Shown one piece after another: positions 1 through 64,000 of a DNA stretch of 64,000 nt. The stretch is from a phage. The stretch lies in sequence record PZ445527.1, one strand, 5' to 3'. The translations under genes were made by a program, and so were the position numbers. How positions within the stretch are numbered: the first letter of the stretch is position 1; each line of letters starts with the position of its first letter. Under the pieces are notes generated by a model. The model was not told where the DNA came from. It made no database searches and saw nothing but the letters and a program-made list of their open reading frames with translations.

Positions 1-1235
1 TCTTTAATGTTAGCATTACGATCATCAAGCCAACGGGATAGCGCCAAATCGTGATTCGATTCAACAATGATTGTTTGAGAAAAATCGCGCTCCATCGATT
101 CCAGCACGCGACCGGTATCGATAAGATCATCCAGAATTTTATCACGTCCAGCGGCGTACTGTTTTGCTAGGAATACACCGCTGGCGCGATTGTGATGGTT
201 GCGTGATGTAAAATCATGCACGTCATGCACGAATTGATATTTTGGTTTAAGAATATCAAGCAAGCTATTTTCGCCAGCCCATGACGCTGCGGCGCAATCG
301 TCATCTAATTTTTCGGCGTGTATGTCACCATATTGCAAGCCTAAAACATGCCCCGACGTTTCATAGCATCCGGCGGGAGTGGCGCAAATATTCAAATCGT
401 AAAACACGCCGCTTTCATCCATCGTTTCAAGCTGGCGAACAAAAAATTCTCCGTCTTCGTCGAACTCGACAACAAGCGCGCCAAAGTTATGCAGCGCCTC
501 CGCTTTCTGTCCTGCTTTCTGCTGGATGTAATTTTTTAGCGTTGCCGTTCCGGTTGAATACATACGGCGCACTACTTCACCTTTTAAAGCTGGAACGCTT
601 TCGGCGGTGATTTTAGCCGCTCCAATTGCCAGACCTTCAAGATTAAGCGCGGTTGCAGTTTCAGCGAATCCAGAAAGCGGATAGTCTGCGGTAGGTAAAA
701 CGTTAATTTCAGCCATGAAAGCAAAGCGGCGGTTATTTAAAAATACATTCTTATTGCAGATATATTTGTCAAAAGCGGAATCATATTTGATTCCGTTGGC
801 GCCCTCGCCATTTTGAAAACCGTTTTTGTTATAAATAAACTTGCTAACCAGCAAATCAGCGCCGATAAATTGGGCATATTGCTCCAGTGAGGCCAAAAAG
901 TTTTTATGCGGGAACGTATTATTCTGAATCGATGTAATAATAAAGCGTTTTCCCTGCTTTACTTCCCATTGCTCGATCGTGCTAGAAATAACTCCAGCGG
1001 CTTCAGGGCGGTCATCGTTTTTTATGGCTTTTGCTACTTTCGCCGCTTTTGGTTTCGCTGGTTTATTTGCTTCCAGCCAGTCACAAATCGCAGTGGAATG
1101 TTTTGCAGTATCGTAAACCGCTTTTGATATATCGTCGCATACTTCCAGCTTAGTAGCGCGCAGACGTTTACCGTAGAAATTGAAATCAGCGGCAAGGTTG
1201 AGGATCTGGGTTTGTTTTTCTGCGGAAATAACCAT
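1..1235 (-). CDS. metallophosphoesterase-like protein, 3' end truncated by window edge (possible T5 A1-like pre-early protein)
   Basis: Uninterrupted minus-strand reading frame from ATG at 1235 to the window start (over 410 codons), GGAG upstream; phosphoesterase-like motifs GDIH, HDVHDF, ESNHD. Not in the ORF track because no stop lies in the window. Confidence 0.5.
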   Translation of the reverse strand, partial: MVISAEKQTQILNLAADFNFYGKRLRATKLEVCDDISKAVYDTAKHSTAICDWLEANKPAKPKAAKVAKAIKNDDRPEAAGVISSTIEQWEVKQGKRFIITSIQNNTFPHKNFLASLEQYAQFIGADLLVSKFIYNKNGFQNGEGANGIKYDSAFDKYICNKNVFLNNRRFAFMAEINVLPTADYPLSGFAETATALNLEGLAIGAAKITAESVPALKGEVVRRMYSTGTATLKNYIQQKAGQKAEALHNFGALVVEFDEDGEFFVRQLETMDESGVFYDLNICATPAGCYETSGHVLGLQYGDIHAEKLDDDCAAASWAGENSLLDILKPKYQFVHDVHDFTSRNHHNRASGVFLAKQYAAGRDKILDDLIDTGRVLESMERDFSQTIIVESNHDLALSRWLDDRNANIK

Positions 1236-1332
1236 AATAATAAAACTCCATTAAAGGGATTAAAAACGTTTGTTATTGGCAAATATTGCCAGATATAACG
1301 CCTCAAATAATAGGCGTTATAATTTGCAATAT

Positions 1333-1548
1333 TTAACTAATTGGCATTAGGCTAGAACTAACCCCACAAGCAATGGCGGCTATTAAACAAAGTAAGCCCA
1401 ACCGCTTTGCTAATTTAGCTTTACGCTTAAAATAATACGAATCCAGATCATTTTGGAAGTATGCAAATAATAATGAGGCCGCCATAATAAATAAGCCTAG
1501 AATGAGGGATTCAGTAGGGTAAAAGACCATTTTAATAACTCCAGTCAA
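1333..1548 (-). CDS. small membrane protein (71 aa)
   Basis: ORF track; two hydrophobic segments. Confidence 0.45.
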   Translation of the reverse strand: MTGVIKMVFYPTESLILGLFIMAASLLFAYFQNDLDSYYFKRKAKLAKRLGLLCLIAAIACGVSSSLMPIS

Positions 1549-1586
1549 AGGAAATTATAGCGGGGAATATTCCCCGCTAATTAAAT

Positions 1587-1994
1587 TTATTCGCCTGCGG
1601 CTTGTTTTACTTCATCGGCAACGCCTAACAGCTGCGCCACGGCGTCCAGCGTTTCTAATTTTGCGCTTTCCAGGGATGCCAGATCGTCAACGTCTTTGAT
1701 AATGCCGGAATCAATGGCATGTTTTGCAATAACGCGCACGTAATGCGCTTTGCGGATAGAACTACCGCCGCCAACTTTGCGCGGCTTATCGCTTTTCTGA
1801 TACGCTTTCGCGCTGGTCAATTTTGAGCGAACGGACACGGGAGAAGTCGCGCCAACTGCTTTTGCAATTTCTCTCAGGCCGTCGCTGTTGGCGAACTCCA
1901 AGCCGTTCTCATTGATTAGCTGTTGATACATGGTAACAGCCTGCTGGGTGTTTTCTTCATTCCAAGAGAATTTTGCGGTTTTAACGTTAGTCAT
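1587..1994 (-). CDS. hypothetical protein 135 aa (possible pre-early A2-like DNA-binding protein)
   Basis: ORF track; size and position next to the A1-like gene; no motif recognised. Confidence 0.45.
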   Translation of the reverse strand: MTNVKTAKFSWNEENTQQAVTMYQQLINENGLEFANSDGLREIAKAVGATSPVSVRSKLTSAKAYQKSDKPRKVGGGSSIRKAHYVRVIAKHAIDSGIIKDVDDLASLESAKLETLDAVAQLLGVADEVKQAAGE

Positions 1995-2090
1995 GATATA
2001 AACTCCAATTAATTTAATTTAAGGGATAAGATTAACACAATGTTAATCGTTATATACCCCGAACTGCTGGGGTATATAAAGTTAACACTA

Positions 2091-2342
2091 TTACGCTACA
2101 GCTTCCCATTTTTCGTTACGTTGAACAACCTTTACAACGTCGCCGGATTTAACGCGAACGTTATAAATAGTTTTCCCGTTGTTACTCCGTTCCGTTTCAG
2201 CGTAAACCGCATCAATTACATCAAACGGCATAAGCGACGCGCCTTTAATGCGTTCGGCTTTTCCGGTTAGTTCATCCGTTTTAGTAACGAAAGGAATGAA
2301 GACGGATTGACCAATTTTCGGCGCATTAGTAACGTTTTTCAT
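2091..2342 (-). CDS. hypothetical protein 83 aa
   Basis: ORF track; GGAG 8 nt upstream of ATG; inverted repeat attacctg/caggtaat at 2378-2404 upstream. Confidence 0.45.
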   Translation of the reverse strand: MKNVTNAPKIGQSVFIPFVTKTDELTGKAERIKGASLMPFDVIDAVYAETERSNNGKTIYNVRVKSGDVVKVVQRNEKWEAVA

Positions 2343-2569
2343 AGTATAAACTCCAGTTTATTTCGTGGATTGTTCCGCATTACCTGCTAAAAAGTAACAG
2401 GTAATAAGAAAAAATCCGCTCGCCAATATAATCAATTTAAAGAACTCCACTCAGGCCGCTATATCCCGTTAGGGGGCGGGGCACATTTTGGCAAGTACCG
2501 GCCGTCAAATTGTATCAAGTTATCGCTCTTATCGAACTGGGTACATCTTAAAGCCTATCGGCTAGGGTG

Positions 2570-2773
2570 TCAAACTATTTTTTGCAGTTTTTTATGATTT
2601 TCCTTCAGGTCGATCATAATATTTCGCCAGATCATTTCTAGACCTTGCTGGCGGCCTTTCTTGTACTGCTTAAATCGATATTTTACCGATCTTTGCGCTA
2701 TTGTCAATAGCTTTCTAGTATTGCCATCCAGTTTTTTGGCTGGTTTACCAGTGACTAATAAAGTTTGTTTCAT
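2570..2773 (-). CDS. hypothetical basic protein 67 aa
   Basis: ORF track only. Confidence 0.3.
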   Translation of the reverse strand: MKQTLLVTGKPAKKLDGNTRKLLTIAQRSVKYRFKQYKKGRQQGLEMIWRNIMIDLKENHKKLQKIV

Positions 2774-3446
2774 ATCTGCGATCCCTTATAATGTAATAAG
2801 TTTGCCGCCGATAGACTTTAAGATATACCCAATTTTTAAAGAGCGCGGCGGTAAACTTCCCGCCGTGTAGTTCGTCATTGCCGCCCTACGAGATAAATAA
2901 TAACAAATGCCAAAAATGGCGCAACCTTATTTTTGTAAAGAAACGTAAAGAAAGCAAATACTCGCACCGCGTCCGGCGATTGCCCAAGTTTAAAGGAAAC
3001 GGGCGCGCGGATACCATAAAATCCAGCAGATAGGCAAGTAATTTTTTCATTTATATTTGCCTTGCCCTACTTGATTTTTCTAGAATCCATCAGGTGACGA
3101 TAAACGGGCTATCCCTTTATGATGGGATACCTGAAAAATTTACCTCGTTGTAGGACGTTTTAGGCCGCTTATTTTCGAGTTAACAAATATTTAACAAAAG
3201 CAAAATTGAAAAATAGTTGTAAAAGGTATTGACTTTTAAAAATCAAGATTAAACGAGTTATTTTATAAAATTAATTAATTGACTTTTATTTGTTGTTGTG
3301 TACTAGAAAGATAGCAGACTAATAATTACTAGAATGATAATCATGCTGGTGGATTGTAACAGCCTGAACCATTAGCAGACTACTAATTCCGGAAAATCTC
3401 ATTAGCCAACTAACTATTTCCTGAGTTATAATATAAACATAAATTA

Positions 3447-3610
3447 ATGAGAAATAATAACTATAAAAATAATCACCATTATAATAATAACTATAAAAAT
3501 AATAACTATAAAAATAATCGCCATTATAATAATAATTATAAAAATAATCGCCATTATAATAATAACTATAAAAATAATCACCATTATAATAATAACTATA
3601 AGAAACTATC
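3447..3610. repeat. about 4.5 tandem copies of a 30-bp AT-rich unit (aataactataaaaataatcRccattataat)
   Basis: Direct reading of 3456-3590; copies differ at 1-2 positions, one half-copy inserted. Confidence 0.85.
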
Positions 3611-3639
3611 GGTCTAAGTGAGAATCACTATCATTTAAG

Positions 3640-3721
3640 TTATTCACAAAGTTATCCACAGCACAAAATGATTTGACACGATAGGCGGCGATATAAGGGC
3701 TTATCCACAGACTTATCCACA
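3640..3721 (+). promoter_or_regulatory. cluster of four DnaA-box matches (ttattcaca 3640-3648; ttatccaca 3652-3660, 3701-3709, 3713-3721)
   Basis: Matches to DnaA box consensus TTATNCACA, three perfect TTATCCACA. Confidence 0.6.
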
Positions 3722-3731
3722 GGTTTTCCTA

Positions 3732-3747
3732 CTGTATAAATATACAG
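3732..3747. promoter_or_regulatory. LexA (SOS) box-like palindrome CTGTATAAATATACAG
   Basis: CTGT-N8-ACAG with AT-rich spacer, flanked by ta...gg; immediately downstream of DnaA boxes. Confidence 0.55.
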
Positions 3748-3963
3748 GGTAAAAAGGTAGTGTTAACGACTGCAATCAATTTTAAGCGGCCTAAATCGCT
3801 TTCTAACGAGCTAAATGATGCGGGGTAATATTAAAGTAAAGCCTCCACCCGTTGCCCTGGGTGAAGGGTATTGATATTTCTACTTTTACCGTTAACAACG
3901 AAAACGAGTAATAATTAACCTAATGTAAAGTTTTGTAAAGGTCGCCATAATCGGTGGCTTTTT

Positions 3964-3972
3964 TGTTATAAT
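3964..3972 (+). promoter_or_regulatory. candidate extended -10 promoter (TGtTATAAT) for the small-gene cassette
   Basis: TATAAT at 3967-3972 with TG at -15/-14; weak -35. Confidence 0.3.
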
Positions 3973-4031
3973 GCCCCTACACCGTTTGAGGACGGTTGAA
4001 AATTTTCCCAAAAAAATTTTGGAGGCTTAAA

Positions 4032-4262
4032 ATGGTTGCGTATTCTTCTTCTGACGCTCTTTTCACTGGAAAAGGCTGGGTATCAAATCGCTGGATCATT
4101 CAAGAAATGGTGCGGGAGTTCGGCATTGCTAAAACTTACACTACCATTCAGGCGCTTTATGATAATGATCAAATCGATCAGCAAACGGCGGGCTTTTTGC
4201 TGGATACCCTGAAGGCGGAACATTGTACTAAAAAACAAGCCGCCAAAATTGCTTTAATGTAA
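4032..4262 (+). CDS. hypothetical protein (about 76 aa)
   Basis: ORF track frame 3996..4262; start moved to ATG 4032 preceded by GGAGG at 4021-4025. Confidence 0.5.
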   Translation: MVAYSSSDALFTGKGWVSNRWIIQEMVREFGIAKTYTTIQALYDNDQIDQQTAGFLLDTLKAEHCTKKQAAKIALM

Positions 4263-4270
4263 CTAATAAC

Positions 4271-4289
4271 GGGGCGTTATTTTCGCCCC
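4271..4289 (+). terminator. GC-rich stem-loop (ggggcg-ttatttt-cgcccc), possible terminator
   Basis: Perfect 6-bp GC stem right after stop at 4262; no clear U-tract. Confidence 0.35.
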
Positions 4290-4310
4290 ACTAACTAGGG
4301 GGGAATGAAA

Positions 4311-4457
4311 ATGGTTATTTTTCGATCAATTCTGGCGGGTATCTTGGGCGCTGTTTTATCACTTTTTGCCATAGCTTTCGGCGTTCACGCGGTTATTGTT
4401 GGCGCGGGTATCGCCGTTTTTTCTTATTTGCTGGGCTGCATGAGTAAAGGGGAATAA
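4311..4457 (+). CDS. small membrane peptide (48 aa)
   Basis: ATG at 4311 after gggggga; hydrophobic sequence MVIFRSILAGILGAVLSLFAIAFGVHAVIVGAGIAVFSYLLGC; below ORF track size cut-off. Confidence 0.45.
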   Translation: MVIFRSILAGILGAVLSLFAIAFGVHAVIVGAGIAVFSYLLGCMSKGE

Positions 4458-4459
4458 AA

Positions 4460-4672
4460 ATGATCCGCAACGTTTCTCTTGCTCGTTCGAAAGGCTTTAA
4501 GCTGGTGGACGTTAACACGTTCGAGCGGGAAGATTGTAAAATTGAATATATAGCACGGAATAAAAACGCCTTCCGTGTTACTGAAAAGAAATTCGATAAG
4601 CGCGGCAACGTGATCGCTGAAACGGTTAGACACTTTGCCACCTTTTACGCGGCCTTTCGTGGGGTACTATGA
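4460..4672 (+). CDS. hypothetical protein 70 aa
   Basis: ORF track; aagggga upstream; start overlaps previous stop. Confidence 0.5.
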   Translation: MIRNVSLARSKGFKLVDVNTFEREDCKIEYIARNKNAFRVTEKKFDKRGNVIAETVRHFATFYAAFRGVL

Positions 4673-4794
4673 AAAGCGTTGTTATTGTTATCCTTGCAAT
4701 GGTTGGCGGTTTTACCGCCACCTTATTTAAGAATGATCCCCTTTCATTGGGGATTTTTATGCTTTTATCTGGTTACCTGATTGGGAGGTTATAA
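4669..4794 (+). CDS. small membrane peptide (41 aa)
   Basis: ATG at 4669 overlapping previous stop (ctATGa); hydrophobic MKSVVIVILAMVGGFTATLF... Confidence 0.4.
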   Translation: MKSVVIVILAMVGGFTATLFKNDPLSLGIFMLLSGYLIGRL

Positions 4795-4795
4795 A

Positions 4796-5140
4796 ATGGT
4801 AATTTATGAAGGCAATCGCTTTGTTACTAATTGCCGCCCGGCATTGTTAGCAAACTACTTAAACCAGCTTTCTCCTGAATATAAGGGCGTTGTTAATATT
4901 TACGAGGGAAAAGCGCATTATAAGATTAATGCGGTCGTTGCCCGTGAACTAGCGTTTCAATTTTTGACCTTTGCATCTTGTGATATTCAGGTCATGGGGG
5001 AGGCGTTAATCGCAGAAAATGAAAATGATTTTATTAATATTTTTCGCAAAGTATGCACCGAGCGCCTGATAATGAAAGGCGCATATATTCAATCCACTGC
5101 GGATAGTATTGAAACAGCGTTTCGAAAGGTGGCACAATGA
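4796..5140 (+). CDS. hypothetical protein (114 aa)
   Basis: ORF track frame 4781..5140; ATG 4796 preceded by GGGAGG. Confidence 0.5.
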   Translation: MVIYEGNRFVTNCRPALLANYLNQLSPEYKGVVNIYEGKAHYKINAVVARELAFQFLTFASCDIQVMGEALIAENENDFINIFRKVCTERLIMKGAYIQSTADSIETAFRKVAQ

Positions 5141-5155
5141 AATTATATATTTTCG

Positions 5156-5434
5156 TTGGTAATAGTAAGGCAGCTAATGATTCCGCTGGGGGCGATAACG
5201 TTCGCCACTATTGGCAAAAATATATTTACTAGGGTTATTATGAGCAATAAAATTATTATAACTAAAACTACCACAATGGTAGACGTTTTTTACGTGCCCG
5301 ATACGCCGGAAAACCGGCAAGCGGTCGAGCGGGGTGATTATGGTAGCGTTATTTATGATGCCGATGGCTATTATCGGCATTTGGTCGATTCCTATGGGGA
5401 AGAGGAGAAGATCACGCATCGACTACCAGACTAA
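5156..5434 (+). CDS. hypothetical protein, start uncertain (possibly internal ATG near 5240)
   Basis: ORF track; acidic C-terminal half; followed by a GC hairpin at 5441-5470. Confidence 0.35.
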   Translation: MVIVRQLMIPLGAITFATIGKNIFTRVIMSNKIIITKTTTMVDVFYVPDTPENRQAVERGDYGSVIYDADGYYRHLVDSYGEEEKITHRLPD

Positions 5435-5469
5435 TAATAACGGGGCGCAACTATCAGGGAGTGCCCCCA

Positions 5470-5516
5470 ATTCTCAAATGAGAATCATTCTCAAATGAGA
5501 ATGATTCTCATTTGAC
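5470..5516. repeat. imperfect palindromic repeats built on tctcaaatgagaatCattctca
   Basis: Direct reading; same aatgagaat motif family recurs at 5840-6030. Confidence 0.7.
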
Positions 5517-5707
5517 CGCGCCCGCGATGGTTAGCCTGCTAATGATTAGGGTGTTACGTGTCGCCTTGTGTGATCGTTAGCTCGCTAACTAATTTTCAAG
5601 CCTCCTCCAATTTTGCCCTTGTTTTAGTATCCCCGCCAAAATTAAACGCGTTAGAATGCGATTCAGGACGTTTTAGCGGTATATTAGAATTATTCACTGC
5701 ATAGGAA

Positions 5708-5727
5708 TACTGTATAAATATACAGTA
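5708..5727. promoter_or_regulatory. LexA (SOS) box, 20-bp consensus-like tACTGTATAAATATACAGta
   Basis: CTGT-N8-ACAG with TA flanks; second copy of the 16-mer at 3732-3747. Confidence 0.6.
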
Positions 5728-5747
5728 GAATAACCTGGGGATAAGTC

Positions 5748-5817
5748 TGTGGATAACGCTTCAAAATGGCTAGGATTCTGTCAAGTCAAATCGTGCTGTT
5801 GATAAGTCTGTGGATAA
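5748..5817 (-). promoter_or_regulatory. two DnaA boxes in inverted orientation (tgtggataa at 5748-5756 and 5809-5817), each within gataagtctgtggataac
   Basis: Reverse complement of TTATCCACA; the 18-bp context is the inverse of cttatccacagacttatcc at 3700-3718. Confidence 0.6.
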
Positions 5818-5839
5818 CTTAAATAACAGTGTTTCTCAC

Positions 5840-6030
5840 TTCCGTTTTTAAATGCGAATCATTATCATTCGTATTCCACTATCTAACCGATAATCATTCC
5901 ACTTTTTAAATGAGAATCGTTTCACTTCTTGAATAGTTCTCATTCCCTTTCTTAAATGCGAATAATTATCATTCGCATTTCACTTTTTAAATGAGATTGA
6001 TTCTCATTATCATTCGCATTCAGGCGAGCA
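5840..6030. repeat. cluster of degenerate repeats (ttttaaatgMgaat / tcattatcattcg units)
   Basis: Direct reading: at least 4 copies of ttttaaatg[c/a]gaat and 3 of (t)cattatcattcg. Confidence 0.65.
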
Positions 6031-6050
6031 GGGCAATTGCCCTGCGCTTT

Positions 6051-6653
6051 TGTGCAAATCCGACATCTGCTCCAAGGGTTACGTGCTGGCGTGTATGTGC
6101 AAATCCGACAATTTTTGGTAGTGTGCAAATCCGACCCGAAAAATTTTTATAGTGTGCAAATCCGACGACGAATCTGTCTCCCAAAAACTCCAGCAATCAC
6201 GAACTGCGTTCGAATCCTGTGGGATATGTGCAAATCCGACATGGTTTTTCTAGGATTAAGATGTGCGAATCCGACAAGATTTTTGTGACTTCGATTGAAG
6301 GGTGTGTGATTGTGTGGGTTTGAGGAGAAGATGAGAGAGCGAGAGAAATTTTGGGACTAGAAGGATGTGGGCGCAGGATTGGTGCGGAGCACCTGATTTG
6401 CGGGGATTTTGGGGAAGATGTGGGATAATTTGGGAAGATTTGAGATAGGTGCAGAAAAAGTGAAATTTTATTAGCAAAATGGGGCAAAATAGCTTGACAA
6501 GTGAAAATTTCTGTGGCTCTAAAAACTCAGGCAATCATGGGCCTTCGGCCCGAAATAATGCTGCTATTTTCAGGAGAGTAGGAGTTCCTAAAAACTTAGG
6601 CGTTTGTGCAAATCCTACCATAAATTTCTAGAATATCAATGTGCAAATCCGAC
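6051..6653 (+). repeat. iteron-like array: 8 dispersed direct copies of TGTGCAAATCCGAC (6051, 6106, 6122, 6153, 6227, 6263 variant, 6605 variant, 6640)
   Basis: Six exact 14-mers plus two 1-mismatch variants, all same orientation, in non-coding DNA. Confidence 0.85.
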
Positions 6654-6689
6654 AGTAATTTCTGGAAATGTGTTTTCGAAAAATGTCTC

Positions 6690-6790
6690 CTAGAAATAAC
6701 CGCCCTCCCTATAACCGCCCTATATTAACCGCCTATTGCTAGAGTTTCTAGGAACAATGAAAACCGCCTGAGTTGACTAAAGTTTTCATA
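6690..6790 (+). repeat. four copies of a short aaccgcc(c/t) motif
   Basis: ataaccgccct, tataaccgccct, attaaccgcct, aaaaccgcct within 100 bp. Confidence 0.5.
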
Positions 6791-7189
6791 AAAACTTAGG
6801 AGTCTAGAAGAAAGTGTTGTGCCATCCTAGCAGATGAGCGGCAACAGGTGTATCATCTTGAATGTAAATTATATGGTCAAAAGTTTTACTTTTATTTTAA
6901 ATATAAGATCCCCCAGGGTTCTCATATAGAGCTTTGCCCCCGCCAGAAGGTCTCGTGATGTTTCTAGCAATTTATATTAAATTACTTATTAACTTGTCCT
7001 GTCGCTCCGTATCCTCCGCTACAAGTTAGTAATTTTAAATTACTGAACCACCACACCTTCTGTGTGGCAACTCTAAATGGTTAATTCTATTAACTCATAG
7101 AGTTATGATAACATACATTTAGCTATCTGTCAACGAAAGTTTGTATTTGAGTCTCGGTACAGGTATTGTGCACCGAGACATGCAGAGTA

Positions 7190-8074
7190 TTATAATAATT
7201 CTTGGTATGCTTTTTGATACGCCTCAGTATCTGTAGGTGTATCTTTTGCTAACGCAATTAGTTCATCTGTTATCTGAACATTCGTACTATAACGTTGGTG
7301 GAACTCTTCTGGGATTTCTAGGTATCTATTTATGAACGCTGCAGCAAGCGGTGTAACTAACCCAATTTCTAGGGATAACTTAACTTGTTTCTCATAAATT
7401 AAATATTGAGAGTCAGATGGGGTTGGTGGGGTTACATCAACTTTTTCTGGTTCTTTTTCTGGAAGCAATGGATTGTTATACAATGCTTCATCTGGAAGCA
7501 CAGATTTACGCTCTTTAAATATATAAGTTTCTAGATCCGATGCTTTAGATCCTGAGTAAACAGCGAAGATGCTAGCTTTACCTTGAGATGCCCTAACTGG
7601 TAAGTAACTAGTAGGATAGCTCCTTAATGCATCGTGGAATGGACTTCCTGAGTATTTGTACGTATCCCCATAGAGATCATCAATATTCATTCGTTCATCT
7701 TCAAAGATATGGAAAGAGCTAAATGATGGAATGGTGAAGTATTCCATCTGTAACCCATAAACTAAGAAACGATGTGCATATGCGCTAATCTTTAAGACTG
7801 TAAATGCTTTCTCACCTTCTTTATAAGAATTGCCCTTTGAAGTAACTTGATAACGCTTACAAAACATCTCTACTAGACGTTTCTCATTAATATTGAGTGA
7901 GGAATATAAACGTCCATTTAGCCCTAGAAGGGCATCAAACATAAATGCTAACTTATCTTTTTCTTCTTGGGACAGTTCTGGAAATGGTAATACTTTCGCA
8001 TTAGGAACATTATTGTTCTCTTTAGGTTTTGTTTTACCAGCATTTTGTCTTAGCTTATCTTTAAAGTTATACAT
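7190..8074 (-). CDS. hypothetical protein 294 aa
   Basis: ORF track; first gene of the long leftward block. Confidence 0.6.
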   Translation of the reverse strand: MYNFKDKLRQNAGKTKPKENNNVPNAKVLPFPELSQEEKDKLAFMFDALLGLNGRLYSSLNINEKRLVEMFCKRYQVTSKGNSYKEGEKAFTVLKISAYAHRFLVYGLQMEYFTIPSFSSFHIFEDERMNIDDLYGDTYKYSGSPFHDALRSYPTSYLPVRASQGKASIFAVYSGSKASDLETYIFKERKSVLPDEALYNNPLLPEKEPEKVDVTPPTPSDSQYLIYEKQVKLSLEIGLVTPLAAAFINRYLEIPEEFHQRYSTNVQITDELIALAKDTPTDTEAYQKAYQELL

Positions 8075-8153
8075 TATTATCTCCCGTTTTTAAGGTCTGG
8101 ATGACCTTCTTTTTATTTTAGAGCCTCCATAGAGGCTCGTGTATTAGGAATTA

Positions 8154-8765
8154 TTAATCCTTTTTACTTTCGTTAATAACAGCCCCTAATGCTTCCATAA
8201 TTGCATCTTCTAAACTTCCATGTTTATCAGGATTGCTTAAGTGAATAGTATAAACAGAATTCCTAGAAACTCCAGAGTCCGCTGGTGCTACGCTTTTCAT
8301 GTCAGATTCAAAAGCTTCTTGAGTATGTTTCAATTGTACAGAAGGTCCATAATCTTCACCAACTCGGTAGGACTGATTAGACGACAGTGTACCACCACAT
8401 GGAACATTGTGCAAATCCGACGTTATTTTAGGGCTGTTCCACATTGTAATTGGCCCTGACTGCCACGGATCTCGAATAGTCACAGGAGTACTAGGACGGT
8501 TAACCTCAGTCTTCACAAGTTTATAGCCAGCATCGATTAGTGTATTAATTAGATTATCAGCTGGGATGCGAGCTTTGCCAAAGATCTTACGAGCGTTGTT
8601 GAGCCTACCTTCAAAATCTTTACATGCTTTAATATTAGTGTGCGCAAAGGTTAGCTTCATAGATTTGAACTGTACAGTGGCAGTTAAATCTTTAAAAGCA
8701 TAATCCCACGTATTCAGTTCATGATCTGGTACTACTTGAATAGATTGCTGTGCATATAAAGTCAT
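8154..8765 (-). CDS. hypothetical protein 203 aa
   Basis: ORF track; contains one copy of TGTGCAAATCCGAC at 8408-8421. Confidence 0.6.
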   Translation of the reverse strand: MTLYAQQSIQVVPDHELNTWDYAFKDLTATVQFKSMKLTFAHTNIKACKDFEGRLNNARKIFGKARIPADNLINTLIDAGYKLVKTEVNRPSTPVTIRDPWQSGPITMWNSPKITSDLHNVPCGGTLSSNQSYRVGEDYGPSVQLKHTQEAFESDMKSVAPADSGVSRNSVYTIHLSNPDKHGSLEDAIMEALGAVINESKKD

Positions 8766-8950
8766 TATTTATTCTCCAGTTTGTCTAACATCTTATGAGC
8801 TGCTAGGTTATATTGTTTAAGTTCACGATTAAGGATTTGGTTCTCACACTTTAGTTCTAGGTTCTCCTTGTTAAGGAGATTGCAGATTAGTAGAAGTGCT
8901 AGTATAACTAGCAGAGAACCTACGAGCATTAAAAGAAAAAGAGTTTCCAT
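8765..8950 (-). CDS. small membrane protein 61 aa
   Basis: ORF track; N-terminal hydrophobic helix; overlapping stop/start. Confidence 0.5.
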   Translation of the reverse strand: METLFLLMLVGSLLVILALLLICNLLNKENLELKCENQILNRELKQYNLAAHKMLDKLENK

Positions 8951-9183
8951 TATTTAATTCCCATGTAACGTTTGAGATACATGATGAAGTCTTCTGTTGT
9001 ATGTTCTACGCTACCCTGAACCACAAACAACTTTAAAGCCTCACGCTGTAATTTAAGAGCAGCTAACTCACCGCGTAATTTTGTTATATCTTCCGCTAGT
9101 TCTCTAGCTCTGCGCATAATAGCAAATGATACAGATGTTACAATAAATAACATAACTGCTAAAATAATTACTATGAACTCCAT
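8950..9183 (-). CDS. small membrane protein 77 aa
   Basis: ORF track; N-terminal TM segment then charged helix. Confidence 0.5.
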   Translation of the reverse strand: MEFIVIILAVMLFIVTSVSFAIMRRARELAEDITKLRGELAALKLQREALKLFVVQGSVEHTTEDFIMYLKRYMGIK

Positions 9184-9461
9184 ATTAACATCCAGCTCTT
9201 ATCGTATATTTGGGCATGTTCTACTAATTCATTTATTGATATAGAATTATCGTAGATACTCTCTAGTAAACATTTTCTGTCAAATTTATCTACCAAATAC
9301 TCCGCGCCATTTATCACTACCCTATATAGCTCTGGAACTAAGGGGTGTTTGTTTGGTATTGGGCGACTGCCTAAGTCTATTTCATTATATCCCCACGTTG
9401 TTTTAAATAGTTTGTTACTAAGTGCTGCTAGTGGGTTTGACCATACAATATAGCTACTCAC
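9171..9461 (-). CDS. hypothetical protein 96 aa
   Basis: ORF track. Confidence 0.45.
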   Translation of the reverse strand: MSSYIVWSNPLAALSNKLFKTTWGYNEIDLGSRPIPNKHPLVPELYRVVINGAEYLVDKFDRKCLLESIYDNSISINELVEHAQIYDKSWMLIWSS

Positions 9462-10002
9462 TATTTATCTCCATTCTTAACTTTGAAAACTTATTATACC
9501 AAACTATGTAATTATCGTCAATTACAAATTTATGATAACATGCTGGTACGGTATAAGTTCCATAATCCGTGACACGCTGCACAACCTTGTGTGCGCACAG
9601 TCGACATCCATGCCCTTCTAAATGAGATCTAGCAGTTTGCCAGTAATAACCATCATGGTCTGGACAATAGATCTCGACTTGCTGTTGCATTGTCTTATAA
9701 TTTACACGCTCATACCCGAAGAAAGCCCCGTGAGCTGCAATAGCTTTCTTGATAAATATAAGGTTTAGCGCTTCTTGCTGGAAGTCGGGATGTAGCTGCT
9801 TAATTTTAGTTCTATTAATAGACCCATCCGATTTGATGAACCTATTTATTGGAAAGTTGTTAGCTTCCTCGATTAATAATTCATTTACTTTCTCTCTCAT
9901 ATTAGATACTCTCACAACTAAGGTGGAAACATTCGTAAGCATCCCCAGTAAACTCTTTATCTTGTAATAAACACTTAGCCTGGTCTTCCGGTACTCCAGC
10001 AT
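9454..10002 (-). CDS. hypothetical protein 182 aa (Cys/His-containing, HGCRLCAH)
   Basis: ORF track; start may be internal. Confidence 0.5.
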   Translation of the reverse strand: MLEYRKTRLSVYYKIKSLLGMLTNVSTLVVRVSNMREKVNELLIEEANNFPINRFIKSDGSINRTKIKQLHPDFQQEALNLIFIKKAIAAHGAFFGYERVNYKTMQQQVEIYCPDHDGYYWQTARSHLEGHGCRLCAHKVVQRVTDYGTYTVPACYHKFVIDDNYIVWYNKFSKLRMEINSE

Positions 10003-10105
10003 CTAATAATTGTTGTTTACTTGGCTTTTCAGCAAATACCTTTACAAAATACTCGCCATCCTGATTATACTCATTTATATCTCTAGTAAGGACATATACT
10101 TGCAT
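9902..10105 (-). CDS. hypothetical protein 67 aa
   Basis: ORF track; overlaps 5' end of previous ORF so one start is probably wrong. Confidence 0.35.
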   Translation of the reverse strand: MQVYVLTRDINEYNQDGEYFVKVFAEKPSKQQLLDAGVPEDQAKCLLQDKEFTGDAYECFHLSCESI

Positions 10106-10123
10106 TTAAAGTTCCTTGAAAAC

Positions 10124-10153
10124 ATAAAAGGCCAGAACAATTAAGTCCTGGCC
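10124..10153 (-). terminator. rho-independent terminator (ggccag...ctggcc stem, U-tract)
   Basis: 6-bp stem at 10130-10153 followed on minus strand by UUUU (plus aaaa 10126-10129). Confidence 0.55.
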
Positions 10154-10161
10154 TCCTAAAA

Positions 10162-10533
10162 TTAATGAAGTTGTTTACCACTTCTTAACATAGTGGCCGT
10201 TTCCATAAGACCTAGCGTAGCATCACGCTTATTGATCTGTTTACCAAGTTCATCAGTACGTTTACTGATGTAAGCATTAATAGCCATATTCATAGCTGTA
10301 GCGAGATCTTCTTTGGTTATCTCTTCATCGTCTAAAGCTAATTTAGCCAAAGAATCAAATGTGCTAGAGAGTCCTATAAGATCTGAGGTTTCTCCAGCCA
10401 AAATAGGATTAATATTATCTACTGTTACTTCTAGCATGGAGTTGACAATATCTTCACCGTCTATTAGACCAGTTTCAATATTACTCTCCCACTCCTTCAT
10501 CTGCTCCAATAATGGATTTTTCTTTTCTGTCAT
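10162..10533 (-). CDS. hypothetical acidic protein (about 123 aa)
   Basis: ORF track 10162..10599; start moved to internal ATG to avoid 119-nt overlap. Confidence 0.45.
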   Translation of the reverse strand: MTEKKNPLLEQMKEWESNIETGLIDGEDIVNSMLEVTVDNINPILAGETSDLIGLSSTFDSLAKLALDDEEITKEDLATAMNMAINAYISKRTDELGKQINKRDATLGLMETATMLRSGKQLH

Positions 10534-10942
10534 GGTAGAGGTTTCCTGTGTCAGTCGGTAAGAAGGATGATTGCGTTTTAGGTGGATGTTGCTTAGCAAT
10601 CCAGTTAAGAATCAGCACGCGACTAGGAACAATATCGGTGTTATACCAAAAATCGTGAACCCATTGACGAGCGTCTTCAAACTTACCAAATTTATATGCT
10701 TTCTTAAACAATTCAAATCCAAAACAATCTGGTGTAAAGTCTACTTCGCGATATTGAATTACTTTAGAACCAGTTAGGTCTTGGATCGCTGCATTAATTT
10801 CTGTATGTGAGAATTTTGTTTCATGAAACTTATTAAAGAATCGGTAGTTGAAGCGTCCGTTCGTTTCGACAAACAACTGGATGAAAAGATCGTTAAATTG
10901 GTTATCAAACCAGTAATTCTGTAGTTGTTGTAGTGCTGTCAT
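10481..10942 (-). CDS. hypothetical protein 153 aa
   Basis: ORF track. Confidence 0.5.
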   Translation of the reverse strand: MTALQQLQNYWFDNQFNDLFIQLFVETNGRFNYRFFNKFHETKFSHTEINAAIQDLTGSKVIQYREVDFTPDCFGFELFKKAYKFGKFEDARQWVHDFWYNTDIVPSRVLILNWIAKQHPPKTQSSFLPTDTGNLYHDRKEKSIIGADEGVGE

Positions 10943-11139
10943 TTACGAACCCCGTTAATCGCCATAATGATGCCTTCGTACATAAAAGGAAGTAGCCCAG
11001 AAGTATAGAATATACTTTCCGTTATTCCTAGATGTCGAAAAAGTACATTAAATAACGCTGTTAGAAATACAATCTGAGGCAATAATACAAAATACTCAGT
11101 TACAATCTTTGGTGCCTGATAAACAAGACGTTTTATCAT
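10939..11139 (-). CDS. small membrane protein 66 aa
   Basis: ORF track; hydrophobic. Confidence 0.45.
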   Translation of the reverse strand: MIKRLVYQAPKIVTEYFVLLPQIVFLTALFNVLFRHLGITESIFYTSGLLPFMYEGIIMAINGVRK

Positions 11140-11238
11140 TGTTTTTAAGTCTCCTTATTACTTTGGCCTGCTCCACAATAATGAAAACTGCGAGCACTAA
11201 TAGTGCTATTAGCCCCGCAGTAATTGGTACTAAATCAA

Positions 11239-11583
11239 TCATGGGAGACGCCATACGTAATTAGCTGTCTGTAGGACCATAGGAGTACCATTATGGTGCA
11301 TTACTACAGACGTTGGAGAGTAACTATTCGCCAGTTCTGTACGAACCATCTCACGTTCTTCTCCAGTTTCAATATTTTTAACAACCACCTTCATTTTGAG
11401 AGGTGTCAGTTCAGAGAGCGGTTTCCAAGAGTCCTCAATTTCAATTCCTACCTTTTTCTCAATTAACATGAGAACTTCTAGTGTATCATCTGGAATACTA
11501 ATATTATTATTTACAAACTGTAACAGCTCATGCAAAGTATTTAATTCGTTGAAATTAAGTTTCATCTTTAAGAATATCCTCAA
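11239..11583 (-). CDS. hypothetical protein 114 aa
   Basis: ORF track. Confidence 0.5.
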   Translation of the reverse strand: MRIFLKMKLNFNELNTLHELLQFVNNNISIPDDTLEVLMLIEKKVGIEIEDSWKPLSELTPLKMKVVVKNIETGEEREMVRTELANSYSPTSVVMHHNGTPMVLQTANYVWRLP

Positions 11584-11800
11584 TCATATCACAGGACTGT
11601 TGCAATTCGTCAGCAATGCGCTTAACATCGGTCTTCGTCACTTTACCGATTAACATCACTAGTAGCATAGAAAATATAACAAGGGGAACTGGAATAACAA
11701 ATAATGCTACCTTAACTACATTCTTTGGTGCCCATGTATGGTATTTAGTAACTAGAACTCCCACCACGATTAGATAAAATGCTAGAATAAACATCATCAT
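11555..11800 (-). CDS. small membrane protein 81 aa
   Basis: ORF track; two TM segments. Confidence 0.5.
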   Translation of the reverse strand: MMMFILAFYLIVVGVLVTKYHTWAPKNVVKVALFVIPVPLVIFSMLLVMLIGKVTKTDVKRIADELQQSCDMIEDILKDET

Positions 11801-12078
11801 TTTTTAATCTCCGTAATTATCTGTGCACGCATTACTTTATTAGGTAATTTTGTATTCCCAGCTATTGCTTCAATATTATTTAGTTTTTCTTTAAGAATAT
11901 CTGAGCGTCTTTGTGCTAATTCAATATCTTGCTCTTGCTCTAGTAACCGGTGGTGTAGCCCATCATTAGTAATGAGCATACTTTCCATGTTTTTTCGTGC
12001 GTTTACAATCCCAATAACTCCACCAATCGCTACTAGCGTAGTAAGAACCAGTAACCCAATAAGAATTTCAATCAACAT
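11797..12078 (-). CDS. membrane-anchored coiled-coil protein 93 aa
   Basis: ORF track. Confidence 0.5.
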   Translation of the reverse strand: MLIEILIGLLVLTTLVAIGGVIGIVNARKNMESMLITNDGLHHRLLEQEQDIELAQRRSDILKEKLNNIEAIAGNTKLPNKVMRAQIITEIKK

Positions 12079-12241
12079 TAAATGTCCTTACATTTTTCAT
12101 TGTTTGGAACTAGTTTACACATCTCCACATTTAACTCGTGGATAGAATTGTCTAGTTCTTCTAAACGTGTGTGAAGAAAAACTATACTATATATTAACAC
12201 TCCTAAAAGGAGTGACAGCATAAAAATGGATAGTCTTTCCA

Positions 12242-12538
12242 TTATTTCTTACCTTTCAGTTGTTTAACTTCACGCTCAAAGCTAGCTGCACGGCGTTCTG
12301 CCACTGCTTGATGCTCCTTAGCAAAGCGTGCCTCTTGTTTTGCTAAGTTAAAGGCCATAGCGTTCTTGTTAAGAGAATCATACATCTTCTTCATCGCCGG
12401 AATAGACATTTTCATCAGTTGCCCCTCAAATCCTTGCATGTCGAGGAGAATTGCTAATACATTGGCCATTTCAGTCTTGGTAAGGTTAGAGGCGTCGAAG
12501 TCTTTAGTCATGTTTTCCATTAGAATTTCCTCTCTCAT
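12242..12538 (-). CDS. hypothetical protein 98 aa
   Basis: ORF track; consensus promoter immediately upstream. Confidence 0.55.
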   Translation of the reverse strand: MREEILMENMTKDFDASNLTKTEMANVLAILLDMQGFEGQLMKMSIPAMKKMYDSLNKNAMAFNLAKQEARFAKEHQAVAERRAASFEREVKQLKGKK

Positions 12539-12553
12539 TAATTTATGAACTTA

Positions 12554-12582
12554 TTATACAGAATTTTGAGGTTTAAAGCAAC
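12554..12582 (-). promoter_or_regulatory. sigma70 promoter, T5 early type (TTGCTT-17-TATAAT)
   Basis: Minus strand reads TTGCTT, 17-bp spacer, TATAAT; AT-rich upstream; gene start about 20 nt downstream. Confidence 0.7.
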
Positions 12583-12598
12583 TGAATTTTTTAATTAC

Positions 12599-13030
12599 TT
12601 ACCAATCGTTAACAACACCAGAGAACTCAGAAGCAAAAACTTTCTCAAATTTTTCTGCAATTTCAGGATGATCCTTACAGATCAACTCAATACATGCTTC
12701 TGGAGTCATTCCTTCGTCTTCAGGATCACCATAATACTTGTCCCAAAGATCGTCAGGGATGATGTGCTCTGCCAAATCTTGGAAAGAGATTAGCTGATAA
12801 CGTTCTGCTTCCTCAGGGATAAGGATTTCACAAAGATCTTTATCTATATCACTACGGTAATCAGCAATTAGCAGGGCATTGCAAGCATGACACTCCCAAA
12901 CCATCAAGCGTTCAGAAATAGAATTAGACTTATCCTGAATGTAGGACTGAAACAGGGTTCGAAAAGTAGCTTTAACTTGTTCAAACTTATCTGCTGCTGC
13001 AAAAACTAGAGCTTTATCAACTTTGTTCAT
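12599..13030 (-). CDS. hypothetical acidic protein 143 aa
   Basis: ORF track. Confidence 0.55.
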   Translation of the reverse strand: MNKVDKALVFAAADKFEQVKATFRTLFQSYIQDKSNSISERLMVWECHACNALLIADYRSDIDKDLCEILIPEEAERYQLISFQDLAEHIIPDDLWDKYYGDPEDEGMTPEACIELICKDHPEIAEKFEKVFASEFSGVVNDW

Positions 13031-13060
13031 TTTGTTTCCTTCTCATCAATTTATAAAGTA

Positions 13061-13089
13061 ATTATACAGAAACTTAGGCATTTTAGCAA
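13061..13089 (-). promoter_or_regulatory. sigma70 promoter, T5 early type (TTGCTA-17-TATAAT)
   Basis: Minus strand TTGCTA(17)TATAAT then gagaagga SD and ATG at 13030. Confidence 0.75.
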
Positions 13090-13197
13090 ATAAAACTTTT
13101 AATTAAAATGCCTAATCCTGTACTAATAGCAATACAAATGATTATAAGTATTGCTACTGCTTGTATGACTCGTTTAATGATAACCTCAGCTATATAC

Positions 13198-13719
13198 TTA
13201 GACATTTAACATCCAGCTAGTTTTATCATGGGAAGTATACTTACCACTCATGATGTCTTCCAGGCGTACTGGTGATTTTGCATACTCTACACAAACGTTA
13301 ATATAACGAGGGTCTCCCATTAACTCAAAGTGAGTATGCCCATGTAAGTTCTTTTTACCCCTCAGCTCCTCTGGATGTACTGGAGCATGGGAAAGCCAAA
13401 AGTTTTTATACTTAACTAGGGATTGTACATTATCTACTACTCCTACTAAGTCTTTGAAAGATAACCCTTCTCGTTCTAAGTCGTGGTTCCCCAAAACTAA
13501 TATAGTTCTAACATTGCTAAAGAGTTTTTCGAACTTTTCCAAACCATTTCTAGATACAAATGCATCTCCTAAAATATAAAATACTGTACGCTTATCTTTC
13601 ATGGATGTAATAGTATCCATAATAAATTCATCATGCTCTTCCATAGTAGAGAAGATTGGTCTGAATTTAGTAATATTTGCATGTCCTAAATGGAGATCAC
13701 TCCAAAAGCAAACTTTCAT
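13198..13719 (-). CDS. metallophosphoesterase (calcineurin-like) 173 aa
   Basis: Motifs DLHLGH, GDAFVSRNG, GNHD, HGHTH. Confidence 0.7.
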   Translation of the reverse strand: MKVCFWSDLHLGHANITKFRPIFSTMEEHDEFIMDTITSMKDKRTVFYILGDAFVSRNGLEKFEKLFSNVRTILVLGNHDLEREGLSFKDLVGVVDNVQSLVKYKNFWLSHAPVHPEELRGKKNLHGHTHFELMGDPRYINVCVEYAKSPVRLEDIMSGKYTSHDKTSWMLNV

Positions 13720-14594
13720 TAAAGGATCCTCTGTACACCACAGCTATTATTTTTGTCAGTGGTAAATGCTGTGATTTTGCCAGTTTCATCATTAACCTGC
13801 GCAACCGTCAACTGCCCGTTGAAAACACCGCCAGTATCAAGATAAACACGGTTTTTATAAAGAAGTGGGTAAGGTACTCCAGTATGCCCGTGAAACACGA
13901 AATCTATCCCTTTAACTTCTGGCACTTCCACCATATATTCTTCTTTAAATCCTGCATAACGCTGGAAATAGGGGTGTTCCTCAACATTTTTAGACAAGTG
14001 GAAGCCTATTTCTTGGATTACATCTCGATCCCATAAATATGGTTCAACATGGTATCCAGGAGGGTCATGTGGGTCTTCCTTAGCTGCTTCTACTTGTGCA
14101 ATAAGGTTATCCCATACTGGGGTTTCAACTTCGTTACCACATTCTTTGTACATAAAAGGTACACCACCATGAACAACACCATATTTCTTGCCACGATGTT
14201 TAACAGTTAGGAATACTGGCATTTTTTCAGCCATGTCTTCGGCAATATTTTTAATGGTATCTGCATCTAGTTCATTCATAGCCCACATACCACCGTTATA
14301 CATCCAGTTAGCCCAATCTCCTACAATCATAAACTGGTCATGATTTCCACGAACGCTACAGAAACGTGGATTATACAGGAATTTGGCTAAAACTTGTAGG
14401 TTCTGCGTGCCTCGATCAATTAAATCTCCCACGCATACAACGCAATCTTTCTTGCCGTTATAGCCAGCTAATTGTAGTGCATCTTCTAGCAAATCGTTGC
14501 ATCCATGAATATCACCAACAAAGAATAAGTTAACATCATCAGGTACTACTAGTGTTTTATGTACATTAAATTCTTTTTTCATAATTATTCCCAA
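13719..14594 (-). CDS. serine/threonine protein phosphatase (calcineurin-like) 291 aa
   Basis: Motifs GDIHGC, GDLIDRG, GNHD, HGG; size typical of phage Ser/Thr phosphatases. Confidence 0.8.
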   Translation of the reverse strand: MGIIMKKEFNVHKTLVVPDDVNLFFVGDIHGCNDLLEDALQLAGYNGKKDCVVCVGDLIDRGTQNLQVLAKFLYNPRFCSVRGNHDQFMIVGDWANWMYNGGMWAMNELDADTIKNIAEDMAEKMPVFLTVKHRGKKYGVVHGGVPFMYKECGNEVETPVWDNLIAQVEAAKEDPHDPPGYHVEPYLWDRDVIQEIGFHLSKNVEEHPYFQRYAGFKEEYMVEVPEVKGIDFVFHGHTGVPYPLLYKNRVYLDTGGVFNGQLTVAQVNDETGKITAFTTDKNNSCGVQRIL

Positions 14595-14830
14595 ATAACA
14601 TTTAAAATAGTTGTACCATAGTTATTCGATAGTTTGAGAGTATAACCCTCTTTATTGAGGGCTTTTATAGCCTCATAACTAATTTCGTCACGATTAAGCT
14701 GTACAAAGGAACCTCCAATCTCGACAGAAGATACTATCCTCCGCTTAACCCATCTATACGTTTTCTTTCGGCTCTTAAGGAGTGCAGCTCTATTAACCCT
14801 AGCTAAATGTTTTGCTTGCTCTGCTAACAT
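14585..14830 (-). CDS. hypothetical protein 81 aa
   Basis: ORF track; promoter upstream. Confidence 0.5.
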   Translation of the reverse strand: MLAEQAKHLARVNRAALLKSRKKTYRWVKRRIVSSVEIGGSFVQLNRDEISYEAIKALNKEGYTLKLSNNYGTTILNVIWE

Positions 14831-14857
14831 TTAATCCTCCTATCAATCTATATAAAT

Positions 14858-14886
14858 ATTATACCAAAATTTTTAGCAAAAAGCAA
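14858..14886 (-). promoter_or_regulatory. sigma70 promoter (TTGCTT-17-TATAAT)
   Basis: Minus strand TTGCTT(17)TATAAT then ggagg SD. Confidence 0.7.
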
Positions 14887-14927
14887 GTAAAATAAAAGCC
14901 TGATCCGCTAAGATCAGGCTTGGTTTA

Positions 14928-15224
14928 TTAATCCTCTGGATTATCATCCAGGAAATTTTTAATAGCTTCGTGCATAGTTTCCTTACGAAGCTGACGTCCA
15001 ATCAAAATATGGTTAGCTTCTACTCGACCATTAGGTAAGCGATCTGCCAGAACTACTACAGGTACTTGACGTACACCAAATTTCTGCATTAATTCTGTAT
15101 TATCAGTCTCTTTATGGACTTCCAAGTTATAGTCATTGACTACTTTATCAAATACTGGCTCGAAAAGAGCACAAGGACGACACGTGGAACCTTTTAATAA
15201 ATAAATAATTTTGCTCATATACAC
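14928..15224 (-). CDS. thioredoxin/glutaredoxin-like redox protein 98 aa
   Basis: CxxC motif (STCRPC) near N-terminus, size of NrdH/Trx-like proteins. Confidence 0.55.
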   Translation of the reverse strand: MYMSKIIYLLKGSTCRPCALFEPVFDKVVNDYNLEVHKETDNTELMQKFGVRQVPVVVLADRLPNGRVEANHILIGRQLRKETMHEAIKNFLDDNPED

Positions 15225-15231
15225 TCCTATT

Positions 15232-15771
15232 TTACTTGTTAAGCTCTTCTAAATCTGGTATATATCCAAGAAACTCCTCAATTAAAGCGTACTCCCCAGC
15301 AATCTCCTGTCTAGACTTATTCGCTAAGTCTACTGCCAGAGCTAAGTCTTCATAATTGAAGGTTCCTTTCATACGTTTTCGGCCTGTTTCATCCGTAATT
15401 TGAACTCTCCATTTCTGCCTATCTTTAGCCCACATAACATTTGCATATCCAGATTTGGACTTTCTATGCTTCTTATTACGACAATTTTGTGGTTTAGATG
15501 CAGAACGTAAGTTTTTCCATCGGTTATTTTGTGGATTTCTATCTATGTGATCCACAAATTCAGGTATATATCCTTCCATATATAGGAAGGCCCATCTATG
15601 GGCTCCCTGCCTCTCCCCTTCCACCATTATCATTATGTAATCATTGTTATATAGAGTTCCAGCTTCCATTCCCCTCTTTACATACTGATTATTACCATCT
15701 ATCTTCCAGGTAAATATCCCGGTTTCTGGATTATATTCTAGTAATTCTTTTAGTCTTTCTTGAGTGATCAC
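15232..15771 (-). CDS. HNH homing endonuclease (AP2-like N-terminal domain) 179 aa
   Basis: N-terminus MITQERLKELLEYNPETGIFTWK, HNH-type His/Asn core; paralog of 39016..39558. Confidence 0.7.
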   Translation of the reverse strand: MITQERLKELLEYNPETGIFTWKIDGNNQYVKRGMEAGTLYNNDYIMIMVEGERQGAHRWAFLYMEGYIPEFVDHIDRNPQNNRWKNLRSASKPQNCRNKKHRKSKSGYANVMWAKDRQKWRVQITDETGRKRMKGTFNYEDLALAVDLANKSRQEIAGEYALIEEFLGYIPDLEELNK

Positions 15772-16172
15772 AATTTATTAATGGCCTCTAAGAAGTTTTT
15801 CATGCACTTAACAGTTGCGGTGCTGAGGTCTAGAGTAGTTCCTAAACATTCTGTTAATGCTGCCTGGTAAGGCGCTTTTAAACGCCCTTCAGGGACTTCT
15901 ACCTTTTTGTAGGTTTTATTCTTTACTTTATCTAGCATAGCTTCAAGAACATTGAGAGGCAACTTCGCACCCTCAATATTCACACCAAGCATTTCGGTCA
16001 GCATGTTATTAAGATCAATACGAGTAAGTTTCTTGCCTTTAGACATAGTAGTTCCTGCCTTCTTCTCAAGTTTTTTACGCTCTGGTGAATCGAGGTCACG
16101 TAATGCGATGTTCAACTCATATGGAGCCATGTTATAATGTTCCGCCATTTGAGTGTAGAAACGATCAGACAT
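15768..16172 (-). CDS. hypothetical protein 134 aa
   Basis: ORF track. Confidence 0.55.
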   Translation of the reverse strand: MSDRFYTQMAEHYNMAPYELNIALRDLDSPERKKLEKKAGTTMSKGKKLTRIDLNNMLTEMLGVNIEGAKLPLNVLEAMLDKVKNKTYKKVEVPEGRLKAPYQAALTECLGTTLDLSTATVKCMKNFLEAINKL

Positions 16173-16247
16173 AGTATATACCTCTCTTAACTAATTTATG
16201 TATATATTATATAATAACTAGGGCTAAAAGTCAACTACTTTTTTATC

Positions 16248-16664
16248 TTAATCTACTGCATGTATAAATCTTTTCCTAACTAGATACATAGTTATTGGGT
16301 AAATTGAGTACATAAGTATAGGGGAGAAAAGGGTGAAATACGCTGTAACTCCCCCAGCTAACATCAAAGGTATTAATGCTAGAGTAAGGGCCATAAGAAT
16401 CATACCGAATGAAACAGCCAAAGCTATGGATATAGGATTCTCTAGTTCCATCCATAACCAACAATATTTCGTATCTCTGTGGCAATTGCATTTACAAACG
16501 CCGAATAAACCCATAATTATATACTCTAGTCCGTGAATAACCTTTATTAATAAGCTATTTCGGGTAGTTAATGCAATGATAGTAAAGACTATCATTAAAA
16601 CGAATACTACTAGACTTATTTTCCAAATACCTAGCAGCATCATAGTGAATAGTTCTGCAAACAT
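16248..16664 (-). CDS. multi-pass membrane protein (lysis-associated, holin candidate) 138 aa
   Basis: Several hydrophobic helices; immediately downstream of endolysin. Confidence 0.5.
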   Translation of the reverse strand: MFAELFTMMLLGIWKISLVVFVLMIVFTIIALTTRNSLLIKVIHGLEYIIMGLFGVCKCNCHRDTKYCWLWMELENPISIALAVSFGMILMALTLALIPLMLAGGVTAYFTLFSPILMYSIYPITMYLVRKRFIHAVD

Positions 16665-16705
16665 GGCTTTCTCCTATCTTCAAAAGTTATTAAAGCCCCC
16701 TTTGC

Positions 16706-16730
16706 CTAAAAAGGCGGGAGTATTCCCGCC
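16706..16730 (-). terminator. rho-independent terminator (ggcggga-gtat-tcccgcc + U-tract)
   Basis: 7-bp GC stem at 16713-16730, UUUUU on minus strand. Confidence 0.65.
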
Positions 16731-16739
16731 GTATCTTAC

Positions 16740-17153
16740 TTAAATCAATTCTATATGTGGGCCATCAAAAGTACCACGTTGGATTTCATCCTTATAACTT
16801 CCGTTCTGGTTCCAATCACCACCCCATCTAATCTTTACCCCTAGCTCTTCTGCTGCCTTAAAGAAGGCATCTGCCACTAATTTGAATGATTCTAAATCAT
16901 TCCAATCAATCTTCCCATTTTTAAGAGGAGCAAAGTCAACGGCCAGCCCTTGTACGTGTTTTGACTTGCTCGGGTCTTTTAAAAACGAGGTTCCATTCTT
17001 AATATTTTGGGCGCTTTGTTCTAAGGAACGTAATCCTTCTGTAATTGTAAAATCATATGGGCTTAATTCTAAAGCTCTATGAGTTACTCTTACTAAATCT
17101 GGATGAACACCCTTTAATCTATCTAAACTTCTTTTACTAAATTTAAAACTCAT
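16740..17153 (-). CDS. lys: endolysin, L-alanyl-D-glutamate peptidase (peptidase M15 type), T5 endolysin-like
   Basis: 137 aa, same length as T5 endolysin; conserved blocks LELSPYDFTI, NGTSFLKDPSKSKH, DFAP, GKIDWNDLE. Confidence 0.85.
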   Translation of the reverse strand: MSFKFSKRSLDRLKGVHPDLVRVTHRALELSPYDFTITEGLRSLEQSAQNIKNGTSFLKDPSKSKHVQGLAVDFAPLKNGKIDWNDLESFKLVADAFFKAAEELGVKIRWGGDWNQNGSYKDEIQRGTFDGPHIELI

Positions 17154-17860
17154 ATTGACCTACCTAAAGACCTCTGTTGTGGGGAACAGAGCTTTGCTAA
17201 ATATTCCTTGAACTGTTCAGAATCAGCTGTATCTACCGGATTATCTTTCCAAGCAATACCAATGTACCCAGCATAGATATTTTTTAGATTGAAGTATGGA
17301 CAAGTGTATATGTAATTAAAAGTAATGTTTTTAAACGCAGGTATATTTAACCCCATATATTTATTTACTCTTACACTTAAATCCGATGCGTAGTTAAAGC
17401 CCTCTAAATGACGTCTGTATAATTCAGACGTTTTATTTACCGCTTTATCGGCCAAGTCAGCCCTATCTAATTGCGCATTACTTTCCCATGCAATAATATT
17501 GGAATAATCATTGATAGCATCTGGTTTATACTTGACTACAAAAACAGCATCTGCACCCGTCTGAGAGAAGAGAACCATGCTCTTTTCCCTCGCCACATTA
17601 GGGAAGTTATCTATCCTCTGGGTTTGTAAATCCTGTAAAACTGCAGACGTGGAAAAAGTCTTTAAGAATGACATCACTTCACTAGTATTACTAACGAATA
17701 AGAAAATAATGACAGCAACTAAGATAGTTAGCAGACGTTTAAGAAGCGATGCTGGGTCTTTCGCTTCTTGGAGCAGTACTGTTAATAATTGTAAGAACTT
17801 TTCCAATTTGTAACCTCCTCTAACCAGTACCATTATACTAATTTTGGAGGAAAATTTCAA
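17150..17860 (-). CDS. membrane-anchored protein 236 aa (possible holin/lysis regulator)
   Basis: N-terminal TM helix (LLTILVAVIIFLFV); directly upstream of and overlapping endolysin. Confidence 0.5.
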   Translation of the reverse strand: MKFSSKISIMVLVRGGYKLEKFLQLLTVLLQEAKDPASLLKRLLTILVAVIIFLFVSNTSEVMSFLKTFSTSAVLQDLQTQRIDNFPNVAREKSMVLFSQTGADAVFVVKYKPDAINDYSNIIAWESNAQLDRADLADKAVNKTSELYRRHLEGFNYASDLSVRVNKYMGLNIPAFKNITFNYIYTCPYFNLKNIYAGYIGIAWKDNPVDTADSEQFKEYLAKLCSPQQRSLGRSI

Positions 17861-17962
17861 TGGGTTTTTAAATGTTATACTTGGAGCACAAAATTATGTC
17901 GTTGTCAAGAAGAATTTTAGATAAAAGAAAAGCCAGGGTACTTAACCCTGGCTTAAAATTAC

Positions 17963-18562
17963 TTACTCTTCGTTGCGCTCCTCGGATTGAGGTAACTGCG
18001 CTTTATTATATTGCTCAGATCGATATTTTGCCAAGATTTCAATACGTTTATGGATTTCCTTGCTATCTAGATAGATATTTTTGTTGTCTTTTACCATCTC
18101 GTCGATTTCATCTATTGAGAAGAACGGATAGTAGACATCTAGCATCATATCTTCTACGAACTTGTTGTAAGATTCATAGGCTTTCTTGATTTCTTGACCT
18201 TTCTCACAGAACCCGCCAGAGAACGTGTGTCCCATTAGCGTAGCATGTGGATGTACTACCCATCCATGACAAGATAGGAAAATTGTGCAGTAAGCAGAAG
18301 CACTAGGACCAATCAGGTGTCCTATAACTGTTCCACGGCAATTAGCAATTAAGTTAGATAACTGTGCAGCGGTATCAACATAGCCACCAGGGCCATTAAT
18401 CATCAGATTAATTTCATCGTCCTCATTTGCCTGCATAAGTACCATTGATAAATCACGGTATTCATCCGGCGGACCAAGTTCTTCATCAAAGAAAAAGGTA
18501 TACTCGTTAGATTGGCGAATAGAGTGGAACAGGTTAGTCTTTTCTTCTTTTTTATTAGTCAT
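17963..18562 (-). CDS. ClpP-like serine protease 199 aa
   Basis: ClpP-type blocks (INGPGGYV, GHLIGPSASAYCTIFL). Confidence 0.65.
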   Translation of the reverse strand: MTNKKEEKTNLFHSIRQSNEYTFFFDEELGPPDEYRDLSMVLMQANEDDEINLMINGPGGYVDTAAQLSNLIANCRGTVIGHLIGPSASAYCTIFLSCHGWVVHPHATLMGHTFSGGFCEKGQEIKKAYESYNKFVEDMMLDVYYPFFSIDEIDEMVKDNKNIYLDSKEIHKRIEILAKYRSEQYNKAQLPQSEERNEE

Positions 18563-18574
18563 AGCGATCCTTGA

Positions 18575-19327
18575 TTATCCAACTAGTGGTTCTAGCTCTA
18601 AGTCACAGAAGTTATACACTTCTAGTTTAAGGTTATTGATACCATCGAATTTATTAACTAATTCATGAGTAATATATTTTGCAGGAATACCACTTTCAGA
18701 TGGATGATCTGATTTAATAGTGAACTTCTGCTCAGCGGGCACTACATTTACTAGTAAAGAATCCATATCTAAATGGTTTGTTTCTCTGAGTAACTCTCCT
18801 TCATTGGGGAATCTCACATCTGTTATTACGGCGACATCTGGGTCGTCTTTAGCGATGGATTGCTCCAGAATTATGAGCCAAATGCGTTCATGTACTAGCT
18901 GCCTTCCTAGCTCTGTTCCTACGAGCTGTAACATTTTTCTCGGAGAAATAAATAAACTATAAAGTCCATCTTCTTTATTCTCTGAGATAAGTTGTTGAGG
19001 ATTAAGATATTTTTCCTCAAAAATAGGCCAAACGTACGAGAAGTCCTCAAACTTATCGATACCATATTTAAACCATACGTCTCTAGCTCGCTCCAATTGA
19101 TATTGTGTGACCGTAAACCATTGGTCAATCTCTTTCCCCCTGCGCTCTCCTAGAAACTCTGGAGTTACCCCGAGGATTACGGATGCAAGCTCATAAACTG
19201 GTTTAGCAAAACTGTAACGACGTGGTAAACACGTTGGATACGTGTCATTACACCAATCGATAATTAATTTTGCAACGGTATCTTTTCCTGCACCTGCCTC
19301 GCCATGTAAACCTACTAATACTGACAT
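18575..19327 (-). CDS. deoxynucleoside monophosphate kinase 250 aa
   Basis: P-loop GEAGAGKDT at N-terminus, size similar to T4 gp1-type dNMP kinase. Confidence 0.7.
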   Translation of the reverse strand: MSVLVGLHGEAGAGKDTVAKLIIDWCNDTYPTCLPRRYSFAKPVYELASVILGVTPEFLGERRGKEIDQWFTVTQYQLERARDVWFKYGIDKFEDFSYVWPIFEEKYLNPQQLISENKEDGLYSLFISPRKMLQLVGTELGRQLVHERIWLIILEQSIAKDDPDVAVITDVRFPNEGELLRETNHLDMDSLLVNVVPAEQKFTIKSDHPSESGIPAKYITHELVNKFDGINNLKLEVYNFCDLELEPLVG

Positions 19328-19680
19328 TAATCTTTCCTATTGTTAATGGGTGGATAGTAAATTAAGCAACGTTTTTCTTGTAAATCTTGGCGATAGAAGC
19401 AAACCATACTAGTCAATCGTGAGATATATGAATATTCTGCCTCCCGACATTTTGCTAACATATTCCAATCTTTATATGGTACAACAACTACTACACCATC
19501 TTCGCCATTTGTAGCTAATTTCTTTTCGAATTTGAAATCAAAGCTACAAGGCTGAAGTCCTTTAGGCCAATCTACATGAGCTGTTGGTAGCTCATGTGTA
19601 GGTTCTGGCTTTACTTCTTGTGCACAGCCTGTGATTGTGATTGCGGCTGTGAGCAGTATTCCACACTTCCAGTTAAACAT
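19327..19680 (-). CDS. putative lipoprotein 117 aa
   Basis: Signal peptide with lipobox-like ITGC. Confidence 0.5.
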   Translation of the reverse strand: MFNWKCGILLTAAITITGCAQEVKPEPTHELPTAHVDWPKGLQPCSFDFKFEKKLATNGEDGVVVVVPYKDWNMLAKCREAEYSYISRLTSMVCFYRQDLQEKRCLIYYPPINNRKD

Positions 19681-20054
19681 GCTAATCTTTCCTCGAACTC
19701 CTTACTCTGCTTTTTAGCAATTAATGTAACCAATCCAGGCTTTGCAGCTATAATATCTTGACGACTAAGTGCTTTATCAAGCTGGGAGATCTTCTTATCA
19801 AGATCTTGTTGGGAAATATTATGGAAAGTGAAATATTGATTCATACGTGTTTCACGTTGTTCACTTTCAACTTTAATCTTGTTTAAGGAAGTTTCTAGAG
19901 TAGAGATCTTTTTAGTAGCTACTGCAAGATCACCTGATAGAGTCTCAACCTTATTAACTAAGTGATAAGCACCGAATCCGATGCCTATCGCTAGACCTGC
20001 TCCCAGGATATACCATTTACCTTGCCATAGAGAACTAATAAAGTTTTTTATCAT
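19611..20054 (-). CDS. membrane-anchored coiled-coil protein 147 aa
   Basis: ORF track; TM helix then coiled-coil-like region. Confidence 0.45.
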   Translation of the reverse strand: MIKNFISSLWQGKWYILGAGLAIGIGFGAYHLVNKVETLSGDLAVATKKISTLETSLNKIKVESEQRETRMNQYFTFHNISQQDLDKKISQLDKALSRQDIIAAKPGLVTLIAKKQSKEFEERLACLTGSVEYCSQPQSQSQAVHKK

Positions 20055-20731
20055 CTTTTCATATTCCTGAATGACGTAACCGTATCAAATCCATGTGCTG
20101 CTAGGCGGTCTTTATCAGAAGTGGTAATAATATCTGGTTCTCCTGTTCCAAGTACACCCCAAATATACTGCTCGATTCTTTGGTGCAGCCGATATAGGTT
20201 AGGTTCCACACTCTGCCACGGAATACCTGATAGGTGTAGACGCGGATTAGTTATAACCTTGAAGTATTTATTGTTATCTTTATCATTTGGAACTAATGAA
20301 TCTAGAACTGCTAACGGTACTCTTAACTCAGTTAAGGCTTCTTCAGCTTTGGGGGTAACTTCTTCTTGCCATGCTAAGATAGACTCTTTTGGCTTCCCCC
20401 TATTTATGTCTAGCAAAGAAAACCCTGTTGACCATCCCTTCTCCTCCAAAATTTCTAACGCCTCGTCCAAACTGAAGGTTTTTACTTGGGTATCCAGTAC
20501 ATCAATGTGGTATAACCAGTAAATCTCCCCAGCTAGGAAGAAAGGCAAAATTTTAAAGTAGCCAATCTTTCCCTCAATACGAGCAATCCTACGTTCTTGC
20601 ATGATCATATAGTTGTCATCATCTGGGGCTTTTATTGTTAGCTCTTCAGTTTTACGTTCCCAAACGCGATCGGGGTCGAACAAACTGTTCTGCAAATCAT
20701 ACACATCTACGAATTTAGAGATGATTCTCAT
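20051..20731 (-). CDS. hypothetical protein 226 aa
   Basis: ORF track; promoter upstream. Confidence 0.6.
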   Translation of the reverse strand: MRIISKFVDVYDLQNSLFDPDRVWERKTEELTIKAPDDDNYMIMQERRIARIEGKIGYFKILPFFLAGEIYWLYHIDVLDTQVKTFSLDEALEILEEKGWSTGFSLLDINRGKPKESILAWQEEVTPKAEEALTELRVPLAVLDSLVPNDKDNNKYFKVITNPRLHLSGIPWQSVEPNLYRLHQRIEQYIWGVLGTGEPDIITTSDKDRLAAHGFDTVTSFRNMKR

Positions 20732-20762
20732 ATTTAATCCTCTTGCCTCAATCTATGAATAT

Positions 20763-20791
20763 ATTATACAAAAGTTTGGGCATCTATGCAA
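20763..20791 (-). promoter_or_regulatory. sigma70 promoter (TTGCAT-17-TATAAT)
   Basis: Minus strand TTGCAT(17)TATAAT. Confidence 0.65.
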
Positions 20792-20804
20792 CTAAAATTT
20801 TATT

Positions 20805-20840
20805 ACAAAAATAGCCCAGTCGCAAAAGTGCAGGCTGGGC
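20805..20840 (-). terminator. rho-independent terminator
   Basis: Stem gcccag/ctgggc with U-tract on minus strand. Confidence 0.5.
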
Positions 20841-20885
20841 TTTGTCATTATTTGCTTTTGCTAGTAAGTTGACTTAGTGTCAATC

Positions 20886-21266
20886 TTATGTAATATTAGT
20901 TTCTCTAGCTTTGCGTAGTACCCCTGCATTTCTCCATAACTTAATATCGTCTACTGTTTCTTTATAAGGAGCTATGGTAAAACCTAGTGGGCCAGCACTA
21001 AATAATCCTAAGAATCCTATTGCACGCATATAGAATAAACATTCTTCGCCTGTCATTTCTTCAACTGCTTTTCTTTGTTTTTCGTTTTCAAACTCGTGAT
21101 CCTTGTTGTCTATACGAAGGTGTTTAATGAACCATTCAGCAGAATATTCATCTAAGTGTCTAAGTATGGCTACTGCATACCCAGCACCAATTAAAAACCA
21201 AGTGGTAACAAGAATTAATACTATAGTCATATCATCTCCAGTTAAGGTCAGCGACCAACTCACCAC
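20886..21266 (-). CDS. membrane protein 126 aa
   Basis: ORF track; two TM helices. Confidence 0.5.
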   Translation of the reverse strand: MVSWSLTLTGDDMTIVLILVTTWFLIGAGYAVAILRHLDEYSAEWFIKHLRIDNKDHEFENEKQRKAVEEMTGEECLFYMRAIGFLGLFSAGPLGFTIAPYKETVDDIKLWRNAGVLRKARETNIT

Positions 21267-21340
21267 TTACCGCACTAAGGGGCACGACTCCCTTATCCGT
21301 AACAGTTGCAGGTGACGCAACTCGGTCCTACGCGAGTTCT

Positions 21341-21625
21341 TTAAGTATTCTGCATTTCTGCTTTAAATTTTCTCATATTACGGGTTTTTCGGTAATAGAA
21401 AAATACAGATGTTGGGCCTAAAAGAATGTCTATAATAAATATTGCAGATCTAGCACACCTGAGCAACGTTTTATCATCAAGAGGTGCTAGGTCTGATGGA
21501 CGTGTTTTATGTACAACATATAAGATCACATCTTTATTCTTGGAGATGAATAAATCATCTATTAGACTATAAATAGCAACCACAGAGCCGATGACGAACC
21601 AAAGAGCAAATGGAGAAACAATCAT
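21341..21625 (-). CDS. small membrane protein 94 aa
   Basis: ORF track. Confidence 0.45.
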   Translation of the reverse strand: MIVSPFALWFVIGSVVAIYSLIDDLFISKNKDVILYVVHKTRPSDLAPLDDKTLLRCARSAIFIIDILLGPTSVFFYYRKTRNMRKFKAEMQNT

Positions 21626-21918
21626 TTCAGATCCTTTTCATTAATTAAAATATTTGTAAATAATGGAGTATTTCCTAAACTCATAGTAGGTCCAAATGTT
21701 TTCATAGCTACCCATAACTGCATAGTAATCATGCCATCTTTAATTTCTGGATCTTTATACTCCTCGATACGTTTTTTAGCAAAGGCAACTACATCTGGAG
21801 TGCTGCCATTCTTTATAACATGATCATGCCAAAATTGTGCATCCTCACTACGCAGGAATGTTAAGATGTCCTTAGTTGCTGGAATCTGCACTGTGCTATT
21901 GATGTTTAGCTTTTTCAC
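21622..21918 (-). CDS. hypothetical protein 98 aa
   Basis: ORF track. Confidence 0.5.
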   Translation of the reverse strand: MKKLNINSTVQIPATKDILTFLRSEDAQFWHDHVIKNGSTPDVVAFAKKRIEEYKDPEIKDGMITMQLWVAMKTFGPTMSLGNTPLFTNILINEKDLK

Positions 21919-22315
21919 GTTCTTCTCTCCGACGTTTGCATTCTTTCATCATATGAGCTGCTACTACTTCATGGTAGTAGTCATTAATGTTATCTTCTGG
22001 CAAGAAATGCTTAATAGTCTCTAGCTGACAAATAACTCGATGAAGATGATTATTTGGTAGACACAATTTCATACCTGCAACAAATCCAGAGAAGCCTGGA
22101 ACACTGAACATGGGTTGGGCTTCTACTCTACCTTCAGAGTTGATATTAAGCTCAATTGAGATACCCATTTTCATGCTATAAAGCTGGCAGTATTCCCCAT
22201 TACCAGATCTTGACCAAATAGTGAAGTCTTCATCAATTTGATCTTGGATTTCTGTAATTGCAAATTTAATTCTAGGATCTAAATTATTCATCTTCACCTT
22301 CAAAGTCGCAATCAT
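21896..22315 (-). CDS. hypothetical protein 139 aa
   Basis: ORF track. Confidence 0.5.
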   Translation of the reverse strand: MIATLKVKMNNLDPRIKFAITEIQDQIDEDFTIWSRSGNGEYCQLYSMKMGISIELNINSEGRVEAQPMFSVPGFSGFVAGMKLCLPNNHLHRVICQLETIKHFLPEDNINDYYHEVVAAHMMKECKRRREEREKAKHQ

Positions 22316-22584
22316 AACGACAAGTAAAAGAACTAGAGCTATTAGTACGTTGAGTAGTTATCTCACCGCGTTTGCTAATGGTAATAGCTGGTGTAGAGAA
22401 ATTTTTGTTAGTGTATACCTCTACTTTACCATTACGTTCCCTAACATCACGAACTTTACCATACTCGGTAATAATACCATTCTGTTGTACCCTAACATTC
22501 CCATTTTTCATAAAAACTTTGGTAGATGCTAGAGAACCGAAACTAACTGCTGAAACCATCAGTGCAATAATAAACTTATTCATC
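22284..22584 (-). CDS. secreted protein (about 100 aa)
   Basis: ORF track 22284..22694; start moved to ATG with GAGGAAG SD giving signal peptide MMNKFIIALMVSAVSFGSLAST. Confidence 0.45.
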
Positions 22585-22857
22585 ATGGTCTTCCTCATTG
22601 CAGTCACGGCATACATCATAATCATTGAAGGAATGTTCGTGGGCTTCACACCACCAAGAACAAGAATCACAGAGGAATATTTCGGTTTTCTCAAGTGCTT
22701 GGCCTAAAAGATCATCAGCTTCCTCAGCAGTAATCTTCAATCCACATACATCTGCCACACGTTCTTTAATTAAGCGACCTGCCTCATGGTAAGACATACA
22801 GGTTCCAACAACACTATGCTCGACAACGTGAATAGCACAGTCTAGACGAGTTTTCAT
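22576..22857 (-). CDS. Cys-rich hypothetical protein 93 aa
   Basis: ORF track; CxxC pairs near C-terminus. Confidence 0.5.
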   Translation of the reverse strand: MKTRLDCAIHVVEHSVVGTCMSYHEAGRLIKERVADVCGLKITAEEADDLLGQALEKTEIFLCDSCSWWCEAHEHSFNDYDVCRDCNEEDHDE

Positions 22858-22887
22858 TTCAAACCTCTCTCATCAATTTATAAATAT

Positions 22888-22916
22888 ATTATAACAAGAA
22901 AAGAGAGGTTTAGCAA
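22888..22916 (-). promoter_or_regulatory. sigma70 promoter (TTGCTA-17-TATAAT)
   Basis: Minus strand consensus. Confidence 0.7.
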
Positions 22917-22933
22917 ATGAATTATTTCAGAAA

Positions 22934-23281
22934 TTAGTCGTAGCACCACCATAACCCACGCTTACGCATGTCATGATCGCGATTATAGTCGTAATTTTCT
23001 GGATCTTTCATCACGCGGTGGAGTTCTTGACGATTCCCTTGACGAACCATTTTATTAGAATGCCACTTAACATTCTTACTAATGGAATTCCAGTTATAAC
23101 CATCCTTTTTCTCATTACGAATGGTTGCTTCCTTCATTTCTTTTTTGATGTCGTCCCAGGATTTAGCATAAGTAACACGAATCCAGTAGCCATTTTCTTT
23201 TAGGAAAGAATATTCTTGAGAGAATTGTTCTTTAGACTTCCACCACTGATCACCAGATTGTTTACGATAAGTACGGCTCAT
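22934..23281 (-). CDS. hypothetical basic protein 115 aa
   Basis: ORF track. Confidence 0.5.
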   Translation of the reverse strand: MSRTYRKQSGDQWWKSKEQFSQEYSFLKENGYWIRVTYAKSWDDIKKEMKEATIRNEKKDGYNWNSISKNVKWHSNKMVRQGNRQELHRVMKDPENYDYNRDHDMRKRGLWWCYD

Positions 23282-23402
23282 ATTACCTCCATTAAGTCTT
23301 TTAAACTAACCTAATGTGGATGAATTTTGTTATACATATATTATGTACCTTTATACAGAAAAACCCCAGACTACTTATTCAATAGCTGGGGTTTGTTATT
23401 AA

Positions 23403-23714
23403 TCACAGATCGGGGCGCTTATCTTCTAAACAGTCCGAGCTAATATCTTCTCCGAATCCTACGAAGCCATCAAATTCATTTGAAATATCCGTAATCATTG
23501 CTTCCATTTTCCTAATCTCCGAGGTTTTCATCCCTGCTTTACTATTCTTAAAGTGTTTGCGAGGATTCCCGCACATCCAACAAGAACAGATACAAGGAGT
23601 AGTAGTGATAATACCTAACCGTTTAGGGCTTTCTTCATGCGGGAAGACTGTCCAATATTTCTTGCGGTTGTTCTTCACACGTTGCCGGTGATGACGTCTT
23701 AATGCTCGATCCAC
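23403..23714 (-). CDS. Cys-rich hypothetical protein 103 aa
   Basis: ORF track; CICSCWMCGNP cluster. Confidence 0.5.
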   Translation of the reverse strand: MDRALRRHHRQRVKNNRKKYWTVFPHEESPKRLGIITTTPCICSCWMCGNPRKHFKNSKAGMKTSEIRKMEAMITDISNEFDGFVGFGEDISSDCLEDKRPDL

Positions 23715-23795
23715 ACATTTCTCCTAAAACTTGGGAGATAAATGGAGTTTGCTCGACTACCTTACGTAGTTCGTAGAAACCGTATCCAAGCCCCA

Positions 23796-24164
23796 TTACA
23801 TCGCCTGAGTAAATGTACGACTAATAACGTCGTTCTGCTGTTCACGCGTCAGTGCGTTAAAACGCACAGCATAACCAGAAACACGAATGGTTAGCTGAGG
23901 ATATTTTTCAGGATGTTTCTGAGCATCCAAAAGCTGGTCACGACTTAACACATTGACATTTAGGTGTTGACCCCCTTCAATTTGAGGGGCGACTTCCACC
24001 TTGACTTCACGAAAGGATTCGGGGTCAAAGTGAGGTGTGATACCTTCTAGATCCTCAACTAGAACTTTTTGTTTAAGTTCACCATCTTTAGAGTATAATT
24101 GAATAATCTGATTATTATGAACAATATTAATTACGCCAGATTTAAGATTTTGATATGCTTTCAT
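23796..24164 (-). CDS. grcA: autonomous glycyl radical cofactor (GrcA/YfiD-like)
   Basis: C-terminal half closely matches remembered E. coli GrcA blocks ([30 protein letters not shown]). Confidence 0.8.
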
Positions 24165-24529
24165 TAGATCTCCCTGATGTTAGAATTTGGCTCAGCTTTT
24201 TGTTAACCCAGAAGCAAGATAAAAACTGGAAGGCAGGCTTGCTTTTCTCTTAACCACTAGGCTACTTTTGGGTGCTAGCATTCCGGTGAGATTGATGGTC
24301 TCGGTTAAGAAGAAAAACACGGGACTTCTGTTTTAACGTCGTGCTCCCGGATTGATGCGACTACGTGATTGCTCGCGCTAAGACAATGGCTATCTAAAGT
24401 CTTAGCTTCTACATTTATACTCCTGGATAGCATGGAGTTGCAGTCTACTTCCTGCTGTCACGCCCGGTCATTTATAGAATGTGGACTCTCTTCTCAGCAA
24501 GTTCTGGCACTATGGCCTGATCTTCTGTT

Positions 24530-24603
24530 TGGTAGTTAGTAGTGGAATCGAACCAGGTTCCACGGTTTACAAGACCGTTGCATCGCCAGCAATGCTTTAA
24601 GAG
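24530..24603 (-). ncRNA. tRNA-like remnant: anticodon arm with UGU (Thr-like) plus imperfect T-arm, no matching 5' acceptor strand
   Basis: acggt-cttgtaa-accgt arm with U33/A37, then GGTTCGATTCC-like loop and CCA; acceptor pairing not found. Confidence 0.3.
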
Positions 24604-24996
24604 CTATCGTTGTCTTGTTGAAACTCTATTTCTGGCCCTATGCGTAGAGGTCATAGAGTGGCAGTTAGGGCAGAGAATCTTTAGATTTTCTGGAGAACAG
24701 TTAGTTGCATCTCCATCTATATGATCTACCTCAGTTAAAACTGCTCCGTCAATTGGATGTTTCCCATCCCAACCACATACTTCACAAGCAGTACCACGAG
24801 TATCCCACAGCCACTTCCTAACAAAAGGTTTTAATTGTGCAGCTTTACCAGTATAACCAGGTTCTTCACCTGCCAGCCACTTTAATACTTTTTGCTTTGT
24901 CTGGTACTCCTGCTGACAAGCAGGACCACAATACTTACCTGCGGAACCTCTACTTTTAGGTTTTGTGATTCCGCAATTTAAACAAGTAAACTCCAT
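24604..24996 (-). CDS. HNH endonuclease 130 aa
   Basis: HNH core (HIDGD...N...NL..LCPNCH) with zinc-finger cysteines. Confidence 0.75.
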   Translation of the reverse strand: MEFTCLNCGITKPKSRGSAGKYCGPACQQEYQTKQKVLKWLAGEEPGYTGKAAQLKPFVRKWLWDTRGTACEVCGWDGKHPIDGAVLTEVDHIDGDATNCSPENLKILCPNCHSMTSTHRARNRVSTRQR

Positions 24997-25160
24997 GTTG
25001 CTTCCTATTTCAACGGGATTTCTTTTTCAATAACAAGGGCTTATCAGTCATAACTGTCATTGCCATTTGTTGTAGAAATTCAAAGGTGAAGGCTACACGT
25101 TCTTCACCAATCTCTACTTCTACACGTTTCTTTTGTTTGTCAACCTTTAATTTTAGGCTA

Positions 25161-25382
25161 TCAGCCATCTTCGGATTCTCGTTGCTCGGCTACTGCTAGC
25201 CAGTCTGGTAAAAGAAACTTAGTACGAAACTCTTCATACGTTTCTTCTGGATAAAAGCTAAAACCCCCTTTCTCATCATTCAAGATAACAGAGCCGTCAG
25301 TTTGTTCATATGCTCGATATGTTTCTCCAATAATGATAACTCGCTTATCAGTACTTTTATTACGAAACTCAAAAACGTGCAT
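25161..25382 (-). CDS. hypothetical protein 73 aa
   Basis: ORF track. Confidence 0.45.
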   Translation of the reverse strand: MHVFEFRNKSTDKRVIIIGETYRAYEQTDGSVILNDEKGGFSFYPEETYEEFRTKFLLPDWLAVAEQRESEDG

Positions 25383-25398
25383 AACGTTTCCTTAAAGT

Positions 25399-25474
25399 TG
25401 GAGCGGCTAGAGGGAATCGAACCCTACTCAGCGAGGCTTGGAAGGCCTGCGACACAACCCGTGTGCTTAACCGC
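25399..25474 (-). tRNA. tRNA-Gly (anticodon UCC)
   Basis: Hand fold: 7-bp acceptor (one G-U), T-loop GGTTCGATTCC, anticodon loop CTTCCAA, encoded CCA. Confidence 0.55.
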
Positions 25475-25482
25475 TTATTGTT

Positions 25483-25560
25483 TGGCAGGGGATATTGGAT
25501 TTGAACCAATGATCTCGACTTCAAAGGCCGTTGTGCTAACCGTTACACTACTCTCCAATT
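25483..25560 (-). ncRNA. tRNA-like 3' fragment (canonical T-arm + acceptor 3' strand + CCA) without a pairing 5' acceptor strand
   Basis: ATTGG-TTCAAAT-CCAAT T-arm followed by atcccct-g-CCA; no complementary 5' strand within 100 nt. Confidence 0.3.
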
Positions 25561-25648
25561 GTTTGGCTGGAGTGCCTGATTCAATCCCAGGCACCTTCGG
25601 AGTCAGAGGCCGACGACTTGACAATTGATCTACACCTCAAGAATACTA

Positions 25649-25885
25649 TTAACTAGATGCTGGTTCTGCTGGCTGAGATACAGCAGGCTGTTCTAATGTA
25701 TCTGGTGCTGATACAGAGAAAAGAGCTTGTAATGCTGCAATATCACGCTCGTAAGTTTCAATACGAGTAGTAAGAGTATCTACCATCTGTTTATGATAGG
25801 CTAAGTTATTCTGAGATTCATCTCGAAGGGTTTGCAGTTCTGCAAGACGTGTTAACATAATTTCACTAATTAAAGCATTACTCAT
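25649..25885 (-). CDS. hypothetical coiled-coil protein 78 aa
   Basis: ORF track. Confidence 0.5.
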   Translation of the reverse strand: MSNALISEIMLTRLAELQTLRDESQNNLAYHKQMVDTLTTRIETYERDIAALQALFSVSAPDTLEQPAVSQPAEPASS

Positions 25886-26075
25886 TTGTTTCTCCTAAAT
25901 TTTCCGGTTCTTCTAAACGTTTGCCTTCATGATCTACTCGAATAACTCCGCATCCTTCGCAAATCACAACTGCACCATAACCTTCTTTGACTTCAGCTTC
26001 TGTAATCAAACCAGAAAGATCACCAGTATCTCTGCCCCACATATCAATGGAGCATTGTTTGCAGAAATCAGCCAT
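25878..26075 (-). CDS. small Cys-containing protein 65 aa
   Basis: ORF track; CKQC...CEGC. Confidence 0.45.
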   Translation of the reverse strand: MADFCKQCSIDMWGRDTGDLSGLITEAEVKEGYGAVVICEGCGVIRVDHEGKRLEEPENLGETNE

Positions 26076-26100
26076 ATTTTATTTCCTATTTAAGTTAATT

Positions 26101-26177
26101 TGGGGTGGCTAGTGGAACTCGAATCCACATAGGCCTGATTCACAATCAGGATCATTAACCAATTATGATATAGCCAC
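26101..26177 (-). tRNA. tRNA-His (anticodon GUG)
   Basis: Perfect 7-bp acceptor, D-stem TCAT/ATGA, anticodon stem CCTGA/TCAGG with loop TTGTGAA, T-arm GTGGA-TTCGAGT-TCCAC, encoded CCA. Confidence 0.75.
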
Positions 26178-26543
26178 AATTGAAAACTCGCAGGGTTAGC
26201 GAAACCATCCTCAATTAGCATGTTCTAGAATACTAATCAAGTTATCTCCTATTGCACGCAGCTCAAGACGAGTACGAATTTTCAATTGTGGCGGCTCTCA
26301 GAAACTCTTCTATTCTAGCCTCAGAAGCTTACCCCCGAACGCATGTCGGGAAAGTCTTTCCAAGCGCATCAAATAGCACCGTTACACTTTGAGCCATTGA
26401 TGTATCAAGGAATAGAAGGACTTGAACCTTCATGAGTTAGACCATTTAACTCAACCGCTTTTTAGGGTATATTTCTAGGAGTGGATGTTCCTAGTAAACC
26501 TATTCGGCAGTCCCGTCTACCAATTCCGGCATATTCCAAGATT

Positions 26544-26638
26544 TGGAGGTAGGTAAGGGGATCGAACCATTACACCGTATCACTACGGTCAACCGATTTC
26601 AAGTCGGAGTCCATCGCCAGCCGTTGGATTGACCTACC
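26544..26638 (-). tRNA. tRNA-Ser (anticodon UGA), type II
   Basis: 7-bp perfect acceptor, anticodon loop CTTGAAA, long variable arm (ACCGTA/TACGGT), T-loop TTCGATC, CCA. Confidence 0.7.
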
Positions 26639-26650
26639 TTATAAATTGTT

Positions 26651-26735
26651 TGGTGGGTTAGGAGAGACTCGAACTCTCACGCACTTAAGCAAGGGCTTCT
26701 AAGACCCTCGTGGCTACCAATTACACCACTAACCC
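26651..26735 (-). tRNA. tRNA-Leu (anticodon UAG), type II
   Basis: 7-bp perfect acceptor, anticodon loop CTTAGAA, long variable arm, T-arm GAGAG-TTCGAGT-CTCTC, CCA. Confidence 0.7.
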
Positions 26736-26741
26736 CTAATT

Positions 26742-26816
26742 TGGTGGACAGTAGGAGAGTCGAACTCCTCACTCCTGAGTGCAAGTCAGGTATTTTCCCA
26801 GATAAACTAACCGCCC
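26742..26816 (-). tRNA. tRNA-Ala (anticodon UGC)
   Basis: Acceptor GGGCGGT with G3:U70 wobble (Ala identity element), anticodon stem CCTGA/TCAGG loop CTTGCAC, T-arm AGGAG-TTCGACT-CTCCT, CCA. Confidence 0.7.
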
Positions 26817-27055
26817 AAATTCTTTAATTTACTAAGGCTATTAGCTCGGCGTAACTACAGCACCTTCGCTTCAAGCGGAAGGAACCGCGTCATCTCGCAA
26901 ACCCAATACACTATTCAGTTGCCGCTGAATCTAGTGGACTAATCTAGAACTTCTCCCGAGTCGTAGGGATCGTGCTTTTTGGCAGCCAGTCCTAGGTCGA
27001 GCTAATACCTTAGTGAATTATGATGAGGATTTCTCCCATATCAATTTATATAAAT

Positions 27056-27084
27056 ATTATAACAAGAAATTAATCATCAAGCAA
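27056..27084 (-). promoter_or_regulatory. sigma70 promoter (TTGCTT-17-TATAAT) driving the tRNA block 26101-26816
   Basis: Minus strand consensus upstream of untranslated spacer and tRNAs. Confidence 0.65.
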
Positions 27085-27158
27085 TTGAGTTTTTCTTGAA
27101 ATTGGTAGCGGGTTCCAGTACTGCCCTGGACTTACTTAGCTTATGAGACTAAGAAGAA
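27083..27158 (-). ncRNA. tRNA-like sequence with CAU anticodon, 1:72 mismatch and non-canonical T-loop
   Basis: Acceptor 6/7 bp with CCA, anticodon loop CTCATAA; T-loop GGCAGTA lacks the T-psi-C pattern. Confidence 0.3.
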
Positions 27159-27165
27159 CTCTATG

Positions 27166-27260
27166 CCTTCCACCCGCAATTGTTTGGTTATTCTAGACAG
27201 GATTCGAACCTGTTATCACTTGTGCGGACTTACGAGAACCATTCTTTCACTCGAATCGAA
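27166..27260 (-). ncRNA. region with two T-loop-like motifs (GGTTCGAATCC and CGTTCGATTCG) that does not fold into a canonical tRNA
   Basis: Hand folding failed to find anticodon arm/acceptor pairing. Confidence 0.25.
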
Positions 27261-27431
27261 CGAGCTTCTGCCCTAGCCAAGCTGGTTTCCCCATCAACCA
27301 CGCTAGAATGTTTGATTGTTTTCAGTGCAAGAGTCCGAGTCTTGGACACGACCGTTTCGCAAGTACATAGGCAGCTTATCATGAGTCAGCACTTCCGAAT
27401 TGCTAGCCCCGTGTTCTGCACTGAAATTTTA

Positions 27432-27779
27432 TTAGTTTAACCGTAAAGTATTATCTAATTCACCATTAATTGTTCGGCATTCCTCTGGAATTGCTGGTGT
27501 GGCCTTGTATTCCCACCACTCAGCACCATCATATTCCCCACGTTCTAGCCAAGTTCCGTCGGCAAACCATACATTACCATAAAGTAATTGTCCACCGTAT
27601 CCAGAATCATACTCAAAGTCTAGGTTATCAAGAAAATCCTCAATATCTTCTTCTGTATAGCCTAAAGGTAATACCCAAACTTTTTTATCCCCATAATACC
27701 CGAATTCTATTTTAATACACTTAATTTTAGAATTGGTATTTTTTAAGGCAAGTAACAACTCTTCTTTAGCATTACGCAT
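27432..27779 (-). CDS. hypothetical protein 115 aa
   Basis: ORF track. Confidence 0.55.
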   Translation of the reverse strand: MRNAKEELLLALKNTNSKIKCIKIEFGYYGDKKVWVLPLGYTEEDIEDFLDNLDFEYDSGYGGQLLYGNVWFADGTWLERGEYDGAEWWEYKATPAIPEECRTINGELDNTLRLN

Positions 27780-27804
27780 AGTATATTCTCATACTGAATT
27801 AATT

Positions 27805-27881
27805 TGGCGCGACTGATGGGATTTGAACCCACATTCCCTCCCGTGATAGGGGAGTACCATTACCAAGCCAGCCACGGTCGC
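27805..27881 (-). tRNA. tRNA with unusual anticodon loop CTATCAC (anticodon AUC if folded conventionally)
   Basis: Acceptor 6/7 bp + CCA, T-arm GTGGG-TTCAAAT-CCCAT, anticodon stem CTCCC/GGGAG; A34 is atypical. Confidence 0.5.
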
Positions 27882-27890
27882 ATAATTTAT

Positions 27891-28076
27891 TTACTCAGCT
27901 TTGAGTTTTTCAATAGCTGCATTAAGTTCTTTAAGAAACTCTTTTCGTACATTAAGACGATTGAGACTTACTAGTATATCATGTTTAAGTTCTTCGATGT
28001 ATTTCTTCTCAACTTCAATATTGTTGATAGTGCTATCACGATGAACTTCTAGCTGCGCAATCACATTCTTGGACAT
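27891..28076 (-). CDS. hypothetical coiled-coil protein 61 aa
   Basis: ORF track. Confidence 0.4.
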   Translation of the reverse strand: MSKNVIAQLEVHRDSTINNIEVEKKYIEELKHDILVSLNRLNVRKEFLKELNAAIEKLKAE

Positions 28077-28178
28077 GCTTGTTTCCTCAGTTATTAATGA
28101 AAATGGTATCTGTGGCTGAATTAGATGTCAGCAATGATAGCTGGTTGGCTACCGGTTTACTTAACTCTACACAGAATT

Positions 28179-28260
28179 TGGCGGGCCGTGTAGGATTCGA
28201 ACCTACGTTGTCTTTCGACACGGATTAACAATCCGCCGCCAAACCGCTTGGCTAACGACC
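28179..28260 (-). tRNA. type II (long variable arm) tRNA with anticodon GUU
   Basis: 7-bp acceptor (one G-U), D-stem GCCA/TGGC, anticodon arm GCGGA-TTGTTAA-TCCGT, extra arm GTC-GAAA-GAC, T-arm GTAGG-TTCGAAT-CCTAC, CCA. Confidence 0.55.
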
Positions 28261-28416
28261 CTAAAAAATTTATATTGCTGACTAGGGTTTTCACCTAGAC
28301 GGAGTTAGCACCGTAGCGTGTAGCGGCATACCTCTCCAAACCGTGCCTCATCTTTCAATTACGGAGACAGTGTTCCTACGCGTGCCTGAATTGATTTAAC
28401 AATTCTTTCAGCAAAT

Positions 28417-28492
28417 TGGACGACCGCATGAGGATTGAACTCACATAAAAAGGATTTGCAATCCTTCGCCTAAGCCATTCAGCCAACGGTCG
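28417..28492 (-). tRNA. tRNA-Cys (anticodon GCA)
   Basis: 7-bp acceptor, anticodon stem AAGGA/TCCTT loop TTGCAAA, T-loop TTCAATC, CCA; 5' end overlaps stop of ORF 28479..28670. Confidence 0.65.
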
Positions 28493-28670
28493 ATTTATCT
28501 TGTTTTTCGAGATCTTCAAACTCTAAATCATTGAAGTTCCCTAGAGTACGGGTATAGAACCCATCCCCTGCGTCATAGCCTGATTTACCACAATCACACA
28601 TTTTAAATTCGCGCAGGTGTGTGAAAACATGTTCAGAACCACAACACTTAAATCTAACTAATCGTTTCAT
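28479..28670 (-). CDS. small zinc-finger-like protein 63 aa
   Basis: ORF track; CC...CDCGKSG. Confidence 0.4.
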   Translation of the reverse strand: MKRLVRFKCCGSEHVFTHLREFKMCDCGKSGYDAGDGFYTRTLGNFNDLEFEDLEKQDKSTVG

Positions 28671-28698
28671 TAGCTTCTCCAGTTCAATTTATGTAATT

Positions 28699-28727
28699 AT
28701 TATATAGAACTTTTGGGAACTAAGCAA
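28699..28727 (-). promoter_or_regulatory. sigma70 promoter (TTGCTT-17-TATAAT)
   Basis: Minus strand consensus. Confidence 0.65.
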
Positions 28728-29009
28728 CTACATTTTTTAAGAATTTGATGCCTTTCTTTTTCTTCTTATATTTCCACGTTAATGGATTCTGTCGATTATG
28801 AACGCTTGAGATCTTTGTCTCGTCAAAGTTCTTCAATATCATGTAATCACAAGATAATTGTTCTAGTGGAATGTGATCACCGTCAAAAGCGTATACATAA
28901 GGCTGTTGACTAGCACGATAATGATAGACTTTGTTAATTCTACGTTTCAGCGACTTATCCGCGCAGTAAATAAAGAAGTTTTAAGGGTGCATCAGCATCT
29001 CCTTCAATT

Positions 29010-29093
29010 TGGTGCATCGTGCTGGATTTGAACCACCAACCCCGAAGGGCACGGATTTACAGACCGCTGCAATAGCCATTCTGCCAACGATGC
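29010..29093 (-). tRNA. tRNA-Tyr (anticodon GUA), type II
   Basis: Perfect 7-bp acceptor, anticodon loop CTGTAAA, long variable arm (CCC-TTCG-GGG), T-loop TTCAAAT, CCA. Confidence 0.7.
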
Positions 29094-29221
29094 ACATTTA
29101 AAAGTATTCAAATACTAGTTTAAACACTTTTAAATATGTTTCCAAATTAGATAACTATTATACCAAGTTTTAAGGCACTGAGCAAGTCAGATTTTGAAGA
29201 ACTTGCTCAGTGCTGTATTAG

Positions 29222-29506
29222 TTAGTCGAACTTAGGAGTGACAGATAAGGAGAACGGAAGTTCAAAAACTTCTTCACCCTCATTACTAACGGTAACTACA
29301 CGACCTTTAAGTTCAGACATTAAAATATCAATATCAGCTTTTGCATCTGGAGCCATGCCAGCTTCAATACATTTAGCTTTAACTTCCGGTAAAAGCTCTA
29401 CGTTATAGAGATAGAGCCACTCAATCTCACCTTCCCAGTCTTCCCAGTCTTCCCAGGATTTGCAGATTGCACTTTCAATACCAGTTGCTACAACACGATT
29501 TTGCAT
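29222..29506 (-). CDS. hypothetical acidic protein 94 aa
   Basis: ORF track. Confidence 0.5.
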   Translation of the reverse strand: MQNRVVATGIESAICKSWEDWEDWEGEIEWLYLYNVELLPEVKAKCIEAGMAPDAKADIDILMSELKGRVVTVSNEGEEVFELPFSLSVTPKFD

Positions 29507-29596
29507 TCGTTAACTCCTTCATCAATTTATATAACTATTATACCAGAAATTTAAAGCAAAAGGCAAGTACATTTTTAAAAATTCTGTTTGGAGGAG

Positions 29597-29803
29597 CTAA
29601 ACTCCAGATTCTTCTGCCAAGTCTAGACTAATAAGAGTTATAGCCATAATTGCTGCACCGTGTTCTTTTTCTCCGGTGTTTTTAGCAGAGTCTATAATAT
29701 CCTTAATCTGTTCGTAATAACTTTTTACTTCTTGTTCAATGCCTGCCTCGGCTATCATGCCTTTAGTCATGAGTCGTTGCATGGTAATTTCAGTATTAGC
29801 CAT
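29597..29803 (-). CDS. hypothetical protein 68 aa
   Basis: ORF track; GGAG SD. Confidence 0.5.
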   Translation of the reverse strand: MANTEITMQRLMTKGMIAEAGIEQEVKSYYEQIKDIIDSAKNTGEKEHGAAIMAITLISLDLAEESGV

Positions 29804-29963
29804 GTTGTTTCTCCAGTTTCATTTTTAATAGTTTACAAATGAAATCAACGTCTTCATCCGTGCCTAGATCTCTATCTTCAAGGGTTGCCTTGAAATTTTT
29901 TGTTAGTTCCATAAGAATAACTTCCCTGGAACGACGTGTTGGCGGGGGTGGATGTCTATACAT
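29796..29963 (-). CDS. small proline-rich protein (55 aa)
   Basis: ATG with AAGGA SD, MYRHPPPPTRR...; below ORF track cut-off; overlaps next start by 8 nt. Confidence 0.4.
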   Translation of the reverse strand: MYRHPPPPTRRSREVILMELTKNFKATLEDRDLGTDEDVDFICKLLKMKLEKQHG

Positions 29964-29978
29964 CTTATTTCCTTAATT

Positions 29979-30053
29979 TGGTGGGTCGGAGGAGAATCTA
30001 ACTCCTACTCGTTAGCTTATGAGGCCACCGCTTTAACTTTAAGCTACCGACCC
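29979..30053 (-). tRNA. tRNA with CAU anticodon (Met or Ile-lysidine type) and atypical T-loop TTAGATT
   Basis: Perfect 7-bp acceptor GGGTCGG/CCGACCC, CCA, anticodon loop CTCATAA, T-stem AGGAG/CTCCT. Confidence 0.55.
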
Positions 30054-30059
30054 TATGTT

Positions 30060-30148
30060 TGGCGGAAGAAGTGGGAATCGAACCCACAAGGCTATATTTC
30101 AAACCGACAGATTAGCAATCTGCTGCAATACCGTTATGCTATTCTTCC
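30060..30148 (-). tRNA. tRNA-Ser (anticodon GCU), type II
   Basis: Perfect acceptor GGAAGAA/TTCTTCC, anticodon arm GCAGA-TTGCTAA-TCTGT, long variable arm, T-arm GTGGG-TTCGATT-CCCAC, CCA. Confidence 0.7.
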
Positions 30149-30162
30149 GAATTTATAAATAT

Positions 30163-30191
30163 ATTATATTAGAAATTTAGCTTCATAGCAA
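30163..30191 (-). promoter_or_regulatory. sigma70 promoter (TTGCTA-17-TATAAT) overlapping the 3' end of the upstream gene
   Basis: Minus strand consensus; would drive tRNAs 30148-29979. Confidence 0.6.
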
Positions 30192-30687
30192 GAAAATTTT
30201 TCAAGTTTTCGGTAGACATCTCATCCACATCTACAGGAGAAACAAATCCATTTAATTGTCTAGCAAATTTTTTACCAGCAGGATCATTATCCCCAACAGC
30301 TACCAATTTAAAAGGTAGTAATTTCAATTGCTTTAATAGCGCTTTTCCTGGAGAAGAACCCAACATTGCCAAGGCTGGATAACCAGCGTTATGTAACGCA
30401 ACTGCCTTAAATACAGATTCAGCAATCAATACCACTTTTTCATCTCCATTGAGAGTTTCTAGTCCCCATACACACTGTGTAGTAGAATAAGTAAAATATC
30501 TAGCTTCAAAGGGGCACTTACCATGACCTTTTGGAGCAGAAGGATTATAAGTCTGATAGCCTCTCAACATCCCAGAGAAGTCATACAATGGGACTGTTAG
30601 CCATCCTTCCGGGCTTAACCAGCAATGATATTTATCTGTATCAAACCCTCTAGATAAGAGATGTTCTGTTAGTTCATCAACAGTCAT
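30169..30687 (-). CDS. Toprim-domain protein 172 aa
   Basis: Conserved Glu (LIAESVF) and DxD (VGDNDPAGKK) spaced as in Toprim folds. Confidence 0.5.
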   Translation of the reverse strand: MTVDELTEHLLSRGFDTDKYHCWLSPEGWLTVPLYDFSGMLRGYQTYNPSAPKGHGKCPFEARYFTYSTTQCVWGLETLNGDEKVVLIAESVFKAVALHNAGYPALAMLGSSPGKALLKQLKLLPFKLVAVGDNDPAGKKFARQLNGFVSPVDVDEMSTENLKNFLAMKLNF

Positions 30688-30724
30688 ATTTGATCCCCTA
30701 GTTAGTTGTATAAATACATTATAC

Positions 30725-30758
30725 AGAAAAGCCCTGCGCTCTCCAGTGAACGCAGGGC
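30725..30758 (-). terminator. rho-independent terminator (gccctgcg...cgcagggc + U-tract)
   Basis: 8-bp GC stem followed by UUUU on minus strand, downstream of 30784..31731. Confidence 0.65.
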
Positions 30759-30783
30759 TTACTTCGAATATTACGTGTGGGTA

Positions 30784-31731
30784 TTACTTGTTACGCATAT
30801 CCATAATCATTTGGCCATCGTAACCAGTGCCAACCACAGTCTGCGGTACACCACCTTGATACTTCTGAGCACGAATCATTTCAACTTCTAGTTGCTTCCA
30901 GCGAATCATCTCAGGAGTAATGGTACGTTGCAGAGCGGCGTTAGCTTCAGCTTCTTTCTTAGCTGCGTACAGTTTAGCATCTGCATCACGTTCGTTTGCA
31001 ATAGCTTGGTTGTTACGAGCTTCACGATCTGCTTCTGCTTGTTTAACCTTCTGCTGTGCTTCTTGTTCAACACGAGCCAACTCAGCTTTCGCAGCATTAA
31101 CTTGTTCTTCACGAACTTTGGTATTCTGTACCTGTTCCATGATTACAGGCGGCAAAGTAATATCCTGAAGGAACACTTGCTTAACTGTGTAACCATAAGG
31201 GCGTGCATACTCTTCAACTTCCTGTTGAATTGCAGTTTGCAATTGAGCCTGAATTTTAGCATCAAACAAATCTTGTGCTTTAGGTACAGACTTACCAAAC
31301 TCACGAATAGTAGACAGTAATTTTTCAGTTACATACTTGTCTAGTGCCTGATCCTGAGTACCTGCATTAATACGGTTAATCGGTGCCTTAGAACCATCAA
31401 ACTGCAACATAACAGTCAGGTCAACAGTGGATTTAAACTTATCCTGACTAGGAACCTGAAGTTTATCTAATTTTACAGCAATATCTTTTGTACTGAAAGT
31501 ATCGAAAGATGCAAACGGGTTTACAATATGGAAACCAGGTAATACTGGATTAGGGTCTACTTTACCAAGAAATGTTTGGGTTTTAACCGTACCATCAGAA
31601 ACAATAGTATATGAATTAAAAGCTAGGATTAAACCTGCTAAACCAACTACAGCACCAATACCCCAACGTTTAATAGTACGGATTACTTTCTGCTCAGAAG
31701 TCAGTTCTTTCATATTTTTAGTAGCAAACAT
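30784..31731 (-). CDS. SPFH/band-7 (prohibitin/HflK-like) membrane protein 315 aa
   Basis: N-terminal TM helix, SPFH-like core, long Ala/Glu/Gln-rich coiled-coil C-terminus. Confidence 0.6.
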   Translation of the reverse strand: MFATKNMKELTSEQKVIRTIKRWGIGAVVGLAGLILAFNSYTIVSDGTVKTQTFLGKVDPNPVLPGFHIVNPFASFDTFSTKDIAVKLDKLQVPSQDKFKSTVDLTVMLQFDGSKAPINRINAGTQDQALDKYVTEKLLSTIREFGKSVPKAQDLFDAKIQAQLQTAIQQEVEEYARPYGYTVKQVFLQDITLPPVIMEQVQNTKVREEQVNAAKAELARVEQEAQQKVKQAEADREARNNQAIANERDADAKLYAAKKEAEANAALQRTITPEMIRWKQLEVEMIRAQKYQGGVPQTVVGTGYDGQMIMDMRNK

Positions 31732-31765
31732 ATATTTCCTTTGTTTTAGTTACAGTTAATAAAAT

Positions 31766-31839
31766 TGGCCGAGGTGACAGGATTCGAACCTGCATAAAGG
31801 AATTTAGAAGACTCCTGCCTCTCCCTTAGACTACACCCC
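31766..31839 (-). tRNA. tRNA-Arg (anticodon UCU)
   Basis: Acceptor 7 bp (one G-U), anticodon loop CTTCTAA, T-loop TTCGAAT, CCA. Confidence 0.6.
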
Positions 31840-32343
31840 GTTTAAGTATTTTTAAGAACTCTCGTAAAAACTCTTAAAAATACAGACGATACCGGGAGAG
31901 TCATAAGTCTCACTCATTAAGTATTTCAAGACAAAATACAGTAACGTCTATTATTTTCCAGTTTAAGTCAGGGTGACTTAGTGGTTATGTCCTGCGGTAT
32001 ATTGAGGACTCGGTTAGGCTTGGGGTCATGACTTCCCGCCTTTTGCTGCTACTCAACAGGAGTTATCGCGAATTACCTGTGCTATTGTGCACCATTAGTG
32101 ACATCTCTCATGCCAGCATTTCCCACTTTGTGGATAGCTTGAAAAACTACTCCGATACGGAGAAAGAACTTCACTATCCTAGAATACCTTCTAAAGTTCT
32201 TCTTTAGCCTGGACATAGTTAAATCGTAATAAAACTATTCAGCAGACCGGTTGGTTAGTCTGGAACCAACTACCGCGTGGTTTAGGCAGTGCGCAACTAA
32301 CCTCGGAAGCTTTTACGTTAAAAGCACCAGTTATCCAGTTCTT

Positions 32344-32416
32344 ACCGACCGTAGGATTCGAACCTACATCTTCCACCAGTTACGGCTTGATAATACCAAT
32401 TATACTAGGACGGCAG
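32344..32416 (-). ncRNA. tRNA-like sequence (canonical T-arm GTAGG-TTCGAAT-CCTAC, no CCA, anticodon arm not resolved)
   Basis: Hand fold incomplete. Confidence 0.35.
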
Positions 32417-32490
32417 TGTTACTACATAAGTGATTTCCACACCCCACTATTTATAAATTAGAAAAGAATTACTCTCTAATTTATGAATAT

Positions 32491-32519
32491 ATTATACAGA
32501 ATTTATAAGCATTTAGCAA
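32491..32519 (-). promoter_or_regulatory. sigma70 promoter (TTGCTA-17-TATAAT)
   Basis: Minus strand consensus; transcribes leftward into 32416-31766. Confidence 0.7.
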
Positions 32520-32527
32520 ATGAATTT

Positions 32528-32962
32528 TTAGAAAAACTCGCTAGCAATCAAGGCGGCTGTTTTACCATCATAACGCCCTGTAAACTCTGCCTTAATAGTT
32601 TTCATTAAGAGAGCTTTGGTAATACCTGGGTTTAGCTTAACCAATTCTGCAAAGTATTTACGAATTTCAGTTTCAGTTAACTGTTGCAGTGCATAATCAT
32701 GCTCTAAACGCGCTAAAAGATCTAAGTATTCAGCATCAGGGGTATAGTCAACATTCGATTTTTCAGCAGCAATCCGTGTATTCTCAATTGCTTTGAATTG
32801 TGATTTCAACCAGTTAGTAAACTCCAGCTCAGTTACGCAATCTTTATCAATACGTTGCAGGTCTCCTAGAACCGTACTTAGATGCTTAACTGATACAGCG
32901 TCACCACTTTTGCGAGCAGCTTCAATCAACTCTCGCAGTACATAAAGCATATTCATGCCCAT
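32528..32962 (-). CDS. hypothetical protein 144 aa
   Basis: ORF track. Confidence 0.55.
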   Translation of the reverse strand: MGMNMLYVLRELIEAARKSGDAVSVKHLSTVLGDLQRIDKDCVTELEFTNWLKSQFKAIENTRIAAEKSNVDYTPDAEYLDLLARLEHDYALQQLTETEIRKYFAELVKLNPGITKALLMKTIKAEFTGRYDGKTAALIASEFF

Positions 32963-33132
32963 TATTTCATCCCCAATGCTTGGTTGAAAGATTGTTCCGT
33001 CATAACTGCTGAGACTTTGGCGAAATCAAACTTTTTAGGGTTAGTAGTGATCTCAGCAACGTTGGAAGTTTTAACAGTTTTCGTAGTACGAATACCGCGA
33101 GTGTTAACACCAATGACGATCAAGTTTTTCAT
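32962..33132 (-). CDS. small protein (56 aa)
   Basis: ATG at 33132 with GAGAGGAAG SD; stop overlaps next start (TAATG); below ORF track cut-off. Confidence 0.5.
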   Translation of the reverse strand: MKNLIVIGVNTRGIRTTKTVKTSNVAEITTNPKKFDFAKVSAVMTEQSFNQALGMK

Positions 33133-33163
33133 ATTTCGCTTCCTCTCATTAATTTATGAAAGT

Positions 33164-33192
33164 ATTATACAGAAGTTTAAGTATTTAAGCAA
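33164..33192 (-). promoter_or_regulatory. sigma70 promoter (TTGCTT-17-TATAAT)
   Basis: Minus strand consensus. Confidence 0.7.
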
Positions 33193-33200
33193 ATAAATTT

Positions 33201-33650
33201 TTAAGTTTTAGTGACAACAGGCTTATAAAATGTATGTCCCTTAATCTTAGTTGTTTTCTTAAACTTCTTTGTCCAGTACGGTTTATCTTTACCACTATGG
33301 AAGTATAAAGCTCCATGTGTAGGATCTTGTGGTAAATCAACGTAGTATATCACTCTAGCTAAATTCTTGGCGGTTTTCCAAGCCTCATCGGTTTTATCAA
33401 CTTTTGGTCTCTTAGATACCCAAGAGAACTGGTTAGACTGATATACTACTTTACAGTAGGAATCTGGGAATTTACCGGAGTTTACACGGTTTTTAGTAAC
33501 ATGTGCAATCGCCGTCATTCCCTTTATGCCCTCACCACGACTTTCGAAATAGATATTTTTAGCAATGCAATCTATTTCTTTTGCATCGTGCGATGCCTGA
33601 CTACTAAAGCTGAAGGTAAGGGCAGCTACTAAAAGCAAAGCTGCCTTCAT
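33201..33650 (-). CDS. SleB-like cell wall hydrolase with signal peptide 149 aa
   Basis: Signal peptide MKAALLLVAALTFSFSSQA; hydrolase_2/SleB signature NIYFESRGE...AHVTKNRV...FP.SYC.VV.Q.NQFSW. Confidence 0.7.
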   Translation of the reverse strand: MKAALLLVAALTFSFSSQASHDAKEIDCIAKNIYFESRGEGIKGMTAIAHVTKNRVNSGKFPDSYCKVVYQSNQFSWVSKRPKVDKTDEAWKTAKNLARVIYYVDLPQDPTHGALYFHSGKDKPYWTKKFKKTTKIKGHTFYKPVVTKT

Positions 33651-33662
33651 TCTTTTTACTCC

Positions 33663-34484
33663 TTAAAATAGATCATATTCTAATCTATTGGGATTTTCTC
33701 GGTATCCATAAGACGTAAGAGTACCCCTCATATACTCTGCGTCAACAGGATTAGATGTTACTAGAACCACTTTTAGTGGTCTTTGACCTAAAAATAGTAT
33801 ATGATCTAATAAGTCTTTTCCTTGTACCTCTGGATCTCCTAAATCTGAGTCCATAAATAAATAGGATCCTGTGAAACTAAATATATCTGATAGTTCCAGC
33901 GCACCTATAACTGTACGACAAATAATGGACATTTCAGGTAGATCTCTAACATCGTCTATTAGAATATTGGTCTGCTTCCCAATTTCTGCATTACATAAAC
34001 CATTTACTAGTTTTTCTCTTTCCCCTTTAGCTTGTTCGAAAGTGGTGAAGCCAGGAGATACGAAAAACTTTCCACCTAATGTAATGCTATACACAAAACC
34101 CTCTGGGAGTAGTTCTACACCTACGGTTTTATTAGTATTAATCCTATTTAACTTAAAATTTGTCTCTCTTAGATTAATAATTCTGTTATCCCACGGTATA
34201 GTATTTATATGGTCGATCATATAAGGCGGCTCTTCACCATAATGGAGCAACCACGCTATTCGGTGTCCATAAATAATTGTGGGTTTATTATCTAAGAGCA
34301 AACTAACTCTGATGTACCCATCAGAGTTCTTACTACATATTTCTCTCCCAGCATATAGGGTGTGCCAAGTTTTATTCTTGTATTTATTAGGCTTATAAAA
34401 TAATTTACCGGTATAAGGATTATACTCTATAATTTCTCGAATATAATCTATATATGGTAGTATTTGTTTTTGTAATTTACCCAT
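33663..34484 (-). CDS. HNH endonuclease domain protein 273 aa
   Basis: N-terminal AP2-like segment and HNH motif (GHRIAWLLHYG...IDHINTIPWDNRIINLR). Confidence 0.6.
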   Translation of the reverse strand: MGKLQKQILPYIDYIREIIEYNPYTGKLFYKPNKYKNKTWHTLYAGREICSKNSDGYIRVSLLLDNKPTIIYGHRIAWLLHYGEEPPYMIDHINTIPWDNRIINLRETNFKLNRINTNKTVGVELLPEGFVYSITLGGKFFVSPGFTTFEQAKGEREKLVNGLCNAEIGKQTNILIDDVRDLPEMSIICRTVIGALELSDIFSFTGSYLFMDSDLGDPEVQGKDLLDHILFLGQRPLKVVLVTSNPVDAEYMRGTLTSYGYRENPNRLEYDLF

Positions 34485-34514
34485 AATAGCCTCGTTTCAT
34501 CAATTTAAAAATAT

Positions 34515-34543
34515 ATTATACAGATAACTTAGTAAATTAGCAA
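34515..34543 (-). promoter_or_regulatory. sigma70 promoter (TTGCTA-17-TATAAT)
   Basis: Minus strand consensus. Confidence 0.7.
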
Positions 34544-34926
34544 ATACATTTTTAAATTGTGAAACTAGTAAACCGATAAACAGCCTAGAGGCGCCACAGG
34601 CCATATCTTACGAGCCATGTACCTTTGATCTAGGGTTTGAATCATCAACGAATACTTTGCATCTTTTAGCTTTAGAAGTTTAGAAGTTTGAGTTCTTTAA
34701 ACTTTTCAGCTTTCATACTTAAATGTTGATCTTTGAAGTTGTGTCGGTAATATCAACGACGCTTTGTTTTTACGTGTCAGATTAAGTGTCTGATGTAATA
34801 AACATAATCTCCAATAGATTATACTTTATAGTATGGTCAGCGGTCTTATTTAACCTCGTATTTCAACCGCTGCTGCGAGGTAAGATGCTTGGGCTTTCGT
34901 CTACCGATTTACTAGCTTTTAAATTA

Positions 34927-35565
34927 TTACTCTACTTCAATGAAGGTAGAGGCGTTAGACTCGGACAGAACAAAGTCAACATTTGTTGCAAAGTCCTGAT
35001 ATTCCTCGTCATGCTGTTTAATCAGCTTCTCCAGCTCCAGCGGATCAATCAAGAATGGAGTATTCTTGAGTTCCAACAGGTTGAGCTGCATTTTAACTTC
35101 ATCTTCGGAAGTTTTCTTATCGCGGGTAGCCATGCTATCCTGCAAACGCTCATATTTAGCATCAAACTGTGCTTTCTGCGTATTAAACTTAACTGTAGCG
35201 GCATGGAACTGCTTACGCATGTTAGCCAGCAGCTGAGCTTTAAGCTCCATAGAACGCTTAGCTTCAATTGCTTCCGCAACAGTCATCTTACGAGAGCCAA
35301 TCTCAACGATTGTTTCCGCATTGCTTTTAATCAGAGCAGCTTTGATACGATCACGCTGGGACATCATATCCAGCAGAGACTGGAAATCAGTCTTAATACG
35401 GGTAGACAGATCAGCTACTTCGATTGCAGCGCCAACTACAACCTGGTTTTTATCCTTACCTTCACCAACAGCGATCAGAAGCTGTTGTTCAGTAGCTTTA
35501 CGGATTTTAGCTTCCAGAGATTTGATGGTTGCCAGAGCACGAGTTTTAGAAATACGAGTAGTCAT
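34927..35565 (-). CDS. hypothetical coiled-coil protein 212 aa
   Basis: ORF track; chosen over antisense plus ORF 34786..35598 on context. Confidence 0.55.
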   Translation of the reverse strand: MTTRISKTRALATIKSLEAKIRKATEQQLLIAVGEGKDKNQVVVGAAIEVADLSTRIKTDFQSLLDMMSQRDRIKAALIKSNAETIVEIGSRKMTVAEAIEAKRSMELKAQLLANMRKQFHAATVKFNTQKAQFDAKYERLQDSMATRDKKTSEDEVKMQLNLLELKNTPFLIDPLELEKLIKQHDEEYQDFATNVDFVLSESNASTFIEVE

Positions 35566-35618
35566 TATTTGCTTCCTTATATGAAGTTTGAGATTTGAAT
35601 TTGTTTAAAGTTGGTCTA

Positions 35619-35801
35619 TTACAGACCAATTGCCAGCAGAGTGCGTAGAACAGTATCGTTACTGTTATCAATTTTAGGATTAGCACGATTTAGCAGATCA
35701 AAGATCTTCTGGACACCTGATTGACGTTCAGCCATACGACGGCTACCCAGATTACGAGTAGCTTTCTTACCATTTTTACGAACATTTTTAGATACTGGCA
35801 T
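35619..35801 (-). CDS. small basic protein 60 aa
   Basis: ORF track. Confidence 0.45.
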   Translation of the reverse strand: MPVSKNVRKNGKKATRNLGSRRMAERQSGVQKIFDLLNRANPKIDNSNDTVLRTLLAIGL

Positions 35802-35872
35802 ATTTGTTTTCCTTTTATTGTTCTCTCAAATTTATGAATATATTATACAGAATTTTGGGGGCCGGAAGCAAA

Positions 35873-36574
35873 TCAAATTTTCATTTTTTCGATCATAGCT
35901 GCAACACAATAGCTCTCAACTAAGGCATCGAATGCTGGGTCATGTTTAACTGGGTAGATCCCATAACGAATGGTGTCCATCTTCTCCATTTTAGCTTTTG
36001 CCCAGCTAATCCCCTCTGCTTCTAGGTCTTTGTAGTTATAACCAGCCTGCATCCAGAGATTGCGGAGAGATCGAACATTACCCAAGTTCCAGAATTTCCA
36101 CGGAACTATTTCTTCATTGGTTCCAGCATGGAAAGTGTTTGCAGAGTAGATAGTCATATCAAACTCTGGGCCGTTGCCATAATACAAAGCATTCTCTCCT
36201 AGAGCCAACTCCATAATATTTTGAGCCATAGAGTAAGCAGCATAGTTAGAGCCGAGTTTATTAGTACAATGATGTTTACCGTTTTGGAATGCAATCAGCT
36301 TTGGATTACGTTCGTTCATAGCTTCCATAATGTGGAGAGCAGACGGACTATTTTTAGCTTGATCCATCCAGAATGCTAGAGTAGATGCTGTAACTTTAGC
36401 ACCAGAATTAAACTGATCTTGCACATCCAAAGTAACAAATACTAGATCAGGATCTTTATCAATTCCGTGCATAGCCACAAAAGCGAAAGAAGGCATTGCG
36501 ATATGAGTAGTACCACAATCTCCTGGAGTTCCTAGAGATTCAATATCTAGCATACCAAATGGTTTTACTTTCAT
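35873..36574 (-). CDS. DEDD-type 3'-5' exonuclease (T4 DexA-like) 233 aa
   Basis: N-terminal D-x-E motif (MLDIESLG), C-terminal H...D (HDPAFDAL). Confidence 0.55.
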   Translation of the reverse strand: MKVKPFGMLDIESLGTPGDCGTTHIAMPSFAFVAMHGIDKDPDLVFVTLDVQDQFNSGAKVTASTLAFWMDQAKNSPSALHIMEAMNERNPKLIAFQNGKHHCTNKLGSNYAAYSMAQNIMELALGENALYYGNGPEFDMTIYSANTFHAGTNEEIVPWKFWNLGNVRSLRNLWMQAGYNYKDLEAEGISWAKAKMEKMDTIRYGIYPVKHDPAFDALVESYCVAAMIEKMKI

Positions 36575-36602
36575 AACTTATCCTTTATTGTGTAGAAAAC
36601 TA

Positions 36603-36824
36603 TTAAAGAGCTGTCTCTTTAATAGACTCCCACTTCTTGGGGTCTTTAAAACCAGGAAGCATACCCTCACTGACATCCCAGTTCTCCTCCACATAGAGGT
36701 CCTCTAAGTCTAACTCATCTACTGCTAGATCCATTACCTCATGACTAGAAAGTCGTGTATAATCCCTAGCTGACTTATGGGTACTAGCACGGTTAAAATC
36801 ATTCTTTGCTACAAAATTACGCAT
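36603..36824 (-). CDS. hypothetical protein 73 aa
   Basis: ORF track. Confidence 0.45.
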   Translation of the reverse strand: MRNFVAKNDFNRASTHKSARDYTRLSSHEVMDLAVDELDLEDLYVEENWDVSEGMLPGFKDPKKWESIKETAL

Positions 36825-36834
36825 AGTTTCTCCA

Positions 36835-36857
36835 AATAAGAGGGGCTTTCGCCCCCT
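36835..36857 (-). terminator. stem-loop aggggc-tttc-gcccct, possible terminator
   Basis: 6-bp GC stem downstream of 36866..37081. Confidence 0.4.
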
Positions 36858-36865
36858 GATTTAAA

Positions 36866-37081
36866 TCACTTGCCCAGCAGTTTAAGGATATTTTCCATAA
36901 TAGTTTGGGCAGATTTTTCACTCTTGTTGGTTTCAGCCAACTTTAAAGCGAGTTCTTCCTGCTGTTTCTGAATATCCGCAGCAATTTTTTGATCAGCCTC
37001 AATACGAGCTTGAAGCTCATCAGTGATAGTGGTAAAGGAAGCAACGATTTCAGTAACAGAACGTGGTTTCTTAGAGAACAT
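36866..37081 (-). CDS. hypothetical coiled-coil protein 71 aa
   Basis: ORF track. Confidence 0.45.
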   Translation of the reverse strand: MFSKKPRSVTEIVASFTTITDELQARIEADQKIAADIQKQQEELALKLAETNKSEKSAQTIMENILKLLGK

Positions 37082-37144
37082 AAAAATATCCTTGATTAGT
37101 TAGAGAATTAGTAGATTCTAGGGGCAGAAGCCCCTATTTATCTA

Positions 37145-37660
37145 TTACTTCGCTTTACGTTTACGAGCTGGTTTAGCAGATTTACGAGCAGAATCACCCG
37201 TGAACTTAATGCCTACACCGTAACACAGAGCACGAACATTATCTTTACTATACTCTACGCCAAAGATATTTGGCTTAACAGAACCAAACTGTCCACGAGT
37301 ATCACGCAATACATCTGCCGTTGGTTTGCGTTTCTGGTTAACTGCTTTCTCGTAATCTTTCATGGCCATGCCATTACGAGGGAACAATTCTGCTCCAGCA
37401 TTGAAACTCAGTGCTACGGGAACAGATTTGTGACCGTAACCCTGTACATAGGTCACAAGGCGGGTTACAGAACGAGTAGCATTCTTAGCCTTCGGCTTTT
37501 GACGAATCGGAGCCGGACGATTCAGTGCCTGTGCAGCTTGAGCATCAGTAGGGTGCTTGCGCAGGTGGCGTTCCAGACGAGCTTTGCGGTTAGCCTCAGT
37601 CTGAGGGAAAGTTTTAACTGTAGTAGCTGCTTGAGTTTTTGCGTTTTTCTGCTTAGCCAT
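37145..37660 (-). CDS. basic hypothetical protein 171 aa (Lys/Arg-rich termini)
   Basis: ORF track; possibly nucleic-acid binding. Confidence 0.55.
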   Translation of the reverse strand: MAKQKNAKTQAATTVKTFPQTEANRKARLERHLRKHPTDAQAAQALNRPAPIRQKPKAKNATRSVTRLVTYVQGYGHKSVPVALSFNAGAELFPRNGMAMKDYEKAVNQKRKPTADVLRDTRGQFGSVKPNIFGVEYSKDNVRALCYGVGIKFTGDSARKSAKPARKRKAK

Positions 37661-37698
37661 TATTTGTTTTCCTTTTTGTTTATCAATTTATGAAGTAT

Positions 37699-37727
37699 AT
37701 TATACGGTAATTTGAAGCGTTTAGCAA
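37699..37727 (-). promoter_or_regulatory. sigma70 promoter (TTGCTA-17-TATAAT)
   Basis: Minus strand consensus. Confidence 0.7.
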
Positions 37728-37735
37728 ATGAATTT

Positions 37736-38185
37736 TTAATTTATTAACTGTAAGCTTCTTTTAATTTCAGACCTTACCTGCATCAAAAGAACTCCTAAAG
37801 TATTGTCCCCGATGCCTCGGCAAACACCCCAATATGTATCTCCCCAGGTATTTCCTTCGATCAAAGTTGCATTTTTTGTTGCTAACAGTTTGTCCCTCAA
37901 ATCAGGGATTGCAAACTTTAACCGTAAAAGCTCTAGCATTACGTCATCTTTTACCTTATCCCAGTCAGAGCGCAGAGTTAATTTACGTCCCCTACGTTTG
38001 GCAACTCCTGCATTTAGGGAGCGCAGTACATGAGCTACATCATCTTTTTGGTCGGATTTCATAGCCTGAAAAGCATGTTCTACAGTATCAGCATGCCATA
38101 TCTCATTTAGATATTCGAAAGTAATTGGTGATAAATAAAAGTTAGATAAAAAACTATAAGTACCTTTAAATTCAGTAATCTTCAT
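37736..38185 (-). CDS. NADAR (YbiA-like, DUF1768) domain protein 149 aa
   Basis: NADAR pattern: FLSNFY, EHAFQA.K, KRRGRK, RSDWDKVK, GNTWGDTYWG, LG..LM.VR. Confidence 0.7.
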   Translation of the reverse strand: MKITEFKGTYSFLSNFYLSPITFEYLNEIWHADTVEHAFQAMKSDQKDDVAHVLRSLNAGVAKRRGRKLTLRSDWDKVKDDVMLELLRLKFAIPDLRDKLLATKNATLIEGNTWGDTYWGVCRGIGDNTLGVLLMQVRSEIKRSLQLIN

Positions 38186-38466
38186 TTTTTACGCCCCGCA
38201 TCTTTAGCCTCCTCGGCTGTATAGATATACTGATAAGCCCCTTTGGAGTAGGCTGGAGCAGTACACATTTTCTTACGCTCAATCTCTTCTTGAGCTTTTC
38301 TTTCGCGTTCAGCTAATTCTTCATCCAGATAAACTAAACGTTGTTCTGGAGGAGGTGGAAGACGTGTTTCTGGCTCACCAATATTAGCCTTTCTTATTTG
38401 ACGAGGTGATTGTGCACGTTTTCTCAACGGTTTAAATCCTAATGAATTTGAGTTATAAATTCGCAT
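38182..38466 (-). CDS. hypothetical protein 94 aa
   Basis: ORF track. Confidence 0.5.
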   Translation of the reverse strand: MRIYNSNSLGFKPLRKRAQSPRQIRKANIGEPETRLPPPPEQRLVYLDEELAERERKAQEEIERKKMCTAPAYSKGAYQYIYTAEEAKDAGRKK

Positions 38467-38542
38467 AAAGCCCTCCTCACTTTCAATACGAATATTATAC
38501 TAAATTAGAGGGCTTTAAGCAAGAAGATTTTTAATTTATTTA

Positions 38543-39019
38543 TCACATCTCGGCAAGTTCTTGCTCAGTAATAACAGTATTACATAATGCGTCAACTTCT
38601 TCATTACCTCTAATACCTGAGTGCCCTTTAACCTTAATAAAGGTAGGGTTAGTATTATGAAAATTAATATACTGTTGGGTTAGTTTAAATGCTTCTTGCC
38701 ATAGTTCTAAATTGAGAGGAGCTTCACCATCTCCCTTCTTCCAGCCTTTCTTCTGCCAAGACCACATCCAGCTTTCCATACCATTTTTACAGTATGCAGA
38801 ATCAGTGTAGATTATAACTGGACGTTTATCATTCTTAGTAGCCCAGCGCAGAACTTCAACAATAGCTGTAAGTTCCATTTCATTGTTTGTGGTTTTTGGA
38901 CTGAAACCCGACTTAGAACCCAAACGTTCGTCATTAGGATCATAAACTACGAAACCCCAAGCACCTAAACCAGGATTACCTTTACAAGCCCCATCTGTAT
39001 ATATATGAAATGTACTCAT
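38543..39019 (-). CDS. rnhA: ribonuclease H (RNase HI type) 158 aa
   Basis: N-terminal FHIYTDGACKGNPG...WGF and conserved acidic residues. Confidence 0.8.
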   Translation of the reverse strand: MSTFHIYTDGACKGNPGLGAWGFVVYDPNDERLGSKSGFSPKTTNNEMELTAIVEVLRWATKNDKRPVIIYTDSAYCKNGMESWMWSWQKKGWKKGDGEAPLNLELWQEAFKLTQQYINFHNTNPTFIKVKGHSGIRGNEEVDALCNTVITEQELAEM

Positions 39020-39558
39020 TTATTAAGTTCCTCTAAAATAGGGGGTGGTTTTGTGGAATCAAAAGTTTCTATAACAGCGTTTTTACCGTGTAACTGTAGA
39101 CGAAGTTCATTGGCACATTGAATGGCGGATTCTAGGTCTTTGTACTCAAAATAACCACCATATACTGACTTTTTATCGGAGTCTCTAACATGTACTTGCC
39201 ATTTCTGATTTTGCCTATTCCAGCTAATTCCTAGATAACCAGATTTACTTCTAGTGGTTTTATTTCTCTGATTCTCTTGGTAATTAGATTTCCTGAGATT
39301 AATCCATCTATTATCATCTCGTATGCGGTTTATGTGGTCTACCATTTCCGGTAGATAGCCTTCCATATAGAGAAATGCTAGCTGATGCGCATAATATGGA
39401 TTTTTATCCACGGATATAGTTATATATCCGTCTTTTCTTAGATGACCAGCAATACTTCCTATTTTTCCGTTTCTACCCCTGACTCCCGTCCTTCTAGTAA
39501 ATATTCCGGTATCGGGGTTATAATCGAATAGTTCTTTTAATCTTTCTTGTGTGATCAT
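39016..39558 (-). CDS. HNH homing endonuclease (AP2-like N-terminal domain) 180 aa
   Basis: Paralog of 15232..15771 (same MITQERLKEL...YNP.TGIFT start). Confidence 0.7.
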   Translation of the reverse strand: MITQERLKELFDYNPDTGIFTRRTGVRGRNGKIGSIAGHLRKDGYITISVDKNPYYAHQLAFLYMEGYLPEMVDHINRIRDDNRWINLRKSNYQENQRNKTTRSKSGYLGISWNRQNQKWQVHVRDSDKKSVYGGYFEYKDLESAIQCANELRLQLHGKNAVIETFDSTKPPPILEELNK

Positions 39559-39938
39559 TCATCTAACCATCCTATGTCTATACTAAGTAATGCTTTTATT
39601 CCTGTAATACCTGTACCATAGGTATTATATCGAATAGCACTTCTGCTCTTTACTTCAAGTATATTTTCATACTCTGTATTTTCTAGAATTTCTGTAGATA
39701 TACCTAAATATCCTGATTGATCTTCCTCGTCCCAACCCATATCTTCTAGAAGATTTAGACGTAATTCTACCTTCTCATCTCCATTGCCTACAGAGTAGTA
39801 GTCTTCTAAAGTCCTGAATTTAGAAGTGATAGAGTCTAGTATTAATAATATCTGTTCCTTAGTAATAGTTTCTTTATCACCCTGTAAGTAATTGGAGTAA
39901 TTCAGAAGGGCTTGTTCTAATTCAATTTCTTTACTCAT
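39555..39938 (-). CDS. hypothetical acidic protein 127 aa
   Basis: ORF track. Confidence 0.5.
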   Translation of the reverse strand: MSKEIELEQALLNYSNYLQGDKETITKEQILLILDSITSKFRTLEDYYSVGNGDEKVELRLNLLEDMGWDEEDQSGYLGISTEILENTEYENILEVKSRSAIRYNTYGTGITGIKALLSIDIGWLDE

Positions 39939-40038
39939 TTTATTATCCTTTTGTACTTATTGAGTATATTATATTTAAAATTATACCTAATAAGCAGGTA
40001 CAATTTCAAATATAATAGCCCCGAAAGGGCTATTTGAG

Positions 40039-40878
40039 TTAAGAAGACATCTTAGCTTTAAGAGCTGGGTGAGGATCATACCCCTCCAAATGGAATGACC
40101 AAGCTGCCGTATTATTTTCTAGTAAGTCGTAAAGATCTACAAATTCTGGCATTACTAGAGTCGGTAAAGGACGAGGTTTACGTTTTACCTGTTCTTCTAC
40201 CTGTTCCATGTGGTCATTATAGATATGAGTATCGCCGCCACTAAAGATAAGGTAGCGAGGTTTTAATCCTGTCAGTTTTGCTAATATATGCGTTAATAAA
40301 GCATAACTAGCAATGTTGAAAGGTAAACCGAGGAAACAATCCACAGAACGTTGTGTCCATTTAAGATCTAGGTATCCATCGTTACTTACATAGCACTGGA
40401 AGCCGTAGTGACAGGGTGGTAATGCCATTTTATCAAGTTCAGCTACGTTCCATGCAGATACTAGGTGTCTGCGACCATGTGGGTTATTTTTGAGTCCCTC
40501 AATAAGTTCTATAATCTGATCTCGTCCACCAAAGTTGCGCCATTGTTTACCATATACTGGCCCTAGATTACCTTTGTCATAACCCATACTTATGGCTTGG
40601 TCTTCGTAGTTTGGAGTCCATATAGTCCATTGCCCCTCATCACACCCAAAAGTGAATACACGTAGATCATGAAGATTTGTGGAACCAGACAAGAACCATA
40701 AAAGTTCTCCTACTACTGATTTCCAGGCCAGGCGTTTAGTAGTTACAGCCGGGAACCCTTCACGTAGATCGAACTTAGCATAGGAATCAAAAATTGAAAC
40801 TGTGCCTGTTCCTGTACGGTCATTACGGGGTTCACCTAGTAAAATTACATCTGTCAAAATTTTTAAGTATTGTTGCAT
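40039..40878 (-). CDS. thyA: thymidylate synthase (ThyA type) 279 aa
   Basis: Conserved ThyA blocks (GxxxxDRTGTGT, catalytic-Cys region LPPCH, GLPFNIASYALLTHI). Confidence 0.9.
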   Translation of the reverse strand: MQQYLKILTDVILLGEPRNDRTGTGTVSIFDSYAKFDLREGFPAVTTKRLAWKSVVGELLWFLSGSTNLHDLRVFTFGCDEGQWTIWTPNYEDQAISMGYDKGNLGPVYGKQWRNFGGRDQIIELIEGLKNNPHGRRHLVSAWNVAELDKMALPPCHYGFQCYVSNDGYLDLKWTQRSVDCFLGLPFNIASYALLTHILAKLTGLKPRYLIFSGGDTHIYNDHMEQVEEQVKRKPRPLPTLVMPEFVDLYDLLENNTAAWSFHLEGYDPHPALKAKMSS

Positions 40879-41411
40879 TAATAAGTAACCAATTCCTGTA
40901 CAAATCGCAGGCTGTTATCACTGTTTGCGCCAACTGCATAGACTAATCGAGTGGATTCATAGTTATAATCCAGTATCATACTATCTAGGTGTGTATCTGC
41001 CTCTAGCTTCTGTTCGCTAAAGATTGTAGATACAAAAGCACTTTCAATATGCCCATGTTGGTACATTTCTAGAAGAAGACTAGCTCCACCTAGAACTACT
41101 GTTTGCTGATCTTTTAGAAAGGTAGGTAATGTATCACCTATCATTGATATGGGAGTGTAAATATCGTGTGTAATATCGTCTGGCAGTGGACGATCAGCAC
41201 GAATAAATAGGTCAGAAGCTCCAATCATACGTTCCCTAACGGTATATGGAAGAGCTAAATAAGTACCCGCACCAATGATGATATTATCGGGATTCAACAC
41301 GTCCAGTTGGGAATAGAAAGCATTCAGCTCTTCCTTGAAGGAGCCCCAAGGAAGCTTACCCCGGAGGCCGAACTCCCCATTCGGCCCAACTGCATACATT
41401 GCTGTAATCAT
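40878..41411 (-). CDS. frd: dihydrofolate reductase 177 aa
   Basis: DHFR-like N-terminus (IGxxGxLPW), size, position between thyA and nrdB. Confidence 0.75.
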   Translation of the reverse strand: MITAMYAVGPNGEFGLRGKLPWGSFKEELNAFYSQLDVLNPDNIIIGAGTYLALPYTVRERMIGASDLFIRADRPLPDDITHDIYTPISMIGDTLPTFLKDQQTVVLGGASLLLEMYQHGHIESAFVSTIFSEQKLEADTHLDSMILDYNYESTRLVYAVGANSDNSLRFVQELVTY

Positions 41412-42553
41412 AGGAAATCTCCAAATTCATTACCCAAATCTTTCAGGGTATCCATAGACGTTTCTGTGACTTGACCTACACGGTAGGCTGCACCAATCTG
41501 GATTTCTTGTGGAGCAGGCTGTAGAGAGGTAGTATCCAACCAGTTCATGATCCACGGAATAGGGTTTTTGGTGATTACTGGTAAGTGACTAGGCCATTCT
41601 ACACCAATGTGCATAAATGCATTACGCCCCACAAAGTACAGATATTCTTCTAGAAGTTCTGCATTCAAACCAATCAGACTACGACCTTTGAAGATGAAAT
41701 GACCCCATTCAATTTCAGTTTTCAGAGTTTTCAGGAGCTGTGCTGGTGCTTTAGCCACTGCTTCATCTACCAGATCTTTGTCAAACTGCTGGAACATAAT
41801 CTGGATGATTGTTTTAGACATCTGCGTGTGAAGGGCCTCATCCTTAGCAATCAACTGCAGATTTTTAGCAATACCTTGCAGAATATCGTTCTCTGCTAAC
41901 GCAAAGGTACATGCAAAGGATGCGTAGAACTGCATTGCTTCCAGACCGTAGATTGCAAAATAAGCATCTAACAGTTTAGCCTGAGTTTCACGCTTAACTT
42001 CAGGGAACTCAGTTTCTGGGTATGTATTGTCACCACGATGATCACGTACTGCGATGAAATACTGACCTAACTGGTACAGTTCATCAAATAGTTCAACAGA
42101 ATCTGCGATACGTGCAAATGCTTCTTGGTTTTTAGTTACAGAATCAATAAATTCTGCCGGATCAGTCAACACATTACGAATAATATTGCTATAGGCACGA
42201 CTATGCAGGTCTTCAAAGTAGCTCCACTGTTTTAGCATTCCTTCCAGTTCAGGGCGGCTTACAAGCGGCATAATAGCTGCTTCAGGTGCGCGACTAATGA
42301 AAGAATCTGTTTGGGTCTGCCATGCTAAGTTCAGGAGTGTAATTTCCTGAATTTCACGAGGGAGGTTAGGCCATTGTTTCTTATCAGCCTCTAAACTGAT
42401 TTCTGTCTCAGTCCAAAATTGAGAGCGTTGCAGAAGTGCCAGACGCTCTAATTCTGGATGTGCTACGCGTACATAATCTGCGATACCTAGAGAATCGCCC
42501 AGGAAAAGATCAGCGTTAGTATGATCCCAATTCAGGTTTAGTAAAGTAGTCAT
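41408..42553 (-). CDS. nrdB: ribonucleotide reductase class Ia small subunit (NrdB) 381 aa
   Basis: Di-iron/tyrosyl-radical R2 blocks, size, adjacency to nrdA. Confidence 0.85.
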   Translation of the reverse strand: MTTLLNLNWDHTNADLFLGDSLGIADYVRVAHPELERLALLQRSQFWTETEISLEADKKQWPNLPREIQEITLLNLAWQTQTDSFISRAPEAAIMPLVSRPELEGMLKQWSYFEDLHSRAYSNIIRNVLTDPAEFIDSVTKNQEAFARIADSVELFDELYQLGQYFIAVRDHRGDNTYPETEFPEVKRETQAKLLDAYFAIYGLEAMQFYASFACTFALAENDILQGIAKNLQLIAKDEALHTQMSKTIIQIMFQQFDKDLVDEAVAKAPAQLLKTLKTEIEWGHFIFKGRSLIGLNAELLEEYLYFVGRNAFMHIGVEWPSHLPVITKNPIPWIMNWLDTTSLQPAPQEIQIGAAYRVGQVTETSMDTLKDLGNEFGDFL

Positions 42554-42619
42554 TGATTTTCCTCTTTCTCACTATTTCAGGAATATTATAGCAAATCAGA
42601 TAGCGATTAGCAAGTAAAA

Positions 42620-43126
42620 TTATAAACTATCAAGCTCCAATAGTTTAGCATCACGCCATTCTATAGCATCCTCTAATTCTTTAAATGTTTTTGTATATTT
42701 TACGCCTTTACGAGCTATCTGGACTTGATATGATCCACTAGCTTTTTGATGAATATTTTTAATACCTAGCTTATTGTCTTTATGCGCCCCGACATTCTTT
42801 CCGTTACTGAATCTATCAGAAGCTACTAGGTTAATAGCTCTATTATCATGTCGTATTCTATTATCGTGGTCTACTTCAGGTGGCAGATACCCATGAATTT
42901 TAGCAAAGATTACCCTATGGGCTAAGTAGGGGTATCCTTTAATATTTAATACTATATATCCTGTAGATTTATCTAAGGAGCCTGCTGGTTTTCCGGCATA
43001 TTTGGTATTAAATGTTTTATTATCTCTAGGTCTATGAGTCAATATTCCAGTATATGGATCATAATCAAATAATTTAGCTACCTCTAGATGATCTTCTAAT
43101 GTTTTTGACATAATTATAATTTCCAA
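42620..43126 (-). CDS. HNH homing endonuclease 168 aa, free-standing between nrdA and nrdB
   Basis: AP2-like N-terminus (FDYDPYTGILTHR) and His/Asn core (EVDHDNRIRHDNRAINL). Confidence 0.7.
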   Translation of the reverse strand: MEIIIMSKTLEDHLEVAKLFDYDPYTGILTHRPRDNKTFNTKYAGKPAGSLDKSTGYIVLNIKGYPYLAHRVIFAKIHGYLPPEVDHDNRIRHDNRAINLVASDRFSNGKNVGAHKDNKLGIKNIHQKASGSYQVQIARKGVKYTKTFKELEDAIEWRDAKLLELDSL

Positions 43127-43175
43127 CCAATTAGTATAAAAATAAGAGGGTTATAATTAACCCTCTTTACTAGTT

Positions 43176-46100
43176 TTATAAGGTGCAGCCACCTGAAGAA
43201 CATCCTGTAGTTTCTCCAGCTCCTCCACCATTCGCAGTGTTAAAGTTAGCATAATACCAGGTTTTTATACCATACTTAACCGCAGTCATAAAGTCACGAA
43301 CTACTACTGGGCCAGGGATGATTTCATTCTCGAATTTAGAGTAATCATAATACATCTGGAAACTTGATGACTGACTCAAGAATTTTTGGTAAACGGCGTT
43401 CCACTTGATCCACTCAATACGATCTACATCATAGGCCAGTTTATAGCTCATGAGAGTATCCCAATCAGTTGCACCTGGGGCAATTGCAATTACTTTATTC
43501 ACTGCACTACCCTTGATAGATACAATCTTACGAGGTGGTTCAATAGAGTTAGTAACGCCTAACAGAACAGAGGAACTTTCTCCCGGCATCTGCGCAGTCA
43601 GAACAGAGTTACGCATACCGTATTTCAGAATGTCTGCACGCAGAGATTCCCAATCCATTTCTAGACCTACGGATACCAGCTCATCAACAGTTTTCTTATA
43701 CGTGTCGATTACCAGAATTCCTTTGGATGGTTTAGTACGATTAAACCATTCACATGCACCTTGTTCTTTAGCCAGACGTACAGAGGCTTTATGTAGGAAG
43801 TAAGACAGTTTTTCAGCTTCACGATGAATCCAGTTACGTGCTTCAACGCCTTCATAAGCCAAACCTTCCGCCGCCATTGCACCTGCTGCGTTCATCAGAC
43901 CAATACCAACATTACGACGTTTCTTAGCCGTATATTCCATAGTTGGGAACGGATAATCCTGAATTTCAATGATGGTATCAACGAATTTCAGGAGGATGTA
44001 GCAAGTTTTCTCCCACTCAGCCAGAGATTCCATGCGTCCTAGTACAACACCACCTAAGTTACACAGAGATACTTCACCAATATCCTCTGGCTTCATTTGA
44101 TCAAGCTGCTCTTTTGTCTTATACAGCTCTGTGATATGATGGAACGGGCGTGTAGGCTGAGTAATTTCTACACAGTTACCCGCTAAAATGCCATTAAATA
44201 CACCTAAGTTTAATTTAGGTTCTGTAAAGCAATAAGTATCACTAATACGACCAGTAAACTCAACGTTAGTTACAGTTACAAAACGGGTTGCGTCTCTATT
44301 GGGGCGTGTTAGGTTTAAGAGTTTCTCTTTATCCAAAGAGAGTCCTAAATCTTTAAGTTTCCAGAAGCCACTACTCCCCACAATAAGCCTACTAGTCTCC
44401 TTGCAGTGGTATAGTTTACTAGTACCAGTACCATCTGGTAACTCGTGGTCACCTTCTTTGCGTCCTAAAATAATCTTGCTAGTAACCCCCAATTCTAGTA
44501 ACAAATCCTTCACTTTACTTAGAAAATCAGGCTCTGCCGAAGCAACCACAATACTAGGAGTTGTGCCATTTTTCTGTATGCAGCCATCTGCATCTAAATA
44601 TCCCTCTAACCATTTGATACGGCTATCAATAGTATACTCTGGGCCAGGTACAAAATACTTCGGCATTAAATCAGACTTAACAATATAGCTCAGTCTACCT
44701 GTGCTGTCCAGTAATCCACTTCCCTGAATTTCTGCGTCAATTTTATCCACTAATGGTAGTTTGCCACCTTTTTCATAGAAGTACAGCTTAGGTTCTCCAT
44801 GTCTTCCATAAGTTCCATCTCCAGTGAAGAAACCGTTAGTATAAGGAGATTTTAGTACCATATTTCCATGATCTACAATAGGATTACTAAATTTAGGCAT
44901 TTTCATACCTACTTGCAAGTCTACTGCTCGTACCTCTTCTAGCCCCTGTTTGAAAGAGGTACGACGATCCTCTCTGACATATTTGGGCTGGTGGTAGAAC
45001 TTATGATAAAGAGTAGATTCAATAGTAGATCCATCAGAGAATGTGATTTTTATCAACTCCTGAGCTTCCCCAGTTTTAGTAGGGATAACTGTTGACCATT
45101 CTTGTCCGTTCCAAATCTCTACTTCTTTACCAACTAAATCAATAATCTCTATGTTACCATTTTTGGTTAAAATTTTTGTTTCTGGAGCTACACAAAGGTT
45201 TGTCATACGGATTGGATCAAGGAAGTTACCGTGACGATTAGATTCCCCGATGTGGTGCGCATACATACGTCCTGTTTCCATTCGGATACGTAGCCAAGTA
45301 TCTAGGATTTCTTTTGCAGAGACTTTAGGAGCTGCTGGAACTGTTTTTCCTTCGTGGTCGATCTTTGTAAGAGATGCCACACGTTTCTCCGCTGCCACGT
45401 AGATTTCTTCAAATTTAGCCTCGTCATCACTATAAAACGCTTCATGAACTTCTGGAGCATAGAAGTATGACATTAGCGTAATATCTTCATTTTTCAGATA
45501 ACGTTTTAACAAAAGATTGTTGAAGCTCAGAGAATAATCCATCTTATCAATTTTATTCTCGTCTGTAGCACGTTGTTGCTTAACCTGCATCAACTGAATG
45601 ATTTCAGGGTCAAAGTATGGATAAGACACTGTAGCAGAACCACCACGAGTTTGCTGAGTATTGGCCTTTACTGAGCGATCAATGTGTCGATAATATGGCA
45701 GTTTTCCGGAATGCGGGAATGCCCCATTTCGCACCGGATCAGCAATTGATCTGCTTTCAAGATGATACCCGATTCCCGCTCTGGCTGCAACCATTTTGAA
45801 GACGATGTGCTCGGCGGTGTCGATTGAATCCAACGTGTCAGTGGAATCCACGAGGCAGCAACTAGCAAATCCACGGTCACTAGAGCGCAGACCAACCAGT
45901 GGCGGCGTAGGAACGTTGATTTTGTGGAGCGACATTGCGTTGTAGAGGTCGATTGCATCTAGAATTGTCCAGTTAGGTTGAGATAACATCGCCATTGCCA
46001 TACCCATGTAGGCAAACTGCGGAGTTTCATAAATTTCACCAGTGGCTATGTTGCGGCGGGAATACTTATCAAAGAACTGCTTCAGTCCACCACTAGTAAA

Positions 46101-46523
46101 AAGACGGTCACGATCATGGTCGATAACCTGATTCAGAGCTTCAAATTGCTCATCGGTAATCCATGCACTCATGTCTTCCCATGCACCTACGCTAACCATG
46201 TGGTCATGGAAGAAGCGCAGAGAAGGTGGTTCGAAGGAATCATAAAGGCGTTTACGCATTTGCGCAAGACGTAATTCCTTTGCTGGCACATCGTATGCTG
46301 GGTTATCTTTGATAAGGCTTTCAGCAGCCTTAATTAATGCGTCCATCAGAGTGTCGGAATCTACAACCCCTTTAGGCAGAGTTTTTTGAGCAGCCATAGT
46401 AATGGCTGACCAACTTACATCAACTGTTTTGCAACCATACTCTGCCCAACCATTGAGTTTTTCAGGAGCAAAGTCTTCTACAGTACCGTCACGTTTAATT
46501 ACTTTTTCAATGCGATGGCTCAT
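43176..46523 (-). CDS. nrdA: ribonucleotide reductase class Ia large subunit (NrdA) containing a 340-aa intein
   Basis: ATP-cone start MSHRIEKVIKRDG (ORF track start trimmed to ATG 46523 behind a consensus promoter and SD), catalytic-site motif TNLC...VEI interrupted by intein; extein about 776 aa. Confidence 0.9.
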   Translation of the reverse strand: MSHRIEKVIKRDGTVEDFAPEKLNGWAEYGCKTVDVSWSAITMAAQKTLPKGVVDSDTLMDALIKAAESLIKDNPAYDVPAKELRLAQMRKRLYDSFEPPSLRFFHDHMVSVGAWEDMSAWITDEQFEALNQVIDHDRDRLFTSGGLKQFFDKYSRRNIATGEIYETPQFAYMGMAMAMLSQPNWTILDAIDLYNAMSLHKINVPTPPLVGLRSSDRGFASCCLVDSTDTLDSIDTAEHIVFKMVAARAGIGYHLESRSIADPVRNGAFPHSGKLPYYRHIDRSVKANTQQTRGGSATVSYPYFDPEIIQLMQVKQQRATDENKIDKMDYSLSFNNLLLKRYLKNEDITLMSYFYAPEVHEAFYSDDEAKFEEIYVAAEKRVASLTKIDHEGKTVPAAPKVSAKEILDTWLRIRMETGRMYAHHIGESNRHGNFLDPIRMTNLCVAPETKILTKNGNIEIIDLVGKEVEIWNGQEWSTVIPTKTGEAQELIKITFSDGSTIESTLYHKFYHQPKYVREDRRTSFKQGLEEVRAVDLQVGMKMPKFSNPIVDHGNMVLKSPYTNGFFTGDGTYGRHGEPKLYFYEKGGKLPLVDKIDAEIQGSGLLDSTGRLSYIVKSDLMPKYFVPGPEYTIDSRIKWLEGYLDADGCIQKNGTTPSIVVASAEPDFLSKVKDLLLELGVTSKIILGRKEGDHELPDGTGTSKLYHCKETSRLIVGSSGFWKLKDLGLSLDKEKLLNLTRPNRDATRFVTVTNVEFTGRISDTYCFTEPKLNLGVFNGILAGNCVEITQPTRPFHHITELYKTKEQLDQMKPEDIGEVSLCNLGGVVLGRMESLAEWEKTCYILLKFVDTIIEIQDYPFPTMEYTAKKRRNVGIGLMNAAGAMAAEGLAYEGVEARNWIHREAEKLSYFLHKASVRLAKEQGACEWFNRTKPSKGILVIDTYKKTVDELVSVGLEMDWESLRADILKYGMRNSVLTAQMPGESSSVLLGVTNSIEPPRKIVSIKGSAVNKVIAIAPGATDWDTLMSYKLAYDVDRIEWIKWNAVYQKFLSQSSSFQMYYDYSKFENEIIPGPVVVRDFMTAVKYGIKTWYYANFNTANGGGAGETTGCSSGGCTL
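44175..45194 (-). mobile_element. intein (340 aa) with LAGLIDADG homing-endonuclease domain, inserted at the NrdA catalytic Cys
   Basis: Starts with Cys (CVAPETKIL) right after TNL, ends ...ILAGN followed by +1 Cys (CVEITQP), restoring NLCVEI; LAGLIDADG-like blocks FFTGDG and LEGYLDADG. Confidence 0.8.
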
Positions 46524-46561
46524 TTGGTTTTCCTTTTTATAGTTATCAGGATTTAAGGAAT

Positions 46562-46590
46562 ATTCTACATTATTATTGGTCATTAGGCAA
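46562..46590 (-). promoter_or_regulatory. sigma70 promoter for nrdA (TTGCCT-17-TAGAAT)
   Basis: Minus strand; followed by AAAAGGAAAA SD and ATG at 46523. Confidence 0.6.
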
Positions 46591-46667
46591 ATAAAATTTT
46601 CTGATAGAAAAGGCCCGAGTATTTTCATACCCAGGCCCTCTGTGTTGTCAGTCTAGTTTTTGGCCAC

Positions 46668-46865
46668 TTAAGTTCTCAGCAGAATATCTATCGAGGTACT
46701 TAGTTCACTATAATTGAAGGGCCGATTTGGATTTGAGGTTACAATTTTCCACGCTAGGGTAGTCTTAGGACTTTCTTCCCCTTCCTTACGTGTAATCATA
46801 TTAGCAGCGCTCAGTGAAGTACGATGTATTTTAGTTTTTCGGTGTAGATGTACAACGTCTCCCAT
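46668..46865 (-). CDS. hypothetical protein (about 65 aa)
   Basis: ORF track 46668..46934 trimmed to ATG 46865 with GGGAAGG SD to remove overlap with phoH. Confidence 0.35.
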   Translation of the reverse strand: MGDVVHLHRKTKIHRTSLSAANMITRKEGEESPKTTLAWKIVTSNPNRPFNYSELSTSIDILLRT

Positions 46866-46866
46866 A

Positions 46867-47628
46867 TTACACCTTCCCCATGTCTTTAAAAATATCGTAG
46901 AATGCTTTAGACTCAGCAGAACGAACGTTATCAATTAATTCGATCATTGAGAATGGAGCATTTTCATATTTCTCATAAACTTCCATAAGAAGTGCTAGAC
47001 CTGAGTCACCTTTAATGTCTTTCTGAGCTATATCCCCGCAGATAATCAAACGGCAGTCTTGTCCTACACGAGTTAGGAGACAAACCATTGCCTCAACGGA
47101 AATATTCTGAGCTTCATCGACAATTACATAGGAGTTGTTGAAAGTTCTGCCACGAGCATGTTCTATAGCCAAAAATTTAATTTTCTGACGTTCGACATAT
47201 CCCTTATAGGCATGATCACCGATGGCCCATTTCATACCATCAGCTATTGGCTCCAACCAAGGCTCTAGCTTTTCGGCTAGATCACCAGGAAGCATACCAA
47301 GAGACTTACCTAGAGGTTCATTAGGACGTACGAGAATCACTTGCTCAATATCTGAGTGAATGTCTACGAGTTCCTGAGCTGCAAGAACGGACGGAATAAA
47401 GGTTTTACCAGTACCTGGCTCACCGATACCCACAGTCACTGTGTTGTTCTTGATCATATTGATATATGATTTTTGCTCGCGGTTTTTACCTACTAGGGAT
47501 TTAGCAACTGGGTTAGCGTAATCATTAGAAAAATCAGCCTGAATTACGTTATTCTCATATTTGTTGCCACGCTTTCTTGAACCATTGCGGTTCTCTCTTT
47601 TTTGACGTGCTTTTCCCATAAATAACAC
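46867..47628 (-). CDS. phoH: PhoH-like ATPase 253 aa
   Basis: Walker A GEPGTGKT and PhoH-family blocks. Confidence 0.85.
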   Translation of the reverse strand: MLFMGKARQKRENRNGSRKRGNKYENNVIQADFSNDYANPVAKSLVGKNREQKSYINMIKNNTVTVGIGEPGTGKTFIPSVLAAQELVDIHSDIEQVILVRPNEPLGKSLGMLPGDLAEKLEPWLEPIADGMKWAIGDHAYKGYVERQKIKFLAIEHARGRTFNNSYVIVDEAQNISVEAMVCLLTRVGQDCRLIICGDIAQKDIKGDSGLALLMEVYEKYENAPFSMIELIDNVRSAESKAFYDIFKDMGKV

Positions 47629-47694
47629 TCCTATAGTGTACTTCGCTTCTAACAGAGGATCAACAAAAGATCTTGTTTATCAACTTACAAATAT

Positions 47695-47723
47695 ATTATA
47701 CCAGTATATACAGTAAAAAGCAA
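47695..47723 (-). promoter_or_regulatory. sigma70 promoter (TTGCTT-17-TATAAT) for phoH
   Basis: Minus strand consensus. Confidence 0.7.
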
Positions 47724-47895
47724 CTACAATTTTAAATAAGCCTATGATATTGCATTTAAATAAAAAATTTGCTTGCTTATAGAGGTAGAAATATGATACT
47801 AGATAATCATTTATTTATATGTAAAAATACTATGCTGTATAGCATCAATAAAAATTGATAAAAATCAAAAGTCAAATAGTATTAGAAAAATGTAG

Positions 47896-47924
47896 TTGAC
47901 GTATGGGGTGGAATTATGTATAAT
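47896..47924 (+). promoter_or_regulatory. sigma70 promoter (TTGACG-17-TATAAT), first rightward promoter
   Basis: Near-consensus, AAGGAG SD and ATG 47946 downstream. Confidence 0.7.
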
Positions 47925-47945
47925 ATGTGAATTAAGGAGAATTTA

Positions 47946-48611
47946 ATGGTAAGAAAGAAAATAACTACAGAAGATGTGAACTTAGCACTTGCTCCCAGAG
48001 GAATAATTATGCTAAGCACGTATATATCAGCTAAATCCAATGCTATATTTAAGTGCTCTAATGGGCATAGTTGGGAGGCTAGAGTAGATAATGTAAAAGG
48101 TGGGAGAGGTTGCCCTTATTGTGCTAGTCGTACTTTAGATCTTAAAGAGGTAAATGAATCCTTAGCTGCTCGTGGAATAAAGATGGAAGGTAAATACATC
48201 AATTCTAAGAGTAAAATTATGTTCAGCTGTGAGAATGATCATAGGTGGGAGTCTACCCTTGATAGTGTTAGAAATCATAATTCTGGTTGTCCTATATGTT
48301 TATTAGAGAAGGATAATTATCCTACTAACGTATATATTTTAGTAAGTAGTATGGGAACCAAAATAGGGATGTCTAGCAGAACTAAAGATAGACTCAGAGA
48401 TATTAAAACTTCTTCTAACATACATGATTTAAAAATATTTAAGGAATATAGCTTTTCAGATAGATCAAAAGCTGTGCGTATTGAAAGAGAAGCCCATTTA
48501 CAGTTTAAGGAATATAATTGTCAGTACAAAGATTTTGATGGTGCTACAGAATTTTTTAGTATTGAGCCAGAAGTAGTAGCAAGGTTTATTGAGGAAATAA
48601 TTAATGAATAA
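47946..48611 (+). CDS. zinc-ribbon repeat + T5orf172 (GIY-YIG-related) domain protein 221 aa
   Basis: Two C..GH.W....G.GCP.C repeats (CSNGHSWEARVDNVKGGRGCPYC; CENDHRWESTLDSVRNHNSGCPIC) and a KIGMSSRTKDRLRDIKT segment. Confidence 0.6.
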   Translation: MVRKKITTEDVNLALAPRGIIMLSTYISAKSNAIFKCSNGHSWEARVDNVKGGRGCPYCASRTLDLKEVNESLAARGIKMEGKYINSKSKIMFSCENDHRWESTLDSVRNHNSGCPICLLEKDNYPTNVYILVSSMGTKIGMSSRTKDRLRDIKTSSNIHDLKIFKEYSFSDRSKAVRIEREAHLQFKEYNCQYKDFDGATEFFSIEPEVVARFIEEIINE

Positions 48612-50451
48612 AGATGAATTGATTAGAAACTGCAAAGAAATTATTGAGGGTTCTGCTGATGAAGAGCTTCTCTTTAATAATGCGAATAAACCCTCTGAGC
48701 GTTTCCCTACACAAAGGGATATGCTTGCAGGGGAATTGAGTAAATATCTGATTCTAGAAGAAATGCCAATTCAGATTCGAAATGCTCATATGATTGGAGA
48801 TATTCATTTCCATGATGCTGACTATGCTGCATTAGGCATGACTAACTGTTGCCTAGTAGCCCTGGAAGATATGTTGAAAAATGGTATGAAAGTTGGTAAT
48901 GCTGAAATTAGTACACCAAATTCTATTACTACTGCGGCGGCTATTACTGCTCAGATTATCACTCAGGTTAGCTCCCATCAGTATGGTGGTACTTCTGTAG
49001 ATCGCCTTGATGAAGTATTAGCCCCTTATGTTCGTAAGTCCTATGATAAAAATCATGCGTTTGCAAAACGTTGGACTAAGGATGAAGCTAAAGCATCTGT
49101 AATGGCTACGGAGATGACTGAAAAAGAAGTCTATGACGCTTGCCAGGGTTTAGAATATGAAATCAATACCATGTTCAACTCTAACGGTCAGAGTCCATTT
49201 ATTACCTTTGGTTTTGGTCTAGGAACTTCTTGGGAAGCACGTCTAGTACAGAAAGCAATACTGAAAGTACGCATGGATGGTTTAGGTATCAATAAACGTA
49301 CAGCTATCTTCCCGAAACTGGTATTTGTACTTCGTGATGGCGTAAATATGAAACCAGGGGATGTTAATTATGACATCAAGAAGTTAGCTATGAAATGTAC
49401 TGCTGAACGTATGTATCCAGATTATATCAGCTATGATAAGGTTGTGGAAGTTACTGGAGACTATAAAGTTTCTATGGGCTGCCGTTCATTCCTAGCTGCT
49501 GCAGAAGATGGTGAAACTGCCGGTCGTAATAACTTAGGTGTTGTTTCTGTAAACTTGCCTAGAATTGCTATCGAAGCTGAAGGAAATATTGACCTATTCT
49601 TTGATTTGCTTGAGCTACGTGTAGATACAGCATTAAAAGCGTTGGAGTGGAGAGTTGATCGCTTAAAATACATTCAAGCTAAAGCTGCACCCATCCTCTA
49701 TATGTCAGGAGCCTTTGGATTACGCTTAGGGCCTGATGAATATGTATTCGATCATTTCTATAACCGTGCTTCTGTATCTCTAGGGTATATTGGTTGCCAT
49801 GAAATGCTACAGTTCATGTTTGGCAAAGATGTAGACACAATGTCCGAGACCTGCATCAAGTTTGTTCAGCGTGTATTGCAGTACATGCGGGATAGAGTCG
49901 ATCAGAAGAAGGAAGAAACTAAGTTAGGTTATAGCCTGTATGCTACACCATCAGAGTCCCTATGTGATCGCTTTTGTCGTCTAGACCGTGAATATTTCCC
50001 GGAGCATGAAGATATTCTGTCCAAAGGATACTACACTAACTCTCACCACCTTGATGTGGAACGTAAAGTTGCCCCTAACGTGAAATTTGATTATGAATCT
50101 AACTTTACTCCGATTGCTTCTGGTGGGTGTATCTCTTATGTAGAACTACCAGATATGAAACGATTCCCGGATGCACTGGAATGGGTTATTAATTATGCTG
50201 CTAGTAAGGTTCATTACTTCGGTATTAATACTCCAGTGGATTCCTGTGGTAAATGTGGATTCTTAGGTGAAACAGTAGCATCCGAAGATGGATTCAAGTG
50301 CCCTATCTGTGGTAATCATGACCCTGAAACTCTTGAAGTAACTCGTCGAGTTTGTGGGTATCTTGGAAATCCAGGTGCTCGTCCGTTTAACCCAGGAAAA
50401 CAACATGAGGTTATGGGCAGGGTGAAACATCAGGATATTCGAGCTAAATAA
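48604..50451 (+). CDS. nrdD: anaerobic ribonucleoside-triphosphate reductase (NrdD) 615 aa
   Basis: C-terminal glycyl-radical motif RVCGYLG and Zn site CPICGN; size. Confidence 0.9.
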   Translation: MNKDELIRNCKEIIEGSADEELLFNNANKPSERFPTQRDMLAGELSKYLILEEMPIQIRNAHMIGDIHFHDADYAALGMTNCCLVALEDMLKNGMKVGNAEISTPNSITTAAAITAQIITQVSSHQYGGTSVDRLDEVLAPYVRKSYDKNHAFAKRWTKDEAKASVMATEMTEKEVYDACQGLEYEINTMFNSNGQSPFITFGFGLGTSWEARLVQKAILKVRMDGLGINKRTAIFPKLVFVLRDGVNMKPGDVNYDIKKLAMKCTAERMYPDYISYDKVVEVTGDYKVSMGCRSFLAAAEDGETAGRNNLGVVSVNLPRIAIEAEGNIDLFFDLLELRVDTALKALEWRVDRLKYIQAKAAPILYMSGAFGLRLGPDEYVFDHFYNRASVSLGYIGCHEMLQFMFGKDVDTMSETCIKFVQRVLQYMRDRVDQKKEETKLGYSLYATPSESLCDRFCRLDREYFPEHEDILSKGYYTNSHHLDVERKVAPNVKFDYESNFTPIASGGCISYVELPDMKRFPDALEWVINYAASKVHYFGINTPVDSCGKCGFLGETVASEDGFKCPICGNHDPETLEVTRRVCGYLGNPGARPFNPGKQHEVMGRVKHQDIRAK

Positions 50452-50459
50452 GCTAATCA

Positions 50460-50490
50460 GCCAGGTTGCTAGTCGACCTGGCTTTTATTT
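50460..50490 (+). terminator. rho-independent terminator after nrdD
   Basis: Stem gccaggt/acctggc followed by TTTT. Confidence 0.7.
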
Positions 50491-50493
50491 TAT

Positions 50494-50522
50494 TTGCTTT
50501 CAGCTAAAAATATATGTATAAT
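50494..50522 (+). promoter_or_regulatory. sigma70 promoter, T5 early type (TTGCTT-17-TATAAT)
   Basis: tatttgctttcag...gtataatagatttataaatttgagagg closely resembles T5 PN25 as remembered. Confidence 0.75.
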
Positions 50523-50550
50523 AGATTTATAAATTTGAGAGGAGAAGACT

Positions 50551-50931
50551 ATGAAAGTAAAACCCTATATAGTTGAGTCTACGTGCGGGAGTTTCCATCT
50601 AGGAGTGGATGATATTGCAGAAGCTATCTTTGCTGCTACAGGTGATTACTCCCATATAGGGGGTGCTGCATACCCCACCGTTATTGGTGATTGGGCGGAA
50701 ACAAATCTAGATGTATCACCATATAGCTCACATTGCTTGTTTGATGAAGACAGAGATGAGGTAAAATGTAATCTTGAATTTGTATACAATAGAGTACTAA
50801 AAGTCTATCAACACAGTGTTGAGGGATATGAAGATATTACTGGAAGTATTAAACAATATCTTAAAGATGTATACTCTAATTTTTCTGATGAAGACCTGGA
50901 AACAGTTGCAGTGGAGTTTAATAATGACTAA
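50551..50931 (+). CDS. hypothetical acidic protein 126 aa
   Basis: ORF track; SD gagaggaga. Confidence 0.6.
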   Translation: MKVKPYIVESTCGSFHLGVDDIAEAIFAATGDYSHIGGAAYPTVIGDWAETNLDVSPYSSHCLFDEDRDEVKCNLEFVYNRVLKVYQHSVEGYEDITGSIKQYLKDVYSNFSDEDLETVAVEFNND

Positions 50932-51157
50932 GAATGTGAAACACCTTAAATATCGCTTAATCTATAACGGACGTATGGAAACTGAAGAGCTAGCTCAATT
51001 AGCTATTAACTCTAGTGAGGTTATGGTGCGTGCGCTAGCAATTGAAAAGTTGCGTGCTTCTTATGAAAGCCGTATTATGCAACTGGAGGAAACCCTTTAT
51101 GGGCTTCTTGAATCAGAAGCTAAAAGCAACCCAGAGGATAGACCTACTAAGCAATAA
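50926..51157 (+). CDS. hypothetical protein (about 77 aa)
   Basis: ORF track 50816..51157 trimmed to ATG 50926 overlapping previous stop. Confidence 0.45.
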
Positions 51158-51211
51158 AAGGTATGCATATTATGGAATAATTTTACCCCAAAACATTATC
51201 GAAGGATTTAA

Positions 51212-52051
51212 GTGAGGAACTGTACAGTGCGTAGATTAATTATTATTAGCGGTGCAGGTTTGAGCGTTGAAAGTGGTGTACGAGCCTTCCGTACTGATAC
51301 TGCTAGTGGTAAAGCATTGTGGGATGATTATGACTTAGAAGAGGTATGTAATATTCATGCCTTTCGTGGTAATTTTTATCATAAAACCCATATGTTTTAC
51401 AACAAGCGTCGTGAAGAGCTAAAAACTATTGAACCCAATCTTGCGCATCTTCGTATTGGTGAGTGGTATAAACAATACCCAGGTCAAGTAGTAAACTTGA
51501 CTACTAACGTCGATGACCTTATTGAGCGTGCTGGCGTTCCGCATAGTGACATTCTACATATTCATGGGTATTTAAAAGAGGTTGTTGTAGCTGACAGCTA
51601 CAATAGCAGTAATAAACGAGTTATTGATGTTGGGTATAGCTCTATTGACCCAGATGATTATAAATGGGTTAAACCTAATGTAATCTTCTTTGGTGAGCAT
51701 GCTCCAGCGTACGCAGAAATGTACAATATTTTTGATGGTATTACCAGTCAAGATATGATCGTTGTAGTTGGTTGCTCTAACCAAGTAATTAACTTCTACT
51801 GGGAATTATTCCCTGTTCTTAATTTGACTGCTGCCAAATTAATGGTAGTTAACTACTATGATAGTGCCCTAGCGACAGAGCCAGGCTATCAAGGTATGAC
51901 TCGTAGTGAGATGTACCAGCTGGAAGAACGCGGTATCCCTTACTGGAGTAAAGGGGCTGTAGATGCCTTCAGTGACCCTGATTTTATTACTCGTGTAGAA
52001 GCTCATCTAGAGGGTAGACCTTATATGCCGGGGAAACAAATATGTCCATAA
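51212..52051 (+). CDS. Sir2-family (sirtuin-like) NAD-dependent protein 279 aa, no zinc-ribbon cysteines
   Basis: GAGLSVESGVRAFR, TNVDDL and HIHG blocks; GTG start with GAAGGA SD; no CxxC pairs. Confidence 0.75.
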   Translation: MRNCTVRRLIIISGAGLSVESGVRAFRTDTASGKALWDDYDLEEVCNIHAFRGNFYHKTHMFYNKRREELKTIEPNLAHLRIGEWYKQYPGQVVNLTTNVDDLIERAGVPHSDILHIHGYLKEVVVADSYNSSNKRVIDVGYSSIDPDDYKWVKPNVIFFGEHAPAYAEMYNIFDGITSQDMIVVVGCSNQVINFYWELFPVLNLTAAKLMVVNYYDSALATEPGYQGMTRSEMYQLEERGIPYWSKGAVDAFSDPDFITRVEAHLEGRPYMPGKQICP

Positions 52052-52224
52052 TTAAATCTGTGTATACACACCCTGATGATATATTTGTATGGGCGGATGG
52101 TAGTTGGTGCTATCGCTGTGAGCTGTGGGAAATGGACTATAAATCCGATGACTATGGTGTCATATATGTTGATACGGTTGAGTATGATACGTTCTTAGAA
52201 AGGGACAAAAGTGGAAATAAGTAA
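52042..52224 (+). CDS. hypothetical protein 60 aa
   Basis: ORF track. Confidence 0.4.
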   Translation: MSIIKSVYTHPDDIFVWADGSWCYRCELWEMDYKSDDYGVIYVDTVEYDTFLERDKSGNK

Positions 52225-52719
52225 TACTCCGATTATTTTTCTAGACATTGATGGGGTGCTCAATTCGAGCATCTCCCACCATCATGCACCTGATGATGAA
52301 AAGATTTTCTTTGGAAGTGACTGGGTTTTCAAACCGCTTCTCAAGGCTTTTCAGGACTTTATTCGTCCTTCTCCGATAATGATTGTTGGAGTATCCTCAT
52401 GGTTCTCTGTCAGGAATGAGGTGGAGAACGTTCACATTATGACCGGATTAGGTCTTATCGATCGTTTTCTAGGTACAACGGATTTTACAGGGGGGTGGAT
52501 TATCTAGGGGTAATTCTGTTCTTCGTTTCGTTGAAAAGCATAAGCTCAAACATTGGTGTGTGCTGGATGATGCTGGTGCTATGATGTATCAGTATCCAAC
52601 AGTTATAGTCAATGGTAGGACTGGGATAAATCTTCAAGATTTAAAAGCTGTTAGCTATATGCTAGAATTTAGCCCAGATCTTGAAATGTGTAAATCCTTA
52701 CAACAATTTAAGGTGTAAA
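52211..52719 (+). pseudogene. HAD-like hydrolase gene split into two frames at a G6 tract (52490-52495)
   Basis: N-terminal ORF 52211..52507 carries HAD motif I (FLDIDGVLN); downstream frame to stop 52717-52719 continues with a WCVLDDAG-type motif; one fewer G would fuse them. Confidence 0.5.
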
Positions 52720-52720
52720 T

Positions 52721-53149
52721 ATGTTCAATAATGTATTCTCTAAAGAAGCTAACCCAATTTTGGTTAACTTTTGGCGTACTCTTCCAGCCAACCTATACAA
52801 TGAGGCTATTAATGCTCTGAAAATATGGTGTGAGAATAATGAAATCTCCTTTGCTTTTAAAGGTGAGATTGAAGAGGCTCCGTGTATTGGTTTAATTGTG
52901 CAGGTGGAGGATGGTCTTGAAGAGATTGTCGGCTGGAAAGAGTTAGATGAAATGGGCTTGGTTTTTGCATTAAACTATAAGCTGTTTATGCCTAATAAAC
53001 ACCGTATTGTTGTTAATTATAAAACCAGTGAATCTCCTGGTTTTCAAGTTAATGAACGGTATGGTTGGTCTTACTCACCAGAAGAGGTAAATGATGGTAT
53101 CCAAAAACTTCGCCGTTTTGGTTATCAAATTCCGGGTTTAACTGCCTAA
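52721..53149 (+). CDS. hypothetical protein 142 aa (paralog of next gene)
   Basis: ORF track; shared blocks PCIG...MGL..ALN..LF...PGL with 53159..53545. Confidence 0.6.
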   Translation: MFNNVFSKEANPILVNFWRTLPANLYNEAINALKIWCENNEISFAFKGEIEEAPCIGLIVQVEDGLEEIVGWKELDEMGLVFALNYKLFMPNKHRIVVNYKTSESPGFQVNERYGWSYSPEEVNDGIQKLRRFGYQIPGLTA

Positions 53150-53158
53150 GGAGGCACA

Positions 53159-53545
53159 ATGGAACAAGTATATTGGCGTCAGATTGATCCTAGTTTAGTG
53201 AAGCGTGCAGAGAAGCTGCTACAACGTTGGTTGGGGGTAAGACAAGCCTCCTTCACTTTTCCGGAGCAGCAAACGGATGATCCCTGTATTGGTGTTTTCC
53301 TATCAGGCTACGCTAGGGAATTGGATTGGAATGAGTTGTCTGCTATGGGTTTAATTGTTGCACTAAATTTCTTTTTGTTCCATCCACGTGGTTTGGCCAT
53401 ATGTCGTGTGCCTGATGACGGTTGTTCGCCCCATCTTTTACAGGTGAAAGATGATACTTGGGAGTACACTCCAGATATTCTCAAAGAAGCCAAAGAACAA
53501 TTGAATCGTGTTGGAATCTATGTTCCAGGCCTGAATGATGAATGA
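53159..53545 (+). CDS. hypothetical protein 128 aa (paralog of previous gene)
   Basis: ORF track; AGGAGG SD. Confidence 0.6.
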   Translation: MEQVYWRQIDPSLVKRAEKLLQRWLGVRQASFTFPEQQTDDPCIGVFLSGYARELDWNELSAMGLIVALNFFLFHPRGLAICRVPDDGCSPHLLQVKDDTWEYTPDILKEAKEQLNRVGIYVPGLNDE

Positions 53546-53568
53546 TTTTTATTAGCTGAACTCTAATT

Positions 53569-53593
53569 GCCGAGTCATTTTGGCTCGGTTTTC
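53569..53593 (+). terminator. rho-independent terminator
   Basis: Stem ccgag/ctcgg with TTTT. Confidence 0.55.
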
Positions 53594-53636
53594 TCTATGC
53601 TCAAAGACACTGGTAGCAGCCCCTGGAAAAATCTAC

Positions 53637-53665
53637 TTGCATGATGCTCAAAATCTTGATATAAT
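53637..53665 (+). promoter_or_regulatory. sigma70 promoter (TTGCAT-17-TATAAT)
   Basis: Consensus spacing; followed by a 590-nt untranslated leader. Confidence 0.7.
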
Positions 53666-54259
53666 ATTTATATTGAATTGAGAGACATTAGTAAAAATTG
53701 ATTTTGCTAATTTTTCTTAGTGAAGCTGACAAGGGATTTACGGCGAGAGGAATCGATGACCCGTAAATAGCTGCATAAGGTACGTTGCTAGAGCTTTACG
53801 AAAAAGTTTTTTCTTGTTTACAATCCGCGATACGGAACAGTTAGGCTGCCCCATTAAGGGTTGTTTTAACTATTACTAGTGTTTATATTGCATTAGTTAA
53901 TCTTCAATTAAGTGATCTGTGTACCCTGAATTCGGAAAGGTAAATCCAAACCGTGCATATTTAGCTCGTTATATAGGCAGAGTTTTATATGGGGGTGCGA
54001 ACGAAAAGAGCAGCGAATGGCGGCACGTACAGTAGTCACCTACCAATAGGATAGTGAGGACAAATAGAATCGGCTTAGCGGCCAATGACCTAGGTTCTAT
54101 TCTGTATATGAGCGAAGAGAGCACAGCACTGAGATATGATAACTTATTCATATTGTTTGATGATAATTGATGTTTACGTAAATAGTAGTAATAGTTGTTC
54201 TATTCTTTCTGAATAGTCCTAAAGAAAAGATTTCGATTAACCAACACAGGAGTATTATT

Positions 54260-57049
54260 GTGTTTTCTATCCTCCAAGGTCACGCCGGGTTTTCTCGTGA
54301 TTTAGCAACAGGTATTTGGCGAGAAATCAAAGCGGAAGATTATACCTTTGCCAAGCGATTCTCGAAAGAGCATCCAGAAGGTAAACCAGCTTCTATGCCC
54401 TTCAAATTTGATGTAATAGAAGAGCACGACCCACAAAGCCTTGCAGAAATGTTACCACTTATGAGACGTTTAACGTCTGACCCTCATATCGTTGCGGTAC
54501 GAGGTCGATGTCTTGCACCTAAAAATAATGTGCGACGTAAGAAAGATAACTTTAATGTATCTAATCCTAGTAATATTATTGCTATGGACGTGGATGGTAT
54601 CCTAGATACCGGTGGGTACGACAAATTTAACCTTGTTGGTATGGCCCGCCACATTATTAAGATGTTGAATAGTATTAGTGAGGATATGTTTCCTCTTGAT
54701 GCAGGCTTTATAGCTCATGCATCGTCTTCGGCTGGGCTAAAACCAGGTATCCGAATGCACTTAATGCTAGAATCTAACGTCAAGGTAACTCAGGGTCAGC
54801 TAAAGTTCTTATTTACATCTATCAATGATAGTAGTAAGCAAAAATTTGGTTTTGATATTGCCGACCTAGCTTATTATTCATCTGTCCAGCTCCACTATTT
54901 TGCCAACCCCTTATTTAGCGATGGTATTGTTGATCCGTTTAAAGCGGAGAGTAAGCCACGTCTGGTGTATGTTAAAGGTTCGAAAGTAAATTTGCCCAAT
55001 AATCTGGTTGACTATGAAACAACTAGAGGGGAGTTTAAAGAGGAATTCTACTCTTTACTCGATCAAATTAAAGGCAAAAAGATTGCTTCCGATAAAGTAG
55101 AAGAAACCATTAGCGAGTTAGAAGAGGCTGATGATGGAGTGTACTTGCGTATTATCCCCAAACTATACCATAGAGCATTAGAGGATGGTGTTGATTTTGA
55201 ATGGCTAGAACGTGAGATTAAACCAGCTTTATCTGAATATATTGCAACTAAAGATAACAGCCGTAATATTCAAGATTACTTTAATAACGGTCGTAAGCAG
55301 GCTCTCAAAGCGTTTGTTAATAATTCTAAACGTGAGATTCCATTAAATCTGAAAGGTGTTCCACTTAAGAAATTAGAAGTGGATTCTCCACCAGAAGTTC
55401 CATACCTGAAGATTAACATTGTGCCCCCAAAAGGCCATATAACATTTGTTAAGGCAAGTCTTGGTACTGGTAAAACTACGGCAGTAACTAAATGGCTGGA
55501 CGCAGGTGTTCTTCCGGGCAACTTTTTAGCAGTTACAAATACTAGAGCACTGGTATCTTCAAATGCTAAGAAATTTAGTGCAGGACAATATGATAAGTCT
55601 GTAGATATGCTTAATTTTAAACGTGGAGCTATTGATCGTATGTCCACAACTATTCACTCTTTACATAAGTTCAAAAGTTTTATTGGGCAAATAGACACCA
55701 TTTTTATTGATGAATGTGACGCTGTAATGAATGACCTATTATTCGCCCCAGTTGTTAAGCAACGTCGCGAGTGTATTCAAGTTCTACGTGACATCCTCAT
55801 GACAGCTAAGACTGTAATCTTATCCGATGGTGATATTAGTGCGGAAACAATTGAAGCATATGGTTCTTTGATTGAGTTCGATAAACCAGTTGCATTCTAT
55901 AATCATCACCGTAAGATGCTGTCAAAAGCTCATGCTTATGAGTTCCCTGATGAATCTAGTATTTGGGTTGCACTTCAGACCTCTCTAGAGATGGGTGAGA
56001 AATCTATTCTGGTATCTGATTGTGGGCCGGATGAACTGAATGAGAAGGGCATGGCGTTGCGTCGTAATACGGGTGCGTTAGTTAAGGAAATCCACTCAAA
56101 CTCTACGTCTGATGTAGATATTCGACGTATTCTGGATTACACAACTAATGAGTTAATTGACCAACAAATTGATTGCTTATTATGTAGTCCATCCGTAACG
56201 AGTGGTGTTGACTTCAACTATTTTGATAACGTATTCGTTATTACTAGAACCTCAAACCAAGCGCCAAACATGCGTTTTCAAGCAATCAGGCGCGACCGTG
56301 GTGCTCAGAATATCTATTATTTTATTGATAAATCCACTAGTGGGTTCTCTGCAGGTTCTGAACAATATAATATTGATGAAGGTTGGCTGGAGTTAGCACA
56401 GCAATTATACGCACGTCGCAGAGAGCTGGAATCTAGGAACTATACTAGTACTTTACGTTATTATTTGCTTGATCAGGGTGCAACTATTGATATTTTCAGC
56501 GAAAGCTGGGGAACTATTGAAGGTGCTGGTAAAGAGTACACAGAAGAGCGAATCAAAGCTATTCTGCACTCAACTCCTGATTATTGTGCTCCACGTCATG
56601 CGGATGCGTATGAAGCTAAACTACTTCTTGTCCGCTATTATCATCTTGAGTCTATTAAAGATGTAACAGTTGAGCATGTTGAACAATATATCAAAGATAA
56701 GCCGAATGATCGAGCTGCATTCTTCCATAAGATGCACGAGATGTTCTGGGAAGATATTAAGAAGTGTTCAAATGTGACCATTAAACCATTCATAGAAGCT
56801 CTGAAGGGTAAGAAGAAGGACTTCTTCCTTAAAACAGGTCAGAGTGCTAACCCAAAATATGCTAGAATGTATCTTGGTATGATGGGTATTGGTAAGGATA
56901 TGAACACTGAAAATATTGTAGACTGGTACAGAACCTATTGTAAAATCGAGTGTATGCCAATTCCTTTCAAATTCATGACAGAGGAAGAGAAGGCTATGGC
57001 AGAAGAAGTAATGTCAGAGCTAGGTGCTAGAAATGACAGTGAAGAATAA
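54260..57049 (+). CDS. Walker A/B NTPase, helicase-like; possible replication origin-binding protein 929 aa
   Basis: Walker A (VKASLGTGKTTAV), Walker B (IFIDECDAV); GTG start with ACAGGAG SD. Confidence 0.65.
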   Translation: MFSILQGHAGFSRDLATGIWREIKAEDYTFAKRFSKEHPEGKPASMPFKFDVIEEHDPQSLAEMLPLMRRLTSDPHIVAVRGRCLAPKNNVRRKKDNFNVSNPSNIIAMDVDGILDTGGYDKFNLVGMARHIIKMLNSISEDMFPLDAGFIAHASSSAGLKPGIRMHLMLESNVKVTQGQLKFLFTSINDSSKQKFGFDIADLAYYSSVQLHYFANPLFSDGIVDPFKAESKPRLVYVKGSKVNLPNNLVDYETTRGEFKEEFYSLLDQIKGKKIASDKVEETISELEEADDGVYLRIIPKLYHRALEDGVDFEWLEREIKPALSEYIATKDNSRNIQDYFNNGRKQALKAFVNNSKREIPLNLKGVPLKKLEVDSPPEVPYLKINIVPPKGHITFVKASLGTGKTTAVTKWLDAGVLPGNFLAVTNTRALVSSNAKKFSAGQYDKSVDMLNFKRGAIDRMSTTIHSLHKFKSFIGQIDTIFIDECDAVMNDLLFAPVVKQRRECIQVLRDILMTAKTVILSDGDISAETIEAYGSLIEFDKPVAFYNHHRKMLSKAHAYEFPDESSIWVALQTSLEMGEKSILVSDCGPDELNEKGMALRRNTGALVKEIHSNSTSDVDIRRILDYTTNELIDQQIDCLLCSPSVTSGVDFNYFDNVFVITRTSNQAPNMRFQAIRRDRGAQNIYYFIDKSTSGFSAGSEQYNIDEGWLELAQQLYARRRELESRNYTSTLRYYLLDQGATIDIFSESWGTIEGAGKEYTEERIKAILHSTPDYCAPRHADAYEAKLLLVRYYHLESIKDVTVEHVEQYIKDKPNDRAAFFHKMHEMFWEDIKKCSNVTIKPFIEALKGKKKDFFLKTGQSANPKYARMYLGMMGIGKDMNTENIVDWYRTYCKIECMPIPFKFMTEEEKAMAEEVMSELGARNDSEE

Positions 57050-57266
57050 AAAATGGGAAACAAGGAAGCTTCCAGTAAAAGAACGTAAAGTTCCTGTTTA
57101 TGATACTTCGGAAAAGCTATGTAGGGTGGTTCCTGCTAGACTAGCTGGCATCCCTAACATATCCGAGTGGTTACTTAAACAACGGAGGACTAACGTATCT
57201 CTTCGCATAGGGTTTGAGTTAGATAAAGTATATGCTGAACTTTCTTCTTTGCTCAAGGAACAATAA
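57033..57266 (+). CDS. small hypothetical protein (start uncertain)
   Basis: ORF track 57024..57266; overlaps end of helicase gene. Confidence 0.3.
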   Translation: MTVKNKKWETRKLPVKERKVPVYDTSEKLCRVVPARLAGIPNISEWLLKQRRTNVSLRIGFELDKVYAELSSLLKEQ

Positions 57267-57838
57267 TGTTTATAAGAATTCCTAAATTTCCTGACTATGC
57301 AGTGAATGAAAATGGAGAGGTGTATTCTTTTCTCTCCTACAAGTTTCTTACTCCAGGTCAAAATACTGCTGGGTACTTACAAGTTAATTTAATGAAGGAC
57401 GGTCCCCCTATAAATATGAGGGTGCATAGGTTAGTAGCCTATTGTTTTGGACTACTTCCTGGGTTAGAATCAGAATTGGTAGTAGACCATATAAATGATG
57501 ATAAGTTAGATCCTAGACTATCTAACTTGCAGGTATTAACCTACAGAGCTAATGCAATAAAATTTCATAATAAAAATTGGAGAGAACATCCAGATTTCCT
57601 AGTAGAAATTAAGAAATTAGAAAGTATGGGCATAACTAAAGCAGCTGCATCCTATAGGCGCAAGGCTATGCTTAAATACATTGTGGCTGTTCCCTCTAGT
57701 GATACTCTAACCTTAGAATTAATAGAATCTACATATCAGAAAACCAATTCTTGGAGAAAAACTGCTAGAGTGCTTGGATTTAAAAGCGCCCCAGCTATTC
57801 TTTATAGATATAACAAGCTGAAAGCAGCTTCTTTATAA
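57266..57838 (+). CDS. HNH homing endonuclease 190 aa
   Basis: NUMOD4-like N-terminus (IPKFPDYAVNENGEVYS) and HNH core (VVDHINDDKLDPRLSNLQVL). Confidence 0.7.
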   Translation: MFIRIPKFPDYAVNENGEVYSFLSYKFLTPGQNTAGYLQVNLMKDGPPINMRVHRLVAYCFGLLPGLESELVVDHINDDKLDPRLSNLQVLTYRANAIKFHNKNWREHPDFLVEIKKLESMGITKAAASYRRKAMLKYIVAVPSSDTLTLELIESTYQKTNSWRKTARVLGFKSAPAILYRYNKLKAASL

Positions 57839-57844
57839 ATTTAT

Positions 57845-57873
57845 TTGCATAGTTCAAAAAATTTCTGTATAAT
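57845..57873 (+). promoter_or_regulatory. sigma70 promoter nearly identical to T5 PN25 (TTGCAT-17-TATAAT)
   Basis: tttctgtataatagattcataaatttgagagaggagtt matches the T5 PN25 promoter/leader as remembered. Confidence 0.8.
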
Positions 57874-57904
57874 AGATTCATAAATTTGAGAGAGGAGTTT
57901 AAAT

Positions 57905-58609
57905 ATGGCCGGTTCTCGCAGAAAGAAACATATCCATGAAATCCCGGATGAAGTCTTTAAAAAAGTTATAGAGCATCTGGAGAACGGTGGTACTAAGAAA
58001 GCAGCATGTGAAATGCTCGGCGTATCATCCAATCCGACTATGGAAAGGATGATAGAAGAGTGGCAAGATCGCCAAATTCAAGTTGCCGAGATGAAGAAAA
58101 AGAAACGTGGTACACTCATTGAAGGTATTGAGTTGGCCAACGTTATTGAACAGTATCTATCTGGTGATTCTTTTGAAGAGATTGCCGATCGTAATTACCG
58201 CTCTGTAGCAATGGTTAAATCCGTTCTGGAACGCTATGGTGCTCTGCTTCGTTTGAACGATATTGTAGATCCATTGAATCCACCAATTATTCCTGATGAT
58301 GCTGTAGCAGAAGAATTTGAGGTAGGTGAGCTTGTTTGGGTTCCTGGATACCAGTGTATCGGTGAAATCAAAAAAGCAATGGATAACCCTGTTGGTTGTT
58401 ACCGTGTATGGCTTCTATCAGAAGGCAAACAACAGAACGTTCATTATATGAATTATGAATTAGCTTCTGTAAAGCATTTGGAAAAGCTAGGGGTAGACGT
58501 AAAATCTCTGGGGTATAAATGGTCCCGGGAAGAAGTTATCACACTGATTAACGAAGCTGTTAAGGCCGCCTTGAAACTTGATAAAGAAAAAGGAAAACGC
58601 CGTGAGTAG
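57905..58609 (+). CDS. hypothetical protein 234 aa with N-terminal HTH-like segment
   Basis: ORF track; downstream of PN25-like promoter with strong SD. Confidence 0.65.
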   Translation: MAGSRRKKHIHEIPDEVFKKVIEHLENGGTKKAACEMLGVSSNPTMERMIEEWQDRQIQVAEMKKKKRGTLIEGIELANVIEQYLSGDSFEEIADRNYRSVAMVKSVLERYGALLRLNDIVDPLNPPIIPDDAVAEEFEVGELVWVPGYQCIGEIKKAMDNPVGCYRVWLLSEGKQQNVHYMNYELASVKHLEKLGVDVKSLGYKWSREEVITLINEAVKAALKLDKEKGKRRE

Positions 58610-58838
58610 ACTAACTGATTTACTTAAAGATGGAGATGTAAAATATCTCCAACGGGATAGCTGGGAAAATAATAAAGAGTATACTGTACTATTGAAGTTT
58701 GACGTAGACAGTAATACTGTACGCCAATACGTGTGGATGCCTTCAGACACTACTCTGCTGCCTAGTGATGAAGAGGTTGAATTAACACTAGATGAAGCTC
58801 TAGCGGATGATTGGGAGATTGTTGAGCTAGATGTGTAG
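58602..58838 (+). CDS. hypothetical acidic protein (about 78 aa, GTG start)
   Basis: ORF track 58578..58838; GTG 58602 with AAGGA SD. Confidence 0.45.
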   Translation: MSRLTDLLKDGDVKYLQRDSWENNKEYTVLLKFDVDSNTVRQYVWMPSDTTLLPSDEEVELTLDEALADDWEIVELDV

Positions 58839-58858
58839 CAATTACCGAAAAATTTCAG

Positions 58859-58887
58859 TTGCTTAATCCTACAATTCTTGATATAAT
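58859..58887 (+). promoter_or_regulatory. sigma70 promoter (TTGCTT-17-TATAAT)
   Basis: Consensus. Confidence 0.7.
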
Positions 58888-58944
58888 ATTCTCATAGTTT
58901 GAAAGAACTATTCTGTTTAATTCTTAATTAAGGAAATATAAAAT

Positions 58945-59355
58945 ATGACTACTCCAACTCAGTGGACTGATGAACTGTTCGAAAAAATGTCTTCCGAATA
59001 TGTTGCTCGTATGGAGCAATTCCCAGAGGATGAACGTCCGAGTGTTAGCATGGAAATTGTTAGCGAAATTGCCCAGGAAAATGGTGTAACTCCGAACGGT
59101 TTTCGTATGAAGCTGACTAAAGCAGGTTTGTATATCAAGAAAGCTGCTGGTTCTACTTCTAAATCTAGCGCATCTACTGGAGAAAAAGCTTCCGGTGGTT
59201 CTCGTACCTCCAAAGCCCAGGCCCATGCCGACCTTCGTTCAGCATTCTCTGACGCTGGCTTAGCACCAGATTTTCTGGATGACGCAATTATCGACAAACT
59301 GACCGGTAAAGCGGCCGCTCATCTGGCAGAAGCAATCCGAGCTATCACTAAGTAA
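58945..59355 (+). CDS. hypothetical protein 136 aa
   Basis: ORF track; strong SD AAGGAAAT; codon usage like the D5-like gene. Confidence 0.6.
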   Translation: MTTPTQWTDELFEKMSSEYVARMEQFPEDERPSVSMEIVSEIAQENGVTPNGFRMKLTKAGLYIKKAAGSTSKSSASTGEKASGGSRTSKAQAHADLRSAFSDAGLAPDFLDDAIIDKLTGKAAAHLAEAIRAITK

Positions 59356-59369
59356 TAGGGAGATTATAC

Positions 59370-59657
59370 ATGAACAAACAAGAAATTATCTCCGCATGTG
59401 AAGCCTATAATGAATTCTATCTCCATTATGAGAAACTACGCCAAAAAGGTACTACGTATCTTCAGGGTACTATGGATTTTTCTGATAAGTACCTAAGTAA
59501 ACGTTTTGCCCAGGAGCGTATCCGTCAACCAAAAGATGACGAAATTCTAGTGTTTAGTCGCACTAATGACAGCTTCCGTTTTATTCCTGTAGCGAAAGTT
59601 CGTCGTGTGACTAGCCTCCAATCAGAGTTAGATCGTGCTTCTCCAGTAGGCCGATAA
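59370..59657 (+). CDS. hypothetical protein 95 aa
   Basis: ORF track. Confidence 0.55.
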   Translation: MNKQEIISACEAYNEFYLHYEKLRQKGTTYLQGTMDFSDKYLSKRFAQERIRQPKDDEILVFSRTNDSFRFIPVAKVRRVTSLQSELDRASPVGR

Positions 59658-59667
59658 GAAAACAATT

Positions 59668-59690
59668 AGCCCCTATATGGGGCTTTTTGT
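59668..59690 (+). terminator. rho-independent terminator (agcccc-tatat-ggggct-TTTTT)
   Basis: Perfect 6-bp stem and T5 tract. Confidence 0.7.
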
Positions 59691-59707
59691 GTATTTGGGA
59701 TATGTAA

Positions 59708-60016
59708 ATGAGCGAACAGGTAAATCAAAACTATGAGGGACACGTTGATGACCAGTCCATCATACTTTGGGAGAAGGAGGGGGAACAAGTAAGATTAACA
59801 GTATCTGAATTTCGTGGGAATCTATACATGGGTATTCGTTACTGGCTTCTTGATATTAATGATGAGTGGTTTCCAACGAAATCTGGCTTCTCTTTTCCTT
59901 ACACCCTAGAAACAACATCACAGCTTTTCTATGCGTTTACACAGATTCTTAGCGAATCTGAGGTTTTACATGAAGTACAGAAACGAGCTGAAGAACTCAA
60001 AGCCAAGAATGCCTAG
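59708..60016 (+). CDS. hypothetical protein 102 aa
   Basis: ORF track. Confidence 0.55.
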   Translation: MSEQVNQNYEGHVDDQSIILWEKEGEQVRLTVSEFRGNLYMGIRYWLLDINDEWFPTKSGFSFPYTLETTSQLFYAFTQILSESEVLHEVQKRAEELKAKNA

Positions 60017-60030
60017 TTCTTGGCTTTTTC
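60002..60030 (+). terminator. rho-independent terminator (gccaagaa...ttcttggc-TTTTT)
   Basis: 8-bp stem overlapping stop codon, then T5 tract. Confidence 0.65.
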
Positions 60031-60043
60031 TTTATAAATGTAT

Positions 60044-60072
60044 TTGCTTTCAACTCAGTTTTGTTATATAAT
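60044..60072 (+). promoter_or_regulatory. sigma70 promoter (TTGCTT-17-TATAAT) for ligase
   Basis: Consensus. Confidence 0.7.
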
Positions 60073-60103
60073 ATTTATATAAATTAATGAGAGATATAAA
60101 TAA

Positions 60104-61075
60104 ATGACTAATGTAAAAGAATTTATTAAACGCTGTCAAGAAGCATATTATCAAGGCATGTCTTTAATCTCTGATGAAGAATATGATCGTCTGGTAAAAC
60201 GCTTCCCGTTAGAGGAAGAGATCGGGCCTAAGGGTGATATTCCACACCTATATCGTATGTATTCTTTACAGAAAGTTTATTATAATCGTGGGGATAAACC
60301 ACCATTCAATCCTTTAGGTCAGGTGGAAACCGATAAGTTAGATGGTTGTGCAATTTCTCTGCTATATATTAACGGTGAATTTGTTCAAGCATTAACCCGT
60401 GGTAACGGTATTCTGGGGAATGATGTCACAAGCAACGTAAGATTGCTGAACATCCCTAAAAAGATTTCCCAAAAAGTACCTACCCAAATCACTGGTGAAG
60501 TTCTAATTACAAAGGAAGTAGAAAATAAACGTAACTTTGCCTCTGGTGCTATTAACCTCAAAGATAGCAATGATTTTGTACAACGCATTGGAGAAGGCGG
60601 TTTAATTTTTGTTGCTTATGGTATCCAATGTTCTGCTGAATCTGTAGGTATTACAGAAGCATACTTAAAAGATATGCTTTGGCTAGAGAATGAGAACTTC
60701 TTAACAGTTGTTAATGTACGTTCCTTCTTTAAATGGATTCCAACCGACGGTAAAGTTGTTCGTATTAATGATAATAATAAATTCTTCCGCGAAGGGTGGA
60801 CTAATAAATTCCCTCGTGGAGCATTCGCTATTAAAGAGGATGAAGAAGGCGAGATTACAACTCTTACTAAAGTTGAATGGGCGACAGGAGCGTCTGGTAA
60901 AGTAACTCCAGTTGGTTATTTCGAACCGGTAATTATTGATGATGCAGTTATTACAAAAGCCACCCTTAATAATGTAGATTATATTAAATCACTAGATTTA
61001 GAGATCGGATGTCAGATTAGAGTAGTACGTGCAGGCGGTGTGATACCAAAGATTGTGGAAAGAGTTTATGAATAG
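60104..61075 (+). CDS. NAD-dependent DNA ligase, N-terminal part (adenylation + OB-fold) 323 aa
   Basis: Adenylation motif KLDG (ETDKLDGCAISL) and LigA-like blocks; ends before the Zn-finger/HhH/BRCT region. Confidence 0.8.
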   Translation: MTNVKEFIKRCQEAYYQGMSLISDEEYDRLVKRFPLEEEIGPKGDIPHLYRMYSLQKVYYNRGDKPPFNPLGQVETDKLDGCAISLLYINGEFVQALTRGNGILGNDVTSNVRLLNIPKKISQKVPTQITGEVLITKEVENKRNFASGAINLKDSNDFVQRIGEGGLIFVAYGIQCSAESVGITEAYLKDMLWLENENFLTVVNVRSFFKWIPTDGKVVRINDNNKFFREGWTNKFPRGAFAIKEDEEGEITTLTKVEWATGASGKVTPVGYFEPVIIDDAVITKATLNNVDYIKSLDLEIGCQIRVVRAGGVIPKIVERVYE

Positions 61076-61709
61076 CGGAGTTTATCCACTGATAGTAAAA
61101 GGATATAAATATGTTGGCTATTCCAGAAATATTGATAGAAGGTTTAAGGAGCATACATATACTTATGTTACTAATCTAGGTCATATAGACTCCCATATCC
61201 CGAGAAACTTACTAGGTGTACAGGTACAGAAGTCAGATATAAGCATAGAAATTCTAGAGTATATTTCTCCGGAAGAGAGTACTGATGTATTTTTAAGGGC
61301 AGAAGATTTGTGGATACAGAGGATTTGTCCAGAGCTAAATACAAACGTTCCTTTATCTAACTTAGTCGAAGCAGTAGAATATTGTATTTCAAACCCATCT
61401 GAAACGTATAAATCAGCGGCCTCAAAGTTCAACATTACACCTAAAATGTTAGAGCATGTTGCCTCTGGAGGATATAACTCCTTAGGATGCATTTTATCAA
61501 GAAGTACTTTAGAACTATTTCGTAGTAAGAAATATAAAGAACTAATATTAGTACACGAAAATGGGGCTAGGTTTGTAGCGACGTCTTACCTTGAATTACA
61601 TAGATTATCTGGGCTAGATAGGCATAGAATATCTGACCTACATAAAGGCAAGTACCCCACCTTTAAAGGGTGGACCCTTTTAACCCCATCTACCATATCG
61701 GAATTATAA
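61068..61709 (+). CDS. GIY-YIG homing endonuclease inserted between the two ligase ORFs
   Basis: GIY-YIG motif near N-terminus (GVYPLIVKGYKYVGYSRNIDRRFKEH); ATG 61068 overlaps ligase stop. Confidence 0.7.
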   Translation: MNSGVYPLIVKGYKYVGYSRNIDRRFKEHTYTYVTNLGHIDSHIPRNLLGVQVQKSDISIEILEYISPEESTDVFLRAEDLWIQRICPELNTNVPLSNLVEAVEYCISNPSETYKSAASKFNITPKMLEHVASGGYNSLGCILSRSTLELFRSKKYKELILVHENGARFVATSYLELHRLSGLDRHRISDLHKGKYPTFKGWTLLTPSTISEL

Positions 61710-61810
61710 AGTGGTTATTGACATTTTCGCCGCTTAGGTATATACTATTATCATTCAGTTGAGGGATAGAAAGTTATGGCGAGGGTAAGCAAAGTTAATT
61801 AAAATTGTAG

Positions 61811-61839
61811 TTGCTAAATGCTTAAATACTTGCTATAAT
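61811..61839 (+). promoter_or_regulatory. sigma70 promoter (TTGCTA-17-TATAAT)
   Basis: Consensus upstream of second ligase ORF. Confidence 0.65.
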
Positions 61840-61869
61840 ATTTATATAAATTGATAAGGAAGAAATTTG

Positions 61870-62637
61870 ATGAAAATCGAAATTCCAACACAATGTCCCT
61901 CTTGTGGTTCTAAGCTAGATCTTGTCAACGGACAATTATTCTGTCGTAATAAGTCCAACTGTCCAGCGCAATCAAGTAAGTTAATTGAGAACTTCTGTAC
62001 AAAAATGAAGTTAAAGGGCTTTGGCCCAAAAACTATTGAGAAGCTGGAGCTGACGAAGATTTCAGAACTATTTTACCTAACCGAAGAAGATTTGGTTAGA
62101 GCCGTGGGTAGCAAGGTTGCCGCTAAGTTAATTAGCGAATTAAATACTAAAGTTCGCGGAGACATTGACTTTGGTTCAGTTCTCGGTTCTTTAGGAATCC
62201 CTCTGATTGGAGAGGTTGCAGCAAAGAAATTATCCCAAAATTGCACTAGCTTCCACGATGTGAAGGCTGACGGCAAGGCTGGAGAAAACTATAAAGCCTG
62301 GCTAAATTCCCCACAAGGCAAGGATGTAATCGAATTACCGTGGAAATTCTCAAAGGGTGTTAAAGCTGACATCATTACTGATGGTCTAGTAGCTCAACCA
62401 AATGGAATCGCGGTATGTATTACCGGATCTTTGCAAGATTTTGCAAATAGAACGGATGCAACAAACTATTTAGAAAGTCTAGGGTATACGGTTAAGAAAT
62501 CCGTTACTAAAGACGTCAAATACCTAATCTGTGAGGATGAATCAAAACGTTCTTCCTCATCTTATAAGAAAGCCGAAACGAATGGGATAGAAATCCTGTC
62601 GATTAAAGAACTATTGGAGAAAAATAATAATGTCTAA
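61870..62637 (+). CDS. NAD-dependent DNA ligase, C-terminal part (Zn-finger, HhH, BRCT-like) 255 aa
   Basis: Cys4 zinc finger (CPSCGSKL...CRNKSNCPAQ) then HhH- and BRCT-like segments. Confidence 0.8.
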   Translation: MKIEIPTQCPSCGSKLDLVNGQLFCRNKSNCPAQSSKLIENFCTKMKLKGFGPKTIEKLELTKISELFYLTEEDLVRAVGSKVAAKLISELNTKVRGDIDFGSVLGSLGIPLIGEVAAKKLSQNCTSFHDVKADGKAGENYKAWLNSPQGKDVIELPWKFSKGVKADIITDGLVAQPNGIAVCITGSLQDFANRTDATNYLESLGYTVKKSVTKDVKYLICEDESKRSSSSYKKAETNGIEILSIKELLEKNNNV

Positions 62638-63397
62638 ACTGAACTGGAACGTAGAAGGTGTAACCGAGTCTCTGAAAGCAAAAGCCACTGCTCTGGGTGT
62701 TGCTGTAATCTCTCAAGAACAAGTAGCTGCTATCGCTGCTGAACTGGCCGCTGAAACTGGTAAAGATGTTACCGCTCGCTCTGTTGGCTCTAAACTGCGT
62801 AAAGAAGGTTTTGAAGTACAAAAAGCTAACGAAGTACAGAAATCCCCGTGGACTCCTGAGCAGGAAGCTGAACTGGTTGATTTCCTGAACGCTCATGCTG
62901 GTCAGTATACCTATGCTGAAATCGCTGCTGCTGTAGCTGGTGGTCAGTTCGGTGCTAAGCAGGTACAGGGTAAGATTCTGAGTCTGGAAATGACCGCTTC
63001 TGTTAAACCAACCGAAAAAGCTGCTGCTGTTCGTTCCTTCACTCCGGATGAAGAAACTGATTTTGTTAATCAGGTTGTTGCTGGTGCTACTATTGAAGCT
63101 ATCGCTGCTCACTTCGGTCGTAATATCAAGCAGATCCGTGGTAAAGCTCTGAGCCTGCTTCGTGAAGGTCGTATCGCTGCTATGCCGGTACAGGAAACCT
63201 CAAGTGCTAAAACTCGTGAAGATCTGTTAGAAGGTCTGGATCTGGTTAACATGACTGTTGCTGAGATCGCTGAGAAAACTGGTAAGTCTGAGCGTGGTGT
63301 TAAATCTATGCTGTCTCGTCGTGGTCTGGTTGCTAAGGACTATGATGGTGCCGCTAAGCGTGCTAAACTGGATGCAAAAGCTGCGGCTGCTGAATAA
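62630..63397 (+). CDS. abundant DNA-binding-like protein with four internal repeats (possible T5 D5 analogue) 255 aa
   Basis: Four repeats of a motif ([KR]..G.....L.[KR].G), biased high-expression codons; size matches the 29-kDa T5 D5 protein as remembered. Confidence 0.5.
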   Translation: MSKLNWNVEGVTESLKAKATALGVAVISQEQVAAIAAELAAETGKDVTARSVGSKLRKEGFEVQKANEVQKSPWTPEQEAELVDFLNAHAGQYTYAEIAAAVAGGQFGAKQVQGKILSLEMTASVKPTEKAAAVRSFTPDEETDFVNQVVAGATIEAIAAHFGRNIKQIRGKALSLLREGRIAAMPVQETSSAKTREDLLEGLDLVNMTVAEIAEKTGKSERGVKSMLSRRGLVAKDYDGAAKRAKLDAKAAAAE

Positions 63398-63414
63398 TCT
63401 GGTAAATTAAACCT

Positions 63415-63446
63415 AAGGGGTGGGGGCTATGCCTCTACCCCTTTTT
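63415..63446 (+). terminator. rho-independent terminator (aggggt...acccct-TTTT)
   Basis: Stem-loop plus T-tract right after stop. Confidence 0.65.
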
Positions 63447-63480
63447 GCATTTAGAAGGCACGAAAGCGTGCAAAGGAGAA

Positions 63481-64000
63481 TGACCTTGTTTAACGTGCAA
63501 GCTGTAGTGTTGAAGATGCTTCTAGCTTCCGAACAGAAGCAAATAGCATTGGAAACATTCTCAAAACTGCATAAAGATCATTTTAATGACGCTTTCTCCT
63601 CAATTTACCAAGCCGTCCAGAATTATTATAAAAAATATAACGCAATGCCGTCCATTGACGCACTTATGCTTGAGGCCAATAGGAACGCCCGCCTTTCTCA
63701 AGCTCTAGTCGTCTTAGCTAACACTCAAATTCCAGAAGTTAGCATGGAACAGGCACTTGAAGTCCTAGAGGCCGAGTATACACAGGATTTATTCCTGAAG
63801 CTTCTAGAAACAGACGTGCTTCAAGATTTAACAATGCTGGATCAGGGAGAAATTCTTAACCGAGTTGCCTCCCTTCACTTAAAATTAGAAGAGAAAGTAA
63901 CGAATACTGGAAAAGTATTCAACGCAGATAACATGCGTATTTTCCAGAGAGAAGAAGATACCAAACTGAACTTAATCGCTCTTGGTATTTGTAATGAGTT
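63481..64000 (+). CDS. hypothetical protein, 3' end truncated by window edge
   Basis: ATG 63481 behind AAAGGAGA SD; open to window end. Confidence 0.5.

Follow-up and report, generated by a model that had tools for sequence, protein, structure and literature searches.

Why should a tRNA gene with an asparagine anticodon carry an extra arm? We asked this of a single locus in a phage genome (record PZ445527.1), within a window that comprises the whole 64,000-nucleotide stretch of DNA analysed. The extra hairpin is normally restricted to leucine, serine and tyrosine tRNAs, and a covarying arm on a tRNA with the full asparagine identity set breaks that rule. The original prediction had placed two readings side by side: a Tyr-like tRNA whose anticodon had mutated and which could misincorporate at asparagine codons, or an unusual phage tRNA-Asn. 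The locus thus poses two problems, namely which amino acid the tRNA carries and what the arm might be for.

The locus is a genuine tRNA-Asn gene of a T5-like phage. ARAGORN finds 12 tRNA genes on the minus strand between positions 25483 and 31840 of the window, among them tRNA-Asn(gtt) and, at 29010..29093, the separate tRNA-Tyr(GUA) that had already been pointed out. For the Rfam tRNA model RF00005, the match spans 28182..28261 and model positions 1-71 of 71, with a score of 58.4 bits (E 7.5e-11; gathering score 29); it assigns the same anticodon arm as ARAGORN, GCGGA-UUGUUAA-UCCGU, and treats 10 nucleotides of the variable region as an insertion. Folded without constraints, the RNA of minimum energy (-33.9 kcal/mol, z -3.1) is a cloverleaf to which GUC-GAAA-GAC adds a fourth hairpin. 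ARAGORN and the Rfam tRNA model agree at the locus; both the gene and its unusual arm are confirmed, and the predicted features, a well-formed tRNA with encoded CCA, a GUU anticodon and a 13-nt extra arm, stand as proposed. The proposed coordinates, 28179-28260, were right at the 3' end but stopped one base short of the 5' end, leaving out the G at 28261 that is the partner of C72, and did not mention the minus strand. Written as RNA, the gene is GGGUCGU-UA-GCCAAGCGGUUUGGC-G-GCGGA-UUGUUAA-UCCGU-GUCGAAAGACAAC-GUAGG-UUCGAAU-CCUAC-ACGGCCC-G-CCA, and it is made up of the following parts:

28179..28261, minus strand: complete tRNA-Asn(GUU) gene of 83 nt with encoded CCA (ARAGORN, Rfam RF00005, minimum-energy fold)
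28255..28261, minus strand: 5' strand of the acceptor stem, GGGUCGU, pairing as G1-C72, G2-C71, G3-C70, U4-G69 and onwards (read from the sequence)
28238..28252, minus strand: D-arm, GCCA-AGCGGUU-UGGC, with C16 and nucleotide 17 absent (from the sequence)
28220..28236, minus strand: anticodon arm, GCGGA-UUGUUAA-UCCGU (Rfam alignment; alignment of relatives against E. coli tRNA-Asn)
28227..28229, minus strand: anticodon GUU, reading AAC and AAU (ARAGORN, anticodon at position 33; the plus strand reads AAC)
28207..28219, minus strand: variable region GUCGAAAGACAAC, 13 nt, a GUC-GAAA-GAC stem-loop followed by AAC (minimum-energy fold)
28190..28206, minus strand: T-arm, GUAGG-UUCGAAU-CCUAC (Rfam alignment)
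28183..28189, minus strand: 3' strand of the acceptor stem, ACGGCCC (from the sequence)
28182, minus strand: discriminator G73 (from the sequence)
28179..28181, minus strand: encoded CCA (from the sequence)

Outside its variable region the molecule is a canonical elongator tRNA, with a 7-bp acceptor stem, a 5-bp anticodon stem, a 7-nt loop with U33, a 5-bp T stem, a UUCGAAU loop and a 3' CCA. The variable region has what defines class II, a length of more than about 10 nt and a stem-loop (here a tetraloop on a 3-bp stem, within 13 nt), and departs from the 4-5 nt variable loop of class I. The 3-bp arm is of tRNA-Tyr size and smaller than the arm of about 17 nt on the phage's own tRNA-Ser(GCU). 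GUU and G73 set the tRNA apart from the anticodons and discriminators of leucine, serine and tyrosine tRNAs (A73 for leucine and tyrosine).

As an object the gene is already known, having been annotated and manipulated experimentally two decades ago. The 241 bases around it have counterparts in 441 phage records, almost exclusively of T5-like phages with Salmonella, Escherichia, Shigella and Klebsiella as hosts; the best matches are 97.9% identical, and most of the matches listed annotate a tRNA-Asn beneath. The 83-nt tRNA is 100% identical in the Salmonella phages GEC_vB_N3, VSe12 and HMD-P4, where it is annotated as tRNA-Asn. In the curated record of Salmonella phage 5 (AJ604531) an 83-nt 'tRNAN' is given the codon AAC, a tRNA-like RNA of unassigned function (RNA3) lies directly downstream, and a CUA anticodon turns the tRNA into an amber suppressor. 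The window gene likewise sits in a dense cluster of tRNAs and small RNAs, with RNA3 immediately following. Since the CUA form suppresses amber codons, the long-arm body must be expressed, processed and usable by the ribosome. What appears to be new here is the class II-type arm on a tRNA-Asn together with a widespread phage class of such genes: the full-text literature searched, a scope that leaves aside the older T5 papers of the Ksenzenko laboratory, makes no mention of either.

Which amino acid does such a tRNA carry? In E. coli, asparagine identity consists of the three anticodon bases and G73, and GUU with G73 suffices for transfer (PMC9976931). The window tRNA keeps both elements, which speaks for the reading as an unusual phage tRNA-Asn, so the host AsnRS most likely charges it with asparagine and it would read AAC and AAU during infection. 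G73 is also present in all 95 long-arm relatives of a first set and in 77 of the 87 of a second. The window has a G+C content of 38.9%, and in the long ORFs about 53 codons per 1000 stand for asparagine, with AAU exceeding AAC; a tRNA charged by AsnRS could supply the decoding of AAC and AAU in a phage that is rich in asparagine and prefers AAU. The first pair is G1-C72 in the window tRNA and U1-A72 in many of the relatives (67/95 and 51/87). U1-A72 is typical of bacterial tRNA-Asn, and it is the amidotransferase route, not AsnRS, that uses it. Class II synthetases generally approach the tRNA from the variable-loop side, so that the arm could also hinder AsnRS.

The contrary reading holds that the gene is a paralogue of tRNA-Tyr whose anticodon has gone from GUA to GUU, and which is still charged with tyrosine and misreads asparagine codons. 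It takes its appeal from the Tyr-sized arm and from G34 and U35, which are common to tRNA-Tyr. TyrRS, however, critically needs A73 and U35, with G73 acting as an antideterminant against both this enzyme and LeuRS (PMC9976931); in the long-arm family G73 is essentially invariant. Also, all 12 aligned phage tRNAs (11 relatives and the window tRNA) read GUU, and no relative has GUA. The tRNA is therefore very unlikely to be a tyrosine-carrying tRNA with a mutated anticodon, and we give this reading almost no credence. The suggested misincorporation of tyrosine falls with it, and 'Tyr-like' remains apt for the size and layout of the arm, which are those of E. coli tRNA-Tyr, but not for charging. 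Sequence identity points to no particular relative either: compared with the remaining 11 tRNAs of the window, and with the asparagine and tyrosine tRNAs of E. coli, the window tRNA-Asn is 58-66% identical throughout, with no outlier, and at 64% the phage's own tRNA-Tyr is no closer than other phage tRNAs. Paralogy with the latter was considered, and nothing stands out among these global identities that would reveal a descent. Recent capture from the host was rejected; in 5,426 E. coli genomes, sensitive blastn matched no more of the tRNA than 29 nt of the T-arm (E about 2), so the gene is not a recent host copy.

Another way to a wrong amino acid would be charging that ignores the anticodon, by SerRS or GlnRS, such that serine or glutamine would be placed at asparagine codons, partly or wholly. 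G73, G1-C72, G2-C71 and C11-G24 together with the arm overlap the E. coli serine identity set, while G73, G2-C71, G3-C70 and G10 are possible elements for GlnRS. Moreover, the CUA form of the long-arm allele suppresses, whereas the class I allele of phage T5 does not (its CUA version is noted as no suppressor in NC_005859), from which it follows that some enzyme charges the long-arm body without GUU. Nevertheless, CUA variants of E. coli tRNA-Asn become glutamine acceptors (PMC9976931), which makes the suppressor result the expected artefact of a CUA anticodon and SerRS unnecessary. Serine identity has the size of the extra arm as its main determinant, helped by G73, G1-C72 and G2-C71 (PMC9976931), and the window arm has only 3 bp, the size found in tRNA-Tyr. 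About two thirds of the family carry U1-A72 and not the conserved G1-C72 of tRNA-Ser. SerRS reportedly rejects tRNA-Tyr, as Himeno and colleagues are said to have found in 1990. A complete AsnRS identity set would also compete with any such enzyme, and a tRNA that replaced asparagine throughout the proteome should do damage, yet hundreds of phages have conserved this gene. Mischarging by SerRS or GlnRS is thus very improbable in our view.

If the tRNA is charged with asparagine, as seems most likely, the next question is whether its arm is anything more than a local oddity. With the 83-nt tRNA as query, sensitive blastn retrieved 638 phage records, T5-like and others. ARAGORN calls a tRNA-Asn(gtt) of 83-87 nt in Proteus phage PM135 (Novosibvirus), Providencia phage PR1 (Priunavirus), Salmonella phage SB9 (Epseptimavirus), Klebsiella phage Roth67, whose 168-kb record, bare of taxonomy, is taken as T4-like, the Marfavirus phages Potts1 and VAC36, the Phapecoctavirus phages KKP 3954 and UP17, and the phiKZ-like phages phiHQ and U5. 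We aligned the window tRNA with 11 phage relatives and added E. coli tRNA-Asn. GUU, G73 and CCA are invariant among the phage tRNAs. Over 13 sequences, 99% of the cells in paired columns are paired and 18 of the 24 pairs vary on both sides, including 7/7 in the acceptor stem. In the extra arm all four pairs vary on both sides and 95.7% of the cells are paired, against 34-48% in slid controls; the compensatory variants of the arm are GUC/GAC, GUUC/GAAC, GUUC/GGAC, AUCC/GGAU, GUCA/UGAC and GGC/GCC. A covariance search built from this alignment (E at most 1e-9) returned 221 matches that included many other tRNAs; the mixed alignment that resulted was set aside, and the variable arms of the relatives were parsed directly in its place. 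Hairpins of at least 3 bp occur in 81% of the 95 relatives of the first set versus 24% of shuffled arms, and in 83% of the second set (87 sequences) versus 30% of shuffles. The 84 simple hairpins represent 38 distinct stem sequences. GNRA tetraloops, mostly GAAA, cap 64/95 and 49/87 of the long-arm sequences, and UUCG and UUAG loops are also present. The stems usually have 3-4 bp, preceded by 0-1 unpaired nucleotides and followed by 3-4. These compensatory changes indicate that the arm is maintained by selection.

The distribution of the long form adds a second line of evidence. An exact pattern that joins an asparagine anticodon arm (CGGAYTGTTAATCCG) to GGTTCRA across a gap of 13-26 nt, a spacing that calls for a long variable region, found at least 120 stretches on IMG/VR viral contigs and 31 in 185,579 bacterial and archaeal species represented by one genome each. 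Several of these 31 cellular matches were false, being two adjacent short genes, and 19 were real; 11 of the 19 lie in loci with at least four tRNA genes, and four of those (in Micromonospora and Verrucosispora) lie in arrays of 23-36 tRNA genes. When the gap was opened to 5-30 nt, 17 of 120 viral stretches proved to be long, versus 4 of 129 metagenome matches. In a scan that does not depend on the stem (CTGTTAA, a gap and GGTTCGAATCC), about 8% of the viral matches were long, and its long-only version yielded 87 further distinct long-arm sequences. About 180 distinct long-arm tRNA-Asn sequences were found on IMG/VR viral contigs, and the long form accounts for roughly 8-14% of phage tRNA-Asn genes, about 86-92% being armless. 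It is carried by T5-like phages, by Klebsiella phages of the T4-like kind, and by Marfavirus, Phapecoctavirus and phiKZ-like phages. The viral clusters with these genes also contain, by ARAGORN, extra-arm tRNAs for Ile(UAU), Cys, Trp, Thr(UGU), His, Gly and Pro, all rarer than asparagine in a sample that had itself been chosen on asparagine. The window gene belongs to a tRNA-Asn class that is large, coherent in structure and much enriched in phages, and the spread of this class over unrelated phage families together with its near absence from cells points to a phage-specific selective pressure.

It might be objected that the tRNA-Asn works and that its arm is a leftover with no role, inherited for instance from a class II tRNA such as tRNA-Tyr, its tidy hairpin surviving only because an insertion lacking structure would disturb folding. 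The match of the arm to E. coli tRNA-Tyr in size and layout is consistent with this, as are the class II-like D-arms of many relatives (e.g. UACCCGAGUUGGUAGCAGGG and UGGCGGAAUGGUAGACGCA). The sporadic arms in isoleucine, cysteine, tryptophan, threonine, histidine, glycine and proline tRNAs would fit loose constraint and frequent isotype switching, and most phage tRNA-Asn genes do without an arm. A neutral insertion, however, is expected to decay or vanish, and the arm instead persists with compensatory changes in phage families that are not related to one another and in some 180 distinct sequences, along with a strong preference for GNRA loops, a narrow size of 3-4 bp and near absence from cellular tRNA-Asn. 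We therefore consider a roleless leftover unlikely.

The loops themselves raise a different possibility. GNRA tetraloops are classic docking and protein-recognition motifs. The arm could accordingly be a handle, either for a processing or modification enzyme that acts on a polycistronic tRNA transcript or for a tertiary contact made by the GNRA loop. The dominance of GNRA loops among long-arm tRNA-Asn would fit a handle, as would the dense tRNA and small-RNA cluster with RNA3 directly next to the gene. But T5-like, T4-like, phiKZ-like and Phapecoctavirus phages have no obvious accessory factor in common, and none was identified; non-GNRA loops such as UUCG and UUAG also occur. In our judgement this explanation has a slim chance of being right.

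If the arm is selected in phages, what could the pressure be? We speculate that the arm may let the phage tRNA-Asn escape host tRNA nucleases, which is the leading interpretation of its role. The host isoacceptor of the window tRNA is the target of a defence nuclease: AriB, the nuclease of PARIS, cleaves E. coli tRNA-Asn(GUU), as a secondary target, between positions 40 and 41 (Belukhina et al., PMC12409363). The tRNA-Lys, tRNA-Thr and tRNA-Asn of T5 together rescue cells from PARIS; under PARIS, phage Bas33 is rescued by T5 tRNA-Lys alone, T7 needs both tRNA-Lys and tRNA-Thr, and the tRNA-Asn of phage Bas34 seems insufficient (PMC12409363).

It would be tempting to take this rescue as direct evidence on the long-arm allele, a candidate that we rejected on finding that the T5 tRNA-Asn used there is the class I allele. 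T5 tRNA-Asn (T5t17, NC_005859) is the same isoacceptor as the window tRNA and occupies the same position between tRNA-Cys and RNA3; it differs in having 78 nt, a 5-nt variable loop and a substituted stem, U36-A-A-G-U^U41 (the caret marks the AriB cut), whereas the window allele is armed and has a host-like stem. The T5 gene is also overlapped by a homing-endonuclease ORF, T5.069, and related records annotate a GIY-YIG or T5orf172 nuclease at that position. Since T5 carries this ordinary 78-nt allele, the published experiments with T5 tRNA-Asn do not test the long-arm form, and they have no bearing on the majority of T5-like phages, where the long-arm allele is found. The literature searched contained no charging or cleavage assay of the long-arm asparagine allele. 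The T5-type class I allele occurs in 134 records and the long-arm allele, at 95% identity or more, in about 270. The tRNA-Asn of Bas34 (SelmaRatti) is likewise a special case, being a deletion chimera of the 5' two thirds of a long-arm tRNA-Asn with the 3' end of an fMet tRNA, whose acceptor stem no longer pairs.

Within the T5 family the two kinds of allele differ around the cut. The class I alleles are substituted at positions 39-41, both in tRNA-Asn (UAAGU^U in T5) and in tRNA-Thr(UGU) (UAAGC^A in T5 and Bas32). The long-arm tRNA-Asn and the long-arm tRNA-Thr(UGU) of Bas33 keep the host motif (UAAUC^C and UAAUC^A, respectively). Bas33 carries a long-arm tRNA-Asn beside this 87-nt long-arm tRNA-Thr(UGU), whose variable region is A-GGA-GUAA-UCC-CGUU, and is without tRNA-Lys(UUU). 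This pattern is suggestive of stem substitution and arm being complementary within the T5 family. A general rule of a host-like stem with an arm and a substituted stem without one would go beyond the T5 family, to which the pattern seen here belongs; the long-arm genes on viral contigs, as found by scans without a stem constraint, show many different anticodon stems.

Where could protection come from in the window tRNA? It has no substitution at or next to the cleavage site, positions 36-43 (UAAUCCGU) being identical to those of E. coli tRNA-Asn. As the AriB site U36-A-A-U-C^C41 is that of the host, any resistance would have to come from the arm or from the D-loop, where C16 replaces U16. In a published AlphaFold 3 model, one AriB monomer sits at positions 40-41 and its partner at U16-U17 of the D-loop, and a U16-to-C change impairs AriB cleavage of tRNA-Lys (PMC12409363). 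The window tRNA differs from the host tRNA-Asn by the arm that begins right after position 43, by C16 and the missing nucleotide 17, and by U32. How the arm would be placed relative to AriB we take from general tRNA geometry.

Experiments with a second nuclease bear on the same idea. The tRNA-Thr of Bas33 has strong counter-defence activity against the OLD tRNase, and the class I threonine tRNAs of T4, Bas32 and HK446 resist OLD equally well (2026 preprint). The Bas33 results imply that a class I isotype can function in vivo with an extra arm, and such a tRNA appears to withstand these nucleases. The class I threonine tRNAs withstand OLD as well, so the arm is not required for resistance.

Taken as a whole, we consider it likely that the gene is a functional phage tRNA-Asn of the AsnRS type, with a Tyr-sized arm kept by selection, that it belongs to a class almost confined to phages, and that the arm may serve in evasion. 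A broader proposal, which we put forward only tentatively and regard as doubtful, is that a GNRA-capped, Tyr-sized arm on class I isoacceptors (asparagine above all, then Thr(UGU) and others) might be a general phage counter-defence, altering the face that AriB-like and OLD-like tRNases grip while sparing charging. Were that so, the shape of tRNA, beyond the sequence of the anticodon loop, would be a battleground between phages and the immunity of bacteria. An arm that blocks nucleases would also be a second route of evasion beside substitutions in the anticodon loop and stem, and could help to predict which phages escape PARIS-like or OLD-like defences. In addition, a scaffold that combines AsnRS identity with an arm may interest tRNA engineers.

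Among known tRNAs, one close comparison is with E. coli tRNA-Asn(GUU), whose reference sequence was confirmed at 100% identity in 5,425 genomes. The two tRNAs have in common GUU, G73, the anticodon stem GCGGA/UCCGU, G26, the 7/5 acceptor/T architecture and CCA. They differ in the variable region (5 nt in the host, 13 nt with a hairpin in the window tRNA), the first pair (U1-A72 versus G1-C72), position 32 (C versus U) and the D-loop (AGUCGGUA, with U16 and C17, versus AGCGGUU, with C16 and no nucleotide 17). The arm itself resembles that of tRNA-Tyr(GUA): the variable region of the verified E. coli tRNA-Tyr sequence, CGUCAUCGACUUC, is C-GUC-AUC-GAC-UUC, which like that of the window tRNA has 13 nt, a GUC/GAC stem and three unpaired nucleotides on the 3' side. 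G1-C72, G34 and U35 are also common to both, whereas tRNA-Tyr has A36, A73 and the loop AUC where the window tRNA has U36, G73 and the loop GAAA, and bacterial tRNA-Tyr has no special sequence similarity to the window tRNA beyond the general tRNA background. Finally, the window tRNA is not an allo-tRNA. Allo-tRNAs have an 8/4 or 9/3 acceptor/T-stem geometry and accept serine or alanine (Mukai et al. 2017, PMC5389517), whereas the window tRNA combines the canonical 7/5 geometry with the asparagine identity set.

The tRNA-Asn locus of the T5 family is occupied by one of two alleles, as seen when T5 (phage record locus L386, 5953..6525) is set against the window (28179..28416). The ordinary allele, 78 nt long and found in 134 records, is overlapped by a GIY-YIG/T5orf172 homing-endonuclease ORF, whereas the long-arm allele, 83-86 nt long and found in about 270 records, lacks this ORF. 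By analogy with SegB in the tRNA region of T4, the pair looks like a homing endonuclease-linked polymorphism.

The gene annotated as 'tRNA-Asn' in Escherichia phage SelmaRatti (Bas34; 77 nt, L388, about 12599..12681) is a deletion chimera. In the 5' part, extra arm included, it differs from the window tRNA-Asn by a single D-loop base; the 3' part (GGUUCGAUUCCUGCACCCGCU) is a near match to the 3' terminus of tRNA-fMet, and three of the seven acceptor-stem pairs are mismatched. In the PARIS study, Bas34 tRNA-Asn seems insufficient (PMC12409363), for which the chimeric structure may be a reason.

Unusual features also occur in tRNAs of other isotypes in two related phages:

L390 12775..12861, tRNA-Thr(UGU) of Escherichia phage HildyBeyeler (Bas33), 87 nt
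L391 8302..8379, tRNA-Lys(UUU) of Bas32

The Bas33 tRNA-Thr(UGU) combines a class II-like D-arm with a 3-bp extra arm capped by GUAA, and its site for the PARIS nuclease AriB (UAAUC|A, the bar marking cleavage) is host-like; in contrast, the Thr tRNAs of T5 and Bas32 are class I, 75 nt long, and read UAAGC|A. In the Bas32 tRNA-Lys, the stem (GCGGA/UCCGU) is identical to that of tRNA-Asn, and the anticodon loop, CCUUUAA, carries C33 in place of the nearly universal U.

The tRNA cluster of the window contains further unusual elements:

27805..27881, minus strand, tRNA-Asp with anticodon AUC (A34), loop CUAUCAC
about 28104..28176, minus strand, RNA3, lying directly after the CCA of tRNA-Asn
32343..32414, 25402..25475, 24534..24604 and 26407..26476, all minus strand, further tRNA-like matches from an Rfam E-value scan

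The AUC of the window tRNA-Asp differs from the usual anticodon GUC, which is present in the tRNA-Asp of T5, Bas32 and Bas33; A34 is unusual except in tRNA-Arg(ACG). Colicin E5-type nucleases recognize G34/Q34, and AUC would remove this target. The curated record of phage 5 (Salmonella phage 5) gives 'codon recognized: GAU' for tRNA-Asp. In both T5 and phage 5, RNA3 carries the annotation 'tRNA-like RNA with unknown functions'. The window element has ...CACAGAUACCA at its end and a good fold (-19.7 kcal/mol, z -3.65), and no tRNA is called there by ARAGORN or by Rfam. The four additional Rfam matches, at which ARAGORN makes no call, score 35.5 (above the gathering score), 24.5 and 22.2 bits as tRNA and 30.9 bits as tRNA-Sec, and may be degenerate tRNAs or T5-family 'stable RNAs'.

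Among ARAGORN calls in phage tRNA clusters of IMG/VR viral contigs (loci L012-L265), extra arms, frequently with GNRA loops, occur on several other class I isotypes, among them Ile(UAU), Cys, Trp, Thr(UGU), His, Gly and Pro. The Ile(UAU) form, 91-96 nt long, makes up 15 of the 102 Ile calls. Part of these calls may be ARAGORN artefacts. Example loci are:

L022, L025, L026 and L028, Ile
L015, Cys and Trp

The few cellular matches to long-arm tRNA-Asn include genes of 89-90 nt on Verrucosispora and Micromonospora chromosomes (L134, L135, L138, L156), each part of an array that packs 23-36 tRNA genes into at most 8 kb. Such arrays resemble 'tRNA array units', which are discussed as possible anti-defence elements.

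Follow-up and report, generated by a model that had tools for sequence, protein, structure and literature searches.

A conserved, laboratory-dispensable SPFH/Band_7 membrane protein in the early region of a T5-like phage

What does a T5-like phage gain from a membrane protein of the SPFH/Band_7 superfamily? The question is raised by one gene in the window analysed here, the whole 64,000-nucleotide stretch of record PZ445527.1, which belongs to a T5-like phage; the gene lies in the early region of this genome. The first-pass annotation of this DNA had placed the gene in an early region and proposed a prohibitin/HflK-like protein with an N-terminal transmembrane helix and a long coiled-coil tail, which might modulate proteolysis by FtsH or the timing of lysis. 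The function of viral SPFH proteins is described as poorly understood (PMC7760394), and the literature that we searched holds genome-annotation remarks only, with no functional or phenotype study of T5.080, the T5 member, or of phage SPFH proteins.

The gene and its transcription unit

The SPFH gene is already known from phage T5, where it is annotated as T5.080 (YP_006908.1; AAX12012.1, 'putative transmembrane protein, IPR001107 band 7'), an orthologue of equal length and 98.7% amino acid identity; the T5 record AY587007 already carries the "band 7" label. The comparison with T5 gives a dN/dS of 0.043, that is, strong purifying selection, which marks the reading frame as a genuine gene rather than an ORF that arose by chance. 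The elements of the locus, listed in the direction of transcription, are the following.

33201..33650, minus strand: SleB-type cell-wall hydrolase gene (Pfam Hydrolase_2, 89.5 bits), with an apparent N-terminal signal-like sequence
32491..32519, minus strand: sigma-70-type promoter-like site, TTGCTA-17-TATAAT (consensus scan), at the position of the T5 early promoter P16-17
32343..32414, minus strand: tRNA-like element (Rfam tRNA, 35.5 bits) within the counterpart of 'RNAX' of T5, between the promoter and tRNA-Arg
31766..31840, minus strand: tRNA-Arg(TCT) (ARAGORN; Rfam, 49.3 bits), 34 nt upstream of the SPFH start
31737..31741, minus strand: ribosome-binding site AAGGA in the upstream sequence, 5 nt ahead of the ATG of the SPFH gene
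30784..31731, minus strand: SPFH/band-7 gene, the T5.080 / AAX12012.1 orthologue, an ORF of 315 amino acids plus stop that spans exactly this interval and starts with ATG (ORF list, Pfam, T5 annotations)
30729..30760, minus strand: intrinsic terminator hairpin with a 13-bp stem and a T-run (scan), 24 nt past the SPFH stop codon

The promoter-like site was matched to P16-17 by its position relative to the promoter annotated in NC_005859, and it is likely the start of a transcript comprising RNAX, tRNA-Arg and the SPFH gene; on the T5 map, tRNA-Arg likewise follows the upstream promoter and precedes the SPFH gene. ARAGORN did not call the tRNA-like element at 32343..32414; T5 records carry an annotated pseudo-tRNA and rnaX. 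At the other end of the unit, the hairpin contains GAGCGCAG, the T5 nick consensus, with GCGC at 30736..30739, and its region is conserved with the T5 region that holds an annotated terminator and 'major nick 3'. Further downstream, past a Toprim gene, tRNA-Ser and tRNA-Met are found at 29979..30148, so the gene does lie between tRNA blocks, as had been noted on the first pass. T5.080 shares both flanks with the window gene, tRNA-Arg upstream and the nick-3/terminator hairpin downstream; T5 differs in having a 1.9-kb plus-strand cassette (T5.077-079) between T5.080 and the Toprim gene, which the window lacks.

A profile search over all six-frame ORF fragments of the window found no second SPFH gene, and T5 maps show one copy. 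By Pfam, no NfeD or protease partner was found near the SPFH gene in the window, in phages KP15, Aeromonas 60AhydR15PP and Proteus J3S, or beside the SPFH copies of Morganella and Methylophagaceae.

Predicted architecture, orientation and cage size

The protein is a member of the SPFH/Band_7 superfamily: its residues 52-225 match Pfam Band_7 (PF01145) with an E-value of 1.8e-17 and 64.4 bits, against a Pfam gathering score of 23.6 bits. The HMM search that the first-pass annotation had named as its own check thus comes out in its favour. The NCBIfam scan gave zero matches, and hence no finer family name; likewise, the PADLOC scan gave zero families at E <= 0.01, and hence no link to defence. 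The parts of the protein are encoded as follows.

31666..31731, minus strand: codons 1-22, basic N-terminal tail with 6 K/R and 2 D/E, predicted to be cytoplasmic (positive-inside rule)
31600..31665, minus strand: codons 23-44, single transmembrane segment WGIGAVVGLAGLILAFNSYTIV (Kyte-Doolittle maximum of 1.79 over 19 residues)
31150..31599, minus strand: codons 45-194, alpha/beta SPFH core with an invariant VPSQDKFK motif (Pfam, AlphaFold2, invariant columns)
30859..31149, minus strand: codons 195-291, two long helices, 195-270 and 273-291 (AlphaFold2; Foldseek)
30787..30858, minus strand: codons 292-315, conserved C-terminal segment YxGGVPQTVVGxGYDGxMIMDMRxK (near-invariant columns)

The AlphaFold2 monomer model (mean pLDDT of 78) runs from a transmembrane helix through an alpha/beta core to two further helices, the first of them 76 residues long. 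The proposed N-terminal transmembrane helix is recovered in it as helix 12-38, around the lone hydrophobic segment at approximately 23-44, and the SPFH core as strands and helices across residues 41-192. The proposed coiled-coil tail corresponds to the two predicted helices, whose residues are 67% A/E/Q/K/R, and which in the model match CC1 and CC2, the helices that build the cage wall in SPFH proteins. The C-terminal segment has two short predicted strands (300-302 and 308-310) at low monomer pLDDT and, by analogy with published cage structures (PMC12624060), is a candidate 'cap' of a cage. Foldseek matched the model over its full length, with a probability of 1.0 and 270-305 aligned columns, to the cage subunits of erlin1/2, PHB1/2, HflK/C, stomatin, QmcA and flotillin. 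The model thus shows the complete predicted subunit architecture of cage-forming SPFH proteins, namely a transmembrane anchor, a core, CC1/CC2 and a conserved C-terminus, and together with the Pfam match it bears out the earlier reading of an SPFH/band-7 membrane protein.

This architecture conflicts with the labels that databases give to the family. PHROG 200 (E-value of 2.4e-86) and the RefSeq product name of the T5 protein both read 'lipoprotein', and these labels are the sole support for an envelope protein with a lipid anchor, on the model of T5 Llp. The SPFH protein contains neither a cysteine nor a lipobox, cysteine is likewise absent from 111 of 117 close homologues, and AlphaFold2 predicts the N-terminal segment as a long transmembrane helix, not as a cleaved signal peptide. 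The sequence rules the lipoprotein reading out, leaving it virtually no chance of being right; since the protein lacks cysteine, the label is wrong, and, being widespread, it needs correcting.

The orientation was predicted with the positive-inside rule from the charges flanking the transmembrane segment. Averaged over the 117 close homologues, the N-terminal flank holds 2.87 K+R and 0.49 D+E, and the C-terminal flank 1.69 and 1.24, respectively; the bias is clear in phage members and ambiguous in cellular relatives. We infer that the basic N-terminus is cytoplasmic and that the SPFH and helical parts are periplasmic, which is the orientation of HflK/C. For the size of the assembly, a published regression of subunit number on CC1 length (PMC12624060) gives 23.8 subunits for a 76-residue CC1, or 22-25 subunits given that the CC1 boundary comes from the monomer model and may be off by some 10 residues. 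The likeliest assembly is a cage of about 24 copies on the host inner membrane, facing the periplasm.

Distribution, conservation and dispensability

At an identity of at least 80%, the SPFH protein is held by 441 phage records, the same number as for the core helicase; at 95% or more, the counts are 208 for the SPFH protein versus 66 for the helicase. The protein belongs to a narrow SPFH subfamily that is common to unrelated virulent phages, including RB43, KP15 and Aeromonas T4-like phages, at 60-78% identity. The contigs of two metagenomic homologues that were checked for it, P0101 and P0113 (P0109 and P0111 were left out), show a T5-like gene order. Chromosomal copies of Morganella and Providencia nest inside the phage clade, while methylotrophs form a deeper cellular clade. 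Ordinary chromosomal genes flank the copies of Morganella and Methylophagaceae, which rules out that these stem from prophages. No DNA-level counterpart of the SPFH gene was found in 5,426 E. coli genomes, and the phage gene appears not to be redundant with close host copies.

Nearly all T5-like phages carry the SPFH gene, its sequence is strongly conserved, and it is dispensable in the laboratory. The mutant T5 st0, for which E. coli F serves as routine host (bioRxiv 10.1101/2022.09.22.509047), is viable without it: the st0 deletion comprises wild-type positions 33,681-41,878, and the gene, at 39,791-40,738, falls inside, together with several kilobases of neighbouring genes; the SleB-type hydrolase gene is retained. 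The T5Mos deletion (Δ30661-38625) was ruled out as a second case because its coordinates miss the gene, so st0 alone covers it. Since st0 is viable, any role of the protein must be accessory; near-universal presence and strong purifying selection, yet a viable mutant, point to a conditional fitness gene.

On balance, we favour the reading in which T5.080-type proteins form an inner-membrane, periplasm-facing homo-oligomer of about 24 subunits that shields or sequesters a client, with a conditional benefit to the phage. The protein would be expressed early, insert into the inner membrane of the host so that the basic N-terminus stays cytoplasmic and the SPFH and helical parts lie in the periplasm, and self-assemble into a homo-oligomeric dome fencing off a patch of that membrane, in which the client would be sequestered or shielded. 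The leading candidate client, by analogy with HflK/C and prohibitin, would be FtsH, and the second, from the gene neighbourhood, the holin/antiholin or cell-wall-hydrolase machinery. The benefit would be selected in natural hosts and not be needed on laboratory E. coli. Knowing the client would reveal the means by which a lytic phage reshapes the inner membrane of its host. The T5-type gene offers an easy start on viral SPFH proteins, since it is dispensable, strongly selected in nature, without close copies in its hosts, and part of a classic model phage; the protein itself would provide structural work with a simple homo-oligomeric bacterial SPFH cage.

The same pattern of conservation bears on a role in counter-defence or exclusion, in which the cage would protect the inner membrane from membrane-targeting abortive-infection effectors or block DNA entry by superinfecting phages. 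Such a role would explain natural selection without a laboratory phenotype: a gene near-universal in natural isolates, strongly conserved and dispensable on a laboratory strain fits the pattern of known counter-defence genes, and its exchange between unrelated virulent phages agrees with this. The deletable region of T5 also encodes a tRNA-Lys with a demonstrated counter-defence activity, directed against PARIS (PMC11464382). This evidence is purely circumstantial, PADLOC and the literature searched provide no link, and housekeeping-type cellular homologues, such as that of Methylophagaceae, which sits downstream of folC, argue instead for a generic membrane function; we consider the role improbable. 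Somewhat better placed, and still unlikely, is the broader idea that the cage serves specifically for host takeover or counter-defence, is traded among unrelated virulent phages and captures an inner-membrane client. If true, the client would be either FtsH or whatever a membrane-acting defence or lysis system targets, near-universal conservation in nature would be reconciled with absence from a healthy laboratory mutant, and the chromosomal copy of Morganella and Providencia would be a domesticated phage gene.

Candidate clients and known SPFH systems

The second candidate client of the favoured shielding cage comes from the neighbourhood of the gene. In an envelope or lysis role, the scaffold would corral or shield a holin/antiholin or the early secreted SleB-type hydrolase, or would stabilise the inner membrane, and so tune lysis timing or prevent premature membrane failure. 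The SleB-type hydrolase gene is a recurrent neighbour of the SPFH gene, both among T5-like phages and in Proteus phage J3S. The order Hydrolase_2 - YqeY-like - SPFH is kept even in divergent T5-like phages, as in L067 and L069 (Hydrolase_2 - YqeY - Band_7). J3S represents another family, and there the SPFH gene has a Hydrolase_2 gene at a distance of 1 kb; compared with the T5-type proteins, the J3S hydrolase is 32% and the J3S SPFH protein 73% identical, so that this pair has not been co-transferred recently. KP15 and Aeromonas 60AhydR15PP encode a true RI antiholin (PF24205) within 0.5-3 kb of the SPFH gene. Four phage lineages thus have a gene for a SleB-type hydrolase or an RI antiholin no more than about 3 kb from the SPFH gene, which lends weak contextual support to the lysis idea. 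The lineages examined number only these four, and they are not independent; moreover, the tk-rI region of T4-like phages is a variable region that hosts many accessory genes anyway. St0 is viable with the hydrolase but without the SPFH gene, and the literature searched documents no physical or genetic link. We regard the lysis role as distinctly unlikely.

The leading candidate, FtsH, would make the protein a mimic of HflK/C that cages the host protease on its periplasmic side, replacing or competing with HflK/C, and so alters the degradation of membrane proteins (those of the phage, or SecY) or of LpxC during infection. The phage protein resembles E. coli HflK/HflC in its single N-terminal transmembrane segment and in the order SPFH-CC1-CC2-C-terminus; it is predicted to have the N-in/C-out orientation of HflK/C as well, and the subunit number expected from the phage CC1 is that of the HflK/C cage. 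Phages are known to target host proteases, since lambda CIII inhibits FtsH and T4 PinA inhibits Lon. The pairing of SPFH proteins with AAA proteases is also a recurring theme, as in HflK/C with FtsH and prohibitin with FtsH relatives (PMC12048511).

The differences weigh against this mimicry. In searches of the SPFH profile against the PDB, HflC was matched with an E-value of only 3.5e-3, with no stretch passing alone, and HflK was unmatched. The phage has one gene, whereas HflK and HflC are an obligate hetero-pair of paralogues. The published contact between HflK Arg191 and residues 62-64 of FtsH, in its periplasmic domain (PMC12048511), cannot be mapped onto the phage protein because HflK does not align with it in sequence. 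In Morganella and Methylophagaceae, the SPFH relatives are not adjacent to ftsH or hflX, and st0 grows without the gene. We therefore see HflK/C mimicry as possible but rather unlikely. The prohibitin/HflK-like label of the first pass stands at the level of superfamily and architecture; it fails for HflK in gene organisation and in sequence, where QmcA and prohibitin are closer.

Among solved structures, E. coli QmcA (PDB 8z5g) is the best sequence match of the SPFH profile, with an E-value of 1e-7. It is a stomatin-type homo-oligomeric cage with the NfeD partner YbbJ, whereas the phage and cellular members examined here have no adjacent NfeD gene. QmcA reportedly faces the cytoplasm (a finding ascribed to Chiba et al. 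2006), the opposite of the orientation predicted from the basic N-terminal tail of the phage protein.

The top structural matches are PHB1/2 and erlin1/2, which resemble the phage protein in their N-terminal anchor and which place the domain, as predicted for the phage protein, on the non-cytosolic or intermembrane side. By sequence, PHB2 and PHB1 were matched by the profile with E-values of 3.6e-5 to 5e-4. Prohibitins and erlins differ in being two-paralogue hetero-oligomers and in having 14-19% identity to the phage protein.

SPFH proteins are encoded by viruses as different as T5, T4-like phages and giant viruses. Known members include RB43 ORF139c, 44RR ORF098c and Aeh1 ORF064c, together with proteins of Vibrio, Rhizobium and Streptomyces phages and of giant viruses. 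BFVD likewise contains many viral SPFH folds, the distant ones of which, at approximately 15-22% identity, represent other subfamilies.

Gene identity, transcription unit and earlier annotation

The SPFH gene is real and was correctly recognised in the first-pass annotation, which had described a prohibitin/HflK-like protein with an N-terminal transmembrane helix and a long coiled-coil tail, encoded between tRNA blocks. The HMM search set beforehand as its check matched Band_7 (PF01145) to residues 52-225 with 64.4 bits (E 1.8e-17), against a Pfam curated cut-off of 23.6 bits. The sole strongly hydrophobic stretch (residues 23-44) agrees with the proposed helix, the helical tail is rich in A, E, Q, K and R, and tRNA genes stand on both sides, tRNA-Arg(TCT) upstream and tRNA-Ser and tRNA-Met downstream. 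Over the 5 kb surrounding the gene, Salmonella phage Shivani and Shigella phage SHSML-45 match at 96.6% identity and phage T5 at 96%, which places the window in Tequintavirus; the protein and T5.080 are orthologues with 98.7% amino-acid identity. The window holds 12 tRNA genes, on the SPFH strand (ARAGORN). The elements of the locus are as follows.

Elements of the SPFH locus
33201..33650, minus strand: SleB-type cell-wall hydrolase (Hydrolase_2, Pfam 89.5 bits), signal-like start MKAALLLVAALTFSFSSQASH
32519..32491, minus strand: promoter-like site TTGCTA-17-TATAAT, at the place of the annotated T5 early promoter P16-17
32343..32414, minus strand: tRNA-like element within the equivalent of T5 'RNAX' (Rfam tRNA, 35.5 bits; not called by ARAGORN)
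31766..31840, minus strand: tRNA-Arg(TCT), 34 nt upstream of the SPFH start codon (ARAGORN)
30784..31731, minus strand: SPFH gene, ATG start, 315 codons; ribosome-binding site AAGGA 5 nt upstream of the ATG
30760..30729, minus strand: terminator hairpin (13-bp stem and T-run) after the SPFH stop codon, kept in T5
29979..30148, minus strand: tRNA-Ser and tRNA-Met, downstream of SPFH past a 172-aa Toprim gene (ARAGORN)

Between the promoter-like site and the SPFH gene lie the 'RNAX' equivalent, the tRNA-like element and tRNA-Arg, and the T5 map suggests that the gene is co-transcribed with 'RNAX' and tRNA-Arg. T5 'RNAX' is a stable RNA, and the tRNA-like sequence of this region is annotated as a pseudo-tRNA in the T5 record AY587007. 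The terminator and a nick site coincide in one element, since the hairpin carries the T5 nick consensus GAGCGCAG, with GCGC at 30736..30739; its T5 equivalent is annotated both as a terminator and as 'major single-stranded nick 3 (32.6%)'. Similarity to T5 ends directly past the T-run of the hairpin. T5 has, between the Toprim and SPFH genes, a plus-strand cassette of about 1.9 kb (T5.077-T5.079, with its own promoter and a bidirectional terminator; NC_005859 37,877..39,720 versus about 30688..30721 in the window) that the window lacks, as it lacks the HNH endonuclease gene hegA found beside tRNA-Ile2/Ser3 in T5. Elsewhere in the window, the call for tRNA-Asp (27805..27881, minus strand) gives the anticodon ATC instead of the GTC of T5, which puts A at wobble position 34. 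This tRNA differs from T5 by 4 changes in 77 nt, one creating an acceptor-stem C6-A67 mismatch and one restoring U8, and may be either in decay or a variant with unusual decoding.

The identification itself is not new, because AY587007, independent of the RefSeq record, already names the product 'putative transmembrane protein; IPR001107: band 7 protein'; several recent T5-like records use 'SPFH domain containing protein'. A 2006 comparison of T4-like phages reported SPFH/Band 7 matches for RB43 ORF139c, 44RR ORF098c and Aeh1 ORF064c (PMC1524935), which belong to the same subfamily as T5.080. Papers that mention phage SPFH genes call their function poorly understood or speculate on HflK/C-like effects on lysogeny (PMC7760394, PMC8540360, PMC10269572), and our literature searches yielded no study of what this gene does. 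The RefSeq name for T5.080, 'lipoprotein ... contains single transmembrane domain', is explained by PHROG 200, labelled 'lipoprotein', which matches the protein at E 2.4e-86. We reject that reading, as the protein contains neither a cysteine nor a lipobox and residues 12-38 are modelled as a single long helix instead of a signal peptide that could be cleaved; 111 of 117 close homologues are likewise cysteine-free. Correcting this label is one contribution of the present analysis. The others are a predicted HflK/C-like orientation and cage size, near-universal conservation contrasted with dispensability in the T5 deletion mutant st0, a narrow subfamily that unrelated phage families have exchanged and of which Morganellaceae apparently carry a phage-derived copy, and a lead from neighbouring lysis genes.

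Predicted fold, cage size and membrane orientation

An AlphaFold2 monomer model (22 homologues as input, mean pLDDT 78) divides the protein into the following segments.

Segments of the AlphaFold2 model
residues 12-38: transmembrane helix
residues 41-192: alpha/beta SPFH core
residues 195-270: 76-residue helix
residues 273-291: second helix
after the second helix: C-terminal segment with two short strands, low confidence

Compared with the PDB by Foldseek, the model aligned over 270-305 columns, at probability 1.0, with subunits of every solved SPFH cage, namely erlin1/2 (E 1e-14), PHB1/2, HflK/C (7vhq, 7wi3, 9cz2), stomatin, QmcA, flotillin and the major vault protein; the predicted structure thus shows the architecture of an SPFH-cage subunit. 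The C-terminus is strongly conserved (YxGGVPQTVVGxGYDGxMIMDMRxK), which, with its low confidence in the monomer, would fit a 'cap' element that folds solely in the oligomer. Taking the 76-residue helix as CC1, a helix of the cage wall, a published regression that relates the number of subunits to the length of CC1 (y = 0.1782x + 10.22; PMC12624060) predicts about 24 subunits, give or take a few because the helix boundary comes from the monomer model.

The 22-residue N-terminal tail has 6 K/R and 2 D/E, and the 21 residues past the transmembrane segment have 2 of each kind. In 117 close homologues, the mean counts are 2.87 K+R and 0.49 D+E for the N-flank and 1.69 and 1.24 for the C-flank; the cellular relatives show no clear bias. 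The positive-inside rule therefore points to an N-in/C-out orientation, which would place the SPFH domain and the helices in the periplasm.

Distribution, possible transfer and selection

The protein was found by tblastn in 726 phage records, distributed as follows.

Phage homologues by identity (tblastn)
T5-like phages: at least 90%
T4-like Slopekvirus/RB43-type phages of Klebsiella, Enterobacter and Cronobacter: about 76-78%
Proteus phage J3S (Grimontviridae): 73-75%
Aeromonas T4-like phages: about 60%
some Vibrio phages: about 35%

When a single genome was scanned for each bacterial species, the chromosomal homologues fell into two groups: those with 57-59% identity are carried by all Morganella and Providencia species sampled (M. 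morganii CP173058.1, locus L018, 5968..6939; also bacterial loci L007-L017 and L019), and those with 31-41% by Methylococcaceae, Methylophaga and further marine Gammaproteobacteria. The genes on either side are ordinary cellular ones. In Morganella, decarboxylase, permease, TetR and ADH genes lie to one side, and HlyD and C39-ABC exporter genes to the other; in Methylophagaceae the homologue lies between trpF-trpB-trpA-accD-folC and an FAD oxidoreductase gene. In a midpoint-rooted NJ tree without support values, the methylotroph genes form one deep clade and all phage genes the other; the Morganellaceae genes nest within the phage clade, beside the metagenomic homologues P0113 and P0101, whose contigs keep the T5-like order DHFR, ThyA, RNase H, Hydrolase_2, YqeY, Band_7. 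This topology suggests an old phage-to-bacterium transfer into Morganellaceae. No DNA-level counterpart occurs among 5,426 complete E. coli genomes.

A 178,077-bp contig of a Flavobacteriia assembly ('Flagellimonas marina', NZ_JBHSCL010000010.1, locus L006) encodes an SPFH protein 74% identical to the query. It is as large as the Slopekvirus/RB43-type T4-like genomes in which the gene occurs, and so is probably phage DNA, either binned with the assembly or contaminating it. OR848805.1 ('Listeria phage LM 4-14-1', 3,599 bp), with a T5-type SPFH protein, and MG065642.1 ('Campylobacter phage A148'), with a T5-type helicase, both at 94-99% identity, are probably mislabelled or contaminant T5-like sequences.

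At 80% identity or more, the SPFH protein is present in 441 phage records (126+82+223+10) and the core replication helicase/origin-binding protein of the window also in 441 (9+57+371+4), two sets not proven identical, as T5 st0 lacks SPFH and one 3.6-kb fragment record has SPFH alone. The matching counts show that the gene is near-universal in the T5-like group. It is also the better conserved of the two, with 208 records versus 66 at 95% identity or more. The dN/dS is 0.043 against T5 and, with dS at saturation, 0.07-0.19 against distant phage homologues. Natural losses are occasional: NG_S8 keeps only the last 42 codons, and in phage bastian the gene is split. In the heat-stable mutant st0 (AY692264), wild-type position 33,680 is joined to 41,879, so T5.080 (39,791-40,738) is removed, and a tblastn check of 16 kb around the junction found none. 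This mutant is a standard laboratory phage grown routinely on E. coli F (bioRxiv 10.1101/2022.09.22.509047); the deletion of another viable variant, T5Mos (Δ30661-38625; PMC11464382), leaves the gene in place. Growth in the laboratory thus does not require the gene, which is nonetheless clearly selected in nature.

Neighbouring genes, candidate clients and known SPFH systems

The best-supported account is an early-made, periplasm-facing dome around a client. The protein would be made early and insert into the inner membrane by its anchor, with most of the chain on the periplasmic side. About 24 copies would then self-assemble into a homo-oligomeric dome that encloses a membrane patch and so sequesters or shields an inner-membrane client.

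The order Hydrolase_2 (SleB-type), YqeY-like, SPFH is kept in T5-like phages, divergent ones included. Proteus phage J3S also has a Hydrolase_2 gene, 1 kb away from SPFH; this hydrolase is only 32% identical to the T5-type enzyme, although the two SPFH proteins share 73%. A true RI antiholin gene (PF24205) lies 0.5-3 kb from the SPFH gene in the T4-like phages KP15 and Aeromonas 60AhydR15PP; the tk-rI region of T4-like phages is a variable one. This recurring nearness to periplasm-acting lysis and cell-wall genes, in four non-independent lineages, is suggestive, and the lysis and cell-wall machinery is the second candidate client, though a doubtful one. An apparently secreted peptidoglycan hydrolase in the early region, away from the main lysis genes, was unexpected. 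A cREC_REC (cyclic-phosphate processing receiver) gene lies downstream of SPFH in J3S (L005, 4694..5032) and in a divergent T5-like contig (L067, 11468..11806).

FtsH, proposed by analogy, leads the candidates while itself being unlikely; modulation of FtsH proteolysis or of lysis timing, as the first-pass annotation had it, is a reasonable hypothesis. A counter-defence or exclusion role comes third and is improbable. Demonstrating a client or a counter-defence role would substantially raise interest in the protein. Its description as HflK-like holds for the architecture and not beyond it: the family profile matches QmcA (E 1e-7), PHB2 (3.6e-5) and PHB1 (about 5e-4), reaches HflC at 3.5e-3 with no stretch passing alone, and does not match HflK. 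In sequence, the relation to solved SPFH proteins is remote. NCBIfam has no model for the protein. When 1.84 billion cluster representatives were searched exhaustively with the profile, only 2,071 proteins reached E <= 1e-3 and only 85 reached E <= 1e-30; the subfamily is narrow and distinct, not generic HflK/C or stomatin.

The stomatin-NfeD operon arrangement is absent, since no NfeD (or protease) gene adjoins the SPFH gene in the window, KP15, Aeromonas 60AhydR15PP, Proteus J3S, Morganella or one Methylophagaceae genome. HflK and HflC form a hetero-pair, whereas the window holds a single SPFH gene with no second copy, which departs from that arrangement. QmcA, the closest match by profile, is reported to face the cytoplasm (Chiba et al. 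2006), opposite to the orientation predicted for the phage protein. That predicted orientation would be the one of HflK/C, with the SPFH domain in the periplasm.

Follow-up and report, generated by a model that had tools for sequence, protein, structure and literature searches.

An orthologue of T5 RNAX in a T5-like phage: a candidate modular RNA with a tRNA mimic in a helical clamp

What is encoded by the 502-nt stretch that separates a tRNA-like element from tRNA-Arg in the tRNA island of a T5-like phage? Our window, the whole sequence analysed here, comprises 64,000 nt of PZ445527.1, and the element under study lies on its minus strand. T5 is a classical model phage whose relatives are common in collections for therapy and biocontrol. 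The tRNA islands of phages counter tRNA-cleaving defences such as PARIS and retron Eco7, and the non-tRNA stable RNAs of the T4 and T5 islands have been without an assigned function for about 40 years. An initial annotation had read the stretch as an untranslated spacer and a candidate structured ncRNA.

ARAGORN located 12 tRNAs within 25.4-31.9 kb of the window. The minus strand carries, in order, a gene for a 144-aa protein, a promoter, a 5'-terminal hairpin, the tRNA-like element, the 502-nt stretch, tRNA-Arg, an SPFH/Band-7 gene, and a terminator (Table 1). Many Tequintavirus genomes share 97-99% identity with this region. The flank coordinates of the initial annotation agreed with the ARAGORN and Rfam calls to 1-2 bases, and the consensus promoter from which it had the stretch transcribed was recovered as a homologue of T5 promoter P16-17, kept at 85-93% in relatives. 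The leader, which contains the 5'-terminal hairpin, folds with z = -2.35, and close relatives carry a 147-nt insertion inside the hairpin loop.

Table 1. Positions of the RNA, its proposed structural elements, and its neighbours in the window
Feature	Position	Strand	Basis or remark
Gene for 144-aa protein	32962-32528	minus	Upstream of promoter
Sigma-70 early promoter, TTGCTA-17-TATAAT	32519-32491	minus	Consensus scan; homologue of T5-annotated promoter P16-17
5'-terminal hairpin, 10-13 bp	32453-32484	minus	Right after predicted start site
P1, 5' strand, AUCACUUAUGUAGU	32434-32421	minus	Invariant GGGGUG before; invariant junction AACACU (32420-32415) after
tRNA-like element	32343-32414	minus	Rfam tRNA, 35.5 bits (gathering score 29)
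502-nt stretch	32342-31841	minus	Between tRNA-like element and tRNA-Arg
P1, 3' strand, ACUGGAUAACUGGU	32339-32326	minus	Helix count, alignment A1
H2	32325-32309	minus	Covariation, alignment A2
H3	32302-32285	minus	Covariation, alignment A2
Hairpin B, T-loop-like	32270-32250	minus	Same hairpin as in initial annotation
Cassette C, 72 nt	32133-32205	minus	Long stem and inner hairpin, then weak terminator-like hairpin and U-tract (32162-32141)
Cassette D	31988-32127	minus	Several covarying hairpins
Cassette E, near-universal 3' domain	31841-31988	minus	Hairpin AGUCACCCUGACU, three-way junction around conserved CUUAAU, terminal hairpin
Cassette E terminal hairpin, 17-bp	31884-31846	minus	Followed by 5 nt, CUUAA (31845-31841), then tRNA-Arg
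tRNA-Arg(UCU)	31766-31840	minus	ARAGORN and Rfam, 49.3 bits; co-transcription predicted
Strong terminator	30760-30729	minus	Downstream of SPFH/Band-7 gene

Comparison with the T5 reference genome (NC_005859) gave a match to positions 40847-41432 at 92% identity, lying under the misc_RNA feature rnaX (T5s08, 40848-41566), a 719-nt "stable RNA with unknown functions" that spans promoter P16-17 to tRNA-Arg. Homology and the shared synteny of promoter P16-17, RNA, tRNA-Arg, and SPFH gene place both in one orthologue group; the T5 RNA has the same promoter, tRNA-like element, and downstream genes, and differs by an extra 87-nt local duplication in its 3' domain (cassette E). We therefore favour, at a probability of about 70%, the reading that the segment makes up the main part of the T5 RNAX orthologue in this phage, a large structured non-coding RNA that would form the first part of an early transcript. 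Because the T5 annotation already carries rnaX, the existence of the RNA is known. That annotation gives neither structure nor function, our literature searches found no paper on either, and the structural model developed below (the P1 clamp, an anticodon-less swappable tRNA mimic, a cassette mosaic, and a near-universal 3' domain) appears to be undescribed.

A distant-mode BLAST search with the spacer retrieved 508 phage records containing the stretch. Outside T5-like phages the signature motif gave chance matches only (seven unrelated metagenome loci and one bacterial-genome contig): the genome scan found no genuine relative beyond this group, and the metagenome scan added merely more T5-like phage contigs. 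As judged from these comparisons, conservation of the RNA extends over Markadamsvirinae and Sugarlandvirus, and the core of the RNA is also present in Priunavirus.

Could the locus instead act as DNA, for example as a site of replication or recombination or as a set of homing-endonuclease targets, or carry genes for small proteins? Annotators have often placed ORFs of 30-60 aa here, one of which matches PHROG 19105; the mosaic organization described below implies frequent recombination; and HNH endonuclease and other ORFs are inserted at the RNA borders in some relatives. The minus-strand ORFs of the spacer are 23-45 aa long and lack a Shine-Dalgarno sequence, bearing out the earlier statement that none has a ribosome-binding site. 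Each of the six ORFs mapped on the two strands (23-60 aa) is hit by frameshifts or stops in relatives 86-98% identical; no ORF survives on either strand, and the conserved small ORFs that the initial annotation had named as a refuting outcome were not seen. Indels separating the window from relatives at 73-99% identity are nearly all of 1 nt, and a Pfam search of the spacer ORFs gave no match. PHROG 19105 ("unknown function"), the sole PHROG match, corresponds to a 45-aa annotators' ORF (32239-32376, minus strand) that begins within the T arm of the tRNA-like element and contains a stop codon in JLBYU43; its presence across T5-like genomes probably reflects the spread of an annotation artefact. 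The small-protein reading was dropped on the strength of the disrupted ORFs, the 1-nt indels, the lack of Pfam matches, and the overlap of the PHROG ORF with the T arm, and comparison among relatives shows 31841-32342 to be non-coding. A role as DNA is countered by the substitutions within helices: across all proposed helices we counted 167 G·U against 20 A·C appositions, and therefore the minus-strand RNA is what has been selected, not duplex DNA or the plus strand. Taken with the ORF data, this makes a DNA-level element or small-protein genes an extremely improbable account of the locus.

The spacer folds with z = -2.1 on the minus strand and z = -0.66 on the plus strand. Covariation scores on the two alignments, A1 and A2, exceeded those of all 500 shuffles and every slid control, although these shuffle statistics are generous and overstate significance, because the aligned sequences are phylogenetically related and the effective sequence number of the covariance model is 1.35. 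The covariation nonetheless shows that many helices are maintained by selection on the minus-strand RNA. The proposed comparison across related phages thus yielded covarying helices in P1, H2/H3/B, C, D, and E. Together with the T5 RNAX annotation, the lack of a conserved ORF, and the G·U/A·C asymmetry, these helices support the earlier proposal of a structured, functional ncRNA transcribed together with the tRNAs.

The tRNA-like element is enclosed by P1, a helix of 14 positions made up of 12 pairs and two conserved mismatches (C·C and G·G). Because P1 pairs 32434-32421 with 32339-32326, the RNA unit reaches beyond the tRNA-like element. The initial annotation was correct in seeing a structured stretch here, but the tRNA-like element that it took as a boundary belongs to the same fold, as does the 5' leader. 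From the predicted start site, the unit would run from about 32484 to 31841, or ~640 nt, and thus exceed the spacer as first delimited.

In the 19 distinct sequences of alignment A1, 99.6% of P1 cells are paired, with 6 of the 12 pairs changed on both sides. Compensations include AUC/GGU to CUG/CGG and UAGU/ACUG to UAAC/GUUG, UAGC/GCUA, or UGAU/AUCA. The covariation score of this 5' domain was 0.334 vs. 0.170 for shuffled alignments (0/500 as high), and slid controls reached <=0.06. The helix also outlasts its content. In Kp150049, L025, and L042, an unrelated insert of ~45 nt takes the place of the tRNA-like element while P1 is kept, and in Providencia phage PR1 (Priunavirus) the covariance model R1 found the P1 core at 53.7 bits, with a 25-nt insert and new compensations. 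Because the P1 core persists around these other inserts, the conserved unit, as read from the alignments, is the clamp with its invariant strands GGGGUG, AACACUGCC, and AAGA, and the tRNA mimic is an exchangeable passenger.

The passenger itself resembles a tRNA in part. Its acceptor, D, and T arms carry it above the gathering score of Rfam model RF00005, and these helices are 83-93% paired in relatives. The 5-bp anticodon stem, 7-nt loop, and conserved anticodon of a tRNA are lacking: the Rfam tRNA model leaves 18 nt of the anticodon region unaligned, and the arm at this position takes one of two forms, a 6-nt loop on a stem of 3-4 bp or the long extra arm seen in Sugarlandvirus, and is 73.5% paired overall, with a loop that varies by lineage. 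CCA is not encoded, and ARAGORN made no tRNA call at 32343-32414.

Directly 3' of the clamp, H2, H3, and hairpin B form a second block. On alignment A2 these helices are 91.3% paired, include 7 pairs with double changes, and have a covariation score of 0.218 vs. 0.107 shuffled (0/500). The hairpin ttggtt-agtctgg-aaccaa, offered in the initial annotation as an example of stable structure, is present at 32251-32269, and KKP3711 compensates it with a change from G-C to A-U. We tentatively propose a pseudoknot between the H3 loop UUGCG and CGCGG (32277-32273), for which one compensated pair provides the basis. Dimerization by kissing of H3 loops, whose UGCGCA is palindromic, was considered and rejected; IMGVR16 lacks the palindrome and instead compensates the intramolecular pseudoknot.

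Could the whole stretch be evolutionary debris, that is, decayed tRNA genes or a processing spacer serving solely the maturation of tRNA-Arg and the downstream mRNA? It lies within a tRNA island, one of its elements is a degenerate tRNA, and H2/H3/B allow a second cloverleaf to be drawn, in which UUCCAGA is T-loop-like. Deletions in the T5 tRNA region are viable, although the reported deletions stop short of RNAX and leave it outside (PMC11464382). Decay is difficult to reconcile with the compensatory changes that keep non-tRNA helices, above all P1, with loops and junctions that are invariant across genera, and with retention of the P1 core where the tRNA mimic is lost. The second cloverleaf was likewise rejected as a present-day structure: its acceptor pairing CUGGU/ACCGG is lost in SE24 and KKP3711, whereas the competing P1 pairing is kept and is the one backed by covariation. 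It could at most be an evolutionary remnant, and we regard debris as a very unlikely explanation for the stretch as a whole.

Comparison of 15 locus types from INPHARED, and then of about 45 more loci from IMG/VR and metagenomes, disclosed that the RNA is a mosaic of ~70-150 nt cassettes (A, B, C, D, and E) shuffled among genera. Cassette A, which comprises the leader, the tRNA-like element, and two hairpins, occurs in all locus types, and cassette E in all 15 except that of Pantoea phage AAS21. Alternative cassettes (x590, x644, x782, and x840) occur in other phages, as does additional sequence of up to ~480 nt upstream of A, and the length of the non-coding tract in relatives ranges over 0.6-1.3 kb. 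Cassette order is mostly conserved, with the exception that C and x644 exchange places; D is missing in some phages.

Individual cassettes have distinct signatures. Identity of cassette C in Enterobacter phage KKP3711 to that in Klebsiella Sugarlandvirus IME260 is 96%, compared with ~72% for its flanks, and its inner hairpin compensates AA/UU to GC/GC. In cassette D, RNAalifold analysis of 14 sequences identified 6 pairs kept through double changes and an invariant AGTCATGACC; its thermodynamic z of +0.76 is unremarkable. One of its hairpin loops, AGUCAUGA (32034-32026, minus strand), contains the palindrome UCAUGA and is invariant in 14/14 diverse sequences above a covarying stem, which makes it a candidate site for loop-loop (kissing) self-association. 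Cassette E folds with z = -4.15, and its architecture is constant through four sequence variants, including a covarying terminal hairpin of 17-19 bp.

This modularity is also what would be expected of a polycistronic array of independent stable RNAs of ~70-150 nt, one per cassette, cut by host RNases from a precursor in the manner of T5 RNA I/III/IV and the tRNAs. The cassettes fold locally, and from phage to phage each may be present, missing, substituted, or moved independently of the others; cassette C, whose conservation across genera is of a degree typical of tRNAs, has a terminator-like hairpin and U-tract at its end. That cassettes are so freely exchanged, reordered, and lost speaks against a single integrated tertiary fold and fits several independent small RNAs as well, and the weak terminator-like site in C could end some transcripts early. 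Moreover, seven other stable RNAs of ~70-170 nt (RNA I, III, IV, 1, 2, 2H, and 3) are annotated in the same T5 tRNA region. However, no helix other than P1 closes the ends of a cassette as an acceptor stem closes a tRNA, adjoining cassettes are separated by only 0-3 nt with no recognisable processing signals between them, and the T5 annotation records one 719-nt RNA. An array of separate RNAs is unlikely in our view, although the exchange of cassettes suits it roughly as well as it suits a single large RNA.

The other T5 stable RNAs, and T4 species 1 and 2 (RNA C and D), share with RNAX the status of non-tRNA stable RNAs within phage tRNA clusters but are far shorter (~70-170 nt). The RNAs of both sets mature with the tRNAs of their cluster and have had no function assigned for decades. 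Searching the rest of the window and the T5 tRNA region for sequences similar to the RNAX cassettes yielded neither a paralogue nor any similarity to the other stable RNAs.

To relate the RNA to described families, we scanned the locus with Rfam 15 at E-values up to 1 over 24000-34000 and up to 10 over 31830-32500. This permissive scan, a check suggested by the initial annotation, matched the tRNA family only, through the tRNA-like element; it gave nothing for GOLLD, ROOL, Y RNA, YrlA, tmRNA, riboswitches, or sRNAs. The Rfam models of YrlA, GOLLD, and ROOL all failed to match and so give no support for membership of RNAX in any of the three. The tmRNA arrangement, a tRNA-like domain built from both ends plus a tag frame, is also absent, with no ARAGORN tmRNA and no conserved ORF.

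GOLLD and ROOL, large ornate RNAs of phages and prophages, appear to be the best-fitting analogues. Both are phage RNAs found near tRNA islands and both form cages; in GOLLD the 3' region is conserved and the 5' region variable, with tRNAs sometimes in the linker (PMC12286853). Like these non-coding RNAs of several hundred nucleotides without an assigned function, RNAX is large (~640 nt), has covarying helices, and adjoins a tRNA island, here of 12 tRNAs. The GOLLD layout is echoed in the near-universal termini, variable middle, and embedded tRNA mimic of RNAX. The hosts differ, RNAX being found in phages of Enterobacteria and GOLLD/ROOL in Lactobacillales, rumen, or Mycobacterium phages, and a cassette-swapping mosaic is undescribed for GOLLD/ROOL. 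With regard to homo-oligomeric assembly of RNAX, the invariant palindromic loop UCAUGA is the sole hint.

The clamp has a different parallel. In YrlA-type Y RNA, which is associated with Ro/Rsr, a stem from flanking sequences reportedly clamps a tRNA-like module, as described by Chen et al. in RNA in 2014. P1 does the same, and in both cases the clamped module comprises acceptor, D, and T arms and lacks a functional anticodon arm. In RNAX, however, P1 is internal to a far longer RNA and is not made by the RNA's termini, and no family model matches. To our knowledge, E. coli K-12 has no Rsr, and we know of no rsr gene in T5-like phages.

These features suggest how an RNAX orthologue might be made. 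Host RNA polymerase would transcribe it early from the P16-17-type promoter, giving a transcript of RNAX, tRNA-Arg, and the SPFH gene, and the 5'-terminal hairpin would protect the 5' end. Because the long hairpin of cassette E ends 5 nt before tRNA-Arg, a hairpin-protected 3' end is expected: RNase P cutting at tRNA-Arg, 5 nt past the hairpin, would leave a stable RNA. MALAT1/mascRNA is a known case of the same 3'-end logic. RNase P possibly cuts at the tRNA mimic too, in which case P1 could hold the pieces together, and the mimic's acceptor/T minihelix might serve as a recruitment site for RNase P or the CCA-adding enzyme. Most speculatively, the RNA may work in trans, either as a scaffold or as a decoy, on some tRNA-related factor of host or phage. 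A scaffold or decoy of that kind is also the suspected ecological role of GOLLD/ROOL.

A further reading, which we put forward tentatively and think rather doubtful as a whole, is that RNAX represents an undescribed class of large modular phage RNAs, the enterobacterial-phage counterpart of GOLLD/ROOL, in which the clamp would display a swappable mimic and the terminal domains and palindromic loops would allow assembly or a decoy/scaffold role toward tRNA-directed host factors. Examples of such factors would be tRNA-targeting defence nucleases and tRNA-processing and tRNA-binding proteins, with the YqeY-like protein as one candidate partner. Strong structural selection in several genera, exchangeable cassettes, and a conserved clamp around a tRNA mimic that lacks an anticodon turn an ignored annotation line into a defined object, with a secondary-structure model, precise helices, natural insert-swap variants, and a GOLLD/ROOL parallel.

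The candidate partner is the 144-aa protein encoded upstream of the RNA. It has no Pfam match itself, but PF09424 (YqeY) matches 10 of the 14 members of its family, whose profile has a weak match to the B. subtilis YqeY structure 1ng6, suggesting that it belongs to the YqeY family. A YqeY domain raises tRNA affinity in Deinococcus GlnRS (PMC1865053). A ribonucleoprotein of RNAX and the YqeY-like protein is conceivable, but we give it little weight because Sugarlandviruses retain the RNA without the protein; Klebsiella phage records include 3 with the YqeY-like protein vs. 65 with the RNA. Phages without the tRNA mimic still have the protein. A functional link was accordingly set aside as unproven.

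Several observations were made around the locus. A recombination joint lies at ~32470-32528: the YqeY-like gene of the window is the T5 allele (98-99% aa), and slur09 and JLBYU40, with RNAX 98-99% identical, have a YqeY-like allele of only ~61% together with the 147-nt insertion in the 5' hairpin loop. Upstream of the YqeY-like gene, a 56-aa protein (32962-33132, minus strand) aligns with DUF7616 along its entire length (E = 3e-31). The RNA borders are insertion hot spots in relatives (L005 1304-1786, L019 1744-2226, L018 677-1189, and L017 605-1081), where an HNH endonuclease ORF lies between the YqeY-like gene and the RNA or, elsewhere, an ORF of ~160-170 aa lies between the RNA and tRNA-Arg. 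In PR1 (L075 4228-4967), a non-coding gap of ~740 nt follows the YqeY-like gene, in which the P1 core occupies the 3' end instead of the 5' end and an unrelated upstream part contains a T-arm-like GGTTCGATTCC; an opposite-strand ORF annotated in this gap is probably spurious.

Elsewhere in the tRNA island, three minus-strand segments (25402-25475, 24534-24604, and 26407-26476) gave sub-threshold tRNA-like matches of 22-31 bits and are probably the counterparts of the T5 "tRNA-like stable RNAs" RNA1, RNA2, and RNA3. The tRNA-Asp at 27805-27881 (minus strand) has the anticodon AUC (A34; loop CUAUCAC), whereas the annotated tRNA-Asp of T5 has GUC. An A34 tRNA-Asp is unusual; it may be one of those anticodon-loop variants that have been proposed as a means of escaping anticodon nucleases.
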